This document shows, piece by piece, positions 1-64,000 of a stretch of DNA of 64,000 nt. The notes beneath the pieces were generated by a model. The model did not search any database. It was given only the letters and a program-made list of their open reading frames with translations, and had not been told where the DNA came from. Made by a program: the position numbers and the translations under genes. Position 1 is the stretch's first letter; each line of letters begins with the position of its first letter. Where the stretch lies: assembly GCA_963737905.1 (NCBI GenBank), contig CAVTUQ010000005.1:1-64000 (forward strand). Direction: 5' to 3'. Source of the stretch: an uncultured delta proteobacterium. GTDB lineage: Bacteria > Desulfobacterota > Binatia > UBA9968.

Positions 1-1
1 G

Positions 2-1111
2 ATAAAGCGCATCCATCATCAACCGTTTATGGTGCCCGGGCGTACCCAAATATTGATAGAGCGTGTGGGCAAGTACACTATGGGCCATCATGGGGTGGCC
101 ATAGTCCGTGCCCGGTCCCGCCCAGACCATGTGCGCATAGTTGGTGCCGTGATAGTAGCCGTCACTGGCGGCCGCTTTGGCTTCGTGAACGCCCGCGCGC
201 GCGTCCATGCCGCTGTCGACGCGCCAGATTGCCTCGTAAGTCGCCCAGCGTGCCATGTCCAAATTAATCGAAATATCGACGCAGTGATCTTGCACGCGTT
301 GAAAGCGCCCGATGGGCTGGCCAAAGACCACGCGGGTGCGAGTGTATTCGCAGGTGAGGTCGAAGACTTCCTGAGTGGCGCCGACTTGGTAGGCAGATAG
401 AATCGGCAACGATTTGTCCAACGCGGCTTCCAATGTTGCCCAGCTCGCCCCGCTCGAGCCGAGCAGGTTGCTGGTCGAGACCACCACGTTGTCGAAGCGG
501 ACTTCGGCAACGGAAACGAGGAAACCGATGTGCGGCGTGGCGGTGATTCCGGGGCTCTTGGCGTCCACCAGCAAGAAAACCACTTTGCCCTCTTCGGTCC
601 GCGCAGCACAAAGATAATCCGTTGCCGCTTCAGCATCGAAGACAAAGCGCTTGGCGCCGTTCATGATATAGCCGTTGGGAGTCTTGCTAAGACGCGTTTC
701 AACGGCTTCCGGTCCCCAGTAGGCGGCCTTGTCCGTAAGGGCGGGAACGACGATCATCTCGCCGTTGCACAGGCGCGGCAACAATGCGGTTTTTTGTTGT
801 TGTGTGCCGGCTTCGAAAACTATCTGCGCGCTGAGCACGCCCGAAGTGAAGAGCGGCCCCGGCACCGGTCCGTGCCCCAGCTCTTCAAAAACCACGGCGC
901 AATCCATGGTCGTGACGCCGGCGCCGCCATATTCTTCCGGCAGCATCATGCCTAGCCAGCCGAGTTCCGCGGCTTTTTTCAAAAGCTGCGGCTGGAAGGT
1001 TTGTTTGTTTTTGTACCACTGGGTCATCTGGTGCGCGGGAACTTCGGCCTTGACGAAATCCGCCGCAACTTTTTTCAACATCTCTTGGTCTTCTGTTAGT
1101 CCTAAGTCCAT
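2..1111 (-). CDS. Acyl-CoA dehydrogenase family protein, short beta-type subunit (3' end runs off window)
   Basis: Not in the ORF track. Manual translation from ATG 1111: MDLGLTEDQEMLKKVAADFVK...LGWLGMMLPEEYGGAG...RTRVVFGQPIGRFQRVQDHCVD; open to the window edge. Confidence 0.9.
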   Translation of the reverse strand, partial: MDLGLTEDQEMLKKVAADFVKAEVPAHQMTQWYKNKQTFQPQLLKKAAELGWLGMMLPEEYGGAGVTTMDCAVVFEELGHGPVPGPLFTSGVLSAQIVFEAGTQQQKTALLPRLCNGEMIVVPALTDKAAYWGPEAVETRLSKTPNGYIMNGAKRFVFDAEAATDYLCAARTEEGKVVFLLVDAKSPGITATPHIGFLVSVAEVRFDNVVVSTSNLLGSSGASWATLEAALDKSLPILSAYQVGATQEVFDLTCEYTRTRVVFGQPIGRFQRVQDHCVDISINLDMARWATYEAIWRVDSGMDARAGVHEAKAAASDGYYHGTNYAHMVWAGPGTDYGHPMMAHSVLAHTLYQYLGTPGHHKRLMMDALY

Positions 1112-1127
1112 ATCTTTCTCCTACGGC

Positions 1128-1210
1128 TTGAACTTTTTAAACTGCTTGAACGGCTGGAACGATCAGCAACCGATTGGTTCAAAATGTTCAAATCGTTCAA
1201 GTCGTTCAAT
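1128..1210. repeat. Nonamer-periodic GTTCAA/TTGAAC inverted repeat cluster
   Basis: ttgaac..ttgaac..ctggaac followed by gttcaaaat-gttcaaatc-gttcaagtc-gttcaa; a related array lies at about 19903-19943. Confidence 0.75.
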
Positions 1211-1235
1211 TTAGCTCCATCGCTTCCCGTGTCGT

Positions 1236-2450
1236 TTAATCCGTTTCCGGCGCTTTCTCTGTCGTCGGCCTGCCGAGGCCCAAGCGGCGGGCGAAAATCA
1301 AGCGGTCGGTGTCCAATGTGCCGCCGCCGTGTAGTTGCCCCGGCCCCGAGCGCACGGCGTATTCGAAATCCACCACTTCATGTACGGACAGGTCTTGCAC
1401 CAAAGCATCGGCGCCCATGATCGCCTGAAGGCGCTCGCCGTTGCGCAAGCGCATCATGCGCTGGAAGTAGCGCTGCTGCGGGCCCCCGTACGGGTGGGGC
1501 TTTTTCGCGAACCGGCGCCAGTAGATAAGCTGGTTAAAACGCCGAAGGGTGTTCAACTCCAGCGTCATGTCCGCGATGAGTTCGCGTACGTGCGGGTCTT
1601 CCATAAGCGGCTTGCCGCCGATATAGGTATTGCGGCAATAGTGGACGACACGCTCGATCAAGGGGTCTGCGGCGATTCTGCCGTCGCCGCCGTGTTCCAG
1701 CTCCATGTGGGTGCTGGCGACTTTCCAGCCGTTATTCTCGCCGCCGATCAGATATTTCGCCGGCACGCGCACGTTGTCGAAGAAGACCGCATTCTTGATG
1801 CCCATCATAAGATTCATATGCTGAATCGTGATGCCGGGCAGGTTCGCCGGGATATGCAACCAGGCGAGATTCTCATGTCGTTTGCCCTGCGGATTGGTGC
1901 AGACCAAGGTCCAAAGAAAGTCCGGCGGCAGATGATGGCCGACCATGACTTTTTGGCCGTTGACGACATAGTCGTCGCCGTTGCGGATCGCCTTGGTCTG
2001 GCAGTTGGCGATGTCGCTGCCGCCATGCGGTTCGGTCAAAACTTGCCAAACGCAGATTTCCGCCCGCGTTATCGGCGGCAAGAATTCGGCTTTCTGCTCG
2101 TCGGTTCCCCAGCGAATCAGCACCGGCGCGACGATGCGCGCGAGAGTGTAGAAGGTATGCGACAGGTTCAAGCCGTATTTGAAAAGCTCGGTTTCCAACA
2201 CCATCTGATGATCTACGGTTAGCTCGGCGCCGCCATATTTTTTTGGAAACAACGGAAAGAGCCAGCCCTTCGCGCCCAATTTCTCCGCCAGGCCGCGGCG
2301 AAATTTATATTCCTCCTCGTCCTCACGGGTCGACCAGGAAGCCGACCAGCGCAAGTGCTCGTGCCCTTTCATCTGCTCGGCCACCCAGGCGGCGACCTCT
2401 TTACGAAACTCGGCTACATGGGGAGGATCTGCCGAAACATTAAAATCCAT
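1236..2450 (-). CDS. Acyl-CoA dehydrogenase family protein (alpha-type partner)
   Basis: ACAD motifs FPKKYGG, WQVLTEPHGGSD, YVVNGQK, VFFDNVRVP, GGENNGW, HGGGT. Confidence 0.93.
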   Translation of the reverse strand: MDFNVSADPPHVAEFRKEVAAWVAEQMKGHEHLRWSASWSTREDEEEYKFRRGLAEKLGAKGWLFPLFPKKYGGAELTVDHQMVLETELFKYGLNLSHTFYTLARIVAPVLIRWGTDEQKAEFLPPITRAEICVWQVLTEPHGGSDIANCQTKAIRNGDDYVVNGQKVMVGHHLPPDFLWTLVCTNPQGKRHENLAWLHIPANLPGITIQHMNLMMGIKNAVFFDNVRVPAKYLIGGENNGWKVASTHMELEHGGDGRIAADPLIERVVHYCRNTYIGGKPLMEDPHVRELIADMTLELNTLRRFNQLIYWRRFAKKPHPYGGPQQRYFQRMMRLRNGERLQAIMGADALVQDLSVHEVVDFEYAVRSGPGQLHGGGTLDTDRLIFARRLGLGRPTTEKAPETD

Positions 2451-2477
2451 ATATTGCTCCTTTTCTTCCAGTCTGCG

Positions 2478-2531
2478 TGACTCAGACTCTAGACTCTCAG
2501 ACTCTCAACTCTAGACTCTCAACTCTCAACT
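2478..2531. repeat. Imperfect heptamer tandem repeat (ACTCTAG/ACTCTCA)
   Basis: gactcag-actctag-actctcag-actctca-actctag-actctca-actctca in the intergenic gap. Confidence 0.8.
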
Positions 2532-2536
2532 GTTTT

Positions 2537-3742
2537 TCATACTACTCCACTTGTGCGCAACTCCTCAATCGCTTCGCTACCATAACCGAGCCGCGTCAAG
2601 ATCTCTTTCGTGTGTTCTCCGAGCAGAGGCGCCGGCCGGAAAAATTGCGCCGGCGTGTCGGAGAGATTGATTGGGCTCCCGACCAAATTACTTTTGCCCA
2701 TCCGGGGATGGGTTATCTGCCTGGGAATGCCCATGTGCTTGATCTGGGGATTGTCGAAAACTTCGTGGATCGTGTTGATAGGTGCGTTGGGAATGCTGTT
2801 GGCGTCCAGCCTGAGCAACCAATATTCGCGCTGTTTTTCGCGAAACTGCGCGCGCAGTATGTCGACGATTTCGTCGTGACGGTCGCTGCGCTGTTTGCGC
2901 GTGTCAAAGCGCGGGTCGCCGATCAGATGATCGAGCTCGGCCGCTCGCAGCAGTCCCTCCCAGGCTTGGTTGTGTCCCGATAGATGAACCATGAACGGTT
3001 TCTTGTCACAATCGAGCAGGCTGTAGATTCTTCCTTTGGGAAAATTGTCGCGGGACACCGCTTCACCGCCGTTCAGGTAATCCGCTACATGGGATTCGAT
3101 AAACGCAATGCTCACTTGTAGTAGTGATACGTCGATAAATTGACCGCGCTGGGTTTTCGCGCGCGCAAGCAGTGCTGCCATGACCCCATGGGCGGCAAAA
3201 ATTCCCGCCGCGTGATCGACGAAAGAGACGCCGGCGACCTTTGGATCATCCAGGTCGGTGACCAGGCTCATCATGCCGCTCAACGCTTGGCCGATGGTAT
3301 CGAATCCCGGCTTGTCCCGGTAGGGACCGCTCTGGCCATAGCCGGAGATCGAGCAATGGATCAGTTTTGGATTGACCTTCGCGAGATCTTCATAGTCTAG
3401 GCCCAACTGGGTTCGCGTCGGGGGACGGAAGTTTTCGAGTAAAATGTCCGCCGTTGCGAGCAGCTGCAACAAGATCCCGCGCGCCTTTTTATCCCGCAAA
3501 TTGAGGGTCAGGCTTTTTTTGTTTCGGTTCAGCGCGCGAAAGCTCGGACCGTAGCCTTCGTATTTCGGGTTGCGCCCGCGGTGAGTGTCGCCGCCGTTGG
3601 GCAACTCGACTTTGATGACTTCGCAGCCCAGGTCGCCGAGTAAACTGCCCGCGTAGGGGCCGGCCACATGGCCGCTAACCTCAATGCAAACAGTTCCTTC
3701 GAGAGCTCCAGCTATCATTGAAACTCGATCTTTCTCACTCAA
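2537..3742 (-). CDS. CaiB/BaiF family III CoA transferase
   Basis: AGPYAGSLLGDLGCEVIKVE, LNRNKKSLTLNL, ENFRP, ISGYGQSGPY, PGFD, APLLGEHT. Confidence 0.95.
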   Translation of the reverse strand: MSEKDRVSMIAGALEGTVCIEVSGHVAGPYAGSLLGDLGCEVIKVELPNGGDTHRGRNPKYEGYGPSFRALNRNKKSLTLNLRDKKARGILLQLLATADILLENFRPPTRTQLGLDYEDLAKVNPKLIHCSISGYGQSGPYRDKPGFDTIGQALSGMMSLVTDLDDPKVAGVSFVDHAAGIFAAHGVMAALLARAKTQRGQFIDVSLLQVSIAFIESHVADYLNGGEAVSRDNFPKGRIYSLLDCDKKPFMVHLSGHNQAWEGLLRAAELDHLIGDPRFDTRKQRSDRHDEIVDILRAQFREKQREYWLLRLDANSIPNAPINTIHEVFDNPQIKHMGIPRQITHPRMGKSNLVGSPINLSDTPAQFFRPAPLLGEHTKEILTRLGYGSEAIEELRTSGVV

Positions 3743-3780
3743 AAATCCACTTACTCCAATCCAATATGGATATCCACGTC

Positions 3781-5901
3781 TTAGCGTATCATTATCAAGG
3801 CGTCCACGGCCAATGCTCCTTGACCCACGGGCAGCACAACCACAGGATTCAAATCCATTTCAGCGATGTCGTTGTCGAGGTCGTAAGCCAGCCAAGAGAG
3901 CCGGGCAGCCATTTCGGCCAGCGCGTCGATATCCGCTGGCGGCGCACCACGCACGCCGGAGAATACTTTTGCGCCTTTGAGAGTTTCCAAAGCACGGCGT
4001 GCTTCGGCAGCACTGATGGGTGGAATGCGAATCGCGACGTCCGCCAAGATCTCGACGAAGACACCGCCCAAGCCCACGACCAGAGTCGGTCCTAGCTGTT
4101 CGTCGCGCGAGATCCCAAGCAGGCACTCGACGCCCTTGATTTGCTTCTGAACCAGAACACCTTCGATATTCGCATTTGGCTTTTTTGCTTTTACAGCCGC
4201 AAGTATTTCATCGTAGGCTTTCTGAACGCTCTCTTTGTTCTCTAATCCGATCCGAAGCGCGCCGAATTCTGTCTTATGCGGAATATCGACGGATACGATT
4301 TTAACCACACAGGGATAACCAAGTTGCTCGGCCGCGCTTACCGCTTCGCCGACTGATTGCGCCATCGCTGCCGGCGCCAGCGCAATGCCATACGCGCCCA
4401 GCAGTTTTTCCGTGGTGCTGTACGGCAGAACGCCGCTGCCAAGGTCTCGTCGCGCGGGCGCCGAACCCGCCCGTGTAACTGAATCAAAGCGACCCACCGC
4501 ACGGTCGCGTTCGTTCTTGCGCAGCCGGCCCATGGCACGTAACGATTTGCGATAATCGCCGGTAAACGTCAGTCCCAGCTCGTTGAGCCGCGTGTACCAA
4601 ACTTCGGCCGGCGGTTCGGTGGCTCGCGTAAGCACGAATACACGCTTATCGTTGGCGAGACTCAAGTCGGAAAGCTTTTGATAAAGCTTCTCTGATGCAG
4701 GCGTGAGGGACTCTGGTAAATTCAAGCGCAGGCCCACCATATCGATTCTGGGCTCTTGAAAAAATCTCTCCAAGCACTGATCGAAGCCTTCAGGCTTTAT
4801 CCGCTGCAGATCTTCAACGTCGAGGGGATTTCCAAGCAAGGTCGGTTTATCGAGGCTCTGGATCATGACTTGCTGGGTCTCCGGACTAAGCTCCGGCACG
4901 GGCACGCCTTCTTGATCGGCGATATCGCAAAGCAAGGTGCAATCGCCGCCGGAGATCGTGATCAGACCGACGCCTCGATCATGTTTGTCCAGGCGCATCT
5001 TTGCACCGGCGAACAATGCCGTCGTGTCGATGAGATCATCAAGATCATTGACGATGATGGCGCCGTGTTGCTCGAAAAACGCGTCCCATGCGGCCACGGC
5101 GCCGGCGAGTTGACCGGTGTGGGCAATGACGTTCCGTTTCGCTCGTTCCGTACGGCCCGCGCGGAGCACTAAGACCGCCTTGCCATTGGCGACGGCGCGG
5201 TCCAACGCTGCGGCAAAACGTTGCGGTTCCTTGGGCGCTGCTTCGATATAGGTGGCGATGACGTCAATTTCCGGGCACTCGGCCTCGTAAGCGAGATAAT
5301 CGGCGGCGTTGAGGATGATCTCGTTGCCGCCGCTGGCGCAGAGATGAAAGCCTAAGCCGCGCTTAGCGCCCGCGTTTATCAACAGATTCATCATGCCGCT
5401 GCTCTGAAAGATACAGCCGATGTTTCCCGCGCGGAGATTCTTCGGCAGTTCGCCGCCCCAGATTCCCAGCTTGGCGCGGACCGAAACGAACCCCATACAA
5501 TTGGGGCCAAGAAGTTTTATCCGTGCCGTTTTGGCGGCTTCGGTCAACTGCTGCTGCAGTTGTTTTCCCGCCTCGCCGCCTTCGGCGAATCCGTCGGCAA
5601 AAATGACTCCGGCCTTGACGCCTTTTTCCCCGGCCTCTTGGACGACGGACGCTACTGCCTTGTTATTGACGGCGATCACTGCCAGGGGAATTTCACCTGG
5701 AACATCGAGAATGCTCGGATAGGCTTTCAGTCCGAAAACCTCCGGACGGCTGGGGTTGATCGGCACGATGCGAGAGAGGTCGAACCCCATGTTTTGCAGA
5801 TTCTTAAATATATTGACCGCGTAGTGATTGCGGTCGCTGGCGCCGATAATGGCAAGACGATCTGCCTCGAAGAGCGGTGATAAAGGTCTGTCCGTAGACA
5901 A
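3781..5901 (-). CDS. Acetate/acyl-CoA ligase (ADP-forming) family, fused alpha-beta
   Basis: AIIGAS CoA-binding fold, LLGPNCMG, phospho-His motif AHTG, C-terminal ATP-grasp (HKTEFG, GLGGVFVE, EMDLNP). Confidence 0.93.
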   Translation of the reverse strand: MSTDRPLSPLFEADRLAIIGASDRNHYAVNIFKNLQNMGFDLSRIVPINPSRPEVFGLKAYPSILDVPGEIPLAVIAVNNKAVASVVQEAGEKGVKAGVIFADGFAEGGEAGKQLQQQLTEAAKTARIKLLGPNCMGFVSVRAKLGIWGGELPKNLRAGNIGCIFQSSGMMNLLINAGAKRGLGFHLCASGGNEIILNAADYLAYEAECPEIDVIATYIEAAPKEPQRFAAALDRAVANGKAVLVLRAGRTERAKRNVIAHTGQLAGAVAAWDAFFEQHGAIIVNDLDDLIDTTALFAGAKMRLDKHDRGVGLITISGGDCTLLCDIADQEGVPVPELSPETQQVMIQSLDKPTLLGNPLDVEDLQRIKPEGFDQCLERFFQEPRIDMVGLRLNLPESLTPASEKLYQKLSDLSLANDKRVFVLTRATEPPAEVWYTRLNELGLTFTGDYRKSLRAMGRLRKNERDRAVGRFDSVTRAGSAPARRDLGSGVLPYSTTEKLLGAYGIALAPAAMAQSVGEAVSAAEQLGYPCVVKIVSVDIPHKTEFGALRIGLENKESVQKAYDEILAAVKAKKPNANIEGVLVQKQIKGVECLLGISRDEQLGPTLVVGLGGVFVEILADVAIRIPPISAAEARRALETLKGAKVFSGVRGAPPADIDALAEMAARLSWLAYDLDNDIAEMDLNPVVVLPVGQGALAVDALIMIR

Positions 5902-6063
5902 GGGAAGCCTCCGTGAAAAACGGGAAGTCTGATTCGAAGATCTGACTTATCCCAGTTGGAAATGGATGTCCAATGCGAGGCTGGAGCGATTATCAGGAAG
6001 CGAGCAGTGGAACTTTGGTACCGAGACGAAATGTCGAGCGGTGAACACGATTCCTTGGATTAT

Positions 6064-6236
6064 CTTGTCCCAGAAGTTGGCAAAAGAAGTCGGTGGTATC
6101 CCCACCGTCATGCCCCCGAAAGCATCCAGAAGCATTTGATTATCCTGGATTCCGGGTCGCGATACCCCGGACCGTGATCCGGGGTTGCCCAGAATGACGA
6201 TTGAATTATGATATGTAACGAACGTCTGAGACAGGG
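6064..6236. repeat. REP/MITE-like palindromic element
   Basis: CGTCAT (6106)...ATGACG (6199) arms around internal hairpins; outer imperfect IR ttgtcccagaagtt / aacgtctgagacag. Confidence 0.6.
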
Positions 6237-6259
6237 CACTAGAAGAGAAGGGTATAAAA

Positions 6260-7585
6260 TCATCGAGCTTTCTGTTTGCCACTCCTCGGAGCTTTATTGC
6301 CTCGACGAGTCGCCAGATCTACGAGTGCATCCAAATCGACGAGATGAATCGGTTTGCCTTCCGCAAAGGCGTACGCGTGAGAAGTAAACGTGCTCGTCGT
6401 GACGACGTAACCGGATTGTGCGCCGGAGCTCATAAGCGCACTGTAGAAATCCCGGACCACAGGTTCCCCCACCGGAGCACTCCAACGCTTGCATTGAACG
6501 GCGATCAATTGATTGTTCTTACGCAACAACAAGTCTATCCCGTTATCACCCGTTTCCGGCGTAATCTCGACCGTGTATCCGATCTCACGGAACAGACTCA
6601 CGGTAAACTCTTTGAAAGCTACGGCATTCATGCTGCACACGTTGCTCGCGATGTCTACCTGTGTGGAAGGGTTGCCAATGTAGCCAAATGAGACGAGCGC
6701 CTCTTTTGCAAGATCAACTGTTACGTGGTCGGTTGCATAGTCGTTTATGTAGTTGCGCAGTCTCTTGACCATTACTCTTGCGTTACCGGGGGTCCCTTCG
6801 CAGTGTTGGGCAAGCAGCGTTGCAGCCTCGGGATCGAAGGTGAGGTTTCCAATTAATTTTACTATCTCGCCAATTTCTTGCACGCTGTAGGGTGCGAAAT
6901 CAAAGCGAATCATCCAGCGACGGAGACGTTGGTCCAACTGCCAGGGCTTTGATGTCGTTCCAACTAAGGTGAACCGCTTAAGCGGAAGCCTGAGACTCCG
7001 CACCTTTGTTTCCTGGTCTGCAGGAAGTTCAAGAGTAAAATCTTCAATGGCCGCCATCAGAGCCTCTAACGCCGGTTCTTTTAGCGATTCTATTTGTTCA
7101 ATAAGGAAAAAATCTCTCTCTCCAAGTTCTGTCAGCAAGCGGGCAAGATCCGCGGGTTCTGCAGCGACCGGCCCGTAAGCTCTATTGATGTTCACCTTCA
7201 TCTCACGAGCAATCATGCAAGCCAAAGTAGCCTTTCCCATTTCAGGAGGGCCGGACAGCAAGAGATGAGGGAACGGTCTGGGATGATGGACAGCCGCTTC
7301 CATTCGAGGCAGGACGTCTTTCTTTATTTCTTCTTGTCCCACATAGTCATCAAAGCGAGGACTGGCTTTAGTGTCTTGCCAAGATGGGATACGCTCGACG
7401 GGTTCGGCAGATGGAGAATCAGAAGAAAGTTTCTCGGTTTCAGCGGGTTTATCAACATCTCGAGCCAGAGCATGAGATTTTTCAGCAGCTTCCTTGAGCT
7501 CTGCATCGGCACAAGCTTCGCAAAGCCCATTGTCTGAAAGGGAAAGAAACCATTTGGAAAGTCCGCAACGTTCACAGGTTGCCAT
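6260..7585 (-). CDS. RuvB-like AAA+ domain fused to C-terminal Mrr-type restriction endonuclease, with N-terminal Zn ribbon
   Basis: CERC..CEAC; RuvB-like FDDYVGQ, HLLLSGPPEMGKAT, FTLVGTT, GTP; Mrr-like GDNGIDL..AVQCKRW..VVRDF..VVTTSTFT. Start placed at ATG 7585 after GAGG. Confidence 0.85.
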   Translation of the reverse strand: MATCERCGLSKWFLSLSDNGLCEACADAELKEAAEKSHALARDVDKPAETEKLSSDSPSAEPVERIPSWQDTKASPRFDDYVGQEEIKKDVLPRMEAAVHHPRPFPHLLLSGPPEMGKATLACMIAREMKVNINRAYGPVAAEPADLARLLTELGERDFFLIEQIESLKEPALEALMAAIEDFTLELPADQETKVRSLRLPLKRFTLVGTTSKPWQLDQRLRRWMIRFDFAPYSVQEIGEIVKLIGNLTFDPEAATLLAQHCEGTPGNARVMVKRLRNYINDYATDHVTVDLAKEALVSFGYIGNPSTQVDIASNVCSMNAVAFKEFTVSLFREIGYTVEITPETGDNGIDLLLRKNNQLIAVQCKRWSAPVGEPVVRDFYSALMSSGAQSGYVVTTSTFTSHAYAFAEGKPIHLVDLDALVDLATRRGNKAPRSGKQKAR

Positions 7586-7659
7586 TTGCGAAACCTCTCG
7601 CCTAAATATCCTTAACCCTGAGTCCAATCTGCATGCAAGGGCTTCTACTAAATTCGGAG

Positions 7660-9027
7660 TTATTTGTGAACAAGGAGTTCGATCAGCTCCCGGACACTAC
7701 CGATCGTTTCGAGGTGTTGCACGTGATGAACCAGCTCCGTGGATTGTTTTTCAGAGATGGCACTCTTCGCATTGCTGCGAAACTTGTCCAAAACTTCCTC
7801 TTCCGTCATCGGATTGTCCGGATGGCCTTTAGCAATCCTGGCCGTGTAAGTAAATCGGCTTCCATCTTTCAACTCGACGCTTACCGGGCAATAGGGTCCC
7901 GGCTCGGGAATAGTATCATCGACAATCACTTGAACTTTGCTGATGGCATCCTGAACTTCAGGCTCGTTGGCCTTGGCGTCCGTGAAAGTGTCGATTTCTA
8001 ATTTGCCATCGAGAAAAGCGAGAGCGACGACGTAATTGATGGCGAATTTCCCGCGCAGGCCGGTTTTCACTTCAGCATGGTAGTGGCGCTGATAGCGTAA
8101 CGGTGGGATGCTGACCTTTATCTTCTCCACGTCAGCGAAGCGAATATGGTGTTCCCGTTTCAAGTGCAGCGCGGCGTCGGCGGCGAGAAATTGCGGCGCG
8201 CTGCACGGATGGAGTTTGAGGCCGAGGCCGGGAGACTCCAAAAAGTAAGGCTGGCCAAGAGCGGCCATCATCTTTTCGTAATCACAGGTTCCGGGACCGA
8301 AGAAAGTATCGCAGAATCCTCTGGGAGCTTCGATTATGGCGGCGTCGGCGGTGAACGCTTTTTCGGCCAGCAGCGCCGCTTCAACGCCGTTTCGCGCGGC
8401 GTTTGCGGCGTGAAAGGGCTTGACCATCGAGCCTTGCTGGCGGTGGATGCCGCCTGCCCCTGACGCGGCAATGCCGAGGGCTGCTTTGATCTTGTCAGGG
8501 TTGAGTCGCATAAGGCTGGCACAGGCGATGGCGGCGCCGATGCTGCCTAAGACGGGCGTACTGTGAAAGCCGCGGTCCTGCACGTTGGGCGCGTTAGCAG
8601 CTATCTTGGTGAGTATTTCGATACCCAATACATAGGCTTTTAATAGATCTTTTCCCGAGGAGCCGATGACTTCCCCCAGGCTCAACGCGGCTCCGGCCAC
8701 CATGCAGGTCGGATGACCCGCATGGATAAAGGCGTCCCAATCGTCGAAGTCGATGGCGTGACCGAGGAGTCCATTGGCGAACGCCGCCATGGGGGCAGAT
8801 GATTTCTGGCGTGTTCCCCAAATTGTCGCCTCGTCGCTATGGCCGACTCTCCTGCAATAATCAAAAGCGATGGCGGCAGTCTCCGTTGTAACTCCTACGA
8901 GTGCGGCGCCGAGGGTGTCGAGGATATGCATTTTGGCGTTGGTGAGGACTTTTTCGGAGATAGTCGCAAAATCGGTTTCAGCGACGAAGCGGGCGAGCGT
9001 GTCGGTGACGGGCGGCGATTGAGCCAT
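7660..9027 (-). CDS. MmgE/PrpD family protein
   Basis: ILDTLGAALVG, ANGLLGHAIDFDD, GHP, RGFHST, KPFHA, KLHPCS. Confidence 0.93.
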   Translation of the reverse strand: MAQSPPVTDTLARFVAETDFATISEKVLTNAKMHILDTLGAALVGVTTETAAIAFDYCRRVGHSDEATIWGTRQKSSAPMAAFANGLLGHAIDFDDWDAFIHAGHPTCMVAGAALSLGEVIGSSGKDLLKAYVLGIEILTKIAANAPNVQDRGFHSTPVLGSIGAAIACASLMRLNPDKIKAALGIAASGAGGIHRQQGSMVKPFHAANAARNGVEAALLAEKAFTADAAIIEAPRGFCDTFFGPGTCDYEKMMAALGQPYFLESPGLGLKLHPCSAPQFLAADAALHLKREHHIRFADVEKIKVSIPPLRYQRHYHAEVKTGLRGKFAINYVVALAFLDGKLEIDTFTDAKANEPEVQDAISKVQVIVDDTIPEPGPYCPVSVELKDGSRFTYTARIAKGHPDNPMTEEEVLDKFRSNAKSAISEKQSTELVHHVQHLETIGSVRELIELLVHK

Positions 9028-9180
9028 AGTTCTTCCTTAGCGTTCGAAGATTTGCTAACTCCATTATCTGAATTAGGAGTGCCTGTCTATCTGTGATAGA
9101 AAAGATGGCAGGCAAATTGGCCAAACATATTTGAAATCTATGAACCAACTCAGAACAATACAATCGGAGACACCTGTGAC

Positions 9181-9364
9181 TCGCGCAAAGCATGCCCTGA
9201 GTAACGCCGAAGGGACGCGAAGGCGCCAAGGGGGAGCGTTGTCATTTCGACCGAAGGGAGAAATCTTTCTTAGATCCCTCACATTTGTTCGGGATGACGG
9301 GCTTGGCCCATCACTTTGCGTGCTTGGCGTCCCTTCGACTTTGCTCAGGCCATGCTTGGCGAGA
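9181..9364. repeat. Nested palindromic (REP-like) composite
   Basis: Outer cgcaaag/cgccaag vs ctttgcg/cttggcg arms; inner catgccctgag..gaaggg (9191-9214) vs cccttcg..ctcaggccatg (9331-9354); central gtcat..gatgac (9241-9298). Confidence 0.75.
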
Positions 9365-9432
9365 TAAATTTTCTTAAAGTCGTTTTGTTAAACAATTCAA
9401 AGGTAAGAATCTAAGAAATTGAGGAGAAAAGC

Positions 9433-10608
9433 ATGAAGGGTGTTCTAGAGGGTATCAGAATCTTGGAGCTTGGCAATTTTATCTCGGGACCTTACGCGGC
9501 GGTGTTGCTTTCGGACATGGGGGCTGAGGTGATCAAAGTCGAAAATCCCAAGGGTGGCGATCCCTTTCGCGGCTGGGATCTGGGCGGTGACCAGCCGAAC
9601 TTTTGGGCGTTCAATCGCGGGAAGAAAAGCGTAACTTTAAATCTTCAAACTCCCGAAGGAAAAAAAGTTTTCTATCAATTGGTAAAAGACGCGGACGTTG
9701 TCATAGAAAACTATCGGCCGGGGGTTACGAAAAAGTTGGGAATAGATTATGAGACGTTGAAAAAGATAAACCCGCGGATTATCTGCTGCTCGATTACCGG
9801 CACCGGACCAACGGGACCTTACGTGCATCGTCCGGCCTATGACACCGTCGGACAGGGACTGGGCGGGATGTTGAGCGTCTTAATGGATCCCAAGGATCCC
9901 CGCCCCATCGGCCCGGCCTATGCGGACCACCTAAGTGGGCTCTATTCCGCTCTCGGCGTCCTCGGGGCCTTGGTTGCTCGCGCGAAGACCGGCAAGGGCC
10001 AACAGGTAGACGCGACGATGGCCGGGTCAGTGCTCGGTTTTCTCGGAGCGCCGGCGACCGAAACACTGGCCCACGGGCGGCCTCCCGGCCCTTATACGCG
10101 TCCAAGACAGTCTCAAACTTATGCTTTCTCGGGTTCGGATGGTTTGCCCTTCGCCATCCATCTATCGTCGCCGCAGAAATTCTGGGAAGGATTGTGCAAG
10201 TCGGTTGGACACCCCGAATTGATCGAAGATCCCCGTTTCAACACGCGTCCGAACCGCCGAAAAAATTACGACGAGCTGAGTAAAACCTTCGCGGAACTTT
10301 TCAAAGAAAAGCCTCGTACGTATTGGATGGAACAGCTTGAGGCCAACGATGTTCCCCACACGCCGGTTTATAACTTGGCGGAAGTTTTCCAGGATCCCCA
10401 GATCAAACACATGGGCCTGGAGATTCAAATCGATCGTAAAAACAAGCCCACTATTAAGACCGTAAAGTTCCCGGTGGAGTACAGCGACGATCAGATTCAA
10501 CATCCTGCGGCGCCGCCCGAGCTCGGCGAGCACAACAGCGAGTTTTTGAAGTCTCTCGGTTACGATCAGAAGAGGATGGAGGAGTTGAAGGAAAAGGGTA
10601 TAATCTGA
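9433..10608 (+). CDS. CaiB/BaiF family III CoA transferase
   Basis: GIRILELGNFISGPYA, NRGKKS, ENYRPG, RPAYD, PPELGEH; GAGGAG RBS. Confidence 0.95.
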   Translation: MKGVLEGIRILELGNFISGPYAAVLLSDMGAEVIKVENPKGGDPFRGWDLGGDQPNFWAFNRGKKSVTLNLQTPEGKKVFYQLVKDADVVIENYRPGVTKKLGIDYETLKKINPRIICCSITGTGPTGPYVHRPAYDTVGQGLGGMLSVLMDPKDPRPIGPAYADHLSGLYSALGVLGALVARAKTGKGQQVDATMAGSVLGFLGAPATETLAHGRPPGPYTRPRQSQTYAFSGSDGLPFAIHLSSPQKFWEGLCKSVGHPELIEDPRFNTRPNRRKNYDELSKTFAELFKEKPRTYWMEQLEANDVPHTPVYNLAEVFQDPQIKHMGLEIQIDRKNKPTIKTVKFPVEYSDDQIQHPAAPPELGEHNSEFLKSLGYDQKRMEELKEKGII

Positions 10609-10691
10609 GGTAAGAAGGCGCATCAAAAATAGATTGCAGCTCCGGGAAATCTTTTCCACAGCGACTCGGCAAAACCTCTCCTGGCAAACGC

Positions 10692-11160
10692 ATGAGATGG
10701 ATTGCTGTTTTTCTTCTCCTATTTTGTTCTAACGTTGGTTTGGCTGCAGAGAACCAACAGACGGATGCCGCCGTCGATAGACGCTTGGATGTCTTGTATG
10801 GCGAGCATCAAATTTATCGTCAGTTTTTCAATTTCCTAAAAAAGGCTATTGTCGGCCGGGACAAAGCTATGGTAGCCAAGCTGGTGAGCTACCCGCTATA
10901 CGTGATCCATAAAAGCCAAAACTTGATAGTGAAATCGGAGAGGGATTTTGTCGCCAGATACGGTCAGATCATCAATGATAGAGTGTACCCAAGCCGTAAA
11001 ATCCCAACAATACAAACATCTCTTCGCCGACTCTCGAGGATTGATGATCGGCCGAGGTGAAGTTTGGTTTTCAGGGATTTGCGTTGAGAAGACTCAGGCG
11101 AACCCCTGCTCTAAGGCGGTCGCGAAAATCGTCGGCATCAATCCGGACGCGCTGAGATGA
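10692..11160 (+). CDS. Secreted hypothetical protein (frameshift near 10990)
   Basis: Signal peptide MRWIAVFLLLFCSNVGLA; ORFs 10692-11060 and 10948-11160 join if one base is removed at gatagagtgtacccaa (DRV-TQAVK). Confidence 0.7.
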
Positions 11161-11265
11161 TGTAAGTCCTTCTCCGGTATTTAGGCTGATTGAAATGTAT
11201 TTCCGCTGCGGGTTGAATTGCGTTCACTGTGATCTCCCGAGTCATTACTCGTCTAGCTTTGAATA

Positions 11266-12444
11266 ATGACTCGCTATGATGTGATTATCGTCGGCGGCGG
11301 CGCCGCGGGCCTGATGTGCGCCATCGAGGCGGGCAAGCGCGGCCGGCGCGTGCTGGTCATCGAGCGCAGCGATCAAGTCGGCAAAAAGATTCTGATCTCC
11401 GGCGGCGGGCGCTGTAACTTCACCAACCTCCATGTAGCGCCGGATCATTTCATTTCCACCAACCCGCACTTCGCTAAATCCGCGCTAGCCCGCTATAGCC
11501 CGGAGGATTTTATCAGGATGGTCGAGCACCACGGGATCGCCTATCACGAGAAGGAACTCGGACAATTGTTTTGCGACCTGTCCGCGAAGTTGATCGTGCA
11601 GATGCTGGTGGACGAATGCCGGCAGGCCGGCGCCCGCATCGAAGTGGATTGCGTGGTAAGCCGAGTAGACAGAACCGGCAATGGCTTCGCCTTGAAAACC
11701 AACCGGGGTCCGGTGGATGCGGACGCATTGGTCGTCGCCAGCGGCGGTTTGTCGATTCCGAAGATGGGCGCCACCGGCTTCGGCTATGAGCTTGCCAAGC
11801 GGTTCGGTCACACCATCGTGGCTACGCGAGCTGCACTGGTACCATTGACACTCAGCGACAATGACTTGCCCAGATATCGTGAGCTAAGCGGTATCGGATT
11901 GCCGGTTGAAGCCGGTTCGAACGGCCACCACTTTGCCGGCCCCATGCTCTTCACTCATCGTGGCATCAGCGGCCCGGCGATCCTGCAGATATCTTCGTAT
12001 TGGCAGGCGGGACAGGATCTCCAAATAAACCTCATGCCAGCTAGAGATGTCTTTGAATGGCTGGCGGATCGACAGCGTGGCCGTCCCGACGCGGAGCTAA
12101 AGACCGTGCTCGGCGAATCGTTTCCAAAGCGGCTGGCGCAGCATCTATGCGAGTTGGCATTAGGCAACCAGCCGCTGCGCCAATATCGCGCGCCGGAATT
12201 GCAGGCGATCGCTGAACGCCTGCGGTGTTGGAAGTTTTACCCCAGCGGCACCGAGGGCTATCGCACCGCGGAGGTCACGCTTGGCGGGGTCAACACCGAC
12301 GAGCTTTCATCGACGACGATGGAGTCGAAGAAGGTGCGAGGTCTCTATTTCATCGGCGAGGTGGTCGATGTGACCGGCCATCTAGGCGGCTTCAATTTCC
12401 AATGGGCCTGGGCCTCCGGTCATGCGGCTGGGCAGGTGGTTTGA
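11266..12444 (+). CDS. HI0933/YhiN (BaiN-like) FAD-dependent oxidoreductase
   Basis: GGGAAGL, KILISGGGRCNFTN, LFTHRGISGPAIL, GGFNFQWAWASG. Confidence 0.95.
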   Translation: MTRYDVIIVGGGAAGLMCAIEAGKRGRRVLVIERSDQVGKKILISGGGRCNFTNLHVAPDHFISTNPHFAKSALARYSPEDFIRMVEHHGIAYHEKELGQLFCDLSAKLIVQMLVDECRQAGARIEVDCVVSRVDRTGNGFALKTNRGPVDADALVVASGGLSIPKMGATGFGYELAKRFGHTIVATRAALVPLTLSDNDLPRYRELSGIGLPVEAGSNGHHFAGPMLFTHRGISGPAILQISSYWQAGQDLQINLMPARDVFEWLADRQRGRPDAELKTVLGESFPKRLAQHLCELALGNQPLRQYRAPELQAIAERLRCWKFYPSGTEGYRTAEVTLGGVNTDELSSTTMESKKVRGLYFIGEVVDVTGHLGGFNFQWAWASGHAAGQVV

Positions 12445-12639
12445 TGCTCGAGTTTATATATTTTGCAAGCTTTCGCCGGGGCAAGAGAATCTCTACGGCA
12501 ATTCGGTAAATGTAATGTCGATCCGGTATTATAAATAATTCGGATGGTTATTGACCGAGCATGTAACAGTTTTGTAGTGGACAATTGATGTCCAACCATG
12601 ACTGTTCGTCCACCGTCAATGCCAGATTCGATATTTGCC

Positions 12640-13374
12640 ATGCATAAACATACCCGTCCAAGCTCGACGTTCCTTCCGAGAGGGCTCGTGATGCTTCACG
12701 AAGACAGGGATATTCTCGTGGTCGATAAGCCAGCGGGCCTTTTGACGATGGGTACGGATAGCGACAAAACACGCACGGCCTATTTTATTTTGACAGATTA
12801 TGTCCGTAAGGGTTACAGCAAGTCCCGGAACCGTATTTTCATCGTTCACCGGCTGGATCGGGAGACATCAGGGATACTGATCTTTGCGAAGAACCCAGAG
12901 GCGAAGGTCTGTTTACAGGATCAATGGAAGGAAACGCAGAAGAAGTATCTGGCGGTCGTTCATGGTCGATGTGATAAAAAGGCTGAGACGATAACGACAT
13001 ACCTGGGGGAAAACAAAGCCCACATCGTGTACTCTACGTCCGACGCCACAAAAGGAAGATTGGCCCGGACAGCGTATAGAGTACTCAAGCAGACGAAAGA
13101 CTTTGCTCTACTAGAAGTTGCTCTGTTGACGGGTAGGAAGCACCAGATACGCGTCCATCTCGCCTGTATCGGGCATGCGGTCGTCGGCGATAGGAAATAC
13201 GGAAAGAGGGATGGCGGCCATGGGCGTTTGGCCCTCCACGCGAAATCGATTTCTTTCAATCACCCTTTTAGTGGCGAGCGGCTTACTTTTGAAACGGAAG
13301 TGCCGGTGTACTTCAACCAGTTAGTGGGCTACGTTACTGATTGTCCAGTTCCTTCGCCAAGAAATTCGCCGTAA
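12640..13374 (+). CDS. RluA-family pseudouridine synthase
   Basis: VVDKPAGL, catalytic VHRLDRETSG, TGRKHQIRVH, GDRKYG, LALHA. Confidence 0.93.
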   Translation: MHKHTRPSSTFLPRGLVMLHEDRDILVVDKPAGLLTMGTDSDKTRTAYFILTDYVRKGYSKSRNRIFIVHRLDRETSGILIFAKNPEAKVCLQDQWKETQKKYLAVVHGRCDKKAETITTYLGENKAHIVYSTSDATKGRLARTAYRVLKQTKDFALLEVALLTGRKHQIRVHLACIGHAVVGDRKYGKRDGGHGRLALHAKSISFNHPFSGERLTFETEVPVYFNQLVGYVTDCPVPSPRNSP

Positions 13375-14044
13375 GGCCCCAGGCCGATTCGGCTAGCAGA
13401 GGGTCGTAGCATTCGCCGTCGGCCATAGCGAATCCGTGGCCGACGCGGTGGAAGAAGTGCCAATCCAGCGGTTGGCCGTTAGATTGCAAACTCGCCATTA
13501 ACTGTTGCTGCACCGCTATACTGGCTACGTGATCGTGCGCGCCGAAAAATATCTGCGATGGGCATTTGAAATCCTTAACTGCGTCATTGGGGTGGCGTGG
13601 TCTCAACGGGCTGGGTCCTTCCTCGCGGACTGACGGATAATAGCCGACGAAAGCCCGAACGCTCGGGGTAGCGGCGACGAAATGGATGCCGATGCGCCCG
13701 CCCATGCAGTAGCCGACCACGGCGCAGCGTTTGCTGTCGACTTCGGGTCTGGTCGTTAAATAACGCCAGCTTTTGTTAAGCACTTCGAGGAATTGTCCGT
13801 CGGTGGTTTTCTTTTGCGCTTCGTGCACACCGTCAGATTCACCGAGCATCTTATAAAGATCGGGTACGATTGTTGAGTAACCGAGCTTGGCGTAGTTACA
13901 AACATTGACTTTCATGTTTCCTGTAACCCCAAAATGATGGTGCACGATCAACACGCCGGGGCCGGGCTCTTTGCGTTCCGGGTGCGCTATGTAACCGGGG
14001 ATGCCATCGTGCTCGGGCGAAAGGTCGCGGTTAATGATCTTCAT
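13334..14044 (-). CDS. Dienelactone hydrolase family protein
   Basis: Nucleophile motif GYCMGG, and HGF. Confidence 0.92.
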   Translation of the reverse strand: MKIINRDLSPEHDGIPGYIAHPERKEPGPGVLIVHHHFGVTGNMKVNVCNYAKLGYSTIVPDLYKMLGESDGVHEAQKKTTDGQFLEVLNKSWRYLTTRPEVDSKRCAVVGYCMGGRIGIHFVAATPSVRAFVGYYPSVREEGPSPLRPRHPNDAVKDFKCPSQIFFGAHDHVASIAVQQQLMASLQSNGQPLDWHFFHRVGHGFAMADGECYDPLLAESAWGLTANFLAKELDNQ

Positions 14045-14169
14045 CTTCTCAGTCCTCCGTTGCGAGTCACCTCAGCGCACCTGTTATTACGATTCGAGTA
14101 AAAACTCAACCGCGTGATGCTGAACCCAGTGGAAAACATGATCATACTCTTTCAGGAAGCTCGCCACTT

Positions 14170-15021
14170 TCAACCCTGTGGTGGCAGCGGCCAATCCAAC
14201 CATCGAGCGATGCCGGCCCCAAGAATCCATTCTTTGTCGCCGTCTGAGAGAAATTTCAGCTCTTCGGTAAACAAAGTCAGGCATTGCTTGTATGGACAAG
14301 TTAAATGAGAGAGATCCGTGCCCCAAAAACAGCGGCGCGGTTCGAAAGCCTCGACCACACGACGAATCAGAGCGTGAAGAGTCGGAAACGGGTAGGGTTC
14401 GTCGACGTAGCAGGGCAAGGCGGAGACTTTCACCGCGACATTTTTTAAACGCGCCAGCTTAAGCAGGTTCTCCACGGCGCCATCCAGCGGCTTGCCGCGG
14501 AGTGCTGAGCTGAGACCCATGTGGTCGATAATGAGACGCAATCCCGGGTGGTGCTCGGCGACCTCGCCGAGCTTCGGCACGGCTTGGGGCGCAAAAGCCA
14601 TCACTGGAACGTCATAGCGCTCGGCTGCGTCCCAAAACCAGTCGGCAGTACCGTCTTCCAGCCACAAGGACGCTCGGCCCTGGTGAAAAGCCGTACGTAT
14701 CCCCAACATGCCTGGTTGGTTTTTCCATTTGGGCAACAACTCGCGGCTTTCCGGTTTGTCGATGGCTATTCGACCCATAACCGCAAACCGATCGGGATAC
14801 AATCGCGCCGCTAGGAGTGACTCCTCATTACTAAACCCTTCCCACGTCGGCGGCACGCAGACCGTTCGATAGACGCCATTAGTATCCATTACCTGCAGCA
14901 GTTCCTCGTGGCGCAGCGGTACGGATCGATGAGGCTTGGAAGCATTTTCCGTAAAGTAGGGCTTATCGGGGGTTTCCGGTCCCCAGATGTGGACTTGTGA
15001 GTCGATGATGATCATAGCCAT
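14170..15021 (-). CDS. Amidohydrolase_2 family protein (lactonase-like)
   Basis: IDSQVHIW, IIDHMG, VKVSA, WGTD. Confidence 0.88.
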   Translation of the reverse strand: MAMIIIDSQVHIWGPETPDKPYFTENASKPHRSVPLRHEELLQVMDTNGVYRTVCVPPTWEGFSNEESLLAARLYPDRFAVMGRIAIDKPESRELLPKWKNQPGMLGIRTAFHQGRASLWLEDGTADWFWDAAERYDVPVMAFAPQAVPKLGEVAEHHPGLRLIIDHMGLSSALRGKPLDGAVENLLKLARLKNVAVKVSALPCYVDEPYPFPTLHALIRRVVEAFEPRRCFWGTDLSHLTCPYKQCLTLFTEELKFLSDGDKEWILGAGIARWLDWPLPPQG

Positions 15022-15103
15022 ATTATGGTCTCCTGAATCCCAAAGCTTGGACGAGTTCGTCGATGCTTGACTGATAGTCCGATTGGCCTGCAGGCGTCAA
15101 GAA

Positions 15104-15132
15104 GTAGGGGCGGGTTTAAAACCCGCCCCTGC
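15104..15132. repeat. GTAG-type REP hairpin, possibly terminating hemY
   Basis: gtaggggcgggttt-a-aaacccgcccctgc just past the hemY stop. Confidence 0.65.
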
Positions 15133-15140
15133 ACTGAAAG

Positions 15141-16557
15141 CTAGTTGACGATTTTTTCCGCCGCCTCTTCGCCGGTGCGGACGCAGTCGGCAATGCCGAC
15201 TCCATGATAGGCATTGCCGGCGAGAGCGAGATTTGGGAACTCAGCCAGCTGCGCTTCAATTCGCTCAATGCGGGCTTGATGCCCAAGATGATATTGCGGC
15301 ATGGAGTTTGGATGACGCCAGACCCGCGAGAAGACGGGTTCAGCGACGACGCCCAGCAAGCGTGCGAGTTCGTCACGCACATTTTTCTCCATGGTGGCGT
15401 CGTCGTCTTGAAATAATTGTCGGTTGCAGACTCCCTCCGACAAAGGCCCGCAGCAGTACATGGCCTTCCGGCGCTCTACCGGGATATTTCAAACTGCTGA
15501 AAGTGCAGGCCATGATTTTTCTCGACTCCACCGCTGGCACGACGAAGCCAAAGCTGTCGAGCGGGCGGGGAAAGTCTTTTTGCCGGAACGCGAGATTGAC
15601 CGTTGCAGTAGATGCACAGGTGATCTGCTTCAAATCATCGGCAGCGCCGGAAGCAAAGCCGCCAAGCAACTCTGCGGTTTGGAACGAAGGAGTTGCGAGA
15701 ATGACACCGTTCGCTTCAAGGCTTTCGTTCCCGCCGGTCGTAACCTTCCAGAGATTCTTATCTATATCCCGGATCAGTCCCGCGATTGGAGTATTCAAGC
15801 GCACACATCCCTCGGGAAGCCGGCTTACGATCCGGTCCACCCATTCCTGCATGCCGCCTGCGAGGGTGACGAACAGACTCCAACGGGCGCCACTGCCAGC
15901 CTCGCGATTGCGAGCGCGCCGCCTTTGCTCGGAAACCATCGAGAGAATAATGCTGCGATGGGCACGTTCCATTTCCTTGAAACGCGGCAGGGTGGCGCTA
16001 AGGCTGAGTTTGTCGGGATCCGCCGCATAGATGCCGCCGACGAGGGGTTGCGCTACTCGATCTAAAGCTTCTGCGCCAAAGCGCCGCCGGACGAAAGCTC
16101 CCAGGCTCTCATCACCGTTCAGAGCGCCACGCGGCAGAAAAATCTCGGCGGCCATTCTGAGTTTGCCGGCCAATGAAAAAAGTGGCGTCCGTGCGAAAGG
16201 CCAGAAGCGCGTCGGCGCGAGCAAGAAAAAGCCTTCCGGAAGAGGTTCCAATCTGCCGTCATGGACAACGTAGATCTTTTGATACGCCGCTTGGGTTGAT
16301 ACCAGGCGTGAAGTGAGGCCCAAGCGCTCGCACAGACGAAGCGCCCAAGGCTTTTCGGTAATGAAGGAATCCGGGCCGGCTTCGACGATGAAATCTCCAA
16401 CGCGCTCCGTCGCGATGGTCCCGCCAAGTCGAGCGGATGCTTCGAGCAGCAGCACTTCGATATCAAGAGAATTCTGTCTTTTTTCAGCTCGATGAGGCGG
16501 TGCGTTGCGGCGAGCCCAGCGATGCCGCCACCGACCACGATGATGCGGCGAGTTCAT
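15141..16557 (-). CDS. hemY: HemY-type proto/coproporphyrinogen oxidase (three apparent frameshifts)
   Basis: VVGGGIAGLAA, EASARLGG, EAGPDSF, GFGFVVP-like SFGFVVP, MPQYHLGH, GVGIADC; split across ORFs 16119-16538, 15373-16557 and 15141-15461. Confidence 0.9.
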
Positions 16558-16566
16558 GACTCGACC

Positions 16567-16632
16567 GATCGAGGATGGATGATAGAGAATAGAGGATTGC
16601 GATCTTCCATCCTCTATCCTCGATCCTCGACT
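16567..16632. repeat. GATCGAG/GATAGAG/GATGGAA heptamer hairpin at hemH-hemY junction
   Basis: gatcgaggatggatgatagagaatagaggattgcgatcttccatcctctatcctcgatcctcga. Confidence 0.85.
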
Positions 16633-17555
16633 TTCATTCCTTCTTCAATGACTTCAGCGATCATCCGGATGAAAATGGGGTGATCGTTGGGACAACTTGC
16701 TCGCAGAAAACGCACGCCGTGATCTTCAGCGATTTTCTTGGCCTCGATGTCGAGGTCATAGAGCACCTCGACATGGTCGCAAACAAAACCGATGGGCGCG
16801 ACGATAACTTCTTTGCGCCCCTCGGCGGCTAGTTTTCGAATGGCGTCACCGATGTCGGGTTCGAGCCAAGGGTCGGTGGGTTTGCCGCTGCGGCTTTGAT
16901 AGGCGATTGACCAGCGTTCATGGCCAAGCTTTGCAGCGATCAAGCGCGCCGTAACCTCAAGCTGTTCGACATACGGGGAACGAGATGCCATCGCCGTGGG
17001 AAGGCTGTGCGCGGTGAAAATGAGGTCTGTGCTCAAGCGCTTGTCGGCCGGAATGTCAGCAAAGGTCGCTTGAATGAGCTCTGCCCAGGCTTGGATAAAA
17101 AGGGGATGATCGTGCCATCCGGGACAGTAATCGACTTGCGCTGCTTCAGGACCCAATTCCACGAGCGCATCGGCGATATTCTTCTGATAGCGATCCCAAC
17201 TCGCCTCGGTTCGGTGGGGCGAGAGGATAAATCCCAAAGCCCGTCGGATTTTATCGTTCGCCATTCGTCTGAGCGTTTCGACAAAAAGGGGATTGGCGTT
17301 GCGCATGCCCACGTATACCGGCAATGGTCGGTAGTTTTCCTTCAGAGCATTCTCTAAAGCTTCCGCCTGGCGAAAGGTGATTTCGTTGAGGGGCGATTTG
17401 CCGCCGACGGCTTCATAGTGATTAACGACTTCCTCGAGGCGTTCGGGCGGGACAGGAACGCCTTTCGTGACGCGCGCCAGGAACGGGCGGATCTCTTCGG
17501 GTCCAGTCGGGCCGCCGAAGGCGATCAGCAGAACGGCGTCGTAGAACAAACTCAT
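16614..17555 (-). CDS. hemH: Ferrochelatase (HemH/CpfC)
   Basis: LLIAFGGP, GGKSPL, FTAHSLP, YQSRSG..WLEPD, GFVCDHVEVLYDLD. Confidence 0.96.
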   Translation of the reverse strand: MSLFYDAVLLIAFGGPTGPEEIRPFLARVTKGVPVPPERLEEVVNHYEAVGGKSPLNEITFRQAEALENALKENYRPLPVYVGMRNANPLFVETLRRMANDKIRRALGFILSPHRTEASWDRYQKNIADALVELGPEAAQVDYCPGWHDHPLFIQAWAELIQATFADIPADKRLSTDLIFTAHSLPTAMASRSPYVEQLEVTARLIAAKLGHERWSIAYQSRSGKPTDPWLEPDIGDAIRKLAAEGRKEVIVAPIGFVCDHVEVLYDLDIEAKKIAEDHGVRFLRASCPNDHPIFIRMIAEVIEEGMKVEDRG

Positions 17556-17564
17556 TGCTGGACA

Positions 17565-17601
17565 ACCCTCACCCTACCCTCTCCCGCAAACGGGCGAGGG
17601 T
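17565..17601. repeat. REP-like hairpin (CCCTCACC family)
   Basis: accctcaccctaccctctcccgcaaacgggcgagggt between hemE and hemH. Confidence 0.7.
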
Positions 17602-17630
17602 TCGAAATAGGAAGGTTTAAATTGAGTTCT

Positions 17631-18668
17631 TCACCCGGAGCTGAGCTCATGCACCGCTTCGACCATTGCGATCACATTCTCCACCGGCGTTTCAGGTAAA
17701 ACGCCATGACCTAGGTTGAAAATGTGCCCGGGCCTGCCACCGGCGCGCCGAAGAATTTCAGCGACCCGCCGACGGATTTCCCTGGGAGCGGCAAGAAGCG
17801 CGGCCGGGTCTAGATTTCCTTGGATCCCAATATCATGTCCCAAGGAATCCCAGGCCTCATCAAGGTTGACCCGCCAGTCCACTCCGATGACATCGCCTCC
17901 GGCAGCGCGGACAGACTTGAGGAATCCGCCGGTCCCGGTGCTGAAGTGGATGACTGGAACGCCCGGAGTCAAGCCCGTAATAGTGGCCCGCGTATGGGGA
18001 AGAACGAATCTCTCGTAGTCGTCGGGGGACAAACAACCCGCCCAGCTGTCGAAAAGCTGCACGGCTTGGGCTCCCGCCGCTATCTGAGCGTTTAGATATT
18101 GGGTGGTGAGAGAGGAAAGTCGCTCCATCAATCCGCGCCAGGCACCGGGATTCGAATAGATGAGTTTCTTGGTTTTTAAATAGTTGCGGGAGCCGCCGCC
18201 CTCGATGAGATAAGAGGCGAGGGTAAAGGGTGCGCCGGCAAATCCAATGAGCGGCACCTTGCCGTTCAGGGCGGCGCAAGCCTTGCGCGCGGCCTCGAAG
18301 ACAAACGGAAGAGCTTCCCGCGGATCAAATTCAATCAGCTGCTCAACATGGGTTCTGCTGCTAACCTGGTTGTGGATCACGGGCCCATCGCCTTTTGTAT
18401 ATTCGAGCCCCACACCCATGGGTTCGAGCAAGAGCAGGATGTCGGCGAACAGGATCGCCGCGTCCACTCCCAGACGCTCAACCGGCGTCACCGTGATCTC
18501 GGCGGCGAGGTCGGGTCTTTTGCAGAGTTCGAGGAAATCGTGTTGCGCCCGCAGCTTGCGGTATTCCTCCATGTAGCGTCCAGCCTGGCGCATGAGCCAT
18601 ACGGGCGTATAAGGAGTTTTCTCGCGGCGGCAGGCAGCGAGAAAAGGATGAGGGGTTGGGGTCGCCAT
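17631..18668 (-). CDS. hemE: Uroporphyrinogen decarboxylase
   Basis: PVWLMRQAGRY, IGFAGAPFTLASY, QLFDSW, QGNLDP, HIFNLGHG. Confidence 0.98.
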   Translation of the reverse strand: MATPTPHPFLAACRREKTPYTPVWLMRQAGRYMEEYRKLRAQHDFLELCKRPDLAAEITVTPVERLGVDAAILFADILLLLEPMGVGLEYTKGDGPVIHNQVSSRTHVEQLIEFDPREALPFVFEAARKACAALNGKVPLIGFAGAPFTLASYLIEGGGSRNYLKTKKLIYSNPGAWRGLMERLSSLTTQYLNAQIAAGAQAVQLFDSWAGCLSPDDYERFVLPHTRATITGLTPGVPVIHFSTGTGGFLKSVRAAGGDVIGVDWRVNLDEAWDSLGHDIGIQGNLDPAALLAAPREIRRRVAEILRRAGGRPGHIFNLGHGVLPETPVENVIAMVEAVHELSSG

Positions 18669-18707
18669 GCTGGATTGTCAGAACAGTAAGGAGCTTTGAA
18701 GGGAAAA

Positions 18708-19829
18708 TCAACCAGCACGATTGCGCGGCGTGGCCGCCCCGATCGCATCATCCCCATATTTACGGCGCAGCTCGTCGATGCCTTTGTATAGCTGCTCGTA
18801 GGCGCTACGTTTATCCCGATCTAAGAGCGGCTCCTGCCAACCGGAGCTTTGCAGCGCGCTGGTGCTTACCCCGAGGAGCCGCACGGCTCTCGCCCGACCG
18901 ACATTTTGCCTTAACAGATCGCTTACGATTTCGAAGATCTCTTTGTCGAAGCAGGTCGGAGCGGGCAGGGTACGGGAGCGTGTGATGGTATGAAAGTTGG
19001 CGTAGCGGATCTTTACGGTTAAACAGCGAGCGAAAAGCCCTTCACCGCGCAATCTGCCGCCTACTTCTTCTACCAGCTCCCAAAGGATTTTTTCCATCTG
19101 GGCGATTTCGATAACCGGCTTATCCAGAGTCGTCTCATTGCCGATGGAATGGTCGTGGGGGCGATGTCGTTCGGACGACGCGCCCAAATCCAGATAGCGC
19201 GCGGTCAATTCTTCACGTCCTAACAAATCACCGATGGTTTTTATGCTCTTCTGATTGAGCGCCTTGTGTGTTTTTGGGCCGACGCCTGGAATCATTTCTA
19301 CCGCCAGCGGCGCAAGAAAATCTTCTTCCGAACCGGCTGGGACATAAATCAGTCCGTGGGGTTTGGCTAGGGTCGCAGCAATTTTTGACGTAACTTTACT
19401 CGTGGAGAGGCCGGCGGATGACGGCAATCCCACCTCGGTTTCGATGCGGCGAATGATCGCATCAGCGGTCTTGAGCGGCGGACCGAAGAGCCGGTCGGTG
19501 CCGGTGAGATCAACCAGGGCTTCGTCAATGGAGAGCCCATGGACCGCGGGGGAATATCGCTCCAAGATTGTAAAGACCCTTGCGGAGAATTCCGAGTAGA
19601 CTCGGCGGCGATTCGGCAGAAAAATGCCATCGGGGCAAAGTCTCCTGGCTTGAAAGCCAGGCATCGCTGAATGGACACCAAATTTTCGCGCTTCGTAAGA
19701 AGCTGAAGTGACGACACCGCGGCCGCTGCGGCCGCCGACGATTACGGGTTTGCCTTTGAGACTTGGATCAAGCACTTGCTCCACGGAGGCGAAGAACGCA
19801 TCCATGTCGATATGGAGATACCAGGCCAT
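18708..19829 (-). CDS. dinB: DNA polymerase IV
   Basis: HIDMDAFFASVE, ASYEARKFGVHSAM, SIDEA, IPGVGPKT, little-finger VRLLGV. Confidence 0.95.
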   Translation of the reverse strand: MAWYLHIDMDAFFASVEQVLDPSLKGKPVIVGGRSGRGVVTSASYEARKFGVHSAMPGFQARRLCPDGIFLPNRRRVYSEFSARVFTILERYSPAVHGLSIDEALVDLTGTDRLFGPPLKTADAIIRRIETEVGLPSSAGLSTSKVTSKIAATLAKPHGLIYVPAGSEEDFLAPLAVEMIPGVGPKTHKALNQKSIKTIGDLLGREELTARYLDLGASSERHRPHDHSIGNETTLDKPVIEIAQMEKILWELVEEVGGRLRGEGLFARCLTVKIRYANFHTITRSRTLPAPTCFDKEIFEIVSDLLRQNVGRARAVRLLGVSTSALQSSGWQEPLLDRDKRSAYEQLYKGIDELRRKYGDDAIGAATPRNRAG

Positions 19830-19902
19830 TATTGATCGTCCGTCGCTCGATTGCGGAGAGTAGTGAGGCAGGCCGGTTCCTGTCAAGAGGCGAGAGGTTG
19901 TT

Positions 19903-19943
19903 GTTCCAACGGTTCAAGCAGCTCAAAAAGTTCAAGAGCTCAA
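19903..19943. repeat. Nonamer-periodic GTTCAA array
   Basis: gttccaacg-gttcaagca-gctcaaaaa-gttcaaga-gctcaa. Confidence 0.6.
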
Positions 19944-21364
19944 TTTTCTTGCCGAGTGCCTCTGACTGCAGAAAAGAGCACCGCGATAAGGGTAAAGAAG
20001 TTCAAAACAAAAATCGTCGTTGAAAAAGCGCCCATGAACACTTCCGGCGCGGCGCGCCAACTTTCGGGCGATTCGATTTGGCTCCCGCTTAAACCTGCGG
20101 CCGACAAGAGGTAGCCGAACAAGGTCGCCGACAACGCCACTCCCATGGCGCCTCCGGTTCGCGCGGTTGTCGCGATCATACCCGCGGCAGCGCCAATTCT
20201 GTCCGGATTCACGGCGCCCAGGATCGAGCTTTGATTCGGCGCATTAAACAGCGCCCAGCCGACGCCCCAGACAACCAGAGGAAGCATGATTCTGAGCAAC
20301 GATGCGTCGAGATCTAAGGTCGCCAAGAAAAATTGGGCGACACCGACGATAGCACAACCCGTGGTGCAGAGCAGGCGGGAGCCAAAACGGTCTGATAGCG
20401 AGCCGGCAATGGGCGCCATAACCATGATGATGACCGAGTCGGCGACGATGATCCAACCGACTTGCGACGGCGAATAGCCGAGCAGGTTCTGTAAAAAAAA
20501 GGGAAGGAGAAAGTTGATGGCCGACAAAGTCCCGGCGATCAAAAAGAGGCTCGCAATTCCAGCACTGAAGAGCCGGCTGCGAAACATGGATAGAGCCAAG
20601 ATCGGCGTCGTCGTTTTGGCCTCTACACGTAACAGAAACAATAGCGCGATGACGGAAAGCGACACGGTCAAAAAAAACCGGGGATGGTGCCAGCCGACGC
20701 GTGGCAGTTGGTCGATGGCGTAGATAAACAGGGCATTGGTCAGAAGCAGTAGCAAAGCACCGGGAACATCGATGACAATTTTTTCATTAGTCTTGGTTTC
20801 TGGGACGACCTTCCACGCGAGATAAGCACCGCAGAGGCTGAAAGGCAAATTCATATAAAAGATCCAGCGCCAGCCAATGGTGTCGATCAGGAAACCGCCA
20901 AGCGCCGGACCGATCAGAAAACCGATGTGAAACGCCGTCGAAGTCAATCCCAGGGCGCGACCCCGTTCCTCCGGCGGTAAATTCACCGAGACGATGGCGC
21001 GACCATTGGCGGCGATCATGGAGCCACCCAGGGCCTGAACGGCTCGGAAAAAAATCAATTGGCCCGGAGTCTGAGAGAGACCACAAACAGCGGAACCAAT
21101 CACAAATATTAAAAAGCCTAGGCTGTAGAACCGGCGCCGGCCGAAAAGATCGCCGAGCCGGCCCATCGTGATGATCAACCCAATCAAAACCAGGTCGTAG
21201 ACCAGGATCGTCCATTGAATTGTTGTAAAAGAGGTATGAAAGGTCGCCGTCAGGGTGGGCAGGGCCACCGTGATGGCGCGCTGATCGAGACCGACGATGG
21301 TCTGGCCGATGCAAACGCTCAACAAAATGAGCCTGGAGGTTCGTCGCGATCTCTCTTTGTTCAC
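19940..21364 (-). CDS. MFS transporter, DHA2 (EmrB/QacA) family
   Basis: GRLGDLFGRRR motif A, GPALGG, WRWIFYMNLP; about 14 hydrophobic segments. Confidence 0.93.
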   Translation of the reverse strand: MNKERSRRTSRLILLSVCIGQTIVGLDQRAITVALPTLTATFHTSFTTIQWTILVYDLVLIGLIITMGRLGDLFGRRRFYSLGFLIFVIGSAVCGLSQTPGQLIFFRAVQALGGSMIAANGRAIVSVNLPPEERGRALGLTSTAFHIGFLIGPALGGFLIDTIGWRWIFYMNLPFSLCGAYLAWKVVPETKTNEKIVIDVPGALLLLLTNALFIYAIDQLPRVGWHHPRFFLTVSLSVIALLFLLRVEAKTTTPILALSMFRSRLFSAGIASLFLIAGTLSAINFLLPFFLQNLLGYSPSQVGWIIVADSVIIMVMAPIAGSLSDRFGSRLLCTTGCAIVGVAQFFLATLDLDASLLRIMLPLVVWGVGWALFNAPNQSSILGAVNPDRIGAAAGMIATTARTGGAMGVALSATLFGYLLSAAGLSGSQIESPESWRAAPEVFMGAFSTTIFVLNFFTLIAVLFSAVRGTRQEN

Positions 21365-21401
21365 CCGATAGCGTCATTGAACTCGATCTGCAGGCGTTGG
21401 C

Positions 21402-22841
21402 TTACTCTTGCCGCGAACCCCTCACTGCAGAGAAAAAAATCGAGAGGAGGGTGAAGAAATTGACGATATGCACGGTGTGGTTAAATGACCGGACAAAAAT
21501 TTCTGGCGATGCGCCCCAACTTTGCGGCGACTCGATCTGCAACGACGACAGGCCTGCCGCCGTCAGACCGTAGGTAAACAGGGTGGTGGAAACGGCGACA
21601 CCCATCGCTCCGCCAGTGCGGGCCGCGGTGGTGTTCATTCCAGACGCCGTTCCGACTTTATCTCTTGGCACAGACCCTAGGAGCGCGCTCTGGTTCGGTG
21701 AATTGAAGATCGCCCAACCCAGGCCGGAAAGTATCAGAGGAAAAATGATGCGCGGGATCGAAGAATCCAGACCCAACGATGCTATGAAAAATTGTGCGAT
21801 AACGATCAGGCCGGAACCTACCGTGCAGAGAAGACGCGAGCCCAAACGGTCGGACATCCAGCCGGCAATGGGGGCGACCATGACGATGACGACTGAGCCG
21901 GCGATCATGATCCACCCCATTTGCGACGGAGAAAAATGAAGGATGTTTTGAAGATAGAAAGGCATGAGAAAACTGATGGCCGACTGGGTGGAGGTGATGA
22001 AAAACAAACTCAAGATCGAAGCGGTAAAAAGCCGGTTGCGAAAAAGCGAAAAACTCAAGATCGGGGTCCGGGCTCTCAGTTCAACAAATACAAAGAGCAC
22101 AAGTGCCACAAAGAAAAGGGACATCATTTTCAGGACCGTCGGATCCCGCCAACCCACGTGCGGCAGCTGATTCATGGCATAGATGAAGAGACTGCAGGTC
22201 AGCATCAGCAAAATAGCTCCCGGAAAGTCGATGGATATTCCTCTCACGTCCTCTTTGCTTTCTTCCAAAAGCTTCCAGGCGAGATAGGCGCCCCAAATAC
22301 CTACCGGTAGATTGAGGTAAAAAATCCAACGCCAGCCGACGGTGTCGATCAAGAATCCCCCGAGGGTTGGACCGGTTAGAAAACCGATGTGGAAGGCCAT
22401 AGAAGCAATGCCCATCGCTTTGCCTCGCTGACCGGGCGGCAACGCAACGGAAGCGACGGCTCTACCGTTGGCCGAGATCATGGCGCCACCGATGGCTTGC
22501 AAACCGCGGAATAGAATGATCTGCGATGCGGACTGAGCAGCGCCACAAAGAGCGGAGCTAAAAACGAACACGAGAAACCCGCCGGCATAAAACCGCCGCC
22601 TGCCGAACAAATCGCCCAAACGGCCGAGGGTGATCACTGTGCCGATGAGTAGCAGATCATAGATGAGCAATACCCACTGGATGGTCGTAAGGCTGGTTTT
22701 AAAGATGTCGCTCAAGGTGGGCAGCGCCACCAAAAGCGCGCGCTGATCCAGCCCAACGATGAACTGCCCGACGCAAACGTTCATCAGAATAAACGTCGCG
22801 TTTCTTTTGGAAATTTCGACTGGTTTCACGTCTAACTCCAT
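21402..22841 (-). CDS. MFS transporter, DHA2 family (paralog of neighbour)
   Basis: Same motifs; shared GLDQRA, QIESP.SW and FSAVRG segments. Confidence 0.93.
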   Translation of the reverse strand: MELDVKPVEISKRNATFILMNVCVGQFIVGLDQRALLVALPTLSDIFKTSLTTIQWVLLIYDLLLIGTVITLGRLGDLFGRRRFYAGGFLVFVFSSALCGAAQSASQIILFRGLQAIGGAMISANGRAVASVALPPGQRGKAMGIASMAFHIGFLTGPTLGGFLIDTVGWRWIFYLNLPVGIWGAYLAWKLLEESKEDVRGISIDFPGAILLMLTCSLFIYAMNQLPHVGWRDPTVLKMMSLFFVALVLFVFVELRARTPILSFSLFRNRLFTASILSLFFITSTQSAISFLMPFYLQNILHFSPSQMGWIMIAGSVVIVMVAPIAGWMSDRLGSRLLCTVGSGLIVIAQFFIASLGLDSSIPRIIFPLILSGLGWAIFNSPNQSALLGSVPRDKVGTASGMNTTAARTGGAMGVAVSTTLFTYGLTAAGLSSLQIESPQSWGASPEIFVRSFNHTVHIVNFFTLLSIFFSAVRGSRQE

Positions 22842-23079
22842 GGGCCGTTAAAGTGTCCTCTGCCGCTGTGGTCACGACACGGTGCTCCACCAAGGCGAAG
22901 GCACACTTCGTGGATAAGGGAACTGTCAGCAGAAAGTGACTTGCGTGTTGTTCGTTGCGGCAACCCTATCTTATCGCGCCCCCAGCAGGGCTTCAACGCC
23001 GCGAGAAAAACCGGTGTGAGAAGAACCCAAAGGCGGGGTTCTTCGTTTAACCGGTGTTGAATCGGTTATCTAATTTGAA

Positions 23080-23115
23080 AAAACAAAAAGGGGCAGATGA
23101 AGTTTCTGCCCCTTT
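23080..23115 (-). terminator. Intrinsic terminator downstream of clpB and the small ORF
   Basis: 11-bp stem aaaggggcaga/tctgccccttt followed by a U-rich tail on the minus strand. Confidence 0.8.
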
Positions 23116-23147
23116 GAAGTCAGATCACCGAGGTTTATTAGAAAGAC

Positions 23148-23315
23148 TTACCAGACTTGCCCAGAAGAGGTGTCCTGCAATTCCCGGCGGACTTTCTCTT
23201 TTGACTGCTTGCGACTATCTTTTTTCTTGCTCTTGAAGATCTTACCAGGAGGAGGAAGCTCTTTTCTCACCCGGGCGAGTCCTTGAGGAATTCTTCTCGT
23301 CTTCTTTTTCGCCAC
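23148..23315 (-). CDS. Small highly basic protein, 55 aa (not in ORF track)
   Basis: GTG start 5 nt after the clpB stop: MAKKKTRRIPQGLARVRKELPPPGKIFKSKKKDSRKQSKEKVRRELQDTSSGQVW. Confidence 0.6.
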   Translation of the reverse strand: MAKKKTRRIPQGLARVRKELPPPGKIFKSKKKDSRKQSKEKVRRELQDTSSGQVW

Positions 23316-23320
23316 CGCGC

Positions 23321-25948
23321 TCAATGGAGTGTCCTCTCTTCCCGGCCTTCGTTGTCCGCTACTGTACCGCTGTGACGAAACAGCATCTCGTCGTCATCCG
23401 AGTCGATCGTGATGCGGTCGCCTTCTTTGAATTCCCCTTCGAGGATCTTGACCGCCAACGGATCCTGAATCAATCGTTGTATGGTTCGCTTCAATGGCCG
23501 CGCGCCATAGACGGGGTCATAACCTTTGTCCGCAAGCAATGCTTTGGCCCGATCGGTAATTTCAAAGGCCATTTTTCTGCCCGCCAAGTTCTGGCGCAGC
23601 CGCCTGAGTTGGATCTCGACAATCGACTTGATTTCTTCCCGCCCCAGGCTGTTAAAGATGATAATCTCATCGACCCGGTTCAGGAATTCCGGCTTGAACG
23701 CGTCACGCAGCCCCGCCATGACTCGCTGCTCCATTTCTTTGCGGTTGGTGCCGGCCAAATCCTGAATGTACTGACTGCCCAGGTTCGATGTCATAATGAT
23801 CACCGTGTTCTTGAAATCGACGGTTCTACCTTGACCATCAGTCATCCGGCCGTCCTCGAGGATCTGCAGCAAAGCGTTAAAGACTTCCGGATGAGCTTTT
23901 TCAATTTCGTCGAACAGCACCACCGAATAGGGCCGGCGGCGGACGGCTTCCGTCAAGTATCCCCCCTCTTCATAGCCGACATAGCCCGGAGGAGCGCCGA
24001 TTAGCCGCGAGACGGAATGCTTTTCCATGAACTCGGACATATCGAGGCGAACCATCGCTTGTTCGTCGTCGAACAAGAATTCTGCCAGGGCACGGCAGAG
24101 TTCCGTTTTGCCGACACCCGTGGGACCAAGAAAAATAAACGACCCAATGGGACGGTTCTGATCCTGGAGCCCGGCGCGGGCGCGGCGGACGGCGTTGGAA
24201 ACCGCGTGGATCGCGCTCTCCTGCCCGACGACGCGAGCTTTCAGCCGGTCTTCCATCTTGAGGAGCTTCTGAATCTCGCCTTCGAGCATTTTCGAAACCG
24301 GAATCCCGGTCCACTTCGCCACCACTTCGGCTACGTCTTCCGCGTCCACCTCCTCCTTAAGCATCTTCTGGTCCTTTTGTAACTCCGCGAGTTTGCGGTT
24401 GGCGTCTTCCAGCTCTTTTTGCAGTTGAGTCATAGTCCCGTAGCGCAGCTCCGCGGCCCGGTTCAGATCTCCCTTGCGTTGTGCCTGTTGCTCCTCCACT
24501 TTGGTCGCTTCGATCTTCTCCTTGAGCTCACGAATGCGCTGAATCGATTCTTTTTCGTTTTTCCAGTGACCTTTCAGGCCATCGGACGTTTCCCGTAGGT
24601 TCTGAATTTCTCGCTCCAATTGAGTAAGTCTTTCCTTGGAGGCCTTGTCTTCTTCTCGCTTGAGGGCCTGTTTTTCGATCTCCAGCTGGAGAATCTTTCG
24701 CTCCACCTCGTCGATCTCGATGGGCATGCTGTCGATTTCGATTCTCAGCCTTGACGCCGACTCGTCGATTAGATCGATGGCTTTATCCGGCAAGAAACGA
24801 TCGCTGATGTAGCGATGGGACAGGGTGGCCGCGGCGATAATGGCACCGTCGGTGATGCGAACGCCGTGGTGGACTTCGTACCTTTCCTTGAGACCCCGCA
24901 AGATCGCGATCGTATCTTCAACGGAGGGCTCACCAACGTAGATCGGCTGAAACCGGCGTTCCAGGGCGGGGTCTTTCTCGACGCGTTTACGATACTCATC
25001 GAGGGTGGTGGCTCCCACACACCGCAGCTCGCCACGGGCAAGGGCGGGCTTCAGCATATTCGAGGCGTCCATCGCCCCCTCGGCCGCTCCTGCCCCCACC
25101 AGCGTGTGCAGCTCGTCGATAAAGAGAATAATCTGTCCGCTGGCGTCAGTCACTTCCTTTAGAACTGCCTTTAGACGGTCCTCAAATTCGCCACGGAATT
25201 TTGCGCCTGCAACCAGCGCTCCCAAATCGAGCGCTACAAGCCGTTTTTCTTTTAGTCCTTCAGGCACGTCGCCGTTGACGATTCGGAGCGCGAGCCCCTC
25301 GACAATGGCGGTTTTTCCCACACCGGGTTCTCCGATCAGCACCGGATTGTTTTTGGTTCGCCGTGACAGGACCTGGATCACCCGGCGAATCTCATCATCG
25401 CGTCCGATGACCGGATCCAGTTTTCCTTTGCGGGCCAGATCCGTAAGGTCCCGGCTGTATTTCTCCAGAGCCTGATATTTCTCTTCGGGGTTCGGATCGG
25501 TGATGCGTTGCGCGCCGCGAATGCTGACCAGCGCGTTTAAGATCTTATCTCGCGAGATGCCGAGCTCTTTAAGGATCTTGCCGGTTTCACCGCTGTCCTG
25601 GAGCATCGCGAGTAGCAAATGCTCGGCCGAAACGTAATCGTCCTTGAGTGCTTCTGCCTCCGCTTCCGCAGCTTCGATGGTTTTCTTTAGACGCGGGGTA
25701 ATGAATGCTTGACCGGTGGCCCCGGTAACTTGCGGGACGCGGTCGAGTGCCTTTTGCAGCCGCTCCGTAAGCGAGCCCGTCGGCGCACCCAGCTTTTGCA
25801 AGAGTGATAAGACCACCCCTTCTTTCTGGCCTAATAGGGCAAAAAGAAGATGTTCTACATCAATGGCTTGGTGGTTGCGTTTCTCAGCTAGCGATTGAGC
25901 GTGCTGCAGCGCTTCCTGTGATTTCGTAGTCAATTTATCGAGACGCAT
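23321..25948 (-). CDS. clpB: ATP-dependent disaggregase ClpB
   Basis: Two AAA modules ([16 protein letters not shown]), middle coiled-coil domain, [12 protein letters not shown]. Confidence 0.98.
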
Positions 25949-25971
25949 GGCTTCTCCTCACGAATGCCTAA

Positions 25972-26000
25972 AAGTTAAGCATCGTTGCCATGGCTGTCAA
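25972..26000 (-). promoter_or_regulatory. Sigma-70-type promoter of clpB
   Basis: TTGACA-N17-TAACTT on the minus strand, followed by GAGGAG RBS. Confidence 0.65.
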
Positions 26001-26017
26001 GGAAGACAGCGAAAGTT

Positions 26018-26830
26018 TTATTCCTTGGGAAGCTGAAAAAATTCGAGTCCCTGGAAACCAGGTTCCTCGACCACGATGGGAATGGGTTGTTTGTCCGACC
26101 CAAGGAGAAAGATTCCATGGTCCTTAACGATGCTGAAAGGATATTCGTTCGGCTCTACCGCGGTGCCGCGCATCTTCTTCACGGTCAGAGTCCGCACGGG
26201 CCTGTCGTTATCGTGAGTCACCCTCAGGATCAAAACACCCGCGGCAAGAAACTCCTCAATCCCGTTGGTGAGGTCGTGGCTTGCCCGCGGCGGGAGATGA
26301 GAGGTAATAAGGTTGGTCGTGGCGAGATTGGACTGCAGCAAGTGGATCAACATCCTAGCGTGTTCTTGCACGCGCGTCGGTGAATCGCCGGACAAGATTA
26401 GCGGCGTGACAGGGTCGATCACCAGTCGTGTCGCCTCCAACTTCTTTGCGTAGGTCGCAAGATCCGACACAATCTTTTGCAGATCCACACCTTTATCTCC
26501 TACGGTGGCGGCTCGACCGCTGAAATAAGGAGACGCGTCTAGAATAGCGAAGCTCTTTGCCTGTACGTATTGTTGTAGGTCCCAGCCCAGCGACTCGGCC
26601 GCTTGCAGAATTTCCGCTGGGCGTTCGTCCACCGTCACATAAACCGCCTTTTCCTCCTGTGCCAGACCGCTTTGCAAAAACTGCATGCAAGCGGTGGTCT
26701 TTCCGGTGCCAGCGTCGCCGGTCACGAGATAAGAACGACCCGGGAGAAAACCTCCCTGTAATAGAGAGTCCAAAGTAGCGATCCCGGTGGAGACCCGTTT
26801 CACAGGTTCGGAAGGCGGTTCTTTAGCCAA
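26018..26830 (-). CDS. Single-domain KaiC/RAD55-like ATPase (2)
   Basis: RVSTGIATLDSLLQGG, GDAGTGKT, VDE, RLVIDP, IEEFLAAGV, VKKMRG. Confidence 0.92.
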   Translation of the reverse strand: MAKEPPSEPVKRVSTGIATLDSLLQGGFLPGRSYLVTGDAGTGKTTACMQFLQSGLAQEEKAVYVTVDERPAEILQAAESLGWDLQQYVQAKSFAILDASPYFSGRAATVGDKGVDLQKIVSDLATYAKKLEATRLVIDPVTPLILSGDSPTRVQEHARMLIHLLQSNLATTNLITSHLPPRASHDLTNGIEEFLAAGVLILRVTHDNDRPVRTLTVKKMRGTAVEPNEYPFSIVKDHGIFLLGSDKQPIPIVVEEPGFQGLEFFQLPKE

Positions 26831-26925
26831 AATTCACTCCAATGAAAAATTCGTACCAGCTCGTGCCAATACAATAGGAATAAGCCCCAAACTTAAAATC
26901 CCTGAGCCAAAGTGAATGTGCGCGC

Positions 26926-27648
26926 CTACGGCAGGGGTTGAAGGACGATGCCTTGCTTTTTGACGATGTCGAAATCATACTGCGCCGGCTTTACATCCGT
27001 GCAGCGCATTTTTTCAATCACGAGACTACGGCCCAATTGCCCTTCTTTCCAGATCATCTCGAGAACAATGGCACCGGCTACAAGATATTCTTCGACGCCA
27101 TGCATAGACCGCTCGCCGGTGCGCGGCACGGCGTAGGAGGTCAGGATATTGGTTGTGGACATCGTGGTCCGTAGCAGTTTCATAAGCAGACGCGTTTGAT
27201 CTTGTATGCGAGTCGTCGTGTCGCGTATTAGAACGAAAGGTCCCGCAGGGTCCAATACTAGCCGTTTGGCTTCCAACCTATTGACGAAACCGGCAAGATC
27301 GCCGATCGCCTTATGCACATCTATATGTCGATCTTTTCCGGCGCCCGGCAAAGAACTCAAATAGGTGCCGGCATTCAAAATCGCTAGTTCCTTAGTCTCG
27401 ATACGCTTTTCCAAATCCCATCCTAAGGATGCCGCTTGTTCGAGAATATCCATCGGGCCTTCATCCGCGGCTACATAGATTCCCTTTTCTCCACGGGCCA
27501 GCCCCTCAACGAGGAACTGCAGCGCAAAAATCGTCTTACCCGTTCCCGGCTCTCCAGTGACGAGAATGGATCGACCCTTAGGAAAACCACCCTCGAAGAG
27601 CGGATCAAGGCCCGAAATGCCACTCGGTACGCGTTCTATCTGGATCAT
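26926..27648 (-). CDS. Single-domain KaiC/RAD55-like ATPase (1)
   Basis: RVPSGISGLDPLFEGG, GEPGTGKT, ADE, RLVLDP, VEEYLVAGA, IEKMRC. Confidence 0.92.
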   Translation of the reverse strand: MIQIERVPSGISGLDPLFEGGFPKGRSILVTGEPGTGKTIFALQFLVEGLARGEKGIYVAADEGPMDILEQAASLGWDLEKRIETKELAILNAGTYLSSLPGAGKDRHIDVHKAIGDLAGFVNRLEAKRLVLDPAGPFVLIRDTTTRIQDQTRLLMKLLRTTMSTTNILTSYAVPRTGERSMHGVEEYLVAGAIVLEMIWKEGQLGRSLVIEKMRCTDVKPAQYDFDIVKKQGIVLQPLP

Positions 27649-27715
27649 ATTTGTTATCTCATTCTCCGGCCTTCAAATCATTCAAAATCAAATGCTCTTG
27701 CTTGGCGTATTGGCT

Positions 27716-30700
27716 TCACGACTTCCATCGACGTTTCCGGCCCAGGCTGAAGCGCCATCTTCGATTCTGGGGCGATATCAATGTTTGCTCGTTGTCGGCT
27801 TTGATGGTTTCGACCAGTTGTTCAAGCCGGCTCAATTTTTCTTTTTGGATCTCGGTTAGAGTTGGTTCTCCTAAAAGAAAGCCCTTGTGCGGACTCTCAA
27901 GCAGGGCTTGTTTTTCTGCCAATTCACTACGTAGACTATCAATCTGTGCTTGAAAGTTTTCCTCCAAATCGTTGACCGCCGCTTGCCGCTCCTCCAATAC
28001 CCGTTCCTTTTGACCTAGTTCCTCCCAGAGTTTATCTAGCTCGATCCTGGGTTGCTCTCCTTCGTGCTCAGTCGCATGCCGAGATTCTTGCTCAGCCTCC
28101 CTGGGTGCCGACTCTAAATAGGCGATCCGTTCTTGGATGGCATCCAGTTCTGCTTTAACGCGGAGCAGCTCATCATTGCGGTTTTGGAGCAAAGAATGCT
28201 TCTCTGCGACTTCCGCGTGCAAACCGGTGATTTCGAACTGAAGATTTTGTTCCGTAGAGTGCCATTCCGCTTCGCGTTGCTGCAGAGCTTCAACCTTCTG
28301 GTTGTTTTCCAGTAGCCGCGCTGCCAGCTCTGCTTGCGACTGCCGGTGTATTTCCTCTATTTCTCTAGCCGACCTTGCTGCTGCTTGCGTAAGCGCGCTT
28401 TCTGCTTGACCGATGCGATCGAGTAAACCAATGATCTTGGACTCAAGAGCTTGGATCTCATCGTTGCGGGTCCCGAGGACGACCCGGGTTTCTGCTAATT
28501 GCGTTTGCAAGTCAGTGACCTGAAGGCGAAGGTCTTGCTCCAAGCGACCGGCGACGACCCGTTGGTGTTCCAGCGCCGTTGTGTTGGTGCGTTCCAGATT
28601 ATTGACCTGGGCGAGCAGACCGCTAACCTGGTGGCGAAGCTCAGTCAGCTCGATATCTCGGCCTTCCATGAGCGACTGTTTTTCAGCGAGTTCCAGCTGC
28701 AGATCGGCAATGTTTGCATTAAGGACCGATTCCAACGCACGGGTCCGGTCAGCCACGACCTTAAGAGCGTTTTCCTTTTCCTTAAGTTGTGTGTCGAGCA
28801 CACCAATTTCTATTTTGACTTGCTCGCGAATTTGTTCCGCCTGCGTTGCAGCGAGCATCTCGGTCTGCTTGCGAGTGAACTCCGATTGAGCTACGTTTTC
28901 CCGAAGAGTAGATATTTCCGAATTCTTCTCCTGGAGTTCTGCGTTACCGTGATCCAGTAGTGTTTGCTTTTCTACCAGCTGAGCCTGGAGTCGGTGAATC
29001 TTGCTGTTGAGATCTTCCTCCAAGGCTCGAATCGTTGTCTGACGCTCCTCCAAGATGAGCTGCCTCTGGTCGAGTTCTGCTCGGAGACCGGCAAGTTCAA
29101 TCTGGTGTTGTTCTCTTGAATGCTCTATCCCGACCGAAGCGTTTGTTTCCGCGGCCGTTTTAGCCGACTCTAGCTCGTGCATCCGGTCCCGGAGCGCGAT
29201 GACTTCGAGCTTGGCACTCTGGAGTTCGCGCTTCTGGATTTCAAGTACCGTACGCTCCTCCGCCAGCTGGCTTTGGAGGTTGCGCAGTTCCGCCTGGAGG
29301 CCTTCGCCGGACTGTCTGAACTCGACTTCCCGTTGCGCGAACGTCTGGTCCCTTTGCTCTAGCGCTCGGTGAATCGTCGCCTAATTCGTTCTGCAGGGTT
29401 TCGCTTCTGCGCTGCGCTTCGTTCTTGGCCTCCTCGGTTTGCGTGGCGGTCAGTTCCAGGTGCTGGATGTGCTCCCGCAGCAGAGCGGTCTCGGATTGCG
29501 CGTTTTTAAGCTCGGTCGCGCGGTTTTGTAACAGTTCGGCTTTTTCAGAGTCGGTCGCTTCTAATTCTTGGACACGGGCCCGCAGGCTGTCTTCTATCGC
29601 CCGGGCCGCGGCCTTGGCTTCTTTGACGGTTTGTTTGTTGGCCAGTTCGAGGCAGGTGATTTGCTCCTGTAGATCGCTTGTCTTTGCAGCGAGCTTACCC
29701 ACCTCTTGGCTGCGGGCTTCAAGCAGACCATGCTCCTCCGCCAACTCCCTCTGCAAATCCCCTAGCTGCGCCGTGAAGGTTTGCTGCAAGTCGTAAGATT
29801 GTGCCTCACGATCCGCCAGGAGTCGCTTCAGATTTTTCAGTTCCTCCTGCCCCGCACCCAGTTCCGCTTCAAATCTTTGGCGAGCGAGGTCCGCATTGCT
29901 GGCGGCCGCTGTAGCTTCGTGCTGGCTAGCTTCAAGCTGAGCCAACTGCTCCGAGACGGAAGTTAATTGATTTCGCAGAGTGGCAATTTCAATGTTGCGG
30001 GTTTCCAGCAGTAACTGCTTTTCGGTTATTTGGATTTCTAGGTCGCGGATCTGGGCCTGCAGTCGGCCCTCAGATTCCCGAGCCAACAAGCGGGTTTCGG
30101 CTAACCCGTGTTCTTTTTCTTCCAGCTGCGTTTGAAGCACAGCCAATTTGCCCTGAAGCTCGCCGCGAATGCGTTCTATTTCTGCTGCGGCAAACATTTC
30201 CGCTTCAGAAGCGGCTGATTCCAACTGGGCAACGCGATTGCGGAGCACCGCCGTTTCGGAACCAATAGTTTGAAAGTCCTGGTCGCGACGATCCAGTAGC
30301 TCTTGTTTTTGCGTTAATTGATTTCTGAGATCTTGAATTTGGCCGTTAAGATTCGCCTCGAACTCAACAATCTCGGTTTGGCGCTTCTGGAGTGCCTGCT
30401 CCTTTTCTCGAAGGATCGCCTCTAACGCCGTTACCCGGAATTGAGATTCCTGGCGGACGCGCTCAACTGCGGTTGCCGCAGCTGCTTCGGCCTCGGCGCG
30501 GAGAGACTCGAGCTGGGTAACGTGTTCCTTCAGTCCGGCAACCTGCTCGGCAACATGACCTAGGTCTCCATCTTTTGCGTCCAGTAGTTGCTGTTTTTCC
30601 GCCAGCAGGCTTTGAAGGTTGTGTAGTTCCGCCTGGAGGCCTTCGTTGGACTGGCTGAACTCGACTTCCCGTTGCGCGAACGTCTGGTCCCTTTGCTCTA

Positions 30701-32413
30701 GCGCTCGGTGAACGTCGCCTAATTCGTTCTGCAACGCTTCGCTTCTGCGGTGCGCTTCGTTCTTGGCCTCCTCGGTCTGTATGGCGGTCAGCTCCAGGTG
30801 CTGGAGGCGCTCCCGCAGCAGAGCGGTCTCGGATTGTGCGCTTTCAAGCTCGGCCGTGCGGTTTTGTAACCCTTGGGCCTTTTCTGCAGCGGTCGCTTCT
30901 AATTCTTGGACACGGGCCCGCAGGCCGTCTTCTATTGCCCGGGCGGCGGCGTTAGCTTCTTTAACCGTTTGTTTGTTGGCCAATTCGAGACAGGTGATTT
31001 GCTCCTGTAGGTCGCTCGTCCTTGCGGTGAGTTCGCCAACCTCTTGGCTGCGAGTCTCAAGCAGCCCCTGCTTCTCTGCCAACTCTCCCTGCAAATCGTG
31101 CAGCTGCGCGGTGAGACGTTCCTCCAATTCCCTCGTAGCCGCGTGATCTTGTTGTAAAGAAAAATCCTTCTCTTCAACAGCTGTGCGCAGCATAACCAGC
31201 TCGGCTTGCAGGGTTTCTCGGATTTGTGTTGCTTCACTTGCTGCAGCTTCGGTTTGTGCGGCGGTCAGTTCCAGGCGCTGGATGTGCTCCCGCAGCAGAG
31301 CGGTCTCGGATTGCGCGCTTTCAAGCTCGGCCGTGCGGTTCTGTAACCCTTGGGCCTTTTCTGAAGCGGTCGCTTCTAATTCTTGGACACGGGCCCGCAG
31401 GCCGTCTTCTATCGCCCGGGCCGCGGCCTTGGCTTCTTTGACAGTTTGTTTGTTGGCCAGTTCGAGGCAGGTGATTTGCTCCTGTAGATCGTTTGTCTTT
31501 GCAGCGAGCTCACCCACCTCTTGGCTGCGGGTTTTAAGCAACTCCTGTTTTTCCGCCAGCTGATTCTGCAGATCCTGCAGCTGCGCGCTTAGCCGCTCTT
31601 CCAGCTCCCTCGTCGTCGTCTGATTTTGTTGTAGCGATAAGTCCTTTTGCTCAAGTGCCGTGCGGAGCAGGCCAGTTCAGCTTGCAGGGTTTCCTGGATT
31701 TTTTTGCTTCGCTGGTCTGCCGCCTCTGTCTGCGCCCGGTTAGTGCGAGCTGTTGCATGTGCTGCCGCAGCAAAGCTCCGAGTGCCGACTGAGTGCTCTG
31801 CAGCTCCGTGCGTGCGGTTTTCCAGAAGTTCAGCTTTTGCGGCTAGCTGGCGCGCAAATCTCGGATTTCTGCGCGCAGTTTATCCTTCAACTTCTTTGAC
31901 TTGAAGTCTGAAGGAGCCTGCAGCGCCGATTCCTTCCTACTCGAGTTGTCCCTCTAGAGCGGCCAGTTCATCTTGCAAGGTTTCTTAGTGCGAGCTACTT
32001 CGACTCTCGATGCTGCATAGGCTTTTTGTACGGTTGATTCCAGACTGAGCGATGCGCTGCTGGAGCGCATGTGCGTCGGATCTGGCAGAATCGAGCTCCG
32101 TCTTGCCGAACTTGCAACAAACACTGAGTCGTAACAGCTGAGCGCTTGCAGCTCTTGAAGCCTCTGCTCTTAGATCTTGATCCGCCTGATGGGAAATCGT
32201 CTGTTGCGTTTCTAGAGCTAGTTCTTTTTGCTTGAGTTCTTTCTGGAGTGCGGTTAACTCTGCTTGAAAGCGTTCCTGAGCTCTTGCAGCCTCGTTCGCC
32301 GCCGTCGCCTGGGCTTGCTTTACATAGAGCTCCATCAAGCGCACTTGAGTGGAGAGAATCTCGTCATTTATAACGATCAAAGAGGGATGCATATTCTGCT
32401 TGCTGGAATCCAT
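27716..32413 (-). CDS. Giant repetitive coiled-coil protein (~1,560 aa; split by apparent indel errors)
   Basis: ORFs 31985-32461, 29241-31541 and 27716-29182 share continuous E/Q/L/A heptad composition. The break at 29374 is one extra T relative to the intact internal copy near 30712. Confidence 0.8.
29288..31530 (-). repeat. Three intragenic near-identical DNA repeats
   Basis: ctcttggctgcg at 29703, 31041 and 31518 (offsets 1338 and 477 bp), encoding RSQEVG..DLQEQITCLELANKQTVKEA..SETALLRE. Confidence 0.9.
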
Positions 32414-32469
32414 TAGCGGGCCCTTACTGTCGCTCCCGACGCACACGGCGAAACGAAGCAATGACCGAG

Positions 32470-32485
32470 TGCTAAAAGCGTGCCA
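32470..32485 (-). promoter_or_regulatory. Candidate sigma-54 (-24/-12) promoter
   Basis: TGGCACGCTTTTAGCA (GG-N10-GC), 57 nt upstream of the coiled-coil ATG. Confidence 0.7.
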
Positions 32486-32725
32486 CCCTATATTTATAAA
32501 GCTCCATGAAATCGGCTATTTAGGTTTTATTCTGTTGGAGAATCAGGGTAGTATTGACGACAAAAAGCAGAATTCTGGACAAAATCGAAAATCGTTTGAC
32601 AAAAATGTCTTGAGGCATTGACACAACGATATTTGAAGGGCGAGGAAATTACTTCAAAAATGGCCCGGCACTGTCAGGCAGAGCGTAATTGAAACGGGCC
32701 GAGGCCAGGGCTAAAATTCAACGTC

Positions 32726-33790
32726 ATGCCAGCCTATTTTAGAAAAAATATTGACGCTCTCGCAGGCTATGTTCCGGGAGAGCAACCCCGCGACGAAAAC
32801 GTTATCAAGCTCAATACCAACGAGAATCCGTACCCTCCATCCCCGAGGGTTTTTGCGGCACTACGGACAGCGATCAATCGCTCGTTGCGTTTATATCCGG
32901 AGCCACTGGCTGATAGTCTGCGCGCCGTTGCCGCGAGCGTCTACGGTGTGAAGCCAGAAAATATTCTCGCTGGTAACGGCTCGGATGAGATTCTCTCGAT
33001 CCTGATGCGCTCGTTTGTTGGGCAACAGGATCGGGTGGCCTTTCCTGTCCCAACTTATTCTCTCTACGACACCTTGATTGCGATCCAGCAGGGAGAGCGG
33101 ATCACGGTGGCTTATCCGCCGGATTTTTCCATTCCCGAAGCATTGATATCGCAAAATGCGGCGCTCACTTTTTTGTGCAACCCCAATTCTCCTTCGGGAA
33201 CTCTCGTCTCGCTCCAGGACATTGAACGACTCGCGCGCGCAGTGTCGGGCATCGTCGTGATTGATGAAGCCTACGTTGACTTCGCCGAGAGCGAGGGGGC
33301 ATCAACCTTGCCGTTGATTCGACATTTCCCCAATCTCGTCGTGTTACGAACTTTTTCAAAATCGTTTTCGCTTGCTGGGATGCGTATCGGACTCGCTTTT
33401 GCGTCCGAGAAAATTATCTCCGGCATGATAAAAGTGAAGGACTCGTATAATTTGAATCGCTTGAGCTTGGTCGCGGCCACCGCAGCCTTGCAGGACATAC
33501 CTTGGATGATGCGCAATGTCAGACGGATCCAGCACAGCCGAACACGGCTCACCGCCGGACTCAGAAAGGTGGGCTTTTACGTTTATCCGTCGCATGCTAA
33601 TTTCGTCATGGCGCGAAAGAAAGAGCAAAATTTAAAAGGGGTCTACGAGAGGTTAAAAAGTCGGCAGATCTTAGTGCGGTATTTTGACGTACCCGGTCTA
33701 CACGACTCGCTTCGCATCACCGTGGGTACGCCCCAGGAAATCCAGTCCTTGTTGAAAGAGTTGAAGGCCATCCGCAACAATCCGACGTAA
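32726..33790 (+). CDS. hisC: Histidinol-phosphate aminotransferase
   Basis: YVPGEQP, KLNTNENPY, GNGSDE, NPNSPSG, DEAYVDF, RTFSKSFSLAGMRIG. Confidence 0.95.
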   Translation: MPAYFRKNIDALAGYVPGEQPRDENVIKLNTNENPYPPSPRVFAALRTAINRSLRLYPEPLADSLRAVAASVYGVKPENILAGNGSDEILSILMRSFVGQQDRVAFPVPTYSLYDTLIAIQQGERITVAYPPDFSIPEALISQNAALTFLCNPNSPSGTLVSLQDIERLARAVSGIVVIDEAYVDFAESEGASTLPLIRHFPNLVVLRTFSKSFSLAGMRIGLAFASEKIISGMIKVKDSYNLNRLSLVAATAALQDIPWMMRNVRRIQHSRTRLTAGLRKVGFYVYPSHANFVMARKKEQNLKGVYERLKSRQILVRYFDVPGLHDSLRITVGTPQEIQSLLKELKAIRNNPT

Positions 33791-33820
33791 TTGTTTTGCT
33801 GTAACAAAAGGGGGGCCAAA

Positions 33821-34237
33821 ATGGAGCGAATCAAAGTAACGGAGTTGGACCATATCGTTTTGAACGTCGGTGATATCCAACGTTCGCTCAAGTTTTACAC
33901 CGATGTGTTAGGGTTGCAGGCGGAGCGCCTTGATGACTTCAAGGCAGGGAAGGTTGGTTTTCCCTCCGTCCGGATCAACGGCGACACGATCATTGACCTG
34001 TTTCCGATTCAAGGCGCCGAGGATTTAGAAAACCAGGCAGAGAAGCGACAGGGAAACCTCAATCACTTTTGCATGGTGGTGGATCGACAGGATTTTTCAG
34101 GAATTGTTGATTATCTGGCGCAATATGGAGTTGCTGTACGCGAAGGCCCCGTGTCACGCTGGGGCGCGCGTGGCAGGGCGACCTCTGTTTATTTTCTCGA
34201 CCCCGACGGGAATGAGGTCGAGATCCGTTGTTACTAG
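33821..34237 (+). CDS. VOC/glyoxalase family protein
   Basis: LDHIVLNV, FYTDVLG, NHFC, SVYFLDPDGNEVEI. Confidence 0.9.
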   Translation: MERIKVTELDHIVLNVGDIQRSLKFYTDVLGLQAERLDDFKAGKVGFPSVRINGDTIIDLFPIQGAEDLENQAEKRQGNLNHFCMVVDRQDFSGIVDYLAQYGVAVREGPVSRWGARGRATSVYFLDPDGNEVEIRCY

Positions 34238-34291
34238 AAGACTTACTGGCAGGTGGTGAATTCGAGCCTCCCGTTGTGGCTGGCAAGAATT

Positions 34292-35605
34292 CTAGGCGTG
34301 CTTGGTTTCTTCCAGTTTGATCTTTACGATCCGCCTTCCCTCCATATCGACAATCGTAAGCCGGTAGCCGTTGTGCTCAACTCTTTCCCCGCCGCGGGGG
34401 ATGCGTTGCAGCTTTGCCAAAACAAAACCCGCCAGTGTGTGATAATCGGGAGACTCGTCGAAGGGTAGATTAAAATCGGACTTTAGATCCTTTAGCAGAG
34501 CGGATCCCTGAATTACCATGGATCCATCGGGGAGGCGCTCCACGGGGCCCCGCTCTTCCCGATCATATTCGTCGCGAATTTCTCCCACGATCTCTTCCAA
34601 CAGATCTTCCAAGGTCGCCAGACCCTCCACTTCGCCGAATTCGTTAACCACCAGAGCCATGGCAAGGCGGCGGCGCTGCAGTTGCTTGAGCAGCTCGCTG
34701 ATGCGGAGCGAGCTGGGAACAAAAAACGCCGGGTGGAGGTGGTCGCGAATATTGAAGTCGGTTTTTTCTTGCAAGGCCTTGAAGACGTCCTTGTTGTAGA
34801 GAATCCCGATGATGCGGTCCAGTTCTCCCTCATAGATGGGAATCCGAGAAAAGCCGCTCTCGACAAAACTTTGCGCAACCTCCTCCAGCGAGGCGTGGAC
34901 TTCGAGGGCATGGATTTCGGTACGCGGCACCATCACAGCTTTCACCGGCGTGTCTGCAAACTCAAAGACACTGTGGATGAGTTCTTGCTCCAATTCGTTG
35001 AAGATTCCCTTGGCTGCGCCCTCACGAATCAGGGACTTCACTTCATCGACCGAGATAAAGCTGGCTCCTTCGGCTTCTTTGCCGCCGAAAATCCTGAGCA
35101 CGGCGTTGCTGGACATCGTCAGAGCCTTCACCAACGGCGAACTGATCCGAGAAAGGAAATCAATGAGCGGTGCGGTGAGACAGGCGACGCGTTCTGAAAA
35201 GCGCAGCGCTAGTGACTTCGGAACGAGTTCGCCCAGGACCAACGACAAGTAAGAAATGGGCAACACGACCAAAAGAATAGCCATGAGTTCCGACCACCGA
35301 GCGATGAGCGGGACGGGCAAAGCCGCAATTTTTGGCTGCAAATAACCGATGGCGGCGGCGCCGCCGATAGCTGAGGCCAAAGAACTGACTACGGTCACGC
35401 CGATCTGTACCGTAGCTAAAAACCGATCGGGATCGTTCTTCAGCCGCGCCACCGCACCGGCGGCTTTTACGCCCTTTTCCAGGAGGGCATCGATGCGGCT
35501 TTTGCGGGTGGCGATAATGGCAATTTCAGCCGCTGCGAAAAAACCGTTCGCCAAAATCAAAGCGAATATGAGGCCGGGCTCAAGCCAAATGAATTGACGG
35601 ATCAT
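34292..35605 (-). CDS. CNNM/CBS/CorC hemolysin-family transporter
   Basis: NGFFAAAEIA, GELVPKSLA, SRIPIY, TLEDLLEEIVGEIRDEYD, TLAGFV. Confidence 0.95.
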   Translation of the reverse strand: MIRQFIWLEPGLIFALILANGFFAAAEIAIIATRKSRIDALLEKGVKAAGAVARLKNDPDRFLATVQIGVTVVSSLASAIGGAAAIGYLQPKIAALPVPLIARWSELMAILLVVLPISYLSLVLGELVPKSLALRFSERVACLTAPLIDFLSRISSPLVKALTMSSNAVLRIFGGKEAEGASFISVDEVKSLIREGAAKGIFNELEQELIHSVFEFADTPVKAVMVPRTEIHALEVHASLEEVAQSFVESGFSRIPIYEGELDRIIGILYNKDVFKALQEKTDFNIRDHLHPAFFVPSSLRISELLKQLQRRRLAMALVVNEFGEVEGLATLEDLLEEIVGEIRDEYDREERGPVERLPDGSMVIQGSALLKDLKSDFNLPFDESPDYHTLAGFVLAKLQRIPRGGERVEHNGYRLTIVDMEGRRIVKIKLEETKHA

Positions 35606-35886
35606 GAATTGCGTCTCCTATTTCTCTCCGGTTCTCGAACCGGAGAAAACGGCGGCGATTTTGCTGCTTTAACAAAGGGTTTCGAAGTGGGCGGGCCAAG
35701 TCTTGAAATTGTGACCAGGCATCAATGGAATTTTAGCTCTACGCCTTCAAAAGGCAAGGCCCGTGTTTTGCGCTAGCTAATCGGAATTACGACTCCACGC
35801 AAAGGGCTCCATTGATACGGTAGCAACGCCCAACGCAACCAAAATCTTCGTTTTGGATTCTTGCATCTTTGCAGTAGGATGGCGCC

Positions 35887-38151
35887 GTGGAGAATCAGGG
35901 CGCAGAAAAACGCAATGAGCGCACCGTATTGCAGGGAACCATCGGTCGAATTACCTACCAGCACCCCGACACGCACTACACGGTTGCACGGATCGAGATC
36001 GACGGGGCCCCCGCTGTGACGGTCATAGGTGTGATCTTTCCAGTTTCTGAAGGCGAAGAGATCAAAGTCACGGGGTTCTGGAAGACGCACCCCCGCTATG
36101 GACTGCAATTCCAGGTCGATCATTGGGAGAAGATCGATCCGGCGACCATCGAAGGCATCGAAAAATATTTGGGCTCCGGTTTGATTAAAGGCATCGGTCC
36201 TACTTACGCGAGGCGGCTGGTGTCTGCCTTCGGCCTCGACACCTTGCGGGTTTTATCTGAGGAGCCCCTGCGCATTCTGGAGGTCGACGGCATCGGCGAG
36301 GTTCGGGCGCGTCGCATCATGCAAGCGTGGCAAGAACAGCGGGGCATGCAGGACGTCATGGTGTTTCTCCAAGGACACGGCGTAGGCGCGTCGATGGCAC
36401 TCAGAATCTATCGTGTGTTCGGTTCCGCGACTATAGACCGCATCAGAGAGAACCCGTACGGGTTAGCGCAGGAAGTTCACGGCATTGGATTTCTGCTCGC
36501 AGATAGAATCGCTAACAGCATTGGCATCAGTGGCGATTTCCCCCTCAGAGTTTACGCCGGAGTTCTCCATGTACTTAGAGAGTTTGCCGAGCAGGGTCAT
36601 TGCTTTGTGCCTCTGGTTACCTTGAAGCGCAATGCGGCGGCGATTCTAGGTGTGGAAGAAGATCCTGTGGAGGCTGCAGTCGAAAAGCTGGCGGCGGCGG
36701 GCAAGTTGGTTATCCAAGAAGCCGGCGATGGCGAAGTGAGACAGGTCTTTCTGGAAGAGCTGTATCACGCCGAGCGTCGGGTGGCCGCTGCTTTGCGCAA
36801 CTTGCTCTCGACGCCTTCTTCTTTGCAAAAGGAGAAAATCTCCGGTCCATGGAATAATTCCGGCGGAACATCACGCGGCGTTATTGATCTGGCGAGCCCG
36901 GAGCTGTTCGGACCTTCCACGGTCACCTTGGATGAAGATCAAGTTCACGCGACGCAGCAGGCCTTGCGTGAAAAGGTCTTGGTTATCACCGGCGGTCCTG
37001 GAACCGGCAAGACGACTCTACTGACGGTGCTCCTGACTATTCTCCGGCGGGCCAAAGTATCCTTCGTGTTGGCAGCGCCCACGGGCCGTGCGGCAAAGCG
37101 GATGACCGAGAGCGCTGGCGAAGAAGCGATGACGATCCACCGGCTCCTGGAATACAATCCTCGTGAAGGCGGCTTTCAGAGAAGCGAAGAGAATCCGCTG
37201 CAAGTCGATTTCGTGATCGTGGACGAGGCGTCTATGGTGGACCTGGTGCTTATGGATCACTTGTTGCGGGCAGTGGATCCACACACTCATTTGATACTGA
37301 TCGGGGACGTGGATCAGCTCCCGTCGGTGGGTCCGGGTAGTGTGCTGCGGGATCTGATCGATTCCGGGATTATTCCCACGGTGGTGCTGCGTCGTATTTT
37401 CAGGCAGGACCGCCAAAGCTTGATCGTGGTCAACGCCCATCGAATCCTCCAGGGCCATCACTTGGTTTTAGGCGAACAAGGCGAAAAACGGGATTTCGTT
37501 TTTATGGCACGAGAATCAGAGGAAGAAATTCTCCAAGCGGTCAAAGAGCTTTTGGTAAAGCACATACCGCATTCGCTGCAACTGGAATCGCAGAAAGTCT
37601 CGCAAGCCATTCAAGTTCTTACACCGATGCACCGCGGTCTGCTCGGTACGATCAACCTCAACCGCGAGATGCAAAACCTGCTCAACCCAGTCGGCGAAAG
37701 TTTGGAACGAAGTGGATCGCCCCTGCGTCTGGGCGACAAAGTGATGCAGCTGCGCAACAACTACGACAAAGGTGTCTTCAACGGCGACTTGGGGCGCATC
37801 GCCACCATTAACCGGGAAGAGAATAGTATTAAAGTCGACTTTTACGACAAGCTGGTAGAGTACGAATCCGACGAGCTGGACGAGATCAACCTCGCCTATG
37901 CGACGTCGGTGCACAAGAGCCAGGGAAGCGAGTACCCGATTGTCGTTATTCCGCTTCACACTTCGCACTACCTGCTGCTGCACCGCAGCATTCTCTACAC
38001 GGCGGTGACCCGAGGGAAGAAATTGGTTGTTCTGGTGGGTAGCAGAAAGGCGCTAGCAATGGCGATTCGTAACGTCCGGCTGGAGAGGAGAAATACCGGA
38101 CTAAAAGAGAAGCTGATCGAGATCTCCAAAACAGCGAGCCGATTCTTCTAA
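35887..38151 (+). CDS. recD2: ATP-dependent RecD2 helicase
   Basis: YLGSGLIKGIGP, GGPGTGKT, APTGRAAKR, VDEASM, GDVDQLPSVGPG, HKSQGSEY, YTAVTRGK. Confidence 0.95.
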   Translation: MENQGAEKRNERTVLQGTIGRITYQHPDTHYTVARIEIDGAPAVTVIGVIFPVSEGEEIKVTGFWKTHPRYGLQFQVDHWEKIDPATIEGIEKYLGSGLIKGIGPTYARRLVSAFGLDTLRVLSEEPLRILEVDGIGEVRARRIMQAWQEQRGMQDVMVFLQGHGVGASMALRIYRVFGSATIDRIRENPYGLAQEVHGIGFLLADRIANSIGISGDFPLRVYAGVLHVLREFAEQGHCFVPLVTLKRNAAAILGVEEDPVEAAVEKLAAAGKLVIQEAGDGEVRQVFLEELYHAERRVAAALRNLLSTPSSLQKEKISGPWNNSGGTSRGVIDLASPELFGPSTVTLDEDQVHATQQALREKVLVITGGPGTGKTTLLTVLLTILRRAKVSFVLAAPTGRAAKRMTESAGEEAMTIHRLLEYNPREGGFQRSEENPLQVDFVIVDEASMVDLVLMDHLLRAVDPHTHLILIGDVDQLPSVGPGSVLRDLIDSGIIPTVVLRRIFRQDRQSLIVVNAHRILQGHHLVLGEQGEKRDFVFMARESEEEILQAVKELLVKHIPHSLQLESQKVSQAIQVLTPMHRGLLGTINLNREMQNLLNPVGESLERSGSPLRLGDKVMQLRNNYDKGVFNGDLGRIATINREENSIKVDFYDKLVEYESDELDEINLAYATSVHKSQGSEYPIVVIPLHTSHYLLLHRSILYTAVTRGKKLVVLVGSRKALAMAIRNVRLERRNTGLKEKLIEISKTASRFF

Positions 38152-38855
38152 TTCTGTTGGAACAACCGGCCCAGCGCCTTATTGGTGTGGGTAATCCCCA
38201 GCTTCTTTAAGCAAGCCCAGAGGGTAGCTTGATTGCTGCTGATTACAGGCTTGCCGAGATCCTGTTCCAAGTCGTTGATTGCTTCGATCATGCGTGTGTT
38301 CGTACAGCTGAGGAAATAGCCTTCGGCGTTTGGTCGAGTATTCTCCTTAACAACCTGGATCCATTGTTCCGGCGTGACAGCGCTGTAGCCGTCGCTTTCA
38401 AGCCCGAGTCCCAGCTCATGGAGCACCGTAAATCCGGCTTCGGTGAGGTATTGGACCTCGTGCTCGTTGGTTTGTTTCACATAGGGACTGATGAGCACGA
38501 GTTTCTTGATGCCAAAGTGCGCGAATGCCTCCCGGATAGCCTGCGCCGTCGTGATCGTCGGGCAGCCGCTGGCGCTTTGAATCGTTTCCACCAAAGCGGC
38601 TTCGTGGGCGAGCCCATTTTCCATTGAATTGGCGGTACAATGAAAAACAATCAAATCAGGCTTGGTGTCCGATAGTGCTTCCGCTGCTTCGGTGAGAGAT
38701 TTTTTCAGCTCGCCCGGCGGCTTGCGCCACTGGCCGGTCATGCGGAGCCGGGTAATGTAGATCCCCGTACCCGGCGGCGCATATTGGTTGAATTGCGGCT
38801 CGGTCAGCCGATTGCCGGAGGGAATGATCAAACCGATGCGTGCTTGGGTATTCAT
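38148..38855 (-). CDS. Maleate isomerase/arylmalonate decarboxylase (Asp/Glu racemase) domain, in frame with upstream amidohydrolase
   Basis: RIGLIIPSGN, FHCT, ISPY, LSCTN, PVISSNQA; internal ATG at 38855. Confidence 0.85.
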   Translation of the reverse strand: MNTQARIGLIIPSGNRLTEPQFNQYAPPGTGIYITRLRMTGQWRKPPGELKKSLTEAAEALSDTKPDLIVFHCTANSMENGLAHEAALVETIQSASGCPTITTAQAIREAFAHFGIKKLVLISPYVKQTNEHEVQYLTEAGFTVLHELGLGLESDGYSAVTPEQWIQVVKENTRPNAEGYFLSCTNTRMIEAINDLEQDLGKPVISSNQATLWACLKKLGITHTNKALGRLFQQN

Positions 38856-39947
38856 AAGTCCTGGCGCTCCGAGGTTGTAAAACCTGCGAGCATTGCCGTG
38901 GAGGAAGGCGGCTTTGTCCGCGGCGGTCAATCCTTCGTTCTCCAACATTTCGTCGATTTCATGCTTGCAGAACTCGTTATTGACTTCATGTGGGAAATCG
39001 CTGGAATAAACAAAGGGCTTGTTGCCGATTCGCTTGACAGCATGGGCGACATCGGGTTCGTCGCCTTCGCAGCCGACGAAAATGTGCCCTTCGTCGACAT
39101 GGCGGGCGATGTAGTCGCTGACCTTTTCTTTGGGACGAAGCTCCAAAAAGCGCTTACGCGGATCGTGCTGAATGTGGGTCTCCCAGGAGCGGTCGAAGCG
39201 TTCCAAACAGACGAGCAACCAAGCAACCCCGCCTTCCATGAAGCCAAACTTCACGTTCGGGAACTTGTCGAAAACACCGTTGAAGACGATACCGCCAAAA
39301 GAAATCATCTGGCCAAAGGGATGGCCGAGGGCATGGACAGGGGCATAAGGAGTCACGTCATCGAGACCCAAATTCTCGTGGGCGCCGCCGTGGATGCCGA
39401 TGGCACAGCCCAGTTCGTTTGCCGCTTGATAGATTGGCCAGTAGCGCTTGTCGCCTAGGTTTGCCTGAATTCCCGTCGAAGGCAACATCGCGCCGCACAT
39501 ACCCAATTCTTTCACGGCTCTTTTTAGTTCTTCCACCGCCGCTTCCGGCTCCTGCAAGGGGATCAAGGCCATGCCTTTAAAGCGCGGGCTTCGCTTCATG
39601 TACGTTTGGTGCAACCAGTCGTTGTACGCGCGGGCGACGTCGATGGCCCAATCGCGGCTGACGATCTTGCCGAAAGCGAGACCGAGAGTGGTGTAAAGAA
39701 CGGAGGTCTCAATCCCCACGTCTTCTAAAAAGTCTATCCAGCCGTCAGGACCGACCTTATTGAAGGCACCCGGCGGAAAGTCATGGAGGTTCGACGAATG
39801 AAGATGGTCAAGCGGCGGGAATGGATTGAAGAAGGGATGGGTATCGTATTTCTCCTGATATACCGCGGGCATGAATTCAACGATCGCTTTGGTATCTTCA
39901 ATCACATGTCCGTCGCCATCGACGATGGTGTGGCCTTTGAATGGCAT
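38856..39947 (-). CDS. Amidohydrolase_2 family protein (reads through into downstream domain)
   Basis: VDGDGHV, AYNDWL, FMEGGVAW, YSSDFPH, NARRFY. Confidence 0.88.
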
Positions 39948-40072
39948 AGATCATTCCTCCTGCTCCATTTGCTAATTCATATGTCACCAAGCCGTGGCCG
40001 CTTGTCAAGACTCAGCTAGCTCCTATACAAAGAGTGAGCGGCTCGTCTAGGAAAAAGAGCCTTTCTGCGAGG

Positions 40073-40726
40073 CTACTGAAGCGTCGCCGTTAGCACAAGG
40101 TTGGTTTCGCTGGAGGTGGAACGGTCGCGATACCCTAGGATCTGGCGCGTTACTTCGTGCACATTAGTCGTTGAGCCGCCTAGGGAAACCGGTTGCCCGC
40201 TGGGCACGATTAGCTCCGTCGTCGCTTCAGTGAAATCGATGGCGCCGGAGCGCTCGCCAGAGAAATAACTGATTCTTGGAGTTAAGCGCACTCTGATCTG
40301 GTTGTCGGGAAGAATGCCGGCATTGACACGAAGCGATGTGCCGACATTCGTGAACACGATTTGCCTCTGGATATAGCCGCTGCCAACGGCGTAATTATAG
40401 TAGTAAGCGGTCTGGCTGTAAGGCACTTGCGTAGCGACCGAAAGAATCGACTCGCCGCCATCCTGCACCAGTGTGAAAATACCGGTGGAGCGCTGTACTG
40501 TCGTCTGTCTGTCGCCTCCGGTTACACGACCGGAAGGATACACGTTTCCCTTTCGAATGATGACACTACCCGATCCCTGAAGCGATTCCTGGCTCTGGGC
40601 TCCGGACTGTTGGGACTCAACAAATACTTTTATTTGCCGGCGGTTTTGCGCGTTGCCGATGGGCAGCATGCCTAGCATCAGGCACACCAGAGCGACCATG
40701 GAGCGGACACCAAGACACGGTTTCAT
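40073..40726 (-). CDS. Secreted protein with minimal secretin-like C-terminal domain
   Basis: Signal peptide; VQDGGESILSVATQVPY..NVGTSLRV..IRVRLTPRIS..ATTELIVPSGQPVSLGG resembles the secretin core. Confidence 0.6.
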   Translation of the reverse strand: MKPCLGVRSMVALVCLMLGMLPIGNAQNRRQIKVFVESQQSGAQSQESLQGSGSVIIRKGNVYPSGRVTGGDRQTTVQRSTGIFTLVQDGGESILSVATQVPYSQTAYYYNYAVGSGYIQRQIVFTNVGTSLRVNAGILPDNQIRVRLTPRISYFSGERSGAIDFTEATTELIVPSGQPVSLGGSTTNVHEVTRQILGYRDRSTSSETNLVLTATLQ

Positions 40727-40752
40727 TGCTGGCATAGTTTCCCCGGTCAAAC

Positions 40753-41781
40753 TCAGCGACCACCCGGCAGAAATGAGAAGTCCACCAGTTTCATCGGATC
40801 GAAATCCGCCGGTATGGGCCGCTCCTGGCGCAGGATATCGATGTAACCGCGGGCGACCTTGGGATTTAGCCGCCCGTCTTTATTCAAAAGCCTGATGAGC
40901 GTTGCATAGGTGTTTTCCGCTTCATTCTGCTTCACCTTGAACTTCTCGACGATCATCTTGGTGCTCTCAGCAGGATTGGCACGCAACCAATCAAGAGAGT
41001 CAAATACCGCTGCGACCGTACGTCGCACCGACTCGCGGTTGGTTTTGATTTCAGCCTGCGATGTCACCAAACCGACATAGGGAATGTCTGCCAAATCGCC
41101 CAGTTGCATGAATTTCTTGTAGCCCAGGGAAACCGCCTTATCGTCAAAGGGCGGTGTCAGAACCGTACCGGCGACGCGATTGGTGGTGAGGGCTAGAAAA
41201 CTATCAGCTGTGCCGCCGGTGCTGATGGCGCCGACATCTTTCTCGTTGATTTCGAATTTCTTCAAGAACGCTTGGAAGAAATAGTACGGCGAGGTGCGGA
41301 TCCCCGAGACCGCGATGGTTTTGCCAATTAAATCTTGCGGCTTGTTAATGTCCTTGTTCGTGACTAAAACCCACGGCGAAGTATCGCAGAAACTGACGAG
41401 GATGACCAATGGCAGGCCGGCCACCGCTGCCGAGATGCCGTTGGAAACCGAGGTCAAATAGTTAATGTTGCCGTTGATCACGGCCTGGGCCTGGATCGGC
41501 GTGCGCATCTGGATGAACTCGGATTCGAGTCCGTGCTTCTTAAAAAATCCCTTTTCTTGAGCGATGTAGTAGGGCATGTAAGAAAACGCCAGGGAAGGGA
41601 AGCCGATGCGTATTTTCGACAGACTCTCGGCTCCCGAAGCGAAATCCGAAAACAGGAGCAGAGCCAGACCAATGACGACACCCTCACCTTTCCCTTTCCC
41701 TCGCAGGAAGAGGGCTAAAGTAAGCGTCGAAAGCCAAGAGGATAGAAGGCGTGGAGTCAGCTTAGCTGCACTTTGTTTCAT
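40753..41781 (-). CDS. ABC substrate-binding protein, NMT1/SsuA family
   Basis: IAQEKGFFKKHGL, DLIGKTIAV; AGGAG RBS before ATG 41781. Confidence 0.9.
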   Translation of the reverse strand: MKQSAAKLTPRLLSSWLSTLTLALFLRGKGKGEGVVIGLALLLFSDFASGAESLSKIRIGFPSLAFSYMPYYIAQEKGFFKKHGLESEFIQMRTPIQAQAVINGNINYLTSVSNGISAAVAGLPLVILVSFCDTSPWVLVTNKDINKPQDLIGKTIAVSGIRTSPYYFFQAFLKKFEINEKDVGAISTGGTADSFLALTTNRVAGTVLTPPFDDKAVSLGYKKFMQLGDLADIPYVGLVTSQAEIKTNRESVRRTVAAVFDSLDWLRANPAESTKMIVEKFKVKQNEAENTYATLIRLLNKDGRLNPKVARGYIDILRQERPIPADFDPMKLVDFSFLPGGR

Positions 41782-41791
41782 GCCGATACTC

Positions 41792-42991
41792 CTAAGCGTT
41801 CGCAGCTTTTTGTGTGCCGCCATTTTCCCAGCTTTGACGAGCAATCTTCAAAGCGCTGGGCTGAGGAAGATTCTTTAGGCCAAAGAAACCTGTGGCGTTT
41901 CGGTTAAGCAGTTTTTCCTTTTGCGCAAAAGAGAGATCCTTCCCATCGATGATATCTTTAACGGAGTAAGGGAAATGGCAATCCCAGTGGCAATAGTCCG
42001 AAGCATAGAGGACCGTATCCTCACCGTTGGCTGCAAATACGCGATCGAGGCCAGTCTCCTCGGATTCGCAGGTCAGGACGATTTGCTCGCTCTTGATGAT
42101 CTCGCTCGGCCGACGCTTCAATTCCGGCATTTGCGGCGCCAGTTTCTCAATATGCTCATCGAACCGCTCCGCCCAGAAGGGGAGCCAGCCGGCGCCCCCT
42201 TCCATGAAACCGACTCTGAGTTTCGGATAGCGGTCGAAGACCCCTTCGCCGATCATGTGCATCATGGCGATCATCAACTCAAAGGGGAAGGCGGTCATAT
42301 GCACGTAAACATATTTGAAGAAGCGTTCGCTGCCGGCACCCATGACACCGGAAATCCCGGGGACGCCATCATGGCCGGTTTGCGGATGAACGCTCAATGT
42401 CATGCCCAGGGATTGCGCGCAATCGTAGATCGGGTCGAACATGGCGTCGCCCATATTGCGGCCATAGACATTGGTCGGAAGCATCGCCGTAACCGCTCCG
42501 GCCTTGGCAAGAAATTCAAGCTCCTTCACGGCTGCCTGGGGAGCCTGGCAAGGAATCAAGCCGACGGCCAGCAGTCGCTTGGGATCGGCGGAGCAATATT
42601 CCACCAGCCACTCGTTGACCGCATGACAGAGCACCGTCGCAAGCTCATTGCTCATCAAACCATTGACGGTGAGGGCGATCTGGGTGCCGAAGAGAATTGC
42701 CACGTCGATGCCTTCTTGGTCCATGTCCTTGAGCCGTGCGACAGGGTCTACCATGCCGGGGCGATAGCCCCGGGCCTTTTCAGTCATGGGTCCACTGACA
42801 CCCGGCCCGGGCCCCTGGGAGGCCGACCAGAGGCGTCCTTCCAGCAGGATACGCGAATTCCCCTCGTTGTCCTTTAAACGCACCGGTGCCTGCGAACGCC
42901 ACTTCTCAGGCATCCGGCTTGTCAGATCGACATTGCCTTCATACACATGGCCATCGGCATCGATGACGAGTACATTATCGAAATTTTCCAT
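41792..42991 (-). CDS. Amidohydrolase_2 family protein
   Basis: IDADGHV, RLKDMDQEGID, FMEGGAGW, YASDYCHWD. Confidence 0.9.
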   Translation of the reverse strand: MENFDNVLVIDADGHVYEGNVDLTSRMPEKWRSQAPVRLKDNEGNSRILLEGRLWSASQGPGPGVSGPMTEKARGYRPGMVDPVARLKDMDQEGIDVAILFGTQIALTVNGLMSNELATVLCHAVNEWLVEYCSADPKRLLAVGLIPCQAPQAAVKELEFLAKAGAVTAMLPTNVYGRNMGDAMFDPIYDCAQSLGMTLSVHPQTGHDGVPGISGVMGAGSERFFKYVYVHMTAFPFELMIAMMHMIGEGVFDRYPKLRVGFMEGGAGWLPFWAERFDEHIEKLAPQMPELKRRPSEIIKSEQIVLTCESEETGLDRVFAANGEDTVLYASDYCHWDCHFPYSVKDIIDGKDLSFAQKEKLLNRNATGFFGLKNLPQPSALKIARQSWENGGTQKAANA

Positions 42992-43218
42992 CACGCGGTC
43001 CTCCTATGCAGTCTCTGCATTTTGGTCGGAGTATAGGCTATCGCTAAAGCTAGTTTCAACCGGAGTTTCGATAAAACTGCCTGCGGCGCGAAGAGGGGGA
43101 AACGGAGCCCCTTTGCCAACGGCTGGTGATGAACTCACGCAATTCAAGTTATCTAAAATCACTGTGCAGGCTGTTGCCGTTGACCCTCAGGCGCTGATCC
43201 GATATTCAAGCTAGAGAA

Positions 43219-44430
43219 ATGCAGAATGCTCTAAAAGATTGTCTCGATGGAAAAACGCTGATCCGGAATGAAGCATTAGCGCTGGCGGATGCTGAAGGCG
43301 ATGAGTTTGAATCCTTGCTGGCAGCTGCAGCCGCATTGCGAGACCGCTACAAAGGGAAAATCGTTACCTTTTCACCGAAAGTTTTTGTCCCGCTGACGAA
43401 TCTCTGCCGCGACTTTTGCGGCTACTGCACTTTCCGTAAGGCGCCGGATGAGCCCGGCGCGAAAACCATGACCATCGAGGAAGTGCTTCGAGTGGTACGT
43501 CAGGGAAAGGTTCTGGGTTGCACTGAAGTGCTTTTCAGCCTCGGCGACAAGCCGGAGGCGATCTATCCGGAGATGAAGGCTTTCCTGGCAAGGGAGGGAT
43601 ACCAGCGTACCTTGGGTTATCTTTATGAAGCTTGCCGGACCGTGTTGGAGGAAACCGAGCTTTTGCCTCATTCCAACCCCGGTGTGATGGGCAGAGCGGA
43701 TCTCCGGCGATTAAAAGAGGTCAACGTCAGCATGGGACTCATGCTGGAAGATGTCAGCGACCGGCTCATGTTGGTGGGCGGGCCTCACTTCAATGCGCCG
43801 GACAAAAGGCCCGCAGTACGACTTCGTACTATGGAAGAAGCCGGCAAGCTCCGCATTCCCTTCACGACAGGTATTCTCATCGGGATCGGTGAAACATGGG
43901 AGGAAAGAATCGATTCTCTATTTGCTATCCGGGACTTAAATCAACGCTACGGTCACATCCAAGAAGTCATCGTGCAGAACTTTCGCGCCAAGCCGGACAT
44001 TCCCATGCGCGATCATCCTAACGCCAGTTACAATGACATGCTGAAAACCATTGCGATTGCGCGGCTGGTCTTCGGCGGCGATATGAACATTCAGGCTCCG
44101 CCAAACCTGACTCCGGAAAAATATGAACTTTATCTGAACGCGGGAATCAATGACTGGGGTGGCGTTTCTCCCCTGACGCCCGATTTCATTAACCCGGAGG
44201 CGCCGTGGCCTGCATTGGAAACACTAAGGCAAAAAAGTGCCGAGGCGGGTTTCGAGCTCAAGGCACGTCTGCCGATTTATCCAGAGTTCATCGCGCAAGC
44301 TCAAAAATTTCTTCCTGCGTCGCTGCTTGGCTACGTGGAACGGGTGACTGATGCCGATGGATTAGTAAAGGGCGGCGGTCCACTCGATTGCTTGAGACCG
44401 CTCCATCGTTCCGATTCTCAAGCACTATAA
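43219..44430 (+). CDS. cofG: FO synthase subunit CofG (radical SAM)
   Basis: TFSPKVFVPLTNLCRDFCGYCTF, PFTTGILIG, HIQEVIVQNFRAKP, QAPPNL, DWGGVSPLTPD. Confidence 0.95.
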   Translation: MQNALKDCLDGKTLIRNEALALADAEGDEFESLLAAAAALRDRYKGKIVTFSPKVFVPLTNLCRDFCGYCTFRKAPDEPGAKTMTIEEVLRVVRQGKVLGCTEVLFSLGDKPEAIYPEMKAFLAREGYQRTLGYLYEACRTVLEETELLPHSNPGVMGRADLRRLKEVNVSMGLMLEDVSDRLMLVGGPHFNAPDKRPAVRLRTMEEAGKLRIPFTTGILIGIGETWEERIDSLFAIRDLNQRYGHIQEVIVQNFRAKPDIPMRDHPNASYNDMLKTIAIARLVFGGDMNIQAPPNLTPEKYELYLNAGINDWGGVSPLTPDFINPEAPWPALETLRQKSAEAGFELKARLPIYPEFIAQAQKFLPASLLGYVERVTDADGLVKGGGPLDCLRPLHRSDSQAL

Positions 44431-44439
44431 GAGTTCTTC

Positions 44440-45366
44440 ATGTTAGTCGTTCTTACCGGGGGTACGGGCGGTGCTAAGCTCATCGAGGGCCTCAGTTACG
44501 AAATTGATCCTGCTCAGTTAACCATCATTTGTAATACCGCCGATGATTTCATCTTGCATGGGCTCAATATTTCACCGGACCTCGACACGATCATGTATAC
44601 CCTCGCCGGTCTGAGTGACGGCGAAAAGGGATGGGGCATCCAAAACGACACCTTTACGGTTTTGGCGCAGTTGGAAAAATTCGGTGGTGAGGCGTGGTTC
44701 AAGCTCGGCGACAAGGATATCGCCACCCATATCACGCGAACGCGACTCTTGCGCGCCGGTCTTAAATTATCCGATGTCACAGCTAGACTTGCGAACGATC
44801 TCGGCATCAAAGCCAGGCTTCTTCCCATGTCAAATGACGCCATCGAGACGAGAGTTGAAACTCCAGATGGTGAAATTTCTTTCCAGGAATATTTCGTCAA
44901 ACAACGCTGGCAACCGGAGGTCAAAAAAATCTTCTATGCCGGTGTGGAAAGCAGCCGTGCAGCGCCGGGTGTGCTGGAGACTATTCGCGGCGCCGCGGCT
45001 ATTATCATTTGCCCGAGTAATCCGATAACCAGTATCGGTCCTATCCTGGCAGTTCCTGGAGTTAGAGACGCGCTCAACGAAGTAACCGTTCCTGTCGTCG
45101 GGGTGAGCCCGATCATGGGCGAAACGGCGATTAGCGGCCCCGCGCACAAGCTCATGGCGGCACACGGTGTGGAGCCGTCAGCGCTTGGCGCGGCCAAGAG
45201 TTATTCCGATTTCCTCGATCGGTTTGTGGTCGATCGGGAGGACGAAAACTTGCGGGGCAAACTCGAAACATTGGGAATTAAAGTCGCGGCCACTTCGATT
45301 CGCATGAATTCCCTTGCCGATAAGAAGAGGCTGGCGCGCCAGGTCTTGGCCTTGATCGAAAAATAG
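44440..45366 (+). CDS. cofD: 2-phospho-L-lactate/PEP transferase CofD (FbiA)
   Basis: GGTGGAK, SPDLDT, LGDKD, FQEYFV, PSNPITSIGPIL. Confidence 0.95.
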   Translation: MLVVLTGGTGGAKLIEGLSYEIDPAQLTIICNTADDFILHGLNISPDLDTIMYTLAGLSDGEKGWGIQNDTFTVLAQLEKFGGEAWFKLGDKDIATHITRTRLLRAGLKLSDVTARLANDLGIKARLLPMSNDAIETRVETPDGEISFQEYFVKQRWQPEVKKIFYAGVESSRAAPGVLETIRGAAAIIICPSNPITSIGPILAVPGVRDALNEVTVPVVGVSPIMGETAISGPAHKLMAAHGVEPSALGAAKSYSDFLDRFVVDREDENLRGKLETLGIKVAATSIRMNSLADKKRLARQVLALIEK

Positions 45367-45393
45367 TGTTAGAAAAATCTTTCTGACCGAACC

Positions 45394-46083
45394 ATGAAAG
45401 TATCTGCACTCATCCCGGTAAAAGGTTTCAGCAATGCCAAGCAGCGGCTGAGCCCACTACTGGATGGCAGCGACCGGGAGCTATTCGCGGAAGTCATGTT
45501 CCGCGATGTTCTGAACCAAGTCCTAAAGGCCCAAGGTCTTGCCGAAACTCTTGTAGTGACCGGGGATGACAAGGTGGCCGATATCGCCACGAGTCTTGGC
45601 GCCCAAGTGATCCGTGAAAAGGTGGAAAGAGGCGAGACAGACGCCGTTGATTTCGCGCGCCTCGAGCTAAAGCAGTTAGGTCGTGAGGCAGTTTTGATCA
45701 TTCCCGGCGATTTGCCCCTGGTTCGTAGCGCTGACATCGAAGAAGTTTTGGCGCAAGCTCCTGAAAGAGCTTCATTCCCGTTTGCTCTGCTGGTTCCGTC
45801 TCACGACCGCATGGGGACGAACGCTTTGCTCTTGGTTCCACCGGATATTATCAAGCTTCGCTTTGGATACGACAGCTTTAGCTATCATCTGAGCCAGGTT
45901 TCAGCTCGGGGATTGCCGGTGCGATTCATTGAAAATGAGCACATTGCGCTGGATATCGATGAACCGAAGGATCTTCAGCGGTTTCTTTCATTTGGTTTTG
46001 AAGACGGCGAGTCGACGCGCACGGCGCGGGCGATGTTGGCGGCTCAGGTCGCGGAGAAATTTCGCAGTTTTGGAGGCCTATGA
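45394..46083 (+). CDS. cofC: Guanylyltransferase CofC (FbiD)
   Basis: IPVK..AKQRLS, PGDLP, GTNAL, FGYDSF, LDIDEPKDL. Confidence 0.93.
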   Translation: MKVSALIPVKGFSNAKQRLSPLLDGSDRELFAEVMFRDVLNQVLKAQGLAETLVVTGDDKVADIATSLGAQVIREKVERGETDAVDFARLELKQLGREAVLIIPGDLPLVRSADIEEVLAQAPERASFPFALLVPSHDRMGTNALLLVPPDIIKLRFGYDSFSYHLSQVSARGLPVRFIENEHIALDIDEPKDLQRFLSFGFEDGESTRTARAMLAAQVAEKFRSFGGL

Positions 46084-46837
46084 GGCGGCTGGAGTTGATG
46101 GGTCTCGAGGGCATTGGCGAAATTAGCAGAGGCGACTGCGTCGGCGCGTTGATCTGCGATGCCTGCTCTCGCCAAAAGGTTGCGCTGCTGGATGATGATG
46201 TCCTGGTTATCGCCCAGAAGATTGTGTCCAAGGCGGAGGGACGAATCAATTTGTTTGGATGACGTGAAACCCTCCGCGCGCGCCATAGAATTGGCCGAGC
46301 CAGCTCGATAAAGAGCCGGCGCTTGTTGAAGTTATTCTGCGCGAAAGCCGTGAAATCGTCAGAATGGGCGGACGGGCGCTCATCGTGGAAACTCATCACG
46401 GATTTATCTGCGCCAACGCCGGAGTGGATCAGTCCAACGTGGGCCTAAGACAAGTAGCCCTGTTGCCAAAAGACCCTGACGGCTCTGCGCAGGAGATTCG
46501 GAACGAAATTCAACGGCGGACCGGACAGAAACCTGCCGTCATTGTCAGCGATAGTTTCGGCCGTCCATGGCGAGTCGGCACCGTGGATGTCGCCGTGGGC
46601 GTGTCCGGGTTGAAATCCGTCAAAGACGAAAGAGGATTGAGTGACCGCTACGGATATCAGCTCAAGGCCGCCGTTGCCGCCGTTGCCGACGAAATTGCCG
46701 CAGCGGCGGAATTGGTCATGGGAAAGCGAAATGGCGTTCCCGTCGTCATTGTTCGCGGCTGTGAGATCGACAAGGAGGATGGATCGGTGAGGGAGCTTCT
46801 CCGCCCCGAGGCGGAAGACCTTTTTCGCCATTTCTAA
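46080..46837 (+). CDS. cofE: F420-0:L-glutamate ligase CofE (frameshifts near 46255-46300)
   Basis: AQKIVSKAEGR, CANAGVDQSN, LPKDPD, SDSFGRPWR, ADEIAAAAELV, DLFR. Confidence 0.92.
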
Positions 46838-46842
46838 AGTTT

Positions 46843-47496
46843 ATGGAGAATTCGTTTACGATAGCTATTGTGGGTGGAACGGGGAACCTGGGCGGGGCAT
46901 TGGCCCTCCGTCTGGGCGCGCCAGGTGTCAAAATTATCATCGGATCGCGCGATGCGGAGAAGGCCAAAAAAGCGGTTGAAACTCTCAAGCCAAATTTGCC
47001 CGCAGGAGAGATCGAAGGAACGACAAATCAAGCGGCCGTCAAGAGCGCCGACTTCGTCGTCATCGCAGTGCCTTACGAAGGACATGCTCAGATGGTCACC
47101 GACCTCAAAGGGCAGCTTATCGGGAAGATTGTCATCGATGCCGTCGTTCCCCTCAACAAAGGCAAGCCCTTTGTGCCGCCGGCGGGATCCGCCTTACAGG
47201 AAGCACAGCAAATTTTGGCTGAAGAGGCCCCGGTAGTCGGTGCGCTCCATAATATTTCAGCCGTCGACATGGGGGACGTCAATGCCCCTTTGGGAGACGT
47301 GCTGGTTTGCGGTGACAACGCAGACGCCAAAGAAAAAGTAATGCAAATCATTCAGCGAATCGGCGCGCGGCCTTTCGATGGAGGTCCGGCTGGAAATGCT
47401 TACGTCATTGAAGGACTCACGGGTGTAATCATCTATCTCAACCGTAAGTACAAATCCAAACACGGCAGTATCAAAATCGTCGGAATCGGCGACTGA
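46843..47496 (+). CDS. npdG: NADPH-dependent F420 reductase (Fno)
   Basis: GGTGNLGGALA, IGSRDAEKA, AVPYEGH, VVPL, IEGLT..NRKYK; operon context. Confidence 0.92.
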   Translation: MENSFTIAIVGGTGNLGGALALRLGAPGVKIIIGSRDAEKAKKAVETLKPNLPAGEIEGTTNQAAVKSADFVVIAVPYEGHAQMVTDLKGQLIGKIVIDAVVPLNKGKPFVPPAGSALQEAQQILAEEAPVVGALHNISAVDMGDVNAPLGDVLVCGDNADAKEKVMQIIQRIGARPFDGGPAGNAYVIEGLTGVIIYLNRKYKSKHGSIKIVGIGD

Positions 47497-47605
47497 GTAG
47501 CGCCAGCTTCTTCAGCCACCACCCGTAGAACTCTGGCTTCTCGGCGAGGTTAACTTACTGTTTTTACAAACGTTATTCAACAAACCTTCTTTTCATCTGC
47601 ATTCG

Positions 47606-47633
47606 TTAACTTTTCGACTTCGCGAGCGTCTAA
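47606..47633 (+). promoter_or_regulatory. Candidate ECF autoregulatory promoter
   Basis: TAAC-N16-CGTCTAA about 60 nt upstream of the ECF sigma gene. Confidence 0.45.
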
Positions 47634-47693
47634 ACGATTGTCGGGATACCTCGAAATCCATCCCGAGGCAGGTTCGGTGACCACGGATTTTAA

Positions 47694-48275
47694 ATGAACC
47701 AGACTGCTCAACAGGAGTTTCGGGATGAAGAGATTGTGGCGCTGTGTCAGCAGGGACAGAGCGAAGTCTTCGAGGTTCTCGTGCGGAAGTATATGGAGAA
47801 GGCATTCCGGATCGCTTTCGATTTCACGCATGACACTGAAGAGGCCAAGGATCTCTCTCAGGAGGCCTTTTTGCGGGCCTTCTCGCGGATTAAACAATTT
47901 GACGGCAGATCTAGTTTTTATACCTGGTTCTACCGCTTGGTCGTAAACCTGTGCCTGGACCATACGCGCCGTAAAGGACGGGTAATTTGGGAAAGGCTTG
48001 AAAGGGAAACGGAAGGTAGCACGGAGACTGTCGAAATAGCCGATGGCTCTTCATTGCCGGATGAGGAGGCGATTGCCGGGGAAGCGAAACGTAAGGCTGA
48101 TCTCACTTTGGAGGCGATGCCCAACAAACAACGCACGGCCTTCTTGTTGCGTAATCATCAAGGGTTATCAATTCCGGATATTGCCAAGGTGATGAAAACC
48201 ACGGAAGGAACAGTTCGGGTTTATCTCCATCGTGCCGTGGCGGCACTGAGACAGAGTCTGGTGGAATTTGTTTAG
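47694..48275 (+). CDS. ECF RNA polymerase sigma factor
   Basis: DLSQEAFLRA, FYTWFYRLVVNLCLD, region 4 IAKVMKTTEGTVRVYLHRA. Confidence 0.95.
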   Translation: MNQTAQQEFRDEEIVALCQQGQSEVFEVLVRKYMEKAFRIAFDFTHDTEEAKDLSQEAFLRAFSRIKQFDGRSSFYTWFYRLVVNLCLDHTRRKGRVIWERLERETEGSTETVEIADGSSLPDEEAIAGEAKRKADLTLEAMPNKQRTAFLLRNHQGLSIPDIAKVMKTTEGTVRVYLHRAVAALRQSLVEFV

Positions 48276-48280
48276 GGAGA

Positions 48281-48820
48281 ATGGTTATGACGGAACCTAC
48301 CGATACATTGCGAGTCGCCTGCAAGGATTTTGAAGAAGATTTAGTGCTCTATTACTACGGCGACGATTCCGAGGCCGAACGCAGGCGGGTTGAAGACCAT
48401 TTGCAGAGTTGCTCTTCTTGTCATGAATTTCTCGACGACCTGCGGAAGTTACTTCCCCAGATGGCGAAGCCCAGCGAACTGCCTCAAACGTTCTGGGATA
48501 GTTACTATCGGGAAACCATAGAAAAGCTCGCCGCGTTGGAAGAGCGCAAATATTGGTGGCGAAATCTCTTTGCGCCGATGCGTAGGTGGATGTTGCCGGC
48601 TTTTGGAACCGCCGCGGTTGCCGTGTTGGCGATTGCTCTGGTCGTCAGCAAGGGTAATTGGCATTTCCCACTGAGCCAACCTGCGGAAAAGATTCCCCAA
48701 GAGGTTTTAGCGGACACCAATCAGCTTGAGTTCTTCAAATCCATGGACATGTTGGAGTCTCTCGGTAAGCTTGAAGCGCTGGACGGAACAAAGTTGGAAG
48801 CGGGAAGCAGCCACAGCTAG
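48281..48820 (+). CDS. Zinc-binding (zf-HC2/ZAS) transmembrane anti-sigma factor
   Basis: C..HLQSCSSC motif and one TM helix, directly after the sigma gene. Confidence 0.88.
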   Translation: MVMTEPTDTLRVACKDFEEDLVLYYYGDDSEAERRRVEDHLQSCSSCHEFLDDLRKLLPQMAKPSELPQTFWDSYYRETIEKLAALEERKYWWRNLFAPMRRWMLPAFGTAAVAVLAIALVVSKGNWHFPLSQPAEKIPQEVLADTNQLEFFKSMDMLESLGKLEALDGTKLEAGSSHS

Positions 48821-48833
48821 GGCGATCGAAGTG

Positions 48834-49103
48834 ATGAAGCGAACTATAGGATCTCTTAGTCTTTGCTTAGTTTTGCTGCTGCCAGGGTTTGCCTGGGCAA
48901 GAGATGGCGGCGACAATTGGCGCCGTCTCAGTCCTAAAGAAAAAGAGAGCGTCCAGCGCAACTATCAACGCTGGCAAAATATGCCGCCGCAAGACAAAGA
49001 ACACCTCCGCGAAGAGTGGAATCGCTTTAAGAGTCTGCCGCCGGATCAACGCGACAATCTGCGTCGCCGCTACGATGAGCTGCGCCAGCGGCCGGGGCGA
49101 TAA
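48834..49103 (+). CDS. DUF3106-like periplasmic helical-repeat protein
   Basis: Signal peptide then WRRLSPKEK / WQNMPPQDK / FKSLPPDQR repeats. Confidence 0.8.
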   Translation: MKRTIGSLSLCLVLLLPGFAWARDGGDNWRRLSPKEKESVQRNYQRWQNMPPQDKEHLREEWNRFKSLPPDQRDNLRRRYDELRQRPGR

Positions 49104-49320
49104 GATAAACGGTAGAACTCTCTCCGTTCTTTTTCGTGTATTCTTTTTCGTCTTCCAAAGTTTGAATTCCAGTTCCGGGTCAATTCCCCGCGGCTTGCTG
49201 GGTAGAAGCTCACTCACCGAAGTCCGTCATTCCCGCATGCTTATAGCCGAAGAGGTTGGCATTCTATTTTTTGCCGCGATATAGCTGAAGTGCTTTTCGG
49301 AGAAAGATAGGAGACGCATT

Positions 49321-49909
49321 ATGACCACCACGAAACGCCTTCCGGCATTTGAAAAATTTATTCAAGATGTACGAGCGGCTTGGGCGGAGTTGCCTGATAC
49401 AGAGAAACGCATGAAAAGGGTAAAAGTCTTACTCGAAGGACTCGTGAATGATTCGACGATGAAGGAGCATTCTGAGCATTGGCCATCCACCGAGGGACAT
49501 AAAAACTTGTTGTTGTATGAAGATCCCGACTATCAGTTTGTGGTTAACGCCGTTGTGCGCACCCCGGGGCGCGACGGCAGAATCCATGATCACGCGCACG
49601 CGTGGACAGCCTACGGCGTACTCGACGGTACGGAACGGCTCGAACGTTACCGGCGCGTCGACGAAGGGAAAAAAGAAGGATACGCGCTGATCGAATTGGA
49701 AAGCCTGAACGAGGGCTATCCCGGCAAGGTTGATCTCGTGCCGCCCTTTGCGATCCATTCCGAAAAAGGCGGGCCTACAAGATCGGTTGGAGTTGATAGT
49801 TCGCTCCGAGCGGCTCGTTGGCAGGACCCTTCAGGGCCGTTATGACGCGAAAACCGACGAGTACAATCAAAGCCAAGGGCCGACTCAGGTGCCCTTCGAA
49901 GTGGCGTGA
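49321..49909 (+). CDS. Cysteine dioxygenase-like cupin (frameshift near 49795)
   Basis: IHDHAHAW...IHSE metal motif; alternate frame continues RSERLVGRTLQGRY to TGA 49909. Confidence 0.75.
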
Positions 49910-49927
49910 AGTGAGTTGGAGGACACC

Positions 49928-50726
49928 ATGGAAATTTTCGACATCCATCACCATCTGGGTTCTCTGACTGGAGGTAGCCTGCAGGAAGAAGCGGGGTGGC
50001 AGGACCGGGACTACGGTAATCGTGTTCGGATCATGCAGGCGAATGGCGTGACGATGTCGGCAATCCTCGCGGCAACGGGGTACATCCAGGCGGACGGAAT
50101 CAAGGACACGATGCGTTCCAACGATACGGTCGCCGCTTATCGAAAGCGAGATCCCAAACGCTTTCCGGTGGCCTGCGGGACGGTCGAGCCGCTTCACGGC
50201 GCGCGCTCATTAGGCGAGCTGGAACGCATGAACCATGAGCTCCATCTAGAGGGAGTGGTGTGGCACAACCGCTTCCAGGGCGTTGCCATCGACCATCAGC
50301 TTATGCGGCCACTGCTGAAAAAGGTAAGCGAGTTAGGACTCGTGCCCATCGTTCACACAAACGCGGAGTCGAACATGGAAGCGGTATGGCGCTTGGAGCG
50401 CCTGGCGCTGGAATTCCCGGAGCTCACCTTGGTGTCACTGGATGCCTTAACCACCAATGTAAATAGCCAGCTCGTCCTGGACATCGCGAAGCGGACGCCG
50501 AATATCCTCTTTGACACAGCGCACGTTCGCAGCTCAGGCTTACGTCCGGCAATTCGTCGAGACCGTGGGATCTCACCGTTTATTGTTCGGCAGCCTTTTC
50601 TATTCTCATCCCGCAAGTTATGAGCATTCTTCGACACTCGCGGAAGTCAAAGCAGCCAAAATAAGCGACGAGGATATGCAAAATATCCTCTGGCGAAATG
50701 CCAAGAAGCTTTTCAAGCTGGAATAG
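49928..50726 (+). CDS. Amidohydrolase family protein (frameshift near 50530)
   Basis: FDIHHHLG, LFDTA, RLLFGS, ILWRNAKKLF. Confidence 0.82.
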
Positions 50727-50747
50727 TTTGAGCTGGAAAGTGATTTG

Positions 50748-50769
50748 GTGGCGCCCGAGGAGGGACTTG
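50748..50769 (-). repeat. att-like copy of the tRNA-Leu 3' end
   Basis: gtggcgcccgaggagggacttg vs gtggtgccggaggagggacttg at 54444-54465 (20/22 identical). Confidence 0.8.
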
Positions 50770-50879
50770 GTAGTTGCGGAAGCCATCCGCTCTATCAGGG
50801 CAGCCTTCTTTTAGGCCAGACCGGCGCCTCTTATCACAATGTGCTCGTAGCCTGGTGACTTGGCACCACCCCGTCAACA

Positions 50880-50920
50880 GCAAAGCGCGGGCGAACCGCA
50901 GAGGGTAGCCCGCGCTTTGC
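50880..50920 (-). terminator. Hairpin downstream of katG
   Basis: gcaaagcgcgggc...gcccgcgctttgc, a 13-bp stem. Confidence 0.6.
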
Positions 50921-50942
50921 TGCAATAGTATTGGTAACGAAC

Positions 50943-53207
<2,265 letters not shown>

Positions 53208-53280
53208 TCAACTAATGGCAGATGACAAGTACTATCTTATCGCTGATTACTGCATGGGGAATCTAACACCTGCGAACACG

Positions 53281-53357
53281 GTTTACCAATACATTCTTTA
53301 AATCTTACAGTGTTTACCAATACATTCTTTAAATCTTTATGATAGGATCTGACTATC
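53281..53357. promoter_or_regulatory. katG/oxyR control region: 26-bp tandem duplication and OxyR-type site
   Basis: gtttaccaatacattctttaaatctt at 53281 and 53312; ATAG-N7-CTAT at 53342-53356. Confidence 0.75.
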
Positions 53358-54347
53358 GTGAATTTCAGTCCTCATGCATTCTCCCTTCGGCAGCTTCAAT
53401 ACATTGTCGCGGTTGCCGATTTACTGAGTTTCAATCGCGCCGCCGATGAGTGTCACGTGTCTCAACCGTCGCTGAGCTTACAAATTGCTGAGATCGAGCG
53501 TGTATTGGCCATCACAATATTTGAGCGCGATCCTCACCGTGTTGCTTTGACCGCGGCGGGCAGGGAATTCGTCGAGAGTGCGCGTGCGGTATTGCACGCG
53601 GCCGACGCACTGGCGGAAACTGCCCGGCGTTGCATCGATCCGTTCTCCGGCACGCTACGCATCGGCGTCATTCCGACAATTTCGCCTTATTGGTTACCTG
53701 AGTTGACACCGGCCTTGCAGAAGGCCTATCCGCATCTGAAGGTGATCTGGTTGGAAGATAAGACTCATATACTTGTGCACGCCCTTCAATCAGGTGCTAT
53801 CGACGCGGCTCTGCTGGCGCTGGAAGCGGAAATCGGCGATGTCGAGCGCGAGGTGATCGCAAAAGACCCATTTGTCTTGGTGGCGCCGGCGGGAAATCCA
53901 CTCGTGGCGAAACGCACACCCGCCAAGGCTGCCGAATTGCGCGAAGCAACCGTGATGGTGCTCGAAGACGAACATTGCTTTGGCAAACAGGCTCTGGAGT
54001 TCTGTTTTCGTGCCAAAGCGCAAGACCATCAGTTCCGAGGAACGAGTCTCGCCACCATCATCAGCATGGTCGCGGGCGGTGTAGGAGTGACATTGTTGCC
54101 GACTCTCGCGGCGCGCAGCGAGGTACGAATTAATAATCTGCGTGTGCGCCGTTTCGCTGATCCCGAGGCGGTTCGGACCATCGGTCTGGTGTGGCGCAAG
54201 AAATCTTCACTTGCACCAGCCTTGCGCAAGTTGGCGACCAGCATGAGTCAAGCTTATCCAAAGATTCAAGAGTCCAATTTAAGGGGAAAATCAATAATTC
54301 CCGGGACAGTGTCAGCGGAAAGTAAAAAGCTGGTGATTGGCCACTGA
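53358..54347 (+). CDS. oxyR: LysR-family peroxide sensor OxyR
   Basis: LRQLQYIVAVA, HVSQPSLS, GVIPTISPY, redox pair HCFGKQALEFC (C-x8-C); divergent from katG. Confidence 0.92.
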   Translation: MNFSPHAFSLRQLQYIVAVADLLSFNRAADECHVSQPSLSLQIAEIERVLAITIFERDPHRVALTAAGREFVESARAVLHAADALAETARRCIDPFSGTLRIGVIPTISPYWLPELTPALQKAYPHLKVIWLEDKTHILVHALQSGAIDAALLALEAEIGDVEREVIAKDPFVLVAPAGNPLVAKRTPAKAAELREATVMVLEDEHCFGKQALEFCFRAKAQDHQFRGTSLATIISMVAGGVGVTLLPTLAARSEVRINNLRVRRFADPEAVRTIGLVWRKKSSLAPALRKLATSMSQAYPKIQESNLRGKSIIPGTVSAESKKLVIGH

Positions 54348-54444
54348 GCCGCTTAGTGATTCGATTGCCTCTTGATAACGCGGATGGAGAGGGGACGAGA
54401 AAACTGTTTCCAGTTCGTTTAGTCAATGGAGCCTGAGGATCAAG

Positions 54445-54530
54445 TGGTGCCGGAGGAGGGACTTGAACCCTCACAGGGTTACCCCTACCGGATTTTGAGT
54501 CCGGCGCGTCTGCCATTCCACCACTCCGGC
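54445..54530 (-). tRNA. tRNA-Leu(CAA)
   Basis: GCCGGAGTGGTGGAATGGCAGACGCGCCGGACTCAAAATCCGGTAGGGGTAACCCTGTGAGGGTTCAAGTCCCTCCTCCGGCACCA: long variable arm, encoded CCA. Confidence 0.97.
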
Positions 54531-54609
54531 ACGAGAGATATTATTAATAACGAAGCGTCGATTGGGATACAAGAGCGGCAGCAGATCTGCACGGAGATGA
54601 GCGGATCGT

Positions 54610-55973
54610 TTAGAAAAGTAATTTCCAGCACTCAGCTAGAGAGCTCACGCCGGCGAGCTTTGGATGCTTAATATGCGTGAGTTGGGAGCTGTTGCTCGCG
54701 GGAAGGATACAACGTTCGAAGCCTAGCTTTCCCGCTTCTTTGACACGGGCTTCAGCCTGCGAGATGCCGCGAATTTCTCCAGCCAGTCCCACTTCTCCGA
54801 AAAAAACAGTTCTCGGATCTATGTTTTTTTCCTTGTGACTTGAAGCGACCGCCGCGATGATCCCGAGGTCCACGGCGGGTTCATCGACGTGGACGCCGCC
54901 GGCGACGTTGACAAAGATATCTTGGTTGAAGAGCTTCGCGCCCATTTTTTTCTCCAAAACCGCCACCAGCAAAGCCACACGGTTATGATCCACGCCGATG
55001 GTCGTGCGTCGCGGCACGGCCAAGAATGAGTGGCTTACCAAGGCTTGCAGTTCCACCAAAATCGGCCGCGTTCCTTCCATGCTGCAAACGACGGCAGACC
55101 CTGGTACTTCCAGCGGTCGCTCCATCAGAAAGATCTCTGAAGGATTGGTGACCTCTTTGAGGCCGGCTTCCTTCATCTCGAAAACGCCGATCTCGTTGGT
55201 TGAGCCAAATCGATTTTTAACGGCTCTCAGGATTCGAAAGCTGTGGCCGCTCTCGCCCTCAAAGTAGAGGACGGTATCGACCATATGTTCGAGCACCCGC
55301 GGCCCGGCAATCGCGCCATCCTTGGTCACGTGGCCGATTAAAAACGTCGTCAAGCCGGTTTTTTTCGCGAGCACGATAATGGAACCGGAACTTTCGCGCA
55401 CCTGCGCGATGCTGCCGGGGGCGGACGGAAGAGTAGAAGTAAAGATCGTTTGAATCGAGTCGATGACGAGGACGCCAGGTTTGAGCTTCTTCACATGCTC
55501 GATGATTCGTTCCAGAGAGGTTTCGCTCAGAACGAGCAGGTTTGGCGCTGCAATGCCGAGCCGTTCCGCGCGCATCTTGATTTGTCGCTGAGATTCCTCG
55601 CCGGAAACATAGAGGCAAGTAAGACCCGTTTGACTGATGGCGGCGAAGGCTTGCAGGAGCAGGGTCGATTTGCCGATGCCGGGGTCGCCGCCTATGAGAA
55701 TGACGGAGCCTGCGACCAGCCCGCCGCCAAGAACTCTGTCGAACTCGCCGATGCCTGAAAGTACCCGACCTTCTTCGGCAATATCGATCTCATGGATCGA
55801 TGAAGGGGCTTCACTGGTGCCGAGACTCAGTTCGCCGCGCGGATGGGCGGCTCTTCTCGTACTTCTCTTCGGCAAAGGTATTCCATTGGTTGCAGTCCGG
55901 GCAGCTCCCCAGCCATTTGGGCGACTGATAACCGCAGCTCTGGCAGGCGTAGACGATTTTTGGCTTTAGCCAT
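54610..55973 (-). CDS. radA: DNA repair protein RadA/Sms (5' indels)
   Basis: [14 protein letters not shown] Zn finger in a shifted frame, [30 protein letters not shown]. Confidence 0.96.
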
Positions 55974-56032
55974 CGGTCAGTATTTTATCAGGCCACAATA
56001 AGATTCTTAATTATTATTCATTGCTCCAGATT

Positions 56033-56584
56033 TCAGCCCAATTTCCTCTGGGGCATATTCCAACGGTTCACCAGTTTAGAGATTTGCTCGGTCGCGCCGC
56101 CTGGTTCGGCGTGAATGATAAGGATCTCGTCGGCCAATGCAGCGACGAGTTGGTTACGACGACGGGCAGATTTCGCGTCAGGCCGGCGCGGGCGCCCTTC
56201 GAATGGGGAAAGTACCAATAAACGACCAGAGTCCAAGGCTTGCCGCCATTCGACCGGGATCCGGATTTTGACCAGAGAGCGAGCCAGACAAATGATAATC
56301 GGCTGCTTCCCTCGCAGCAGAATCCGTAGGCATTCCTTCTCTACAGGAGAGTGAAAACCACTAATGACAGACACGCCTTCATCGCGCAGCTTTCGGGCAG
56401 TGTCGTATGCAGCGAGGATAGCGTCACCCGGGCAACGGACAGAGCAGAACAGCGCAGTCTTAAGTTGTGATAGCGAACCGAGGTTCCCCAGCGCGGCCAG
56501 TGTCTTTGGAGCATGATCGCCCAAGCGTTCGCGCAAACTTACGGGATAACCGACATCGGTAGATCTCAAAACCGTGGAGTCCAT
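56033..56584 (-). CDS. Short DprA/Smf-like (SLOG fold) protein
   Basis: YPVSLRERLGDHAP, ALFCS, VISGFHSPVE, ARRRNQLVAALAD. Confidence 0.8.
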   Translation of the reverse strand: MDSTVLRSTDVGYPVSLRERLGDHAPKTLAALGNLGSLSQLKTALFCSVRCPGDAILAAYDTARKLRDEGVSVISGFHSPVEKECLRILLRGKQPIIICLARSLVKIRIPVEWRQALDSGRLLVLSPFEGRPRRPDAKSARRRNQLVAALADEILIIHAEPGGATEQISKLVNRWNMPQRKLG

Positions 56585-56661
56585 CCATGATTGGCTAAGC
56601 GGGAATGGGTTGGATCTTCTTTAGTTCAGGGCCTTCGTAGTGGCCCTACAGCCTTTCCTGG

Positions 56662-56922
56662 TCACGCGGCGACGATATCGACACGGGCAGCGTAACCGAG
56701 TTTTCGCAGCAATTGCTCGCAGTCCTCCCACGTCAAACCGAAGGCGCGCACATCGGCAACTCCAAGTCGCGCTACCGCATCGGCTATGACATCTGCATCT
56801 TGCTCCGCGAAATCGCCCTCCCTCATCGCTTCTTCTGCCCAACTGACTAACTCCGCGAGAGAAATGTCATGGCGCAAGTACGCCGCGATCCTGTTTGCGA
56901 CCGTCTGCTTCGTGATAGTCAT
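56662..56922 (-). CDS. Small hypothetical protein coupled to the TA pair
   Basis: 86-aa ORF whose start overlaps the upstream stop (ATGA). Confidence 0.7.
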   Translation of the reverse strand: MTITKQTVANRIAAYLRHDISLAELVSWAEEAMREGDFAEQDADVIADAVARLGVADVRAFGLTWEDCEQLLRKLGYAARVDIVAA

Positions 56923-57131
56923 TTGTAAGGTGTCAACTCGGCCTCAAAAGGTCGTTCCCTGCGAAACCGGCTTACTCCCAGGATACTGAAACCGATGACG
57001 TGCCCATCCTCGTCCACGCGTTCCATAAGCGCGTCATGGTTGGTCCCGCGCATGTAGCCCGGCGCGTCGCTGAATTGCACCTCTAGGAAATCTCCCTCGG
57101 GATCGAACCACACCTTTACTTTCTCGGCCAT
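56919..57131 (-). CDS. DUF2283-like putative antitoxin
   Basis: VWFDPEGDFLEV..ERVDEDGHVIGFSILGVS. Confidence 0.8.
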   Translation of the reverse strand: MAEKVKVWFDPEGDFLEVQFSDAPGYMRGTNHDALMERVDEDGHVIGFSILGVSRFRRERPFEAELTPYK

Positions 57132-57427
57132 ACGGTTTCTCCGGCTTTGATAGTATCTGTCAAATACGCGGTTATCACAAAGGCATCATCCGTTGGGTAC
57201 TTTACCACGACACATAGCCATTTCCCACCTACATGTGTTCGTGCATAGAACTCATAGAATAGCTTTACGCTATCATCGGATCGCGATAGCCGCACCTCCG
57301 CAGGTGCTTGTACGACTCGCTCGATTTCGTTCTCCATCCCGGCCATCTCCACGTGCTGTAAAATGTGAGTTAGACGTTCGTCGGTGAGCCTCACGTCATG
57401 ACCGAAACAGTCGCGGATGATCTTCAT
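57116..57427 (-). CDS. RelE/BECR-like putative RNase toxin
   Basis: VRLTDERLTHI..LCVVVK..FVITAY, overlapping the DUF2283-like gene. Confidence 0.7.
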   Translation of the reverse strand: MKIIRDCFGHDVRLTDERLTHILQHVEMAGMENEIERVVQAPAEVRLSRSDDSVKLFYEFYARTHVGGKWLCVVVKYPTDDAFVITAYLTDTIKAGETVWPRK

Positions 57428-57603
57428 GGTTGCGTAATATATTCAGGAAAAGACTCGAGGCCCCTTCGGCCTCAGCGTCTACGTGCTTTAAGGTAACCCG
57501 CCCGCCAACCAAGACGTCCCAGCACATCCAACCAATAGCGCCTTCCGCCGCCCGGTAACTCTTCCCAGCTTCTAAATTTCCTTTCGTTCTGGACCCGACT
57601 GTT

Positions 57604-57737
57604 CATTCCTCTTCGTTCTCCGCTTCTCGCCCCATCCGGTACTTGATGTCGTAGTTGCCTGCCCTGAGCCGAGCCGAAGGGATAAAGTCCAACTATTTAT
57701 CCGTGAATTCGTAGTGCGCCGCCAGCACCGGTCGAGC
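57604..57737 (-). pseudogene. Degenerate second copy of a type IIG R-M gene 3' end, interrupted by a REP
   Basis: [16 protein letters not shown][REP 57658-57681]NYDIKYRMG matches 58939-59055. Confidence 0.8.
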
Positions 57738-57793
57738 ATCTTAAAGGATTTTATCGCCATTTCCCCCCAATATCCCCATTTCCCAATTCTAGG

Positions 57794-58939
57794 TCATTGA
57801 TCGACCAACTCTCGTCGCTGCCGCTCCAGGAATCGTTGGAGGTCTTCCTTCGAGGGCAGCACGAGCTGGTACTTGGAGACAAAAAGACGGTTGTTCATCG
57901 CCGCCAGCGCATATTCCACCAGTGCATGGTCTTTCTGTGCACAGAGCAAGAGACCGAACGGCGGGTTGTCGCCCTTGACCATCATGTGTTTACGGCACCA
58001 AGTGACGTAGGTATTAAGCTGACCCAGGTGTTCGTGGCGGAACTCGTCCACCTTGAGGCTCGACGAGGACGTGGCACTTCAAGATGCGGTGGTAAAAGAC
58101 AAGATCCACAAAGCCGCGCGTCTTGCCGATGAGTATGCTTTTCTGTCGCGCCTCGAAGCAGAAACCGTGGCCTAGCTCCAGAAGAAACTCTGCAGATTGT
58201 CGAGAAGAGCATCCTCCAGCCGCGATATGCGCTCATCACCTCCTTCAGTTTAAGGCCGAGGAACTCGAAGACATAGGGATCGCGGATAGCGACGTTCGGT
58301 TCGGCTTGTTCGGCACCAGCCCGCATAGGGCCACGAGCTTCTTTTTGTCCCGTGACAGGCCCGATCGCTCGAAGTATAGGCTACCGATCTGGCGCTTCAA
58401 AACTGCGCACCGACCAGTTTCCACGAATGCACTCGATTTCATAAAAGGCCCGTTTGAGGGGATTCTCAATTTGAATCAGTTCGGCGAAGTGGCTAAACGA
58501 CAGCCTTGAGATCAGCATTTTACCGGGCGATCCGAAATCGGGAGACGGCGTCTCCCGAATCTTTCGCTGTGTGCGGCTAGGAACTGGATGGAGCGGGCGC
58601 ATTTCGGGAGTCAACGACTCCCGAATCTTGGGATAGACCAGATAAAAGCGGCGGTAACGCCGTAACTCGCGTTCCTCCACCCTGCTGAACGCCCTTCTCC
58701 CCGAGTGCCGCAGACAGATTTTCGAGCAACCGTTCACCATATTTCGCCCGGTCGGTGCCGTTTTGCTCGTAAACGACGATGTAGAAGCCGACCAGCCAGT
58801 TGCGCAGCGTAAGGCTCACGTTCACTGCTCGACTGGCAACGGCAGCGCTCCGCTCGCATACCTGCCGCACCGCGTCGACTAATCTAGTAAAGTCGAGCTT
58901 GCGCTTGAACGTGATAGATCGCGTCGTCTTACGCGGCAT
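57794..58939 (-). CDS. DUF1016/YhcG PD-(D/E)xK protein (multiple frameshifts; possible pseudogene)
   Basis: AVNVSLTLRNWLVG..DRAKYG, LSFSHF..RAFYE, IRDPYVFEFLGL, GQLNTYV, LFVSKYQLVLP. Confidence 0.85.
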
Positions 58940-59415
58940 CAGCTTTCCTCGTCAAGTTCCGCTTCCCGTCCCATCCTATACTTGATGTCGTAGTTGATGA
59001 TGAAGTCCAACTCCTCATCCGTGAATTCATAGTGTGCCGCAAGCACCCGGTCGATTTCGTCGATGATGTGCTTGGACAAGCTTGGCCGAAACTCTTGAAA
59101 TTTGCAGTCCTGCCGTTCACGGATGAACGAGTTCTTGTCATAATCCCGCATCAAGCGATCGAAGAGCTTTGGCATTTTTTTGAGATGTTGGCTCAGCGCG
59201 CTCAGAAGCTCATCCTGAGGGAGTTTCGCCATGCCGATTAAGAGGCGACAACAATGACCTTCCCCGCCCGGCCAAGGTTCAAGGTGAGAATCGATCTGCT
59301 TCCAGCCGCGGAGATTAAAATAGCCCACACAGAAGTCGGATCGAGTAGACAACTCCAGCGTCTCACGAAGAGCGGGTAGAAGCTGTTGGTCAATATTGTC
59401 GAAGATGCGGGGCAT
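58939..59415 (-). pseudogene. Chimeric deletion scar: helicase/PLD N-terminus joined to type IIG MTase C-terminus
   Basis: [27 protein letters not shown] followed by [35 protein letters not shown] within only 158 aa. Confidence 0.75.
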
Positions 59416-59716
59416 GGTGCCTTAAAGCGAGAAGTGGCAGATTTCTTGCGCGATCATCTGCATCATTGCGAAGCCCTTCGACCGGGCTCAAGGCGAACGG
59501 AGTTTAGCATGCCCAATCGGCTTCCGGTCCACTCGAACCCCAAGAACAGAATTCATTGGCCGGATTAGTTTTCTCCTTGCCATGTGGATAGTGGACGGTT
59601 CTATGGATCTGAAATTTCAGCAATTCTACGTGACATGGGAGCGTTTTGAAAAGCGTACGATTAAGGCCTCAGTGGTTGCCTAATTGGCTCATCCCTGCAA
59701 TAAATTTACGTCGATT

Positions 59717-60900
59717 ATGAGTCCCGATTTCTTATCCGAGGAACTCGAAACACTTAAGAGGCGGGGCTTTATCGTAAACTCCGGCAGGTCGAAAACGACC
59801 AGGGGCCGACGCTGCTGCTGGATGGGCGAGAAGTGATTAATTTCTCTTCCAATAATTATCTTGGGCTTGGCGAACTCATCCGGCGCTACGGGAAGCGGCG
59901 AAGGAGGCGATCGATCGCTACGGTTGCGGTTCTGGGGCGTCGCGGCTGATTTCAGGGAATATGACCCTGCACGAAGAGCTGGAGAGCAAGATCGCGGAGC
60001 TCAAAGGAACGGAAGCCGCGCTGATATTTAATTCCGGCTTTCAGGCAAACACGGGAATCATTCCCGTTTTGGTGGGAGAAGGAGACGTGATTCTGAGCGA
60101 TGCGCTCAATCACGCCAGTATCATCGACGGTTGCCGCCTGTCGCGGGCCAAGATTGCGGTTTACGGTCACTGCGACACAGAACAACTTGAGCGACAGACT
60201 AAGAGATGCGGCACATCACAGCCGCAAGCTCATTGTTACCGAGTCGCTCTTCAGCATGGACGGTGATGAAGCGCCGCTCACGGATATTGTAAATCTGGCC
60301 GAGAAGTATGGCGCGATAGTCATGGTCGACGAGGCGCACGCAACGGGCGTGTACGAGCCCAACGGGGCGGGTTTGGTTACGAAATCGGGATTGGGCGATC
60401 GCGTGCTGATCCAAATGGGGACGTTGGGTAAGGCTCTCGGCGGCTTCGGTGCCTACGTCGCCGGCAGCGAAGCGTTGCGCGAGCTGTTGATCAACCGTTG
60501 CCGTAGTTTCATTTTTACAACGTCGTTACCCCCAGCAGTGATGGCCATGGGTATAGCCGCTATCGATCTCGTAAAGCGAGAACCCGAACGGCGGCAGGCT
60601 TTGTGGAAGAACTGTGAACAGCTTAGAACGGGACTAAAAGAACTCGGGTACTCACTTGGTGATAGCCAGAGCCAAATCTTGCCGCTAATGATCGGCGATG
60701 CGGCTCAATGCATGAAACTATCCGAAGATTTGCTGCAACGAGGAGTATTTGCCCAAGGAATTCGGCCCCCAACGGTTCCGCCGGGCACGTCTCGCTTGCG
60801 CATCACACTGATGGCGACGCATACACGCGAGCAGATCGACCAAGCCCTGAAAGTTTTCAAGGAAGTCGCGCGGGAGATGAGAGTCGAGGATCGAGGATAG
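59717..60900 (+). CDS. bioF: 8-amino-7-oxononanoate synthase (indels near 59765, 59870, 60195)
   Basis: [56 protein letters not shown]. Confidence 0.95.
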
Positions 60901-60940
60901 AGGATGGAAGATAGAAGAAGTATGAGGATGGAAGATCGAT
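60878..60940. repeat. GATCGAG-family heptamer array at bioF-bioA junction
   Basis: gtcgag-gatcgag-gatagag-gatggaa-gatagaa..gatggaa-gatcgat. Confidence 0.85.
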
Positions 60941-60954
60941 AACCTTGGGTCGCT

Positions 60955-62308
60955 GTGAACTACGAAGATCTCAAAAGGTTCGACCATACTTACCTTTGGC
61001 ATCCGTTCACGCAGATGCAAGAGTGGGTGGGTGAGGAGCCGTGCATCATCAGCCACGGCGAGGGCCATTATCTTGTCGATGTGCACGGCCGAAAGTACCT
61101 GGACGGCGTTTCGTCGCTTTGGTGCAATGTTCACGGACATCGAAAAAAAGAGCTGGACGATGCGATAAGGGCTCAGCTGGATCGCATTGCTCATTCCACT
61201 TTTCTGGGATTGAGTCACGTGCCTGGCATTCAGTTGGCGCAAAAGCTGATCGAGATTGCTCCGCAGGGTCTGCAACGGGTTTTTTACTCAGACAGTGGCG
61301 CCACCGCGGTCGAAATCGCACTCAAAATGGCAGTCCAATACTGGCAACTGAAGGGCCAGCCAAAACGCACGCGAGTTGCATCACTTGCCGAGTCCTATCA
61401 CGGCGATACGGTGGGCTCCATGAGCATGGGCTACTCGGAGACCTACCACCGTTTTCACAAGAGTCTCCTTTTCCCGGTAGTGCGCATAACGCCGCCCCAC
61501 GGGTTTCGGTACTTGAAGCGTTTGAGCGATGAAGAAGCGCTCAAGAGCGCGATCCGCGAGGCCGAAGAAAAACTCACGCAAGAAAAGGATTCGCTTGCGG
61601 CGCTGATCGTTGAGCCTTTGATGCAGGGAGCGGCCGGGATGTGGTCCCAGCCGCCGGGTTATGTCTGGGCGTTGCGGGAGATCTGCCGCAGGAATGGGAT
61701 TCTTTTTATTGCTGACGAAGTAGCCACCGGCTTTGGCCGGACGGGAAGGATGTTTGCCTGCGAGCATGAAGATGTCCGCCCCGATGTTCTTTGCTTGGGA
61801 AAGGGAATCACCGCTGGTTATCTACCGCTGGCTGCGACCCTCACGACCGAGGAGATCTTTTCCGTCTTTCTCGGGGAGTACAAGGAATTCAAGACATTCT
61901 TTCATGGTCACACCTACACGGGTAATCCGTTAGGATGCGCCGTCGCTCTCGCGAGCCTTGATTTGTTCAAGCAGGAAAATATCATCGGCCGGATGCAACC
62001 CAGGATCGACTATTTAAGGCACAGGCTGAAGCAGGATTTTCTACCCCTCGCACACGTGGCCGATGTCCGCCAGTGGGGTTTTATGGTCGGCATCGAGCTG
62101 GTGGAAGATAAGAACGAGCGTGGAAGCTATCCGCCGGAAAGAAGAACTGGGGCACAAGGTAATCCTGGAGGCACGCAAACGAGGCGTTATGATTCGGCCT
62201 CTGGGGGATGTGATCATCCTCATGCCGCCGCTGAGCATCGCCGATGAGGAACTTAAGACCCTTCTGGATGTCACTTACGATTGCATTCAGGCTGTGACGG
62301 AGGATGAG
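60955..62308 (+). CDS. bioA: DAPA aminotransferase (frameshift near 62140; 3' end uncertain)
   Basis: LWHPFTQM, DGVSSLWCNVHGH, DSGATAVE, YHGDT, DEVATGFGRTG, GKGIT, HGHTYTGNP, IRPLG. Confidence 0.95.
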
Positions 62309-62372
62309 GGTCGAGAATCGAGGATCGAGGATAGAGGATGGATCGATCATCAATCCTCGATCTTCCATCCTC
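62305..62372. repeat. GATCGAG-family heptamer hairpin at bioA-bioD junction
   Basis: gtcgagaatcgaggatcgaggatagaggatggatcgatcatcaatcctcgatcttccatcctcg. Confidence 0.85.
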
Positions 62373-62386
62373 GGCAGTGGAAGAGC

Positions 62387-63121
62387 ATGGGTAGCGGAAT
62401 TTTCATCACCGGTACGGACACCGGTGTCGGCAAGACGTTTTTCGCCTGTGGTTTGGCTGCGCTGCTGAAAGAATCCGGCTACAAGGTCGGTGTGATGAAG
62501 CCTGCCGAGACCGGCTGCGATCAGGGTGAGGGCAAACTCGTGCCCCAAGACGCGTTGGCGCTCAAAGAAGCTTCACGTTGCCAGCTTTCATTAGAAACAA
62601 TCTGCCCTTACCAGTTTCGGGAACCTTTGGCGCCTAGTGTCGCCGCCGAGAGAGAAGGTGTCAAAATCGATATCGACCGTTTGATGAGCGTCTACGGTGA
62701 GATTAGCGCGGCTCACGACATTACGATAGTTGAAGGGGCCGGCGGGCTATTGGTGCCGTTGCTGCCGAGTTATACTTACGCCGACTTCGCAAAAGTCCTG
62801 AAACTTCCACTCATCGTCGTCGCTGCGAACAAGCTCGGTATGATCAACCACCTGCTTCTGACGTTAGAGTATGCAAGCCGCCAAGGGCTGAGTGTGCTGG
62901 GTTACGTGCTGAATCAAATCGGGAGCCCGCCATCGCTTGCTGCCGAGACGAACCGGGAGGCGTTGGTATGGCTGACCGGAGTTCCTTGCATAGGAGAGTT
63001 GCCGTACATTGAGGATTCGCAAAGTCAAAAGGCGCCACCATTGAATTTGATTGACGAGCAGCTCGATTTGCGGATCCTTGAAGCGGTTGTGAACCATAAG
63101 TTGGAGAAGTCACAGACATGA
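62387..63121 (+). CDS. bioD: Dethiobiotin synthase
   Basis: FITGTDTGVGKT, MKPAETG, PLAP, VEGAGG, LGMINH. Confidence 0.96.
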   Translation: MGSGIFITGTDTGVGKTFFACGLAALLKESGYKVGVMKPAETGCDQGEGKLVPQDALALKEASRCQLSLETICPYQFREPLAPSVAAEREGVKIDIDRLMSVYGEISAAHDITIVEGAGGLLVPLLPSYTYADFAKVLKLPLIVVAANKLGMINHLLLTLEYASRQGLSVLGYVLNQIGSPPSLAAETNREALVWLTGVPCIGELPYIEDSQSQKAPPLNLIDEQLDLRILEAVVNHKLEKSQT

Positions 63122-64000
63122 AGCTTAAATGCATAATTTCAACATTGTTGGTTCTCTTTTCCATTATCGTATCCAGTACGTCCGATGCAGCGGAAAAAAT
63201 CACGGTTTCCTACAGCAGCCGGACTTACGCTTTTCTCCCAGCTCAGGTCGCTGTCGCCAAAGGGCTTTTTTAAAGATGAAAACCTCGATCCGCAATTGAT
63301 CCAGATGCGAAGCCAGGTGACGGTGCCAGCTTTGCTCAGTGGGGAAGTCAATTACACTCTGAGTTTCGGCAACATCATAGCGGGCGCGATGCAGGGCATG
63401 CCGTTTAAAATACTGGCGGTTCTTACGGATAAGCCGCTCCATCACATTGTGGCGCGGCCGGAAATTAAAACCATCGCCGACTTGCGTGGAAAGCGTATCG
63501 GTGCTCAAAGGATCGGCGGGTCGGATCAACTCGCGGCTGAGGCGATTCTTCAAGCGAAGGGACTGGACCTGAAAGAGGTTCAATTCGTTACGTTAGGAGC
63601 CGACGAGCCCGTACGGGCGGAGATGTTAAGAAAGGGCCTCGTCGATGCCATCTGTGTCGCTCCTCCCGGGCCAAATCGACTGGCGCGGGAAGGTTTCAAT
63701 GTCCTCGGCGGGCCAAAGGACTTGAAGATTGGCAGCCCCATTTCCGCCGTTGCGGCTACGGATTTACAGATCAAGAACAGCCGGGACGAAACCAAGAGGG
63801 TCCTGCGAGCTGTTGTGCGCGGGCTGCGCTTCATCCACGAGCGAAAGGAAGAAGTGATTCCCATCATGGTCAAGTGGCTGAACCAGACCCCAGAGGTAGC
63901 CAGGGATTCATACGACTTGATCCTTCCGTCATTCAGTCCCGACGGTGGCACCGTGGACAAGACTTACGAGTTTGCCATCGATGCGCGCAAGGCGACCGTC
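63118..64000 (+). CDS. ABC substrate-binding protein, NMT1/SsuA family (partial; indel near 63262)
   Basis: Manual translation: signal peptide, VAVAKGFFKDENL, IKTIADLRGKRIG; open to the window end after a one-base correction. Confidence 0.85.

Follow-up and report, generated by a model that had tools for sequence, protein, structure and literature searches.

McrBC couples an AAA+ GTPase ring to a PD-(D/E)XK nuclease subunit and acts on foreign DNA. The Type ISP enzymes LlaBIII and LlaGI have an N-terminal nuclease together with an active SF2 translocase, a methyltransferase and target-recognition domains, and in STAND/Avs-type proteins a nuclease effector of the Mrr clade is believed to be under the control of an oligomerising module with an NTPase fold. 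According to an eLife article of 2020 (PMC7159879), Mrr-like REase effectors occur in NTP-dependent conflict systems; the word 'RuvB' occurs 0 times in that article.

For RuvB, PMC9477746 assigns oligomerisation to the two ATPase domains, large and small, and attributes the holding of DNA to four arginine residues of the head domain. The ATP cycle is ascribed there to Lys65, Thr66, Arg21, Asp110 and the sensor-2 residue Arg218 in cis, and to Glu128, Asp129 and Arg171 in trans, and the presensor-1 hairpin and helix alpha-3 are described as binding domain III of RuvA.

Here we describe P0001, a gene in a 64,000-nucleotide stretch of DNA from an uncultured delta proteobacterium (the whole stretch analysed is called the window below), whose product would be a nuclease that targets DNA and has RuvB as its framework. 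By alignment, the residues that RuvB needs for productive Mg-ATP binding and hydrolysis are replaced in P0001, and in place of the C-terminal head, with which RuvB grips DNA inside its ring, there is an Mrr-type nuclease whose D..QxK site is intact. Proteins of this kind form a rare, unstudied family that spans Acidobacteriota, Binatia, Planctomycetota and Saccharibacteria, each member being a single gene product of about 350-450 aa; source annotations call them either 'RuvB' or 'restriction endonuclease', and no paper on a RuvB/Mrr fusion was found among the articles listed by full-text searches of the open literature, judged by title and abstract. We give an even chance to the reading that the AAA+ part is a non-motor scaffold or switch, by which the Mrr nuclease is positioned on DNA, and that the role of the protein resembles defence.

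Domain organisation of P0001

The P0001 open reading frame has a stop-free translation of 441 aa (Table 1). An alternative TTG start at 7627 would add 14 aa, but the ATG is supported by the N-termini of homologues, which read M-[AP]-[TK]-C in all full-length close relatives, and by a GAGAGG lying 8 nt 5' of it.

Table 1. Features of P0001 and of its insertion site, in window coordinates
Feature	Position	Strand	Remarks
Whole gene P0001	6260..7585	-	441 codons + stop; zinc ribbon, linker, RuvB-like pseudo-AAA+, Mrr nuclease
N-terminal zinc ribbon, residues 1-28	7502..7585	-	C4, C7, C22, C25; dN/dS 0.16; model pLDDT 70-87
Helix, then disordered, fast-evolving linker, residues 29-76	7358..7501	-	dN/dS 0.57
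RuvB-type AAA+ large domain, residues 77-230	6896..7357	-	Pfam RuvB_N; PDB RuvB E 1e-35; Foldseek 8efv
Degenerate Walker A, GPPEMGKAT	7226..7252	-	Lys118 kept; Mg-binding Thr to Ala119; P-loop Gly to Glu115
Degenerate Walker B, LIEQIES	7085..7105	-	Asp to Glu163; catalytic Glu to Gln164; His to Glu166
Arg223	6917..6919	-	aligns with RuvB trans arginine finger (T. maritima R170)
RuvB-type lid (small ATPase) domain, residues 231-300	6686..6895	-	AAA_lid_4 26.2 bits; dN/dS 0.075
Degenerate sensor-2, GTPGNA	6779-6796	-	Arg to Gly267
Mrr-type PD-(D/E)XK nuclease domain, residues 301-428	6302..6685	-	Mrr_cat E 3.4e-31; fold matches 1y88, MspJI, AspBHI
Stretch missing from the G002 and G023 empty sites	5978..7659	.	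between PrpD stop codon and conserved ACS upstream region
Dispersed non-coding repeat with hairpins ('palindromic element')	6057..6244	.	later, separate insertion outside gene

A preliminary description of the locus, made from the letters of the window, had divided the protein into a zinc ribbon, a linker, a domain colinear with RuvB and an Mrr-like domain with an intact motif, and this division was borne out in Pfam, PDB and Foldseek comparisons. RuvB_N matched residues 77-222 (E 1.7e-33, 116 bits, cut-off 27), AAA_lid_4 matched residues 233-299 slightly below its cut-off of 27, and Mrr_cat matched residues 318-424 at 108.2 bits (cut-off 21), where RuvB would have its winged-helix head; no Pfam match to that head domain (RuvB_C, PF05491) was obtained in P0001. 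By sequence, the best solved structures were RuvB chains (1in4 and 8efv, E ~1e-35 to 1e-33, residues 77-301). The AlphaFold2 model of the protein (mean pLDDT 81, falling below 50 at residues 40-73 of the linker) had RuvB chains as its top Foldseek matches (8efv, E 1.5e-21), and a separate model of residues 301-441 (pLDDT 83) matched AF1548 (1y88, E 1.8e-6), MspJI (5e-6) and AspBHI (2e-5). A trimer prediction for the AAA+ part (residues 77-300) scored 0.19 against a mark of 0.42 and speaks neither for nor against such an assembly.

RuvB, the AAA+ motor of Holliday-junction branch migration (TIGR00635; PF05496 with PF17864 and PF05491), and P0001 are colinear over the large and lid AAA+ domains and have a common fold there; the length of the presensor-1 hairpin and the Walker A lysine are preserved, and the trans arginine finger is kept in the P0001 subfamily. 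When scored against the RuvB equivalog profiles, however, P0001 fell well short, with 158.3 bits against a cut-off of 282 for TIGR00635 and 152.5 against 299.05 for NF000868. It further differs from RuvB in having a nuclease for a head domain, an added zinc ribbon, an accessory distribution, a separate phylogenetic clade and no ruv operon around it.

With the Mrr-type nucleases (PF04471) P0001 has in common the Mrr_cat score, the D..QxK motif and the restriction-endonuclease fold, the comparison structures being AF1548 (1y88), MspJI (4f0p) and AspBHI (4oc8), with fold-match E values of 2e-6 to 2e-5. Unlike the Mrr and MspJI type IV enzymes, it has a pseudo-AAA+ module in place of a modified-DNA reader, and no Pfam match to such a reader (Mrr_N, SRA-like) was found in P0001 at E up to 1. 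Type ISP enzymes (4xqk) resemble P0001 in carrying an Mrr-like nuclease and an NTPase on one polypeptide, and the LlaBIII motif KDTGVDL..AIQAK aligns to the P0001 nuclease motif (E 0.011); the further domains of these enzymes and the N-terminal position of their nuclease set them apart. McrBC, which consists of two proteins with an active GTP-driven motor from a different AAA+ clade, gave no sequence match in any search with P0001. In contrast to the STAND/Avs proteins, the NTPase module of P0001 belongs to the classical RuvB clade (RuvB_N is its best ATPase family, and nSTAND3 reached 16.3 bits, below its cut-off of 27.2) and P0001 has no repeat-type sensor domain; PF22722 (NA-iREase1, a NACHT-associated REase domain) matched at 44 bits, beneath the stronger Mrr_cat match.

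At the N-terminus, the ribbon of P0001 has the form CxxC-x14-CxxC, and both CxxC pairs are kept in every close-clade row of the alignment that spans this region. Across the family the N-terminal module differs, and may be a zinc ribbon, a coiled coil or a 250-aa stretch of no recognised type; some members have none. Swapping of the effector at the other end was considered for P0093, P0096 and P0097, all of which have no Mrr_cat domain, and rejected; their ends read as truncations.

ATPase-site residues and the nuclease motif across the family

Position-by-position alignment of the P0001 motifs with T. maritima RuvB and with 17 canonical RuvBs confirmed all the deviations reported earlier for Walker A, Walker B and sensor-2: GPPGLGKTT of RuvB reads GPPEMGKAT, FIDEIH reads LIEQIE and GTPRIA reads GTPGNA. 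In P0001 numbering, G115, T119, D163, E164 and R267 are present in 17/17 canonical RuvBs, whose ATPase sites are all complete, whereas P0001 has GKA, EQ and Gly267. No conserved equivalent of the cis residue Arg21 of RuvB was seen in P0001 or its aligned relatives.

The degeneration of the ATPase site extends well beyond P0001. Among 80 family representatives (50% clusters, for which the nuclease motif GD[HG]GID..QCK was the selection criterion), GK[ST] and DE occur together in none (0/80) and the sensor-2 arginine is present in 6; Lys118 is found in 67/80 and Arg223 in just 25/80. Widely varying residues at these positions are what would be expected without catalytic constraint, and because neither the arginine finger nor Lys118 is kept family-wide, a nucleotide switch, on this alignment, cannot be a general property of the wider family.

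Nearer to P0001 the picture is tighter, with the pseudo-ATPase motifs strictly fixed within the close clade, and it is here that a live ATPase has to be weighed. On that explanation, which we regard as distinctly unlikely, a non-canonical site formed by Lys118, Glu163, Glu166, Ser212 and the trans Arg223 would hydrolyse NTP and the protein would be a translocating nuclease of the McrBC or Type ISP kind. Lys118 (59/59 close and 30/32 distant members), Arg223 (66/66 and 31/32), Glu163 (63/63 in the close clade, 20/32 in the 35-55% subfamily) and an acidic residue at 166 (63/63 and 29/32, respectively) are indeed nearly fixed, the two conserved acidic residues leave room for a non-canonical active site in the P0001 subfamily, and purifying selection acts on the AAA+ domain (dN/dS 0.26), the lid being the most constrained part of the protein; yet the Mg-coordinating threonine is gone in all except 1/59 close and 2/32 distant members, the sensor-2 arginine is lost in 66/66 and 32/32, the fourth P-loop position is Glu in place of the Gly of all 17 canonical RuvBs, and the ATPase positions drift freely in the wider family. 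We favour a module that is no motor and would be a scaffold for assembly, for encircling DNA or for regulation. Such a scaffold could still take up a nucleotide, given that the P0001 subfamily retains Lys118 and the Arg223 finger; alternatively, the conserved Glu115 might stand in for a phosphate.

The nuclease motif GDNGID...VQCK (D347, D351, Q364 and K366; 6488-6547) is intact in P0001, as had been described, and is the most conserved feature of the family. It is present as GD[HG]GID..QCK in 27/28 distant members covering it, and the exception, P0076, looks chimeric. Within the close clade, Lys366 is kept in 45/64 clusters and replaced in 19 (Q in 14, R in 4, M in 1), and Asp351 is replaced in 5/64. 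A tree showed a monophyletic K-to-Q subclade (SH-aLRT 95) alongside independent losses, and the open reading frames concerned are still full-length. Such replacements in full-length frames suggest that at least part of the window's clade has a function other than DNA cleavage or is disappearing.

These losses raise the explanation, unlikely in our estimation, that the gene is a decaying or domesticated remnant in this lineage, where nuclease function is on its way out and what persists, if anything, is a protein that binds DNA or has a structural part, without a role in conflict. The surrounding locus is catabolic, and the dN/dS of the gene (0.23-0.35 in eight pairwise comparisons) is 2-5 times that of its neighbours (0.04-0.125), both of which fit decay; the same values lie well below 1, and from them the gene is under selection and no wreck. 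At least 49 full-length cluster representatives have an intact reading frame, all nuclease residues are present in P0001 and its pseudo-ATPase motifs are those fixed in the clade, and costly defence genes, too, would be expected to lose effector residues. That the catalytic lysine has been lost repeatedly within one clade also offers built-in natural controls.

Acquisition of the gene and its genomic setting

The gene was found in 0/40 relatives (0/38 without the unpublished genomes G006 and G012) and in 0/400 further genomes of the phylum. A scan of species genomes with one peptide pattern recovered eight full-length loci, in Binatia, Planctomycetota, Saccharibacteria and another bacterium. 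In two relatives, one of the same genus (G002) and one of another (G023), the PrpD-ACS spacer is empty of the gene, the matched PrpD and ACS blocks being separated by 466 or 205 unaligned bases, and the GC3 of the gene is 0.50 compared with 0.62-0.66 in its neighbours. Absence from relatives, empty sites and the difference in GC3 mark P0001, on comparative grounds, as a horizontally acquired, stand-alone accessory gene; its insertion into a catabolic region, stated in the preliminary description, is thereby upheld, and its neighbours within the window are purely catabolic or housekeeping. The fusion is no product of misassembly, given that 13 independent metagenome contigs have the same gene and all eight that pass its 3' end continue into ACS.

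The palindromic element noted beside the gene proved real but unrelated to the insertion: it is a dispersed repeat with many copies in relatives, it is missing at this site in 8/8 related contigs spanning it, and a part in the insertion, or a role as its vehicle, was set aside. A search for direct or inverted repeats flanking the insert returned just two weak inverted pairs, away from the boundaries, and a scan of the locus for promoters and terminators returned nothing beyond chance. Replacement of the PrpD 3' end by the insertion was rejected, PrpD being full-length in G002 and G023 (454 and 455 aa). The DNA identity of the PrpD tail is low in comparison with these two genomes. The host is a soil bacterium.

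In a phylogeny, the AAA+ parts of the fusions formed one clade apart from 19 canonical RuvBs (SH-aLRT 100), from which the fusions would have a single origin. The host's own ruvC, ruvA and ruvB gave one above-cut-off match each, all on another contig (C22:152575-154770, with ruvA at 153158-153733); they form a normal ruvC-ruvA-ruvB operon away from P0001, with the true ruvB scoring 471.5 bits on the RuvB equivalog profile. Both the reported absence of ruvA and ruvC near P0001 and the expectation of a canonical ruvB elsewhere are thus correct.

The relation to RuvB invites a further explanation, that of an accessory of recombination or repair whose RuvB-like module docks on RuvA at Holliday junctions or branched DNA while the Mrr domain cuts; we hold it to be very unlikely. 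In fold, the Mrr domain is related to the archaeal resolvase Hjc, and Hjc-type resolvases are among its weaker fold matches (E 3e-3 to 2e-2). The presensor-1 hairpin, RuvA-binding in RuvB according to PMC9477746, has kept its length, but its hydrophobic face has changed from LDIVVG in canonical RuvB to LELPAD in the window's clade. At one locus (L028) the gene follows a canonical ruvB at a distance of 0.7 kb, with ruvA 4 kb upstream; this copy is frameshifted, however, and a local ruvB duplication as its origin was rejected because the tree groups it with other Planctomycetota fusions and not with the neighbouring ruvB. A housekeeping role also fits poorly with absence from 40/40 relatives and from 400/400 genomes of the phylum that were searched, with a host that already has ruvCAB, and with the recombinase or phage genes that adjoin the gene at four of the eight distant loci.

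A putative role in conflict with foreign DNA

On the reading that we prefer, in which a motorless AAA+ scaffold carries the nuclease, the scaffold would set several Mrr domains around duplex DNA, where these would cut, and targeting or control would come from the N-terminal module, which varies across the family and in P0001 is a zinc ribbon on a flexible linker. The biological role would be one of defence, or of a restriction-like conflict with foreign DNA. A bolder form is possible though doubtful: a self-contained class of immune nuclease, in which a motor ring has been frozen as a DNA clamp, its DNA-gripping head domains have given way to blades, and assembly on target DNA would arm it. 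The clamp might then be triggered by a nucleotide level, by a phage protein, or by its recruitment, through RuvA, to branched replication and recombination intermediates of the invading DNA. A response to RuvB-targeting phage proteins or branched DNA, as first proposed for this locus, is speculation.

If true, this would be a defence-type nuclease family reached by an unusual route, in which RuvB was copied, its engine was disabled and its DNA-touching domain gave way to a nuclease. It would provide a natural case of an AAA+ ring that works without burning ATP, as a clamp, switch or decoy, and would show how nuclease effectors stay silent until needed. The family is compact, encoded by a single gene and missing from current defence catalogues, which makes it easy to test. 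Should the defence reading fail, a corrected annotation would remain, for a family that misses the RuvB cut-offs and the defining ATPase motifs.

No whole-protein model was found in PADLOC-DB 2.0, NCBIfam or PHROGs, and the Mrr part alone matched the defence models PDC-S02, ZorD and mREase_IV (the last at residues 310-424). All PADLOC-DB 2.0 matches with E <1e-4 lay inside residues 310-433, and those of the ATPase part were weak (IetA and mad8, E 0.002-0.01).

The surroundings of the gene elsewhere bear on a related explanation, service to a mobile element, for instance by shutting out its rivals, by addiction or by processing its DNA, which seems to us highly improbable. At four of the eight distant loci (a raw count) an integrase, a serine recombinase or phage head genes are found within 5 kb, a context that suits defence as well as mobile DNA, and a recombinase or integrase directly adjoins the gene in L022, L023 and L024; set against this, no element genes lie beside P0001 in the window, 2.9 million viral contigs held 0 full-length copies (with three weak matches to the Mrr part only), and 0 of 72,556 plasmid records covered 80% of P0001. 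In L027 the gene is directly upstream of lambda-type portal and capsid-protease genes, the usual position of the large terminase, and no terminase was recognised in that locus. A terminase role was set aside, this being a single locus, with no copies of the family in viral contigs and with a dead ATPase, which cannot be a packaging motor. Two related contigs, L105 and L112, carry a duplicated 5' fragment of ACS, which looks as though a circle of ~1.9 kb with the gene on it had integrated in the Campbell manner.

Returning to a defence-like role for the nuclease and its scaffold, no methyltransferase or other partner gene adjoins the family consistently across the loci, no defence neighbours are present in the window, and neither mobile nor defence genes were found in L025 and L026. 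Neighbours related to PDC-S09 and Cas4 are present in L021 and L024. A SoFic-like defence gene stands directly upstream in L104, L108 and L112 (E 1e-35 to 6e-42), that is, in 3 of the 11 related contigs showing the upstream side, a raw count among kin that are not independent.

Architecture and ATPase site of the fusion protein

Translation of the fusion ORF yields 441 residues from an ATG that is preceded at 8 nt by GAGAGG and that begins M-[AP]-[TK]-C in all full-length close relatives; a TTG at 42 nt upstream is a possible alternative start. Beyond the Pfam domains listed in the table, two NCBI RuvB equivalog models matched only residues 76-300, one scoring 158 bits (cut-off 282) and the other 152 bits (cut-off 299), and the best solved structures by sequence for residues 77-301 were all RuvB (E 3e-35 to 7e-27). 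An AlphaFold2 model (59 family sequences as input; mean pLDDT 81) starts with a short zinc-ribbon region and a helix and is disordered over residues 40-73; the AAA+ module and the C-terminal alpha/beta domain that follow are both predicted with confidence. Foldseek matched the whole model to RuvB chains (8efv, E 1.5e-21); when the C-terminal 141 residues were modelled separately (pLDDT 83), AF1548 (1y88), MspJI and AspBHI were returned (E 2e-6 to 2e-5), with weaker matches to NucS/EndoMS and Hjc resolvases. For the nuclease domain, sequence comparison found a single solved relative, the nuclease at the N-terminus of the Type ISP enzyme LlaBIII, whose KDTGVDL...AIQAK aligned with GDNGIDL...AVQCK of the fusion. 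Because Pfam, PDB and Foldseek matches and the models agree with each part, the anatomy given in the preliminary description (zinc ribbon, linker, RuvB-colinear domain, and Mrr in the place of the head domain) proved right throughout.

Features of the fusion protein, the window, close copies and distant loci
Feature	Position	Strand	Observation
Fusion gene	window 6260..7585	-	
RuvB_N	residues 77-222		Pfam E 1.7e-33
AAA_lid_4	residues 233-299		Pfam 26.2 bits, slightly under cut-off 27
Mrr_cat	residues 318-424		Pfam E 3.4e-31
ADP-forming acyl-CoA synthetase gene (ACS)	window 3781-5901	-	one flank of fusion gene
MmgE/PrpD-family gene (PrpD)	window 7660-9027	-	other flank of fusion gene
Palindromic repeat	window 6057-6244		188 bp
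Flavin amine oxidase, first ORF	window 15376-16557	-	Pfam profile positions 15-341
Flavin amine oxidase, second ORF	window 15144-15461	-	Pfam profile positions 342-442
Region with Fic-domain gene, metagenome contigs	L104:1-1080; L108:1-970; L112:1-2072		directly upstream of fusion gene, in place of PrpD
Region with unknown membrane-like ORF, metagenome contig	L105:1-1165	opposite to fusion gene	precedes fusion gene
Duplicated ACS 5' fragment	L105:751-1074; L112:1559-1944		upstream of fusion gene
L021, Binatia	L021:9440-11524		tandem modules; MNT-type gene matching PDC-S09 nearby
L022, Binatia			integrase and antitoxin-like gene nearby
L023, Saccharibacteria			serine recombinase 4.4 kb off
L024, unnamed bacterium			serine recombinase adjacent; Cas4-like nuclease nearby
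L025 and L026, Pirellulales			neighbours uninformative
L027, Gemmatales MAG	L027:9106-15850		fusion gene between 249-aa unknown ORF and 139-aa ORF
L028, Planctomycetaceae MAG	L028:3149-11013		fusion gene 0.7 kb downstream of canonical ruvB; ruvA 4 kb upstream

The ATPase site was aligned residue by residue with RuvB of T. maritima and 17 canonical RuvBs, which confirmed the replacements previously read in Walker A (EMGKAT), Walker B (IEQIE) and sensor 2 (GTPG). In the P-loop, GPPGLGKTT has become GPPEMGKAT, in which Lys118 is kept, a glycine is replaced by Glu115 and the Mg-binding threonine by Ala119; in Walker B, FIDEIH has become LIEQIE (Asp to Glu163, Glu to Gln164, His to Glu166). The threonine of sensor 1 is Ser212, and GTPR of sensor 2 is GTPG (Gly267). 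The trans arginine finger (R170 of T. maritima) is kept as Arg223; no conserved counterpart of the alpha-phosphate-binding cis arginine of RuvB was found upstream of residue 77. The functions of these residues are those described in passages of Wald et al. 2022 (PMC9477746), which also attribute RuvB ring cohesion to both ATPase domains, large and small, and the grip on pore DNA to four arginine residues in the C-terminal head. It is precisely this DNA-holding head domain that is exchanged for the nuclease. Judged by its residues, the ATPase site of the RuvB-derived AAA+ body is not competent, and the Mrr nuclease occupies the place of the DNA-binding head.

The same architecture recurs elsewhere: a word-indexed search recovered approximately 95 fusion proteins (28-89% identity), all derived from metagenomes or MAGs and labelled at source as 'RuvB' or 'restriction endonuclease', and when 1.84 billion 50%-identity representatives were searched exhaustively, 119 hits had E values of 1e-30 or lower. 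Of the top 150 matches listed, 80 contain the AAA+ part together with D351, [QE]364 and K366, and in all 80 of these family representatives the RuvB-type site is degenerate: GK[ST] occurs together with DE in none, the sensor-2 arginine is present in 6, the finger arginine in 25, and Lys118 in 67. Since the substitutions at the lost positions differ between subfamilies of these representatives, the site seems to have been freed from catalytic constraint rather than to carry a new conserved chemistry. An active non-canonical motor is quite unlikely. In contrast to the ATPase positions, the nuclease signature GD[HG]GID...QCK[RQ][WF] is almost invariant in the family.

A tree built from the AAA+ parts placed the fusions in a single clade (SH-aLRT 100), separate from 19 canonical RuvBs, including that of the window's own genome (G000) and the ruvB neighbour of the L028 fusion. 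The N-terminus differs between family members: some have a single zinc ribbon or more than one, others a coiled-coil-like helix, an unknown region of 250 aa or a further copy of the pseudo-AAA+ module, and others no such addition; in Binatia versions of 654-695 aa (that of L021, and P0067 and P0068), two pseudo-AAA+ modules stand in tandem ahead of Mrr. Three clusters with the RuvB-like/Mrr architecture (63, 59 and 52 members) are present in the ESM Atlas, and Acidobacteriota is the commonest phylum among them.

A variable site between PrpD and ACS

The catabolic surroundings claimed for the gene are real, with CoA-transferases and an acyl-CoA dehydrogenase around PrpD and ACS. Searches of 40 relatives (same genus, family and order; two of them, G006 and G012, are unpublished genomes) did not recover the fusion gene, the sole matches there being canonical RuvB (35-40% identity, residues 40-300), and neither did searches of 400 further genomes, which represent 255 genera in the phylum. 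PrpD and ACS adjoin without it in two genomes: between the matched blocks, 466 bases are unaligned in G002 (same genus) and 205 in G023 (another genus). Because PrpD is full-length in both, the insert lies wholly between genes, spanning approximately window 5978-7659. These empty sites, together with a GC3 of 0.50 against 0.62-0.66 in four neighbouring genes, bear out the proposed insertion. The palindromic element reported beside the gene does exist, as a dispersed non-coding repeat of approximately 100-190 bp with GC-rich hairpins, of which there are five partial copies elsewhere in G000 and dozens in the related genomes G001, G002, G004, G015 and G023. It is not part of the insertion: since it is missing at the PrpD-ACS site in all 8 related contigs spanning it, it arrived separately, as a recent MITE- or REP-like insertion.

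Close copies of the fusion gene (79-89% identity) were present in 13 metagenome contigs. ACS lies downstream in all 8 that extend beyond the 3' end, and PrpD upstream in 7 of the 11 with that side visible; the Fic genes upstream in three others match the PADLOC SoFic model (E 1e-35 to 6e-42). The PrpD-ACS spacer behaves as a small variable hotspot: it is empty in G002 and G023, and its sole occupant in the window and 7 contigs is the fusion gene. In L105 and L112, a duplicated ACS 5' fragment (window 5982-5597) is joined head-on to window 7713; we infer single-crossover integration of a circle of approximately 1.9 kb with the fusion gene, since this would leave such a junction. Synonymous divergence from L101-L111 was 0.22-0.31 for the fusion gene, approximately half that of flanking PrpD, ACS and CoA-transferase (0.39-0.74, once 1.24), which suggests later spread by recombination, or a composition effect.

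Elsewhere in the window, a flavin amine oxidase (15144-16557) is split; two overlapping ORFs cover successive parts of the Pfam profile, which suggests a frameshift or assembly error.

Distant loci

A scan of one genome per species with a single peptide pattern yielded eight full-length distant loci. In L027, the fusion gene holds the usual large-terminase position, ahead of genes for a lambda-family portal and a capsid protease; no gene of this locus was recognised as a terminase. Full-length copies were not found in IMG/VR viral contigs or PLSDB plasmids. It is very unlikely that the gene serves a mobile element, a reading to which L027 and the nearby recombinases would be relevant. The fusion gene is accessory, patchy and foreign-looking, and sometimes lies beside mobile or defence genes.

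The L028 fusion keeps GK-TT in Walker A, carries several N-terminal zinc ribbons and stands apart from its neighbouring ruvB in the AAA+ tree; a frameshift, possibly a long-read error, interrupts its gene between the lid and the nuclease. In G000, the canonical ruvC-ruvA-ruvB operon is on another contig (C22), in agreement with the reported absence of ruvA and ruvC near the fusion gene. A junction nuclease recruited by RuvA is very unlikely.

Proposed working and selection

We reasoned that the body would assemble in the fashion of RuvB, by way of the large domain and the lid, which is the most constrained part, and that nucleotide may be bound or mimicked without turnover, given that the window's subfamily keeps Lys118 and the Arg223 finger and has a conserved Glu115 in its P-loop. 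Several nuclease domains would thereby be set around duplex DNA, the N-terminal module would determine when or where this occurs, and the role would be defence-like, as architecture and modest context suggest. This reading of a non-turnover RuvB-like scaffold placing nucleases on DNA has, in our estimation, about an even chance of being right as a whole.

Its score and ATPase motifs, the exchanged head domain and its position outside a ruv operon place the fusion outside RuvB, and it qualifies as a member of the Mrr_cat nuclease family; unlike Type IV enzymes, it has no modification-reading domain, and no defence model covers the whole protein. No description of a RuvB_N-Mrr_cat fusion was found in the main texts of openly accessible articles; the fusion is real and uncharacterised. 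The proposed working principle of the fusion resembles that of NTPase-coupled PD-(D/E)XK systems, namely McrBC, Type ISP enzymes and STAND-Mrr proteins.

Against 8 related contigs, dN/dS was 0.23-0.35 for the fusion gene and 0.04-0.125 for PrpD, ACS and a CoA-transferase; the fusion gene is maintained, though less tightly than these neighbours. Pooled over six contigs, values were 0.16 for the zinc ribbon, 0.57 for the linker, 0.26 for the AAA+ large domain, 0.075 for the lid, 0.32 for Mrr and 0.82 for the tail. The surprise was a loss of nuclease residues in the window's zinc-ribbon clade, where 19 of the 64 covering clusters have Gln, Arg or Met instead of Lys366 and 5 of the 64 have Gly or Glu instead of Asp351; GPPEMGKAT, LIEQIES and GTPGNA are nevertheless fixed in the clade. 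One K-to-Q group is monophyletic (SH-aLRT 95), the remaining losses being scattered over the tree, and the lysine is kept in 27 of 28 more distant members (the exception, P0076, looks chimeric). These losses bear on the possibility that the window's clade holds a decaying or domesticated non-nuclease protein, which we regard as unlikely; the window's own protein retains all nuclease residues.

Follow-up and report, generated by a model that had tools for sequence, protein, structure and literature searches.

What can be the role of a bacterial operon which places a very long coiled-coil protein in front of two single-domain KaiC-like ATPases, and does such a set of genes belong to a system that has already been described? 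The locus that raises this question lies in the window, a stretch of DNA of 64,000 nucleotides from an uncultured delta proteobacterium, in which three co-oriented genes on the minus strand encode a coiled-coil rod, followed by ATPase A and then by ATPase B. To our knowledge, single-domain ATPases of the KaiC-like type occur widely in bacteria but have hardly been characterised there; in this locus, one of them has a clear co-inherited partner. A preliminary description of the locus had pictured a membrane-anchored scaffold or cytoskeleton gated by KaiC-like proteins, perhaps by a KaiC that is split in two. In the present study, the operon was found to be undescribed so far and to recur in relatives, which are uncultured bacteria of soil and groundwater, most of them bearing the label Candidatus Binatia. 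In the literature, searched in main texts only, no paper combining "Binatia" and "KaiC" was found, and single-domain, one-domain or short KaiC was seldom mentioned. With slightly less than even confidence, we read the locus as a sigma-54-dependent operon confined to one family-level lineage, in which a rod scaffold is combined with KaiC-type switch ATPases.

Gene arrangement and conservation

The features of the locus are collected in Table 1. The coordinates of the rod stop and of the two ATPase genes leave gaps of 67 and 95 bp, in agreement with the three closely spaced, co-oriented genes first reported. Likewise, no kaiA, kaiB, kinase, gvp or flagellar gene was present among the 18 ORFs scanned between 13334 and 44430. 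Rfam and tRNA scans gave no match inside the locus range. PADLOC returned only generic matches on the locus, namely mad8 (21-23 bits, P-loop) and the coiled-coil arms of LmuB/JetC; a known anti-phage defence system was rejected because these matches did not go beyond a generic P-loop or coiled coil.

Table 1. Coordinates of the genes and sequence elements of the locus, counted from the first letter of the window
Feature	Position	Strand	Remarks
Rod gene	27716..32413	minus	~1,565 codons; at least six ±1 frameshifts in assembly; likely start ATG 32413
N-terminal rod motif LIVINDEILSTQVRLMELYVKQAQ	32309..32380	minus	family consensus LLLNEIEILLTQxRLxELYLKQAQ; conserved
C-terminal Arg/Trp tail RRWRFSLGRKRRWKS	27719..27763	minus	last 16 residues net charge +8
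Five inferred ±1 frameshifts	31668..32041	minus	near 32041, 31985, 31936, 31850, 31668
Extra base	29374	minus	shifts frame between 766-aa and 488-aa ORFs
ATPase A	26926..27648	minus	240 aa; single-domain KaiC-CI-type RecA-superfamily ATPase
ATPase B	26018..26830	minus	270 aa; single-domain KaiC-CI-type; C-terminal extension ending LEFFQLPKE
Sigma-54-type promoter TGGCACG-N4-TAGC	32471..32485	minus	GG-N10-GC spacing
Candidate activator site, TTTGTC(A/C)A present twice as direct repeats	32576..32602	minus	~20 nt apart
clpB	23321..25948	minus	875 aa; Pfam ClpB domain set; conserved neighbour
clpB promoter-like element TTGACA-N17-TAACTT	25972..26000	minus	found in 12/12 compared gaps
Strong terminator-like hairpin	23087-23115		after clpB

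For comparison, 63 related loci were used; every one of them comes under the title of an uncultured MAG, and most carry the label Candidatus Binatia or Deltaproteobacteria bacterium. An ortholog of ATPase A was found in 35 loci, and in 33 of these a coiled-coil gene of the same family, either the rod gene or its tail, stood directly upstream, which bears out the proposal of a conserved unit. The 28 loci without ATPase A gave no match to the N-terminal or C-terminal part of the rod. As judged from this gene order, ATPase A is shown to be inherited together with the rod. The parts are separable, since seven loci kept the rod and ATPase A without ATPase B, and three genomes (G001, G014 and G008) carried ATPase A without the rod, in the place of which a 33-residue remnant, a 421-bp spacer and about 150 bp, respectively, were found. 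In a class-wide sample, the rod was present in 4 of the 13 genomes of family f1, besides the window's own, and in none of 187 genomes of 19 other families. The chromosomal position of the locus is fixed across relatives, and in related lineages a stand-alone ortholog of ATPase B sits between hisC and clpB.

The two ATPases

Against the Pfam KaiC family (PF06745, gathering score 26.6 bits), ATPase A reached 197.8 bits over profile positions 1-228 of 231 and ATPase B 197.3 bits over positions 1-226, both with an E-value of about 1e-58, so that each is a full-length match above the gathering score. In A and B, respectively, the Walker A motif reads GEPGTGKT and GDAGTGKT, the catalytic acidic pair ADE and VDE, the Walker B motif LDP and IDP, and the arginine finger KMRCT and KMRGT. 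These catalytic motifs are kept at 90% or more among 35 A and 26 B sequences, and the catalytic motifs are conserved in four reference CI sequences as well. The two genes had thus been rightly recognised as KaiC-family paralogs with an intact Walker A and a Walker B ending in DP.

The best solved matches were the archaeal single-domain proteins PH0186, PH0284 and SSO2452 (235-251 aa) and KaiC at about residues 10-250; for ATPase A, the best solved relatives covered KaiC residues about 10-245, that is, the CI domain. With KaiC CI and the archaeal proteins, the ATPases of the locus share Walker A, the catalytic acidic pair, Walker B, the EE motif and the arginine finger. They differ in being bacterial, tandem paralogs and partnered with a coiled-coil rod, in carrying D-E for E-E at the catalytic pair and in the Pro after Walker B. 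Both align best to KaiC CI, and neither has a CII domain or a Ser/Thr phosphosite. The EEY and EEF sequences noted earlier are present, but they are not an unusual replacement of phosphosites; they are normal CI sequence, as KaiC CI itself carries GVEEF.

Every NCBIfam model matching the ATPases at E <= 0.01 scored under its curated cut-off, in line with the view that they do not fall in a characterised clade. The circadian KaiC models (NF006799 and TIGR02655) gave the two proteins, which have one domain each, 143.8 and 160 bits against an equivalog cut-off of 408, and 101.7 and 128.5 bits against 546. The archaeal subfamilies TIGR03877, TIGR03880 and TIGR03881 were rejected at 110-131 bits (cut-offs 248-307), and ArlH/FlaH (NF052589, NF004723 and NF006320) at 39.5-45.6 bits (cut-offs 194-215), with no arl neighbours. 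GvpD (PF07088) was rejected too, with no gvp genes nearby: its match to ATPase A (25.1 bits) was limited to 38 residues about the Walker A motif, and that to ATPase B (19.7 bits) stayed under the cut-off of 24. Cyanobacterial KaiABC has a homologous ATPase fold and the same motifs in its CI half. The present locus lacks a CII domain and the phosphosites, neither KaiA nor KaiB is encoded nearby, and the genome of the window (87% complete) gave no match to KaiB (PF07689). The system, without CII domain, Ser/Thr phosphosite or KaiB, is not a clock.

In the phylogenetic tree, ATPase A formed a clade of 35 rows (SH-aLRT 95), and ATPase B a clade of 26 rows (99) that was sister (100) to 10 stand-alone KaiC-like genes adjoining clpB. 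The C-terminal motif of ATPase B is conserved in its own clade and in the stand-alone clade. By this placement, ATPase B is orthologous to a stand-alone KaiC-like gene of older origin.

The rod protein

The rod is built of 96-residue helical repeats, an N-terminal helix motif and a disordered basic Arg/Trp tail. It is about 90% helical with heptad-like periodicity, and its C-terminal 488 residues were alpha-helical almost throughout in the structure model; in the rod of a congener, autocorrelation gave the repeat of 96 residues, and the hydrophobic period was 3.55 residues. Recent internal duplications are visible in the k-mer diagonal count and in the repeat copies D1 and D2. As the repeat number varies between relatives, so does the length of the protein, which ranges from 93 to 1,641 aa in the family. 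In the tail, W, K, R and W are invariant among 23 aligned family members, and the predicted structure is disordered (pLDDT about 57-65). The tail profile at E <= 0.001 retrieved 133 proteins among 1.84 billion representatives; the tail is C-terminal in 99 of them, and the 24 complete ones have 316-1,564 aa.

No significant Pfam family was found for the rod. An Atlas search with its C-terminal 122 residues only gave scores of at most 0.84, none reaching 0.85, and these matches are leads at most. Crescentin and FilP/Scy are long, repeat-built alpha-helical rods without enzymatic domains. Their likeness to the present protein is that of a non-enzymatic long helical rod, with no sequence relation detectable by Pfam or Atlas, and we know of no pairing of proteins of this type with a KaiC-like ATPase and of no sigma-54 control over them.

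A hydrophobic segment was absent from the rod, the best 19-residue Kyte-Doolittle mean being 1.18 in the congener. One hydropathy value of 1.89, in locus L051, falls in a doubtful upstream extension. The hydrophobic moment of the tail was 0.26 at 100 degrees, and 63% of shuffles gave an equal or higher value; a membrane helix of the MinD/FtsA amphipathic type was therefore rejected. These findings lend no support to the membrane anchoring initially proposed. In the larger proposal, the rod is a filament of cytoskeletal type or a scaffold, anchored in the membrane, and its assembly is controlled by a split KaiC, with ATPases A and B taking the parts of CI and CII in hexamers that are stacked or mixed. 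This proposal appears improbable to us. Its attractions are one promoter driving the co-oriented rod, A and B genes, the helical, heptad-like rod, a basic/aromatic tail (+8) that could bind acidic lipids, and the archaeal precedent of ArlH inside the ArlX ring, as reported (PMC5019145; 10.1101/2021.03.19.436134). It is opposed by the CI type of both ATPases, neither of which is CII-like, by the orthology of ATPase B to a stand-alone gene, by the seven loci that dispense with ATPase B while retaining the rod and ATPase A, and by a rod without transmembrane segment whose tail forms no amphipathic helix. The split KaiC with stacked CI-CII rings is accordingly unlikely.

For the rod, SMC, Rad50, JetC and LmuB were also rejected, as the matches took in their arms only and reached 17-39 bits, with cut-offs of 300-1,087, and as Pfam detected neither an ATPase head nor a hinge domain. 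A nucleoid- or DNA-associated system, with a RecA-superfamily ATPase and an SMC/Rad50-like rod whose tail would bind nucleic acid, is very unlikely. Such a system could account for the weak matches to these arms, for those, equally weak in kind, that link the ATPases to RecA, RadA and RadB, and for the net charge of +8 in the tail. Against it, the rod matches are confined to coiled-coil arms and fall far under the cut-offs (in one case 37 bits where 567 is required), head and hinge are missing, and the E-values of the ATPases are about 1e-58 with KaiC but no better than 1e-5 with RecA and Rad51. The recD2 and dinB-type genes found less than 10 kb from the locus would suit a DNA-associated role, but they belong to separate units in other orientations.

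Reading frame of the rod gene

In the assembly, the rod is read in three main frames (31985-32461, then open from 31676 to 29244 and from 29380 to 27719), and frameshift-aware alignment to the intact congener protein (1,641 aa in G002, L016:5098-10023, minus strand) required a ±1 shift at five sites within the first 750 nt. The translation start is likely the ATG at 32413 (MDSSKQ...) rather than the TTG at 32461. The early claim of a giant coiled-coil protein therefore stands as regards the tail RRWRFSLGRKRRWKS and falls as regards a single ORF, since at least six ±1 frameshifts interrupt the gene.

These frameshifts are probably assembly indels and not real decay. The changes are ±1 indels only, without a larger deletion; the stops seen in any single frame vanish when the shifted frame is followed, and the repeat structure and the tail are intact. 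Copies D2 and D1 of the repeat abut at 30712/30713, yet lie one base apart at 29374. Near-identical metagenome contigs from other runs showed one-base differences at 29374/29376 (one base fewer at either position), at 31671 (an added A behind it in contigs of two runs) and at 32161; these contigs, from four runs, are 92-99% alike to the window and may be other strains, and their cover is nil over 31875-32045 in all four runs and almost nil over 31704-31874. Single contigs contained joints skipping 74-492 bases, from which no inference was drawn. Furthermore, comparison with two relatives revealed an independent case in which one additional T joins two neighbouring ORFs (38148-39947), and this 1-nt indel in unrelated genes suggests assembly-level indel noise. 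The less likely alternative, which we nevertheless take seriously, is that the rod is a real pseudogene in this strain, where only the two ATPases would be functional. The number of frame disruptions, at least six, would agree with this, as would the loss of the rod from the congener contig G001 save its remnant and the retention of ATPase A without rod in two further genomes. In addition, the indel sites are not clear homopolymers, which leaves room for real pseudogenisation in this strain.

Promoter and neighbouring clpB

The sigma-54 promoter suggested from the start was confirmed at the sequence level by a -24/-12 element with GG-N10-GC spacing, by its conserved position, by the rpoN gene carried on contig C37 of the genome and by upstream repeats. 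The element, TGGCACGCTTTTAGC, is located 58 nt upstream of the ATG at 32413, and the pattern TGGCAYG-N4-TRGC was present in 26 of the 29 related loci with a complete hisC-to-operon spacer and missing from the other three. About 115 nt further upstream are the candidate activator repeats, and the alignment of 28 intergenic regions revealed the conserved block TTTTGTCCA ... TTTGTCCA. In the window, the first copy of the repeat reads TTGTCAA and escapes a strict pattern; the loose pattern gave 7 matches in the window's genome against 5 in the reversed/complemented control. Within this genome, the pairing of the repeats with a sigma-54 element is unique to the locus. The genome encodes 31 enhancer-binding proteins, none of them on the locus contig.

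The gene clpB follows ATPase B and probably forms a transcription unit of its own. An explanation that we hold improbable is a module for proteostasis or stress, in which the KaiC-like ATPases would regulate the disaggregase ClpB or act together with it, whether or not the rod takes part. It would fit the position of clpB directly after the KaiC-like set in all four architectures of the 63 loci, the gap of 69 bp in the window and the distribution of strong terminators, with none from ATPase B to clpB and one after clpB. It would also be in keeping with the double-domain KaiC homologs of Pseudomonas, which are reported to add to stress resistance (10.1101/2022.01.26.477890). On the other side, clpB has its own promoter-like element in every gap compared, and the conserved order hisC - X - clpB - MFS means that the adjacency may be inherited gene order and not function.

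Discussion

We favour a scaffold rod with KaiC-type switch ATPases under sigma-54 control, the function of which would be that of an ATP-dependent switch with a scaffold. In such an operon, an enhancer-binding protein would turn on expression via the TTTGTCCA repeats. For signalling, each ATPase would provide a nucleotide-dependent switch in the form of a RecA-type ring; the rod may serve as scaffold or adaptor for ATPase A, and its tail may dock on an anionic surface, whether lipid, nucleic acid or protein. A one-domain homolog of KaiC from an archaeon assembles hexameric rings, as reported (10.1101/075291). When ATPase A was modelled in complex with the C-terminal 110 residues of the rod, the prediction (score 0.01, mark 0.32) spoke neither way on binding. 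The regulatory signature is clean, with a sigma-54 promoter and a candidate activator site in a combination found once in the genome, and the length of the partner rod differs about 17-fold among close relatives.

A parallel is found in the archaellum, where ArlH/ArlX (FlaH/FlaX) also unite a single-domain KaiC-like ATP-binding protein and a large scaffold with coiled-coil regions. ArlH is reported to function within a ring of the scaffold protein ArlX (PMC5019145; 10.1101/2021.03.19.436134), and ArlX has an N-terminal transmembrane domain (10.1101/2021.03.19.436134). The rod has no such domain and is set beside ArlX by description only, and the ArlI, ArlJ and archaellin genes are absent near the locus. 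In a bolder version, which we regard as unlikely, the rod is a new ATP-controlled bacterial scaffold or cytoskeletal element with a length that is set by the number of its repeats and shifts rapidly by internal duplication, ATPase A is dedicated to assembling, disassembling or positioning it, and the pair is a sigma-54-deployed counterpart of ArlX-ArlH. If true, bacteria would possess a counterpart of the archaeal pairing that is produced on demand via a dedicated sigma-54 activator.

A further likeness concerns the non-clock KaiC homologs with two-component partners. Some sister lineages carry a REC-KaiC fusion and a REC-PAS-HisKA-HATPase hybrid histidine kinase beside the stand-alone KaiC-like gene. 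Those non-clock KaiCs are double-domain and phosphorylated, whereas the operon of the window has a rod and neither kinase nor receiver. The locus illustrates how a KaiC-type gene can be rewired: in sister lineages a kinase and a receiver accompany it, and in the window a structural partner takes their place.

Results and Discussion

The coiled-coil gene (rod) and the two KaiC-like ATPase genes behind it (A and B) form a well-defined, lineage-restricted locus that is open to experiment. The coordinates of the reading frames confirmed the gaps of 67 and 95 bp given in the preliminary description, and its statement that kai, kinase, gvp and flagellar genes are absent from the neighbourhood held for all 18 ORFs scanned around the locus (13334-44430). 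Inside the 95-bp gap between A and B, a weak hairpin with a T-run behind it was seen (26851-26874, minus strand); it includes the heptamer TGGCACG without a matching -12 element.

Features of the window in and around the rod operon
Feature	Position	Strand	Remarks
Two MFS transporter genes			after clpB, downstream
clpB	23321-25948		69 bp downstream of ATPase B
ATPase B	26018-26830	minus	270 aa; ORF listing and three-frame translation
ATPase A	26926-27648	minus	240 aa; ORF listing and three-frame translation
Coiled-coil coding sequence (rod)	end at 27716	minus	upstream of A and B; terminal RRWRFSLGRKRRWKS
hisC-type aminotransferase gene	32726-33790		upstream of rod, divergent
tRNA-Leu (CAA)	54445-54530	minus	sole RNA gene detected in the window

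One genome per species was scanned for related loci, which gave 63, all titled uncultured MAGs; the majority bear the label Candidatus Binatia or Deltaproteobacteria bacterium, and a few are labelled otherwise. When the window proteins were mapped onto these loci, four architectures were found between hisC and clpB: rod, A and B; rod and A without B (L034, L042, L045, L047, L048, L050 and L051); a lone KaiC-like gene; and a KaiC-like gene with a receiver-KaiC fusion and a REC-PAS-HisKA-HATPase kinase behind it. The last arrangement was seen in sister lineages at L023:2067-5903, L024:2104-5427 and L027:7133-9052, where the KaiC domain of the fusion is degenerate and the kinase is a hybrid. Orthologs of A (65% identity or more) were present in 35 loci. 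A same-strand coiled-coil ORF of 93-1,641 aa lies upstream of A in 30 of them, only the rod tail, lying out of frame or at the edge of a contig, was found in three, and the rod is absent from two, L029 and L062, whose spacers measure 496 and 421 bp, respectively. In the 28 loci that lack A, no rod match was obtained. As judged from gene content, rod and A are shown to be inherited together. Genome G008 has A and B too, and the stretch in front of them is only about 150 bp long and gave no match to the tail. Nothing stated in this text draws on the rows of G012 and G006, two genomes that are flagged as unpublished.

A tree of 94 KaiC domains (IQ-TREE quick maximum likelihood, LG+G4, SH-aLRT support only), rooted on CII, the C-terminal half of cyanobacterial KaiC, placed the locus genes in a single clade (98) adjoining the domains of CI, the N-terminal half. 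A formed a clade of 35 rows (support 95) and B a clade of 26 rows (99), whose sister (100) consists of 10 stand-alone genes adjoining clpB. By this phylogenetic evidence B is shown to be orthologous to the stand-alone genes, and because of the sister relationship it is read as the older occupant of the hisC-clpB position; rod and A look like an added pair.

A sigma-54 promoter had been proposed in front of the rod. The element TGGCACGCTTTTAGC at 32471-32485, 58 nt upstream of the likely rod start ATG, shows the sigma-54 promoter spacing GG-N10-GC. Across the whole window such patterns are no more frequent than chance predicts (57 observed, 64 expected), so the sequence of the element alone proves nothing. 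The prediction is supported by recurrence, as TGGCAYG-N4-TRGC occupies this position in 26 of the 29 spacers that are complete, and by the presence of rpoN in the window's genome. The alignment of 28 spacers also contains a conserved pair of TTTGTCCA repeats some 115 nt upstream of the promoter, with an AT-rich block, likewise conserved, in between, and the pairing of repeats and promoter occurs once in the genome, at the rod operon. The architecture of this predicted promoter is thus shown to be conserved. The genome has 31 enhancer-binding proteins, none of them on the window's contig.

Upstream of clpB, a TTGACA-N17-TAACTT element was found in all 12 compared gaps, and a strong terminator follows the gene. 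We treated clpB as a separate unit, though read-through from the operon might reach it. A functional link of the KaiC-like ATPases to ClpB, whose gene adjoins that of B and has these signals of its own, is considered unlikely. Just upstream of clpB, TTCTTGACA-N13-14-GATGCTTAACTT was observed at 25972-26000 (minus strand) and in 11 related loci (12/12 gaps). This conservation reaches beyond the -35 and -10 hexamers, and the extra part may mark a regulator site.

The rod had been described as one intact giant ORF; in the window its coding sequence is split over several frames, namely 31985-32461 (158 aa) and the open frames 31676-29244 and 29380-27719. An intact ortholog of 1,641 aa with an identical tail is present in the same-genus genome G002 (L016:5098-10023), and its residues 5-207, 220-1096 and 1098-1641 align to alternating window frames at 50-60% identity. 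Frameshift-aware alignment to this protein required five ±1 shifts, near 32041, 31985, 31936, 31850 and 31668, and left no stop codon once the frame was followed. The sixth lesion is one extra base at 29374, where one base separates repeat copies, but copies abut at 30712/30713. Contigs of other public runs, which are 92-99% alike to the window and leave part of the N-terminal rod region without cover, show a one-base loss at 29374 or 29376 and another at 32161, and have an added A behind 31671. Elsewhere in the window, a 599-aa ORF (38148-39947, minus strand) fuses an amidohydrolase to an arylmalonate-decarboxylase-like domain, and in G002 and G023 this pair is divided between two ORFs (364 and 235 aa) that overlap. 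At the junction the window shows a single additional T (GGACTTATGA versus GGAC-TATGA), and the fused ORF probably comes from an assembly indel. Since the rod lesions are ±1 shifts without a stop, the contigs of other runs differ and an extra T is seen at 38148-39947, we favour with fair confidence assembly indels as the source of the rod frameshifts. Real decay in the window's strain is rather unlikely on the same grounds, and the indel contexts, which are not clear homopolymers, speak for it; the question is independent of the functional readings. The rod likely starts at ATG 32413 (MDSSKQ...), which parallels the MESSK start of the congener rod and gives about 1,565 codons. In G001, of the same genus, the rod has shrunk to a 33-residue ORF (L022:2727-2830) that keeps the N-terminal motif start and ends in ...RQERW, beside an intact promoter and both ATPases; this reflects either a genuine deletion or collapse in a contig assembled from short reads.

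Rod members share the N-terminal motif LLLNEIEILLTQxRLxELYLKQAQ and, after the last helical unit, an FVLG-type motif, a polar linker and the tail (R/G)(R/K)W(R/H)xGxxWKRRWK(S/T), in which W, K, R and W are invariant across the 23 sequences compared. When 1.84 billion cluster representatives were searched with a profile built from the last 110 residues, only 133 proteins matched (E <= 0.001); the tail is the very C-end in 99, and 24 of these also have the N-terminal motif (lengths 316-1,564 aa). The rod profile matched up to 16 times per protein. Searches of Pfam, NCBIfam, PADLOC and the Atlas, the last with the C-terminal 122 residues only, gave generic coiled-coil resemblance only. Among 201 genomes sampled across the class, the tail turned up only in the family-level lineage f1 (4 of 13 genomes and the window's own), with none in 187 genomes of 19 other families.

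Autocorrelation gave a repeat unit of 96 residues; hydrophobic positions recur with a period of 3.55 residues, and proline makes up 0.4% of the sequence. The G002 rod carries an exact 200-residue duplication at offset 475 (residues 461-660 = 936-1135) and tandem 28-residue units, which we take as sequence evidence of very recent internal expansion, and the window rod has 300-nt repeats of 84-89% identity. The duplication and these repeats indicate that rod length changes via internal duplication. AlphaFold models of the rod were helical over almost their whole length; that of the window's last 488 residues, from a single sequence (mean pLDDT 71), has helices at 2-197, 208-366, 376-429 and 442-467. 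The tail was disordered in both models, and its last 16 residues have a net charge of +8. The membrane anchor suggested earlier found no support, as the rod has no hydrophobic segment and its tail no amphipathic moment.

The ATPase family is known. A and B gave end-to-end Pfam KaiC matches (E about 1e-58) and lay far below the curated cut-offs of all NCBIfam models matching at E <= 0.01, among them clock KaiC, archaeal KaiC subfamilies and ArlH/FlaH. For both, the best alignment among solved structures was to KaiC residues about 10-250, the CI half, and archaeal PH0186, PH0284 and SSO2452 (235-251 aa) matched as well. When 35 A and 26 B orthologs were aligned with CI of four double-domain KaiCs from related genomes, Walker A, the EE motif, the arginine finger and the acidic pair (D-E here instead of E-E) were kept, and the Walker B Asp was followed by Pro; the predicted catalytic motifs are shown to be conserved. 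The EE(Y/F), earlier regarded as a replaced phosphosite, is carried by CI itself (GlEEy in the reference CI consensus). The idea of a split KaiC had to be given up, because both ATPases are CI-type and B is orthologous to stand-alone genes, and a membrane-anchored filament with split-KaiC rings is improbable. A circadian clock was rejected, since KaiB was not found in the 87%-complete genome and the EE is as in CI. A and B are the only full-length KaiC-family genes of this genome, where the four further matches to PF06745 cover the profile only in part and lie in frames of 352-473 aa. The same-family genomes G013, G005, G023 and G004 have double-domain KaiC homologs (549-634 aa) elsewhere (L092-L095), and the window's genome has none.

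We tentatively suggest, at somewhat less than even confidence for the whole, that the ATPases would act as RecA-type rings and nucleotide-dependent switches in signalling, with the rod as a scaffold or adaptor for A and its basic tail docking on an anionic surface. CI and one-domain archaeal homologs form such rings (10.1101/075291). A signalling role is suggested by the partners seen in sister lineages, a kinase and a receiver, and by the kinase-bound KaiC homolog of Pseudomonas (10.1101/2022.01.26.477890). A DNA-related role is very improbable. The closest working analogy is ArlH in the ArlX ring of the archaellum motor (PMC5019145; 10.1101/2021.03.19.436134), but membership of A and B in the ArlH family fails on every tested feature (scores, neighbouring genes). 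In the literature searched, which lay outside the key 2017 survey of KaiC-like ATPases, no description of the rod family, the KaiC-CI-type pairing or the regulation was found.

B and its stand-alone sisters have in common a C-terminal extension ending in an (L/F)E(F/Y)FxΦxK-type motif, LEFFQLPKE in the window; A is without it. This acidic/aromatic peptide, which follows a variable linker and reads LQPFEPEK in the sister clade, was seen in the window (26018-26110, minus strand), L030, L033, L038, L053, L062 and others, and that of B is a candidate docking motif.
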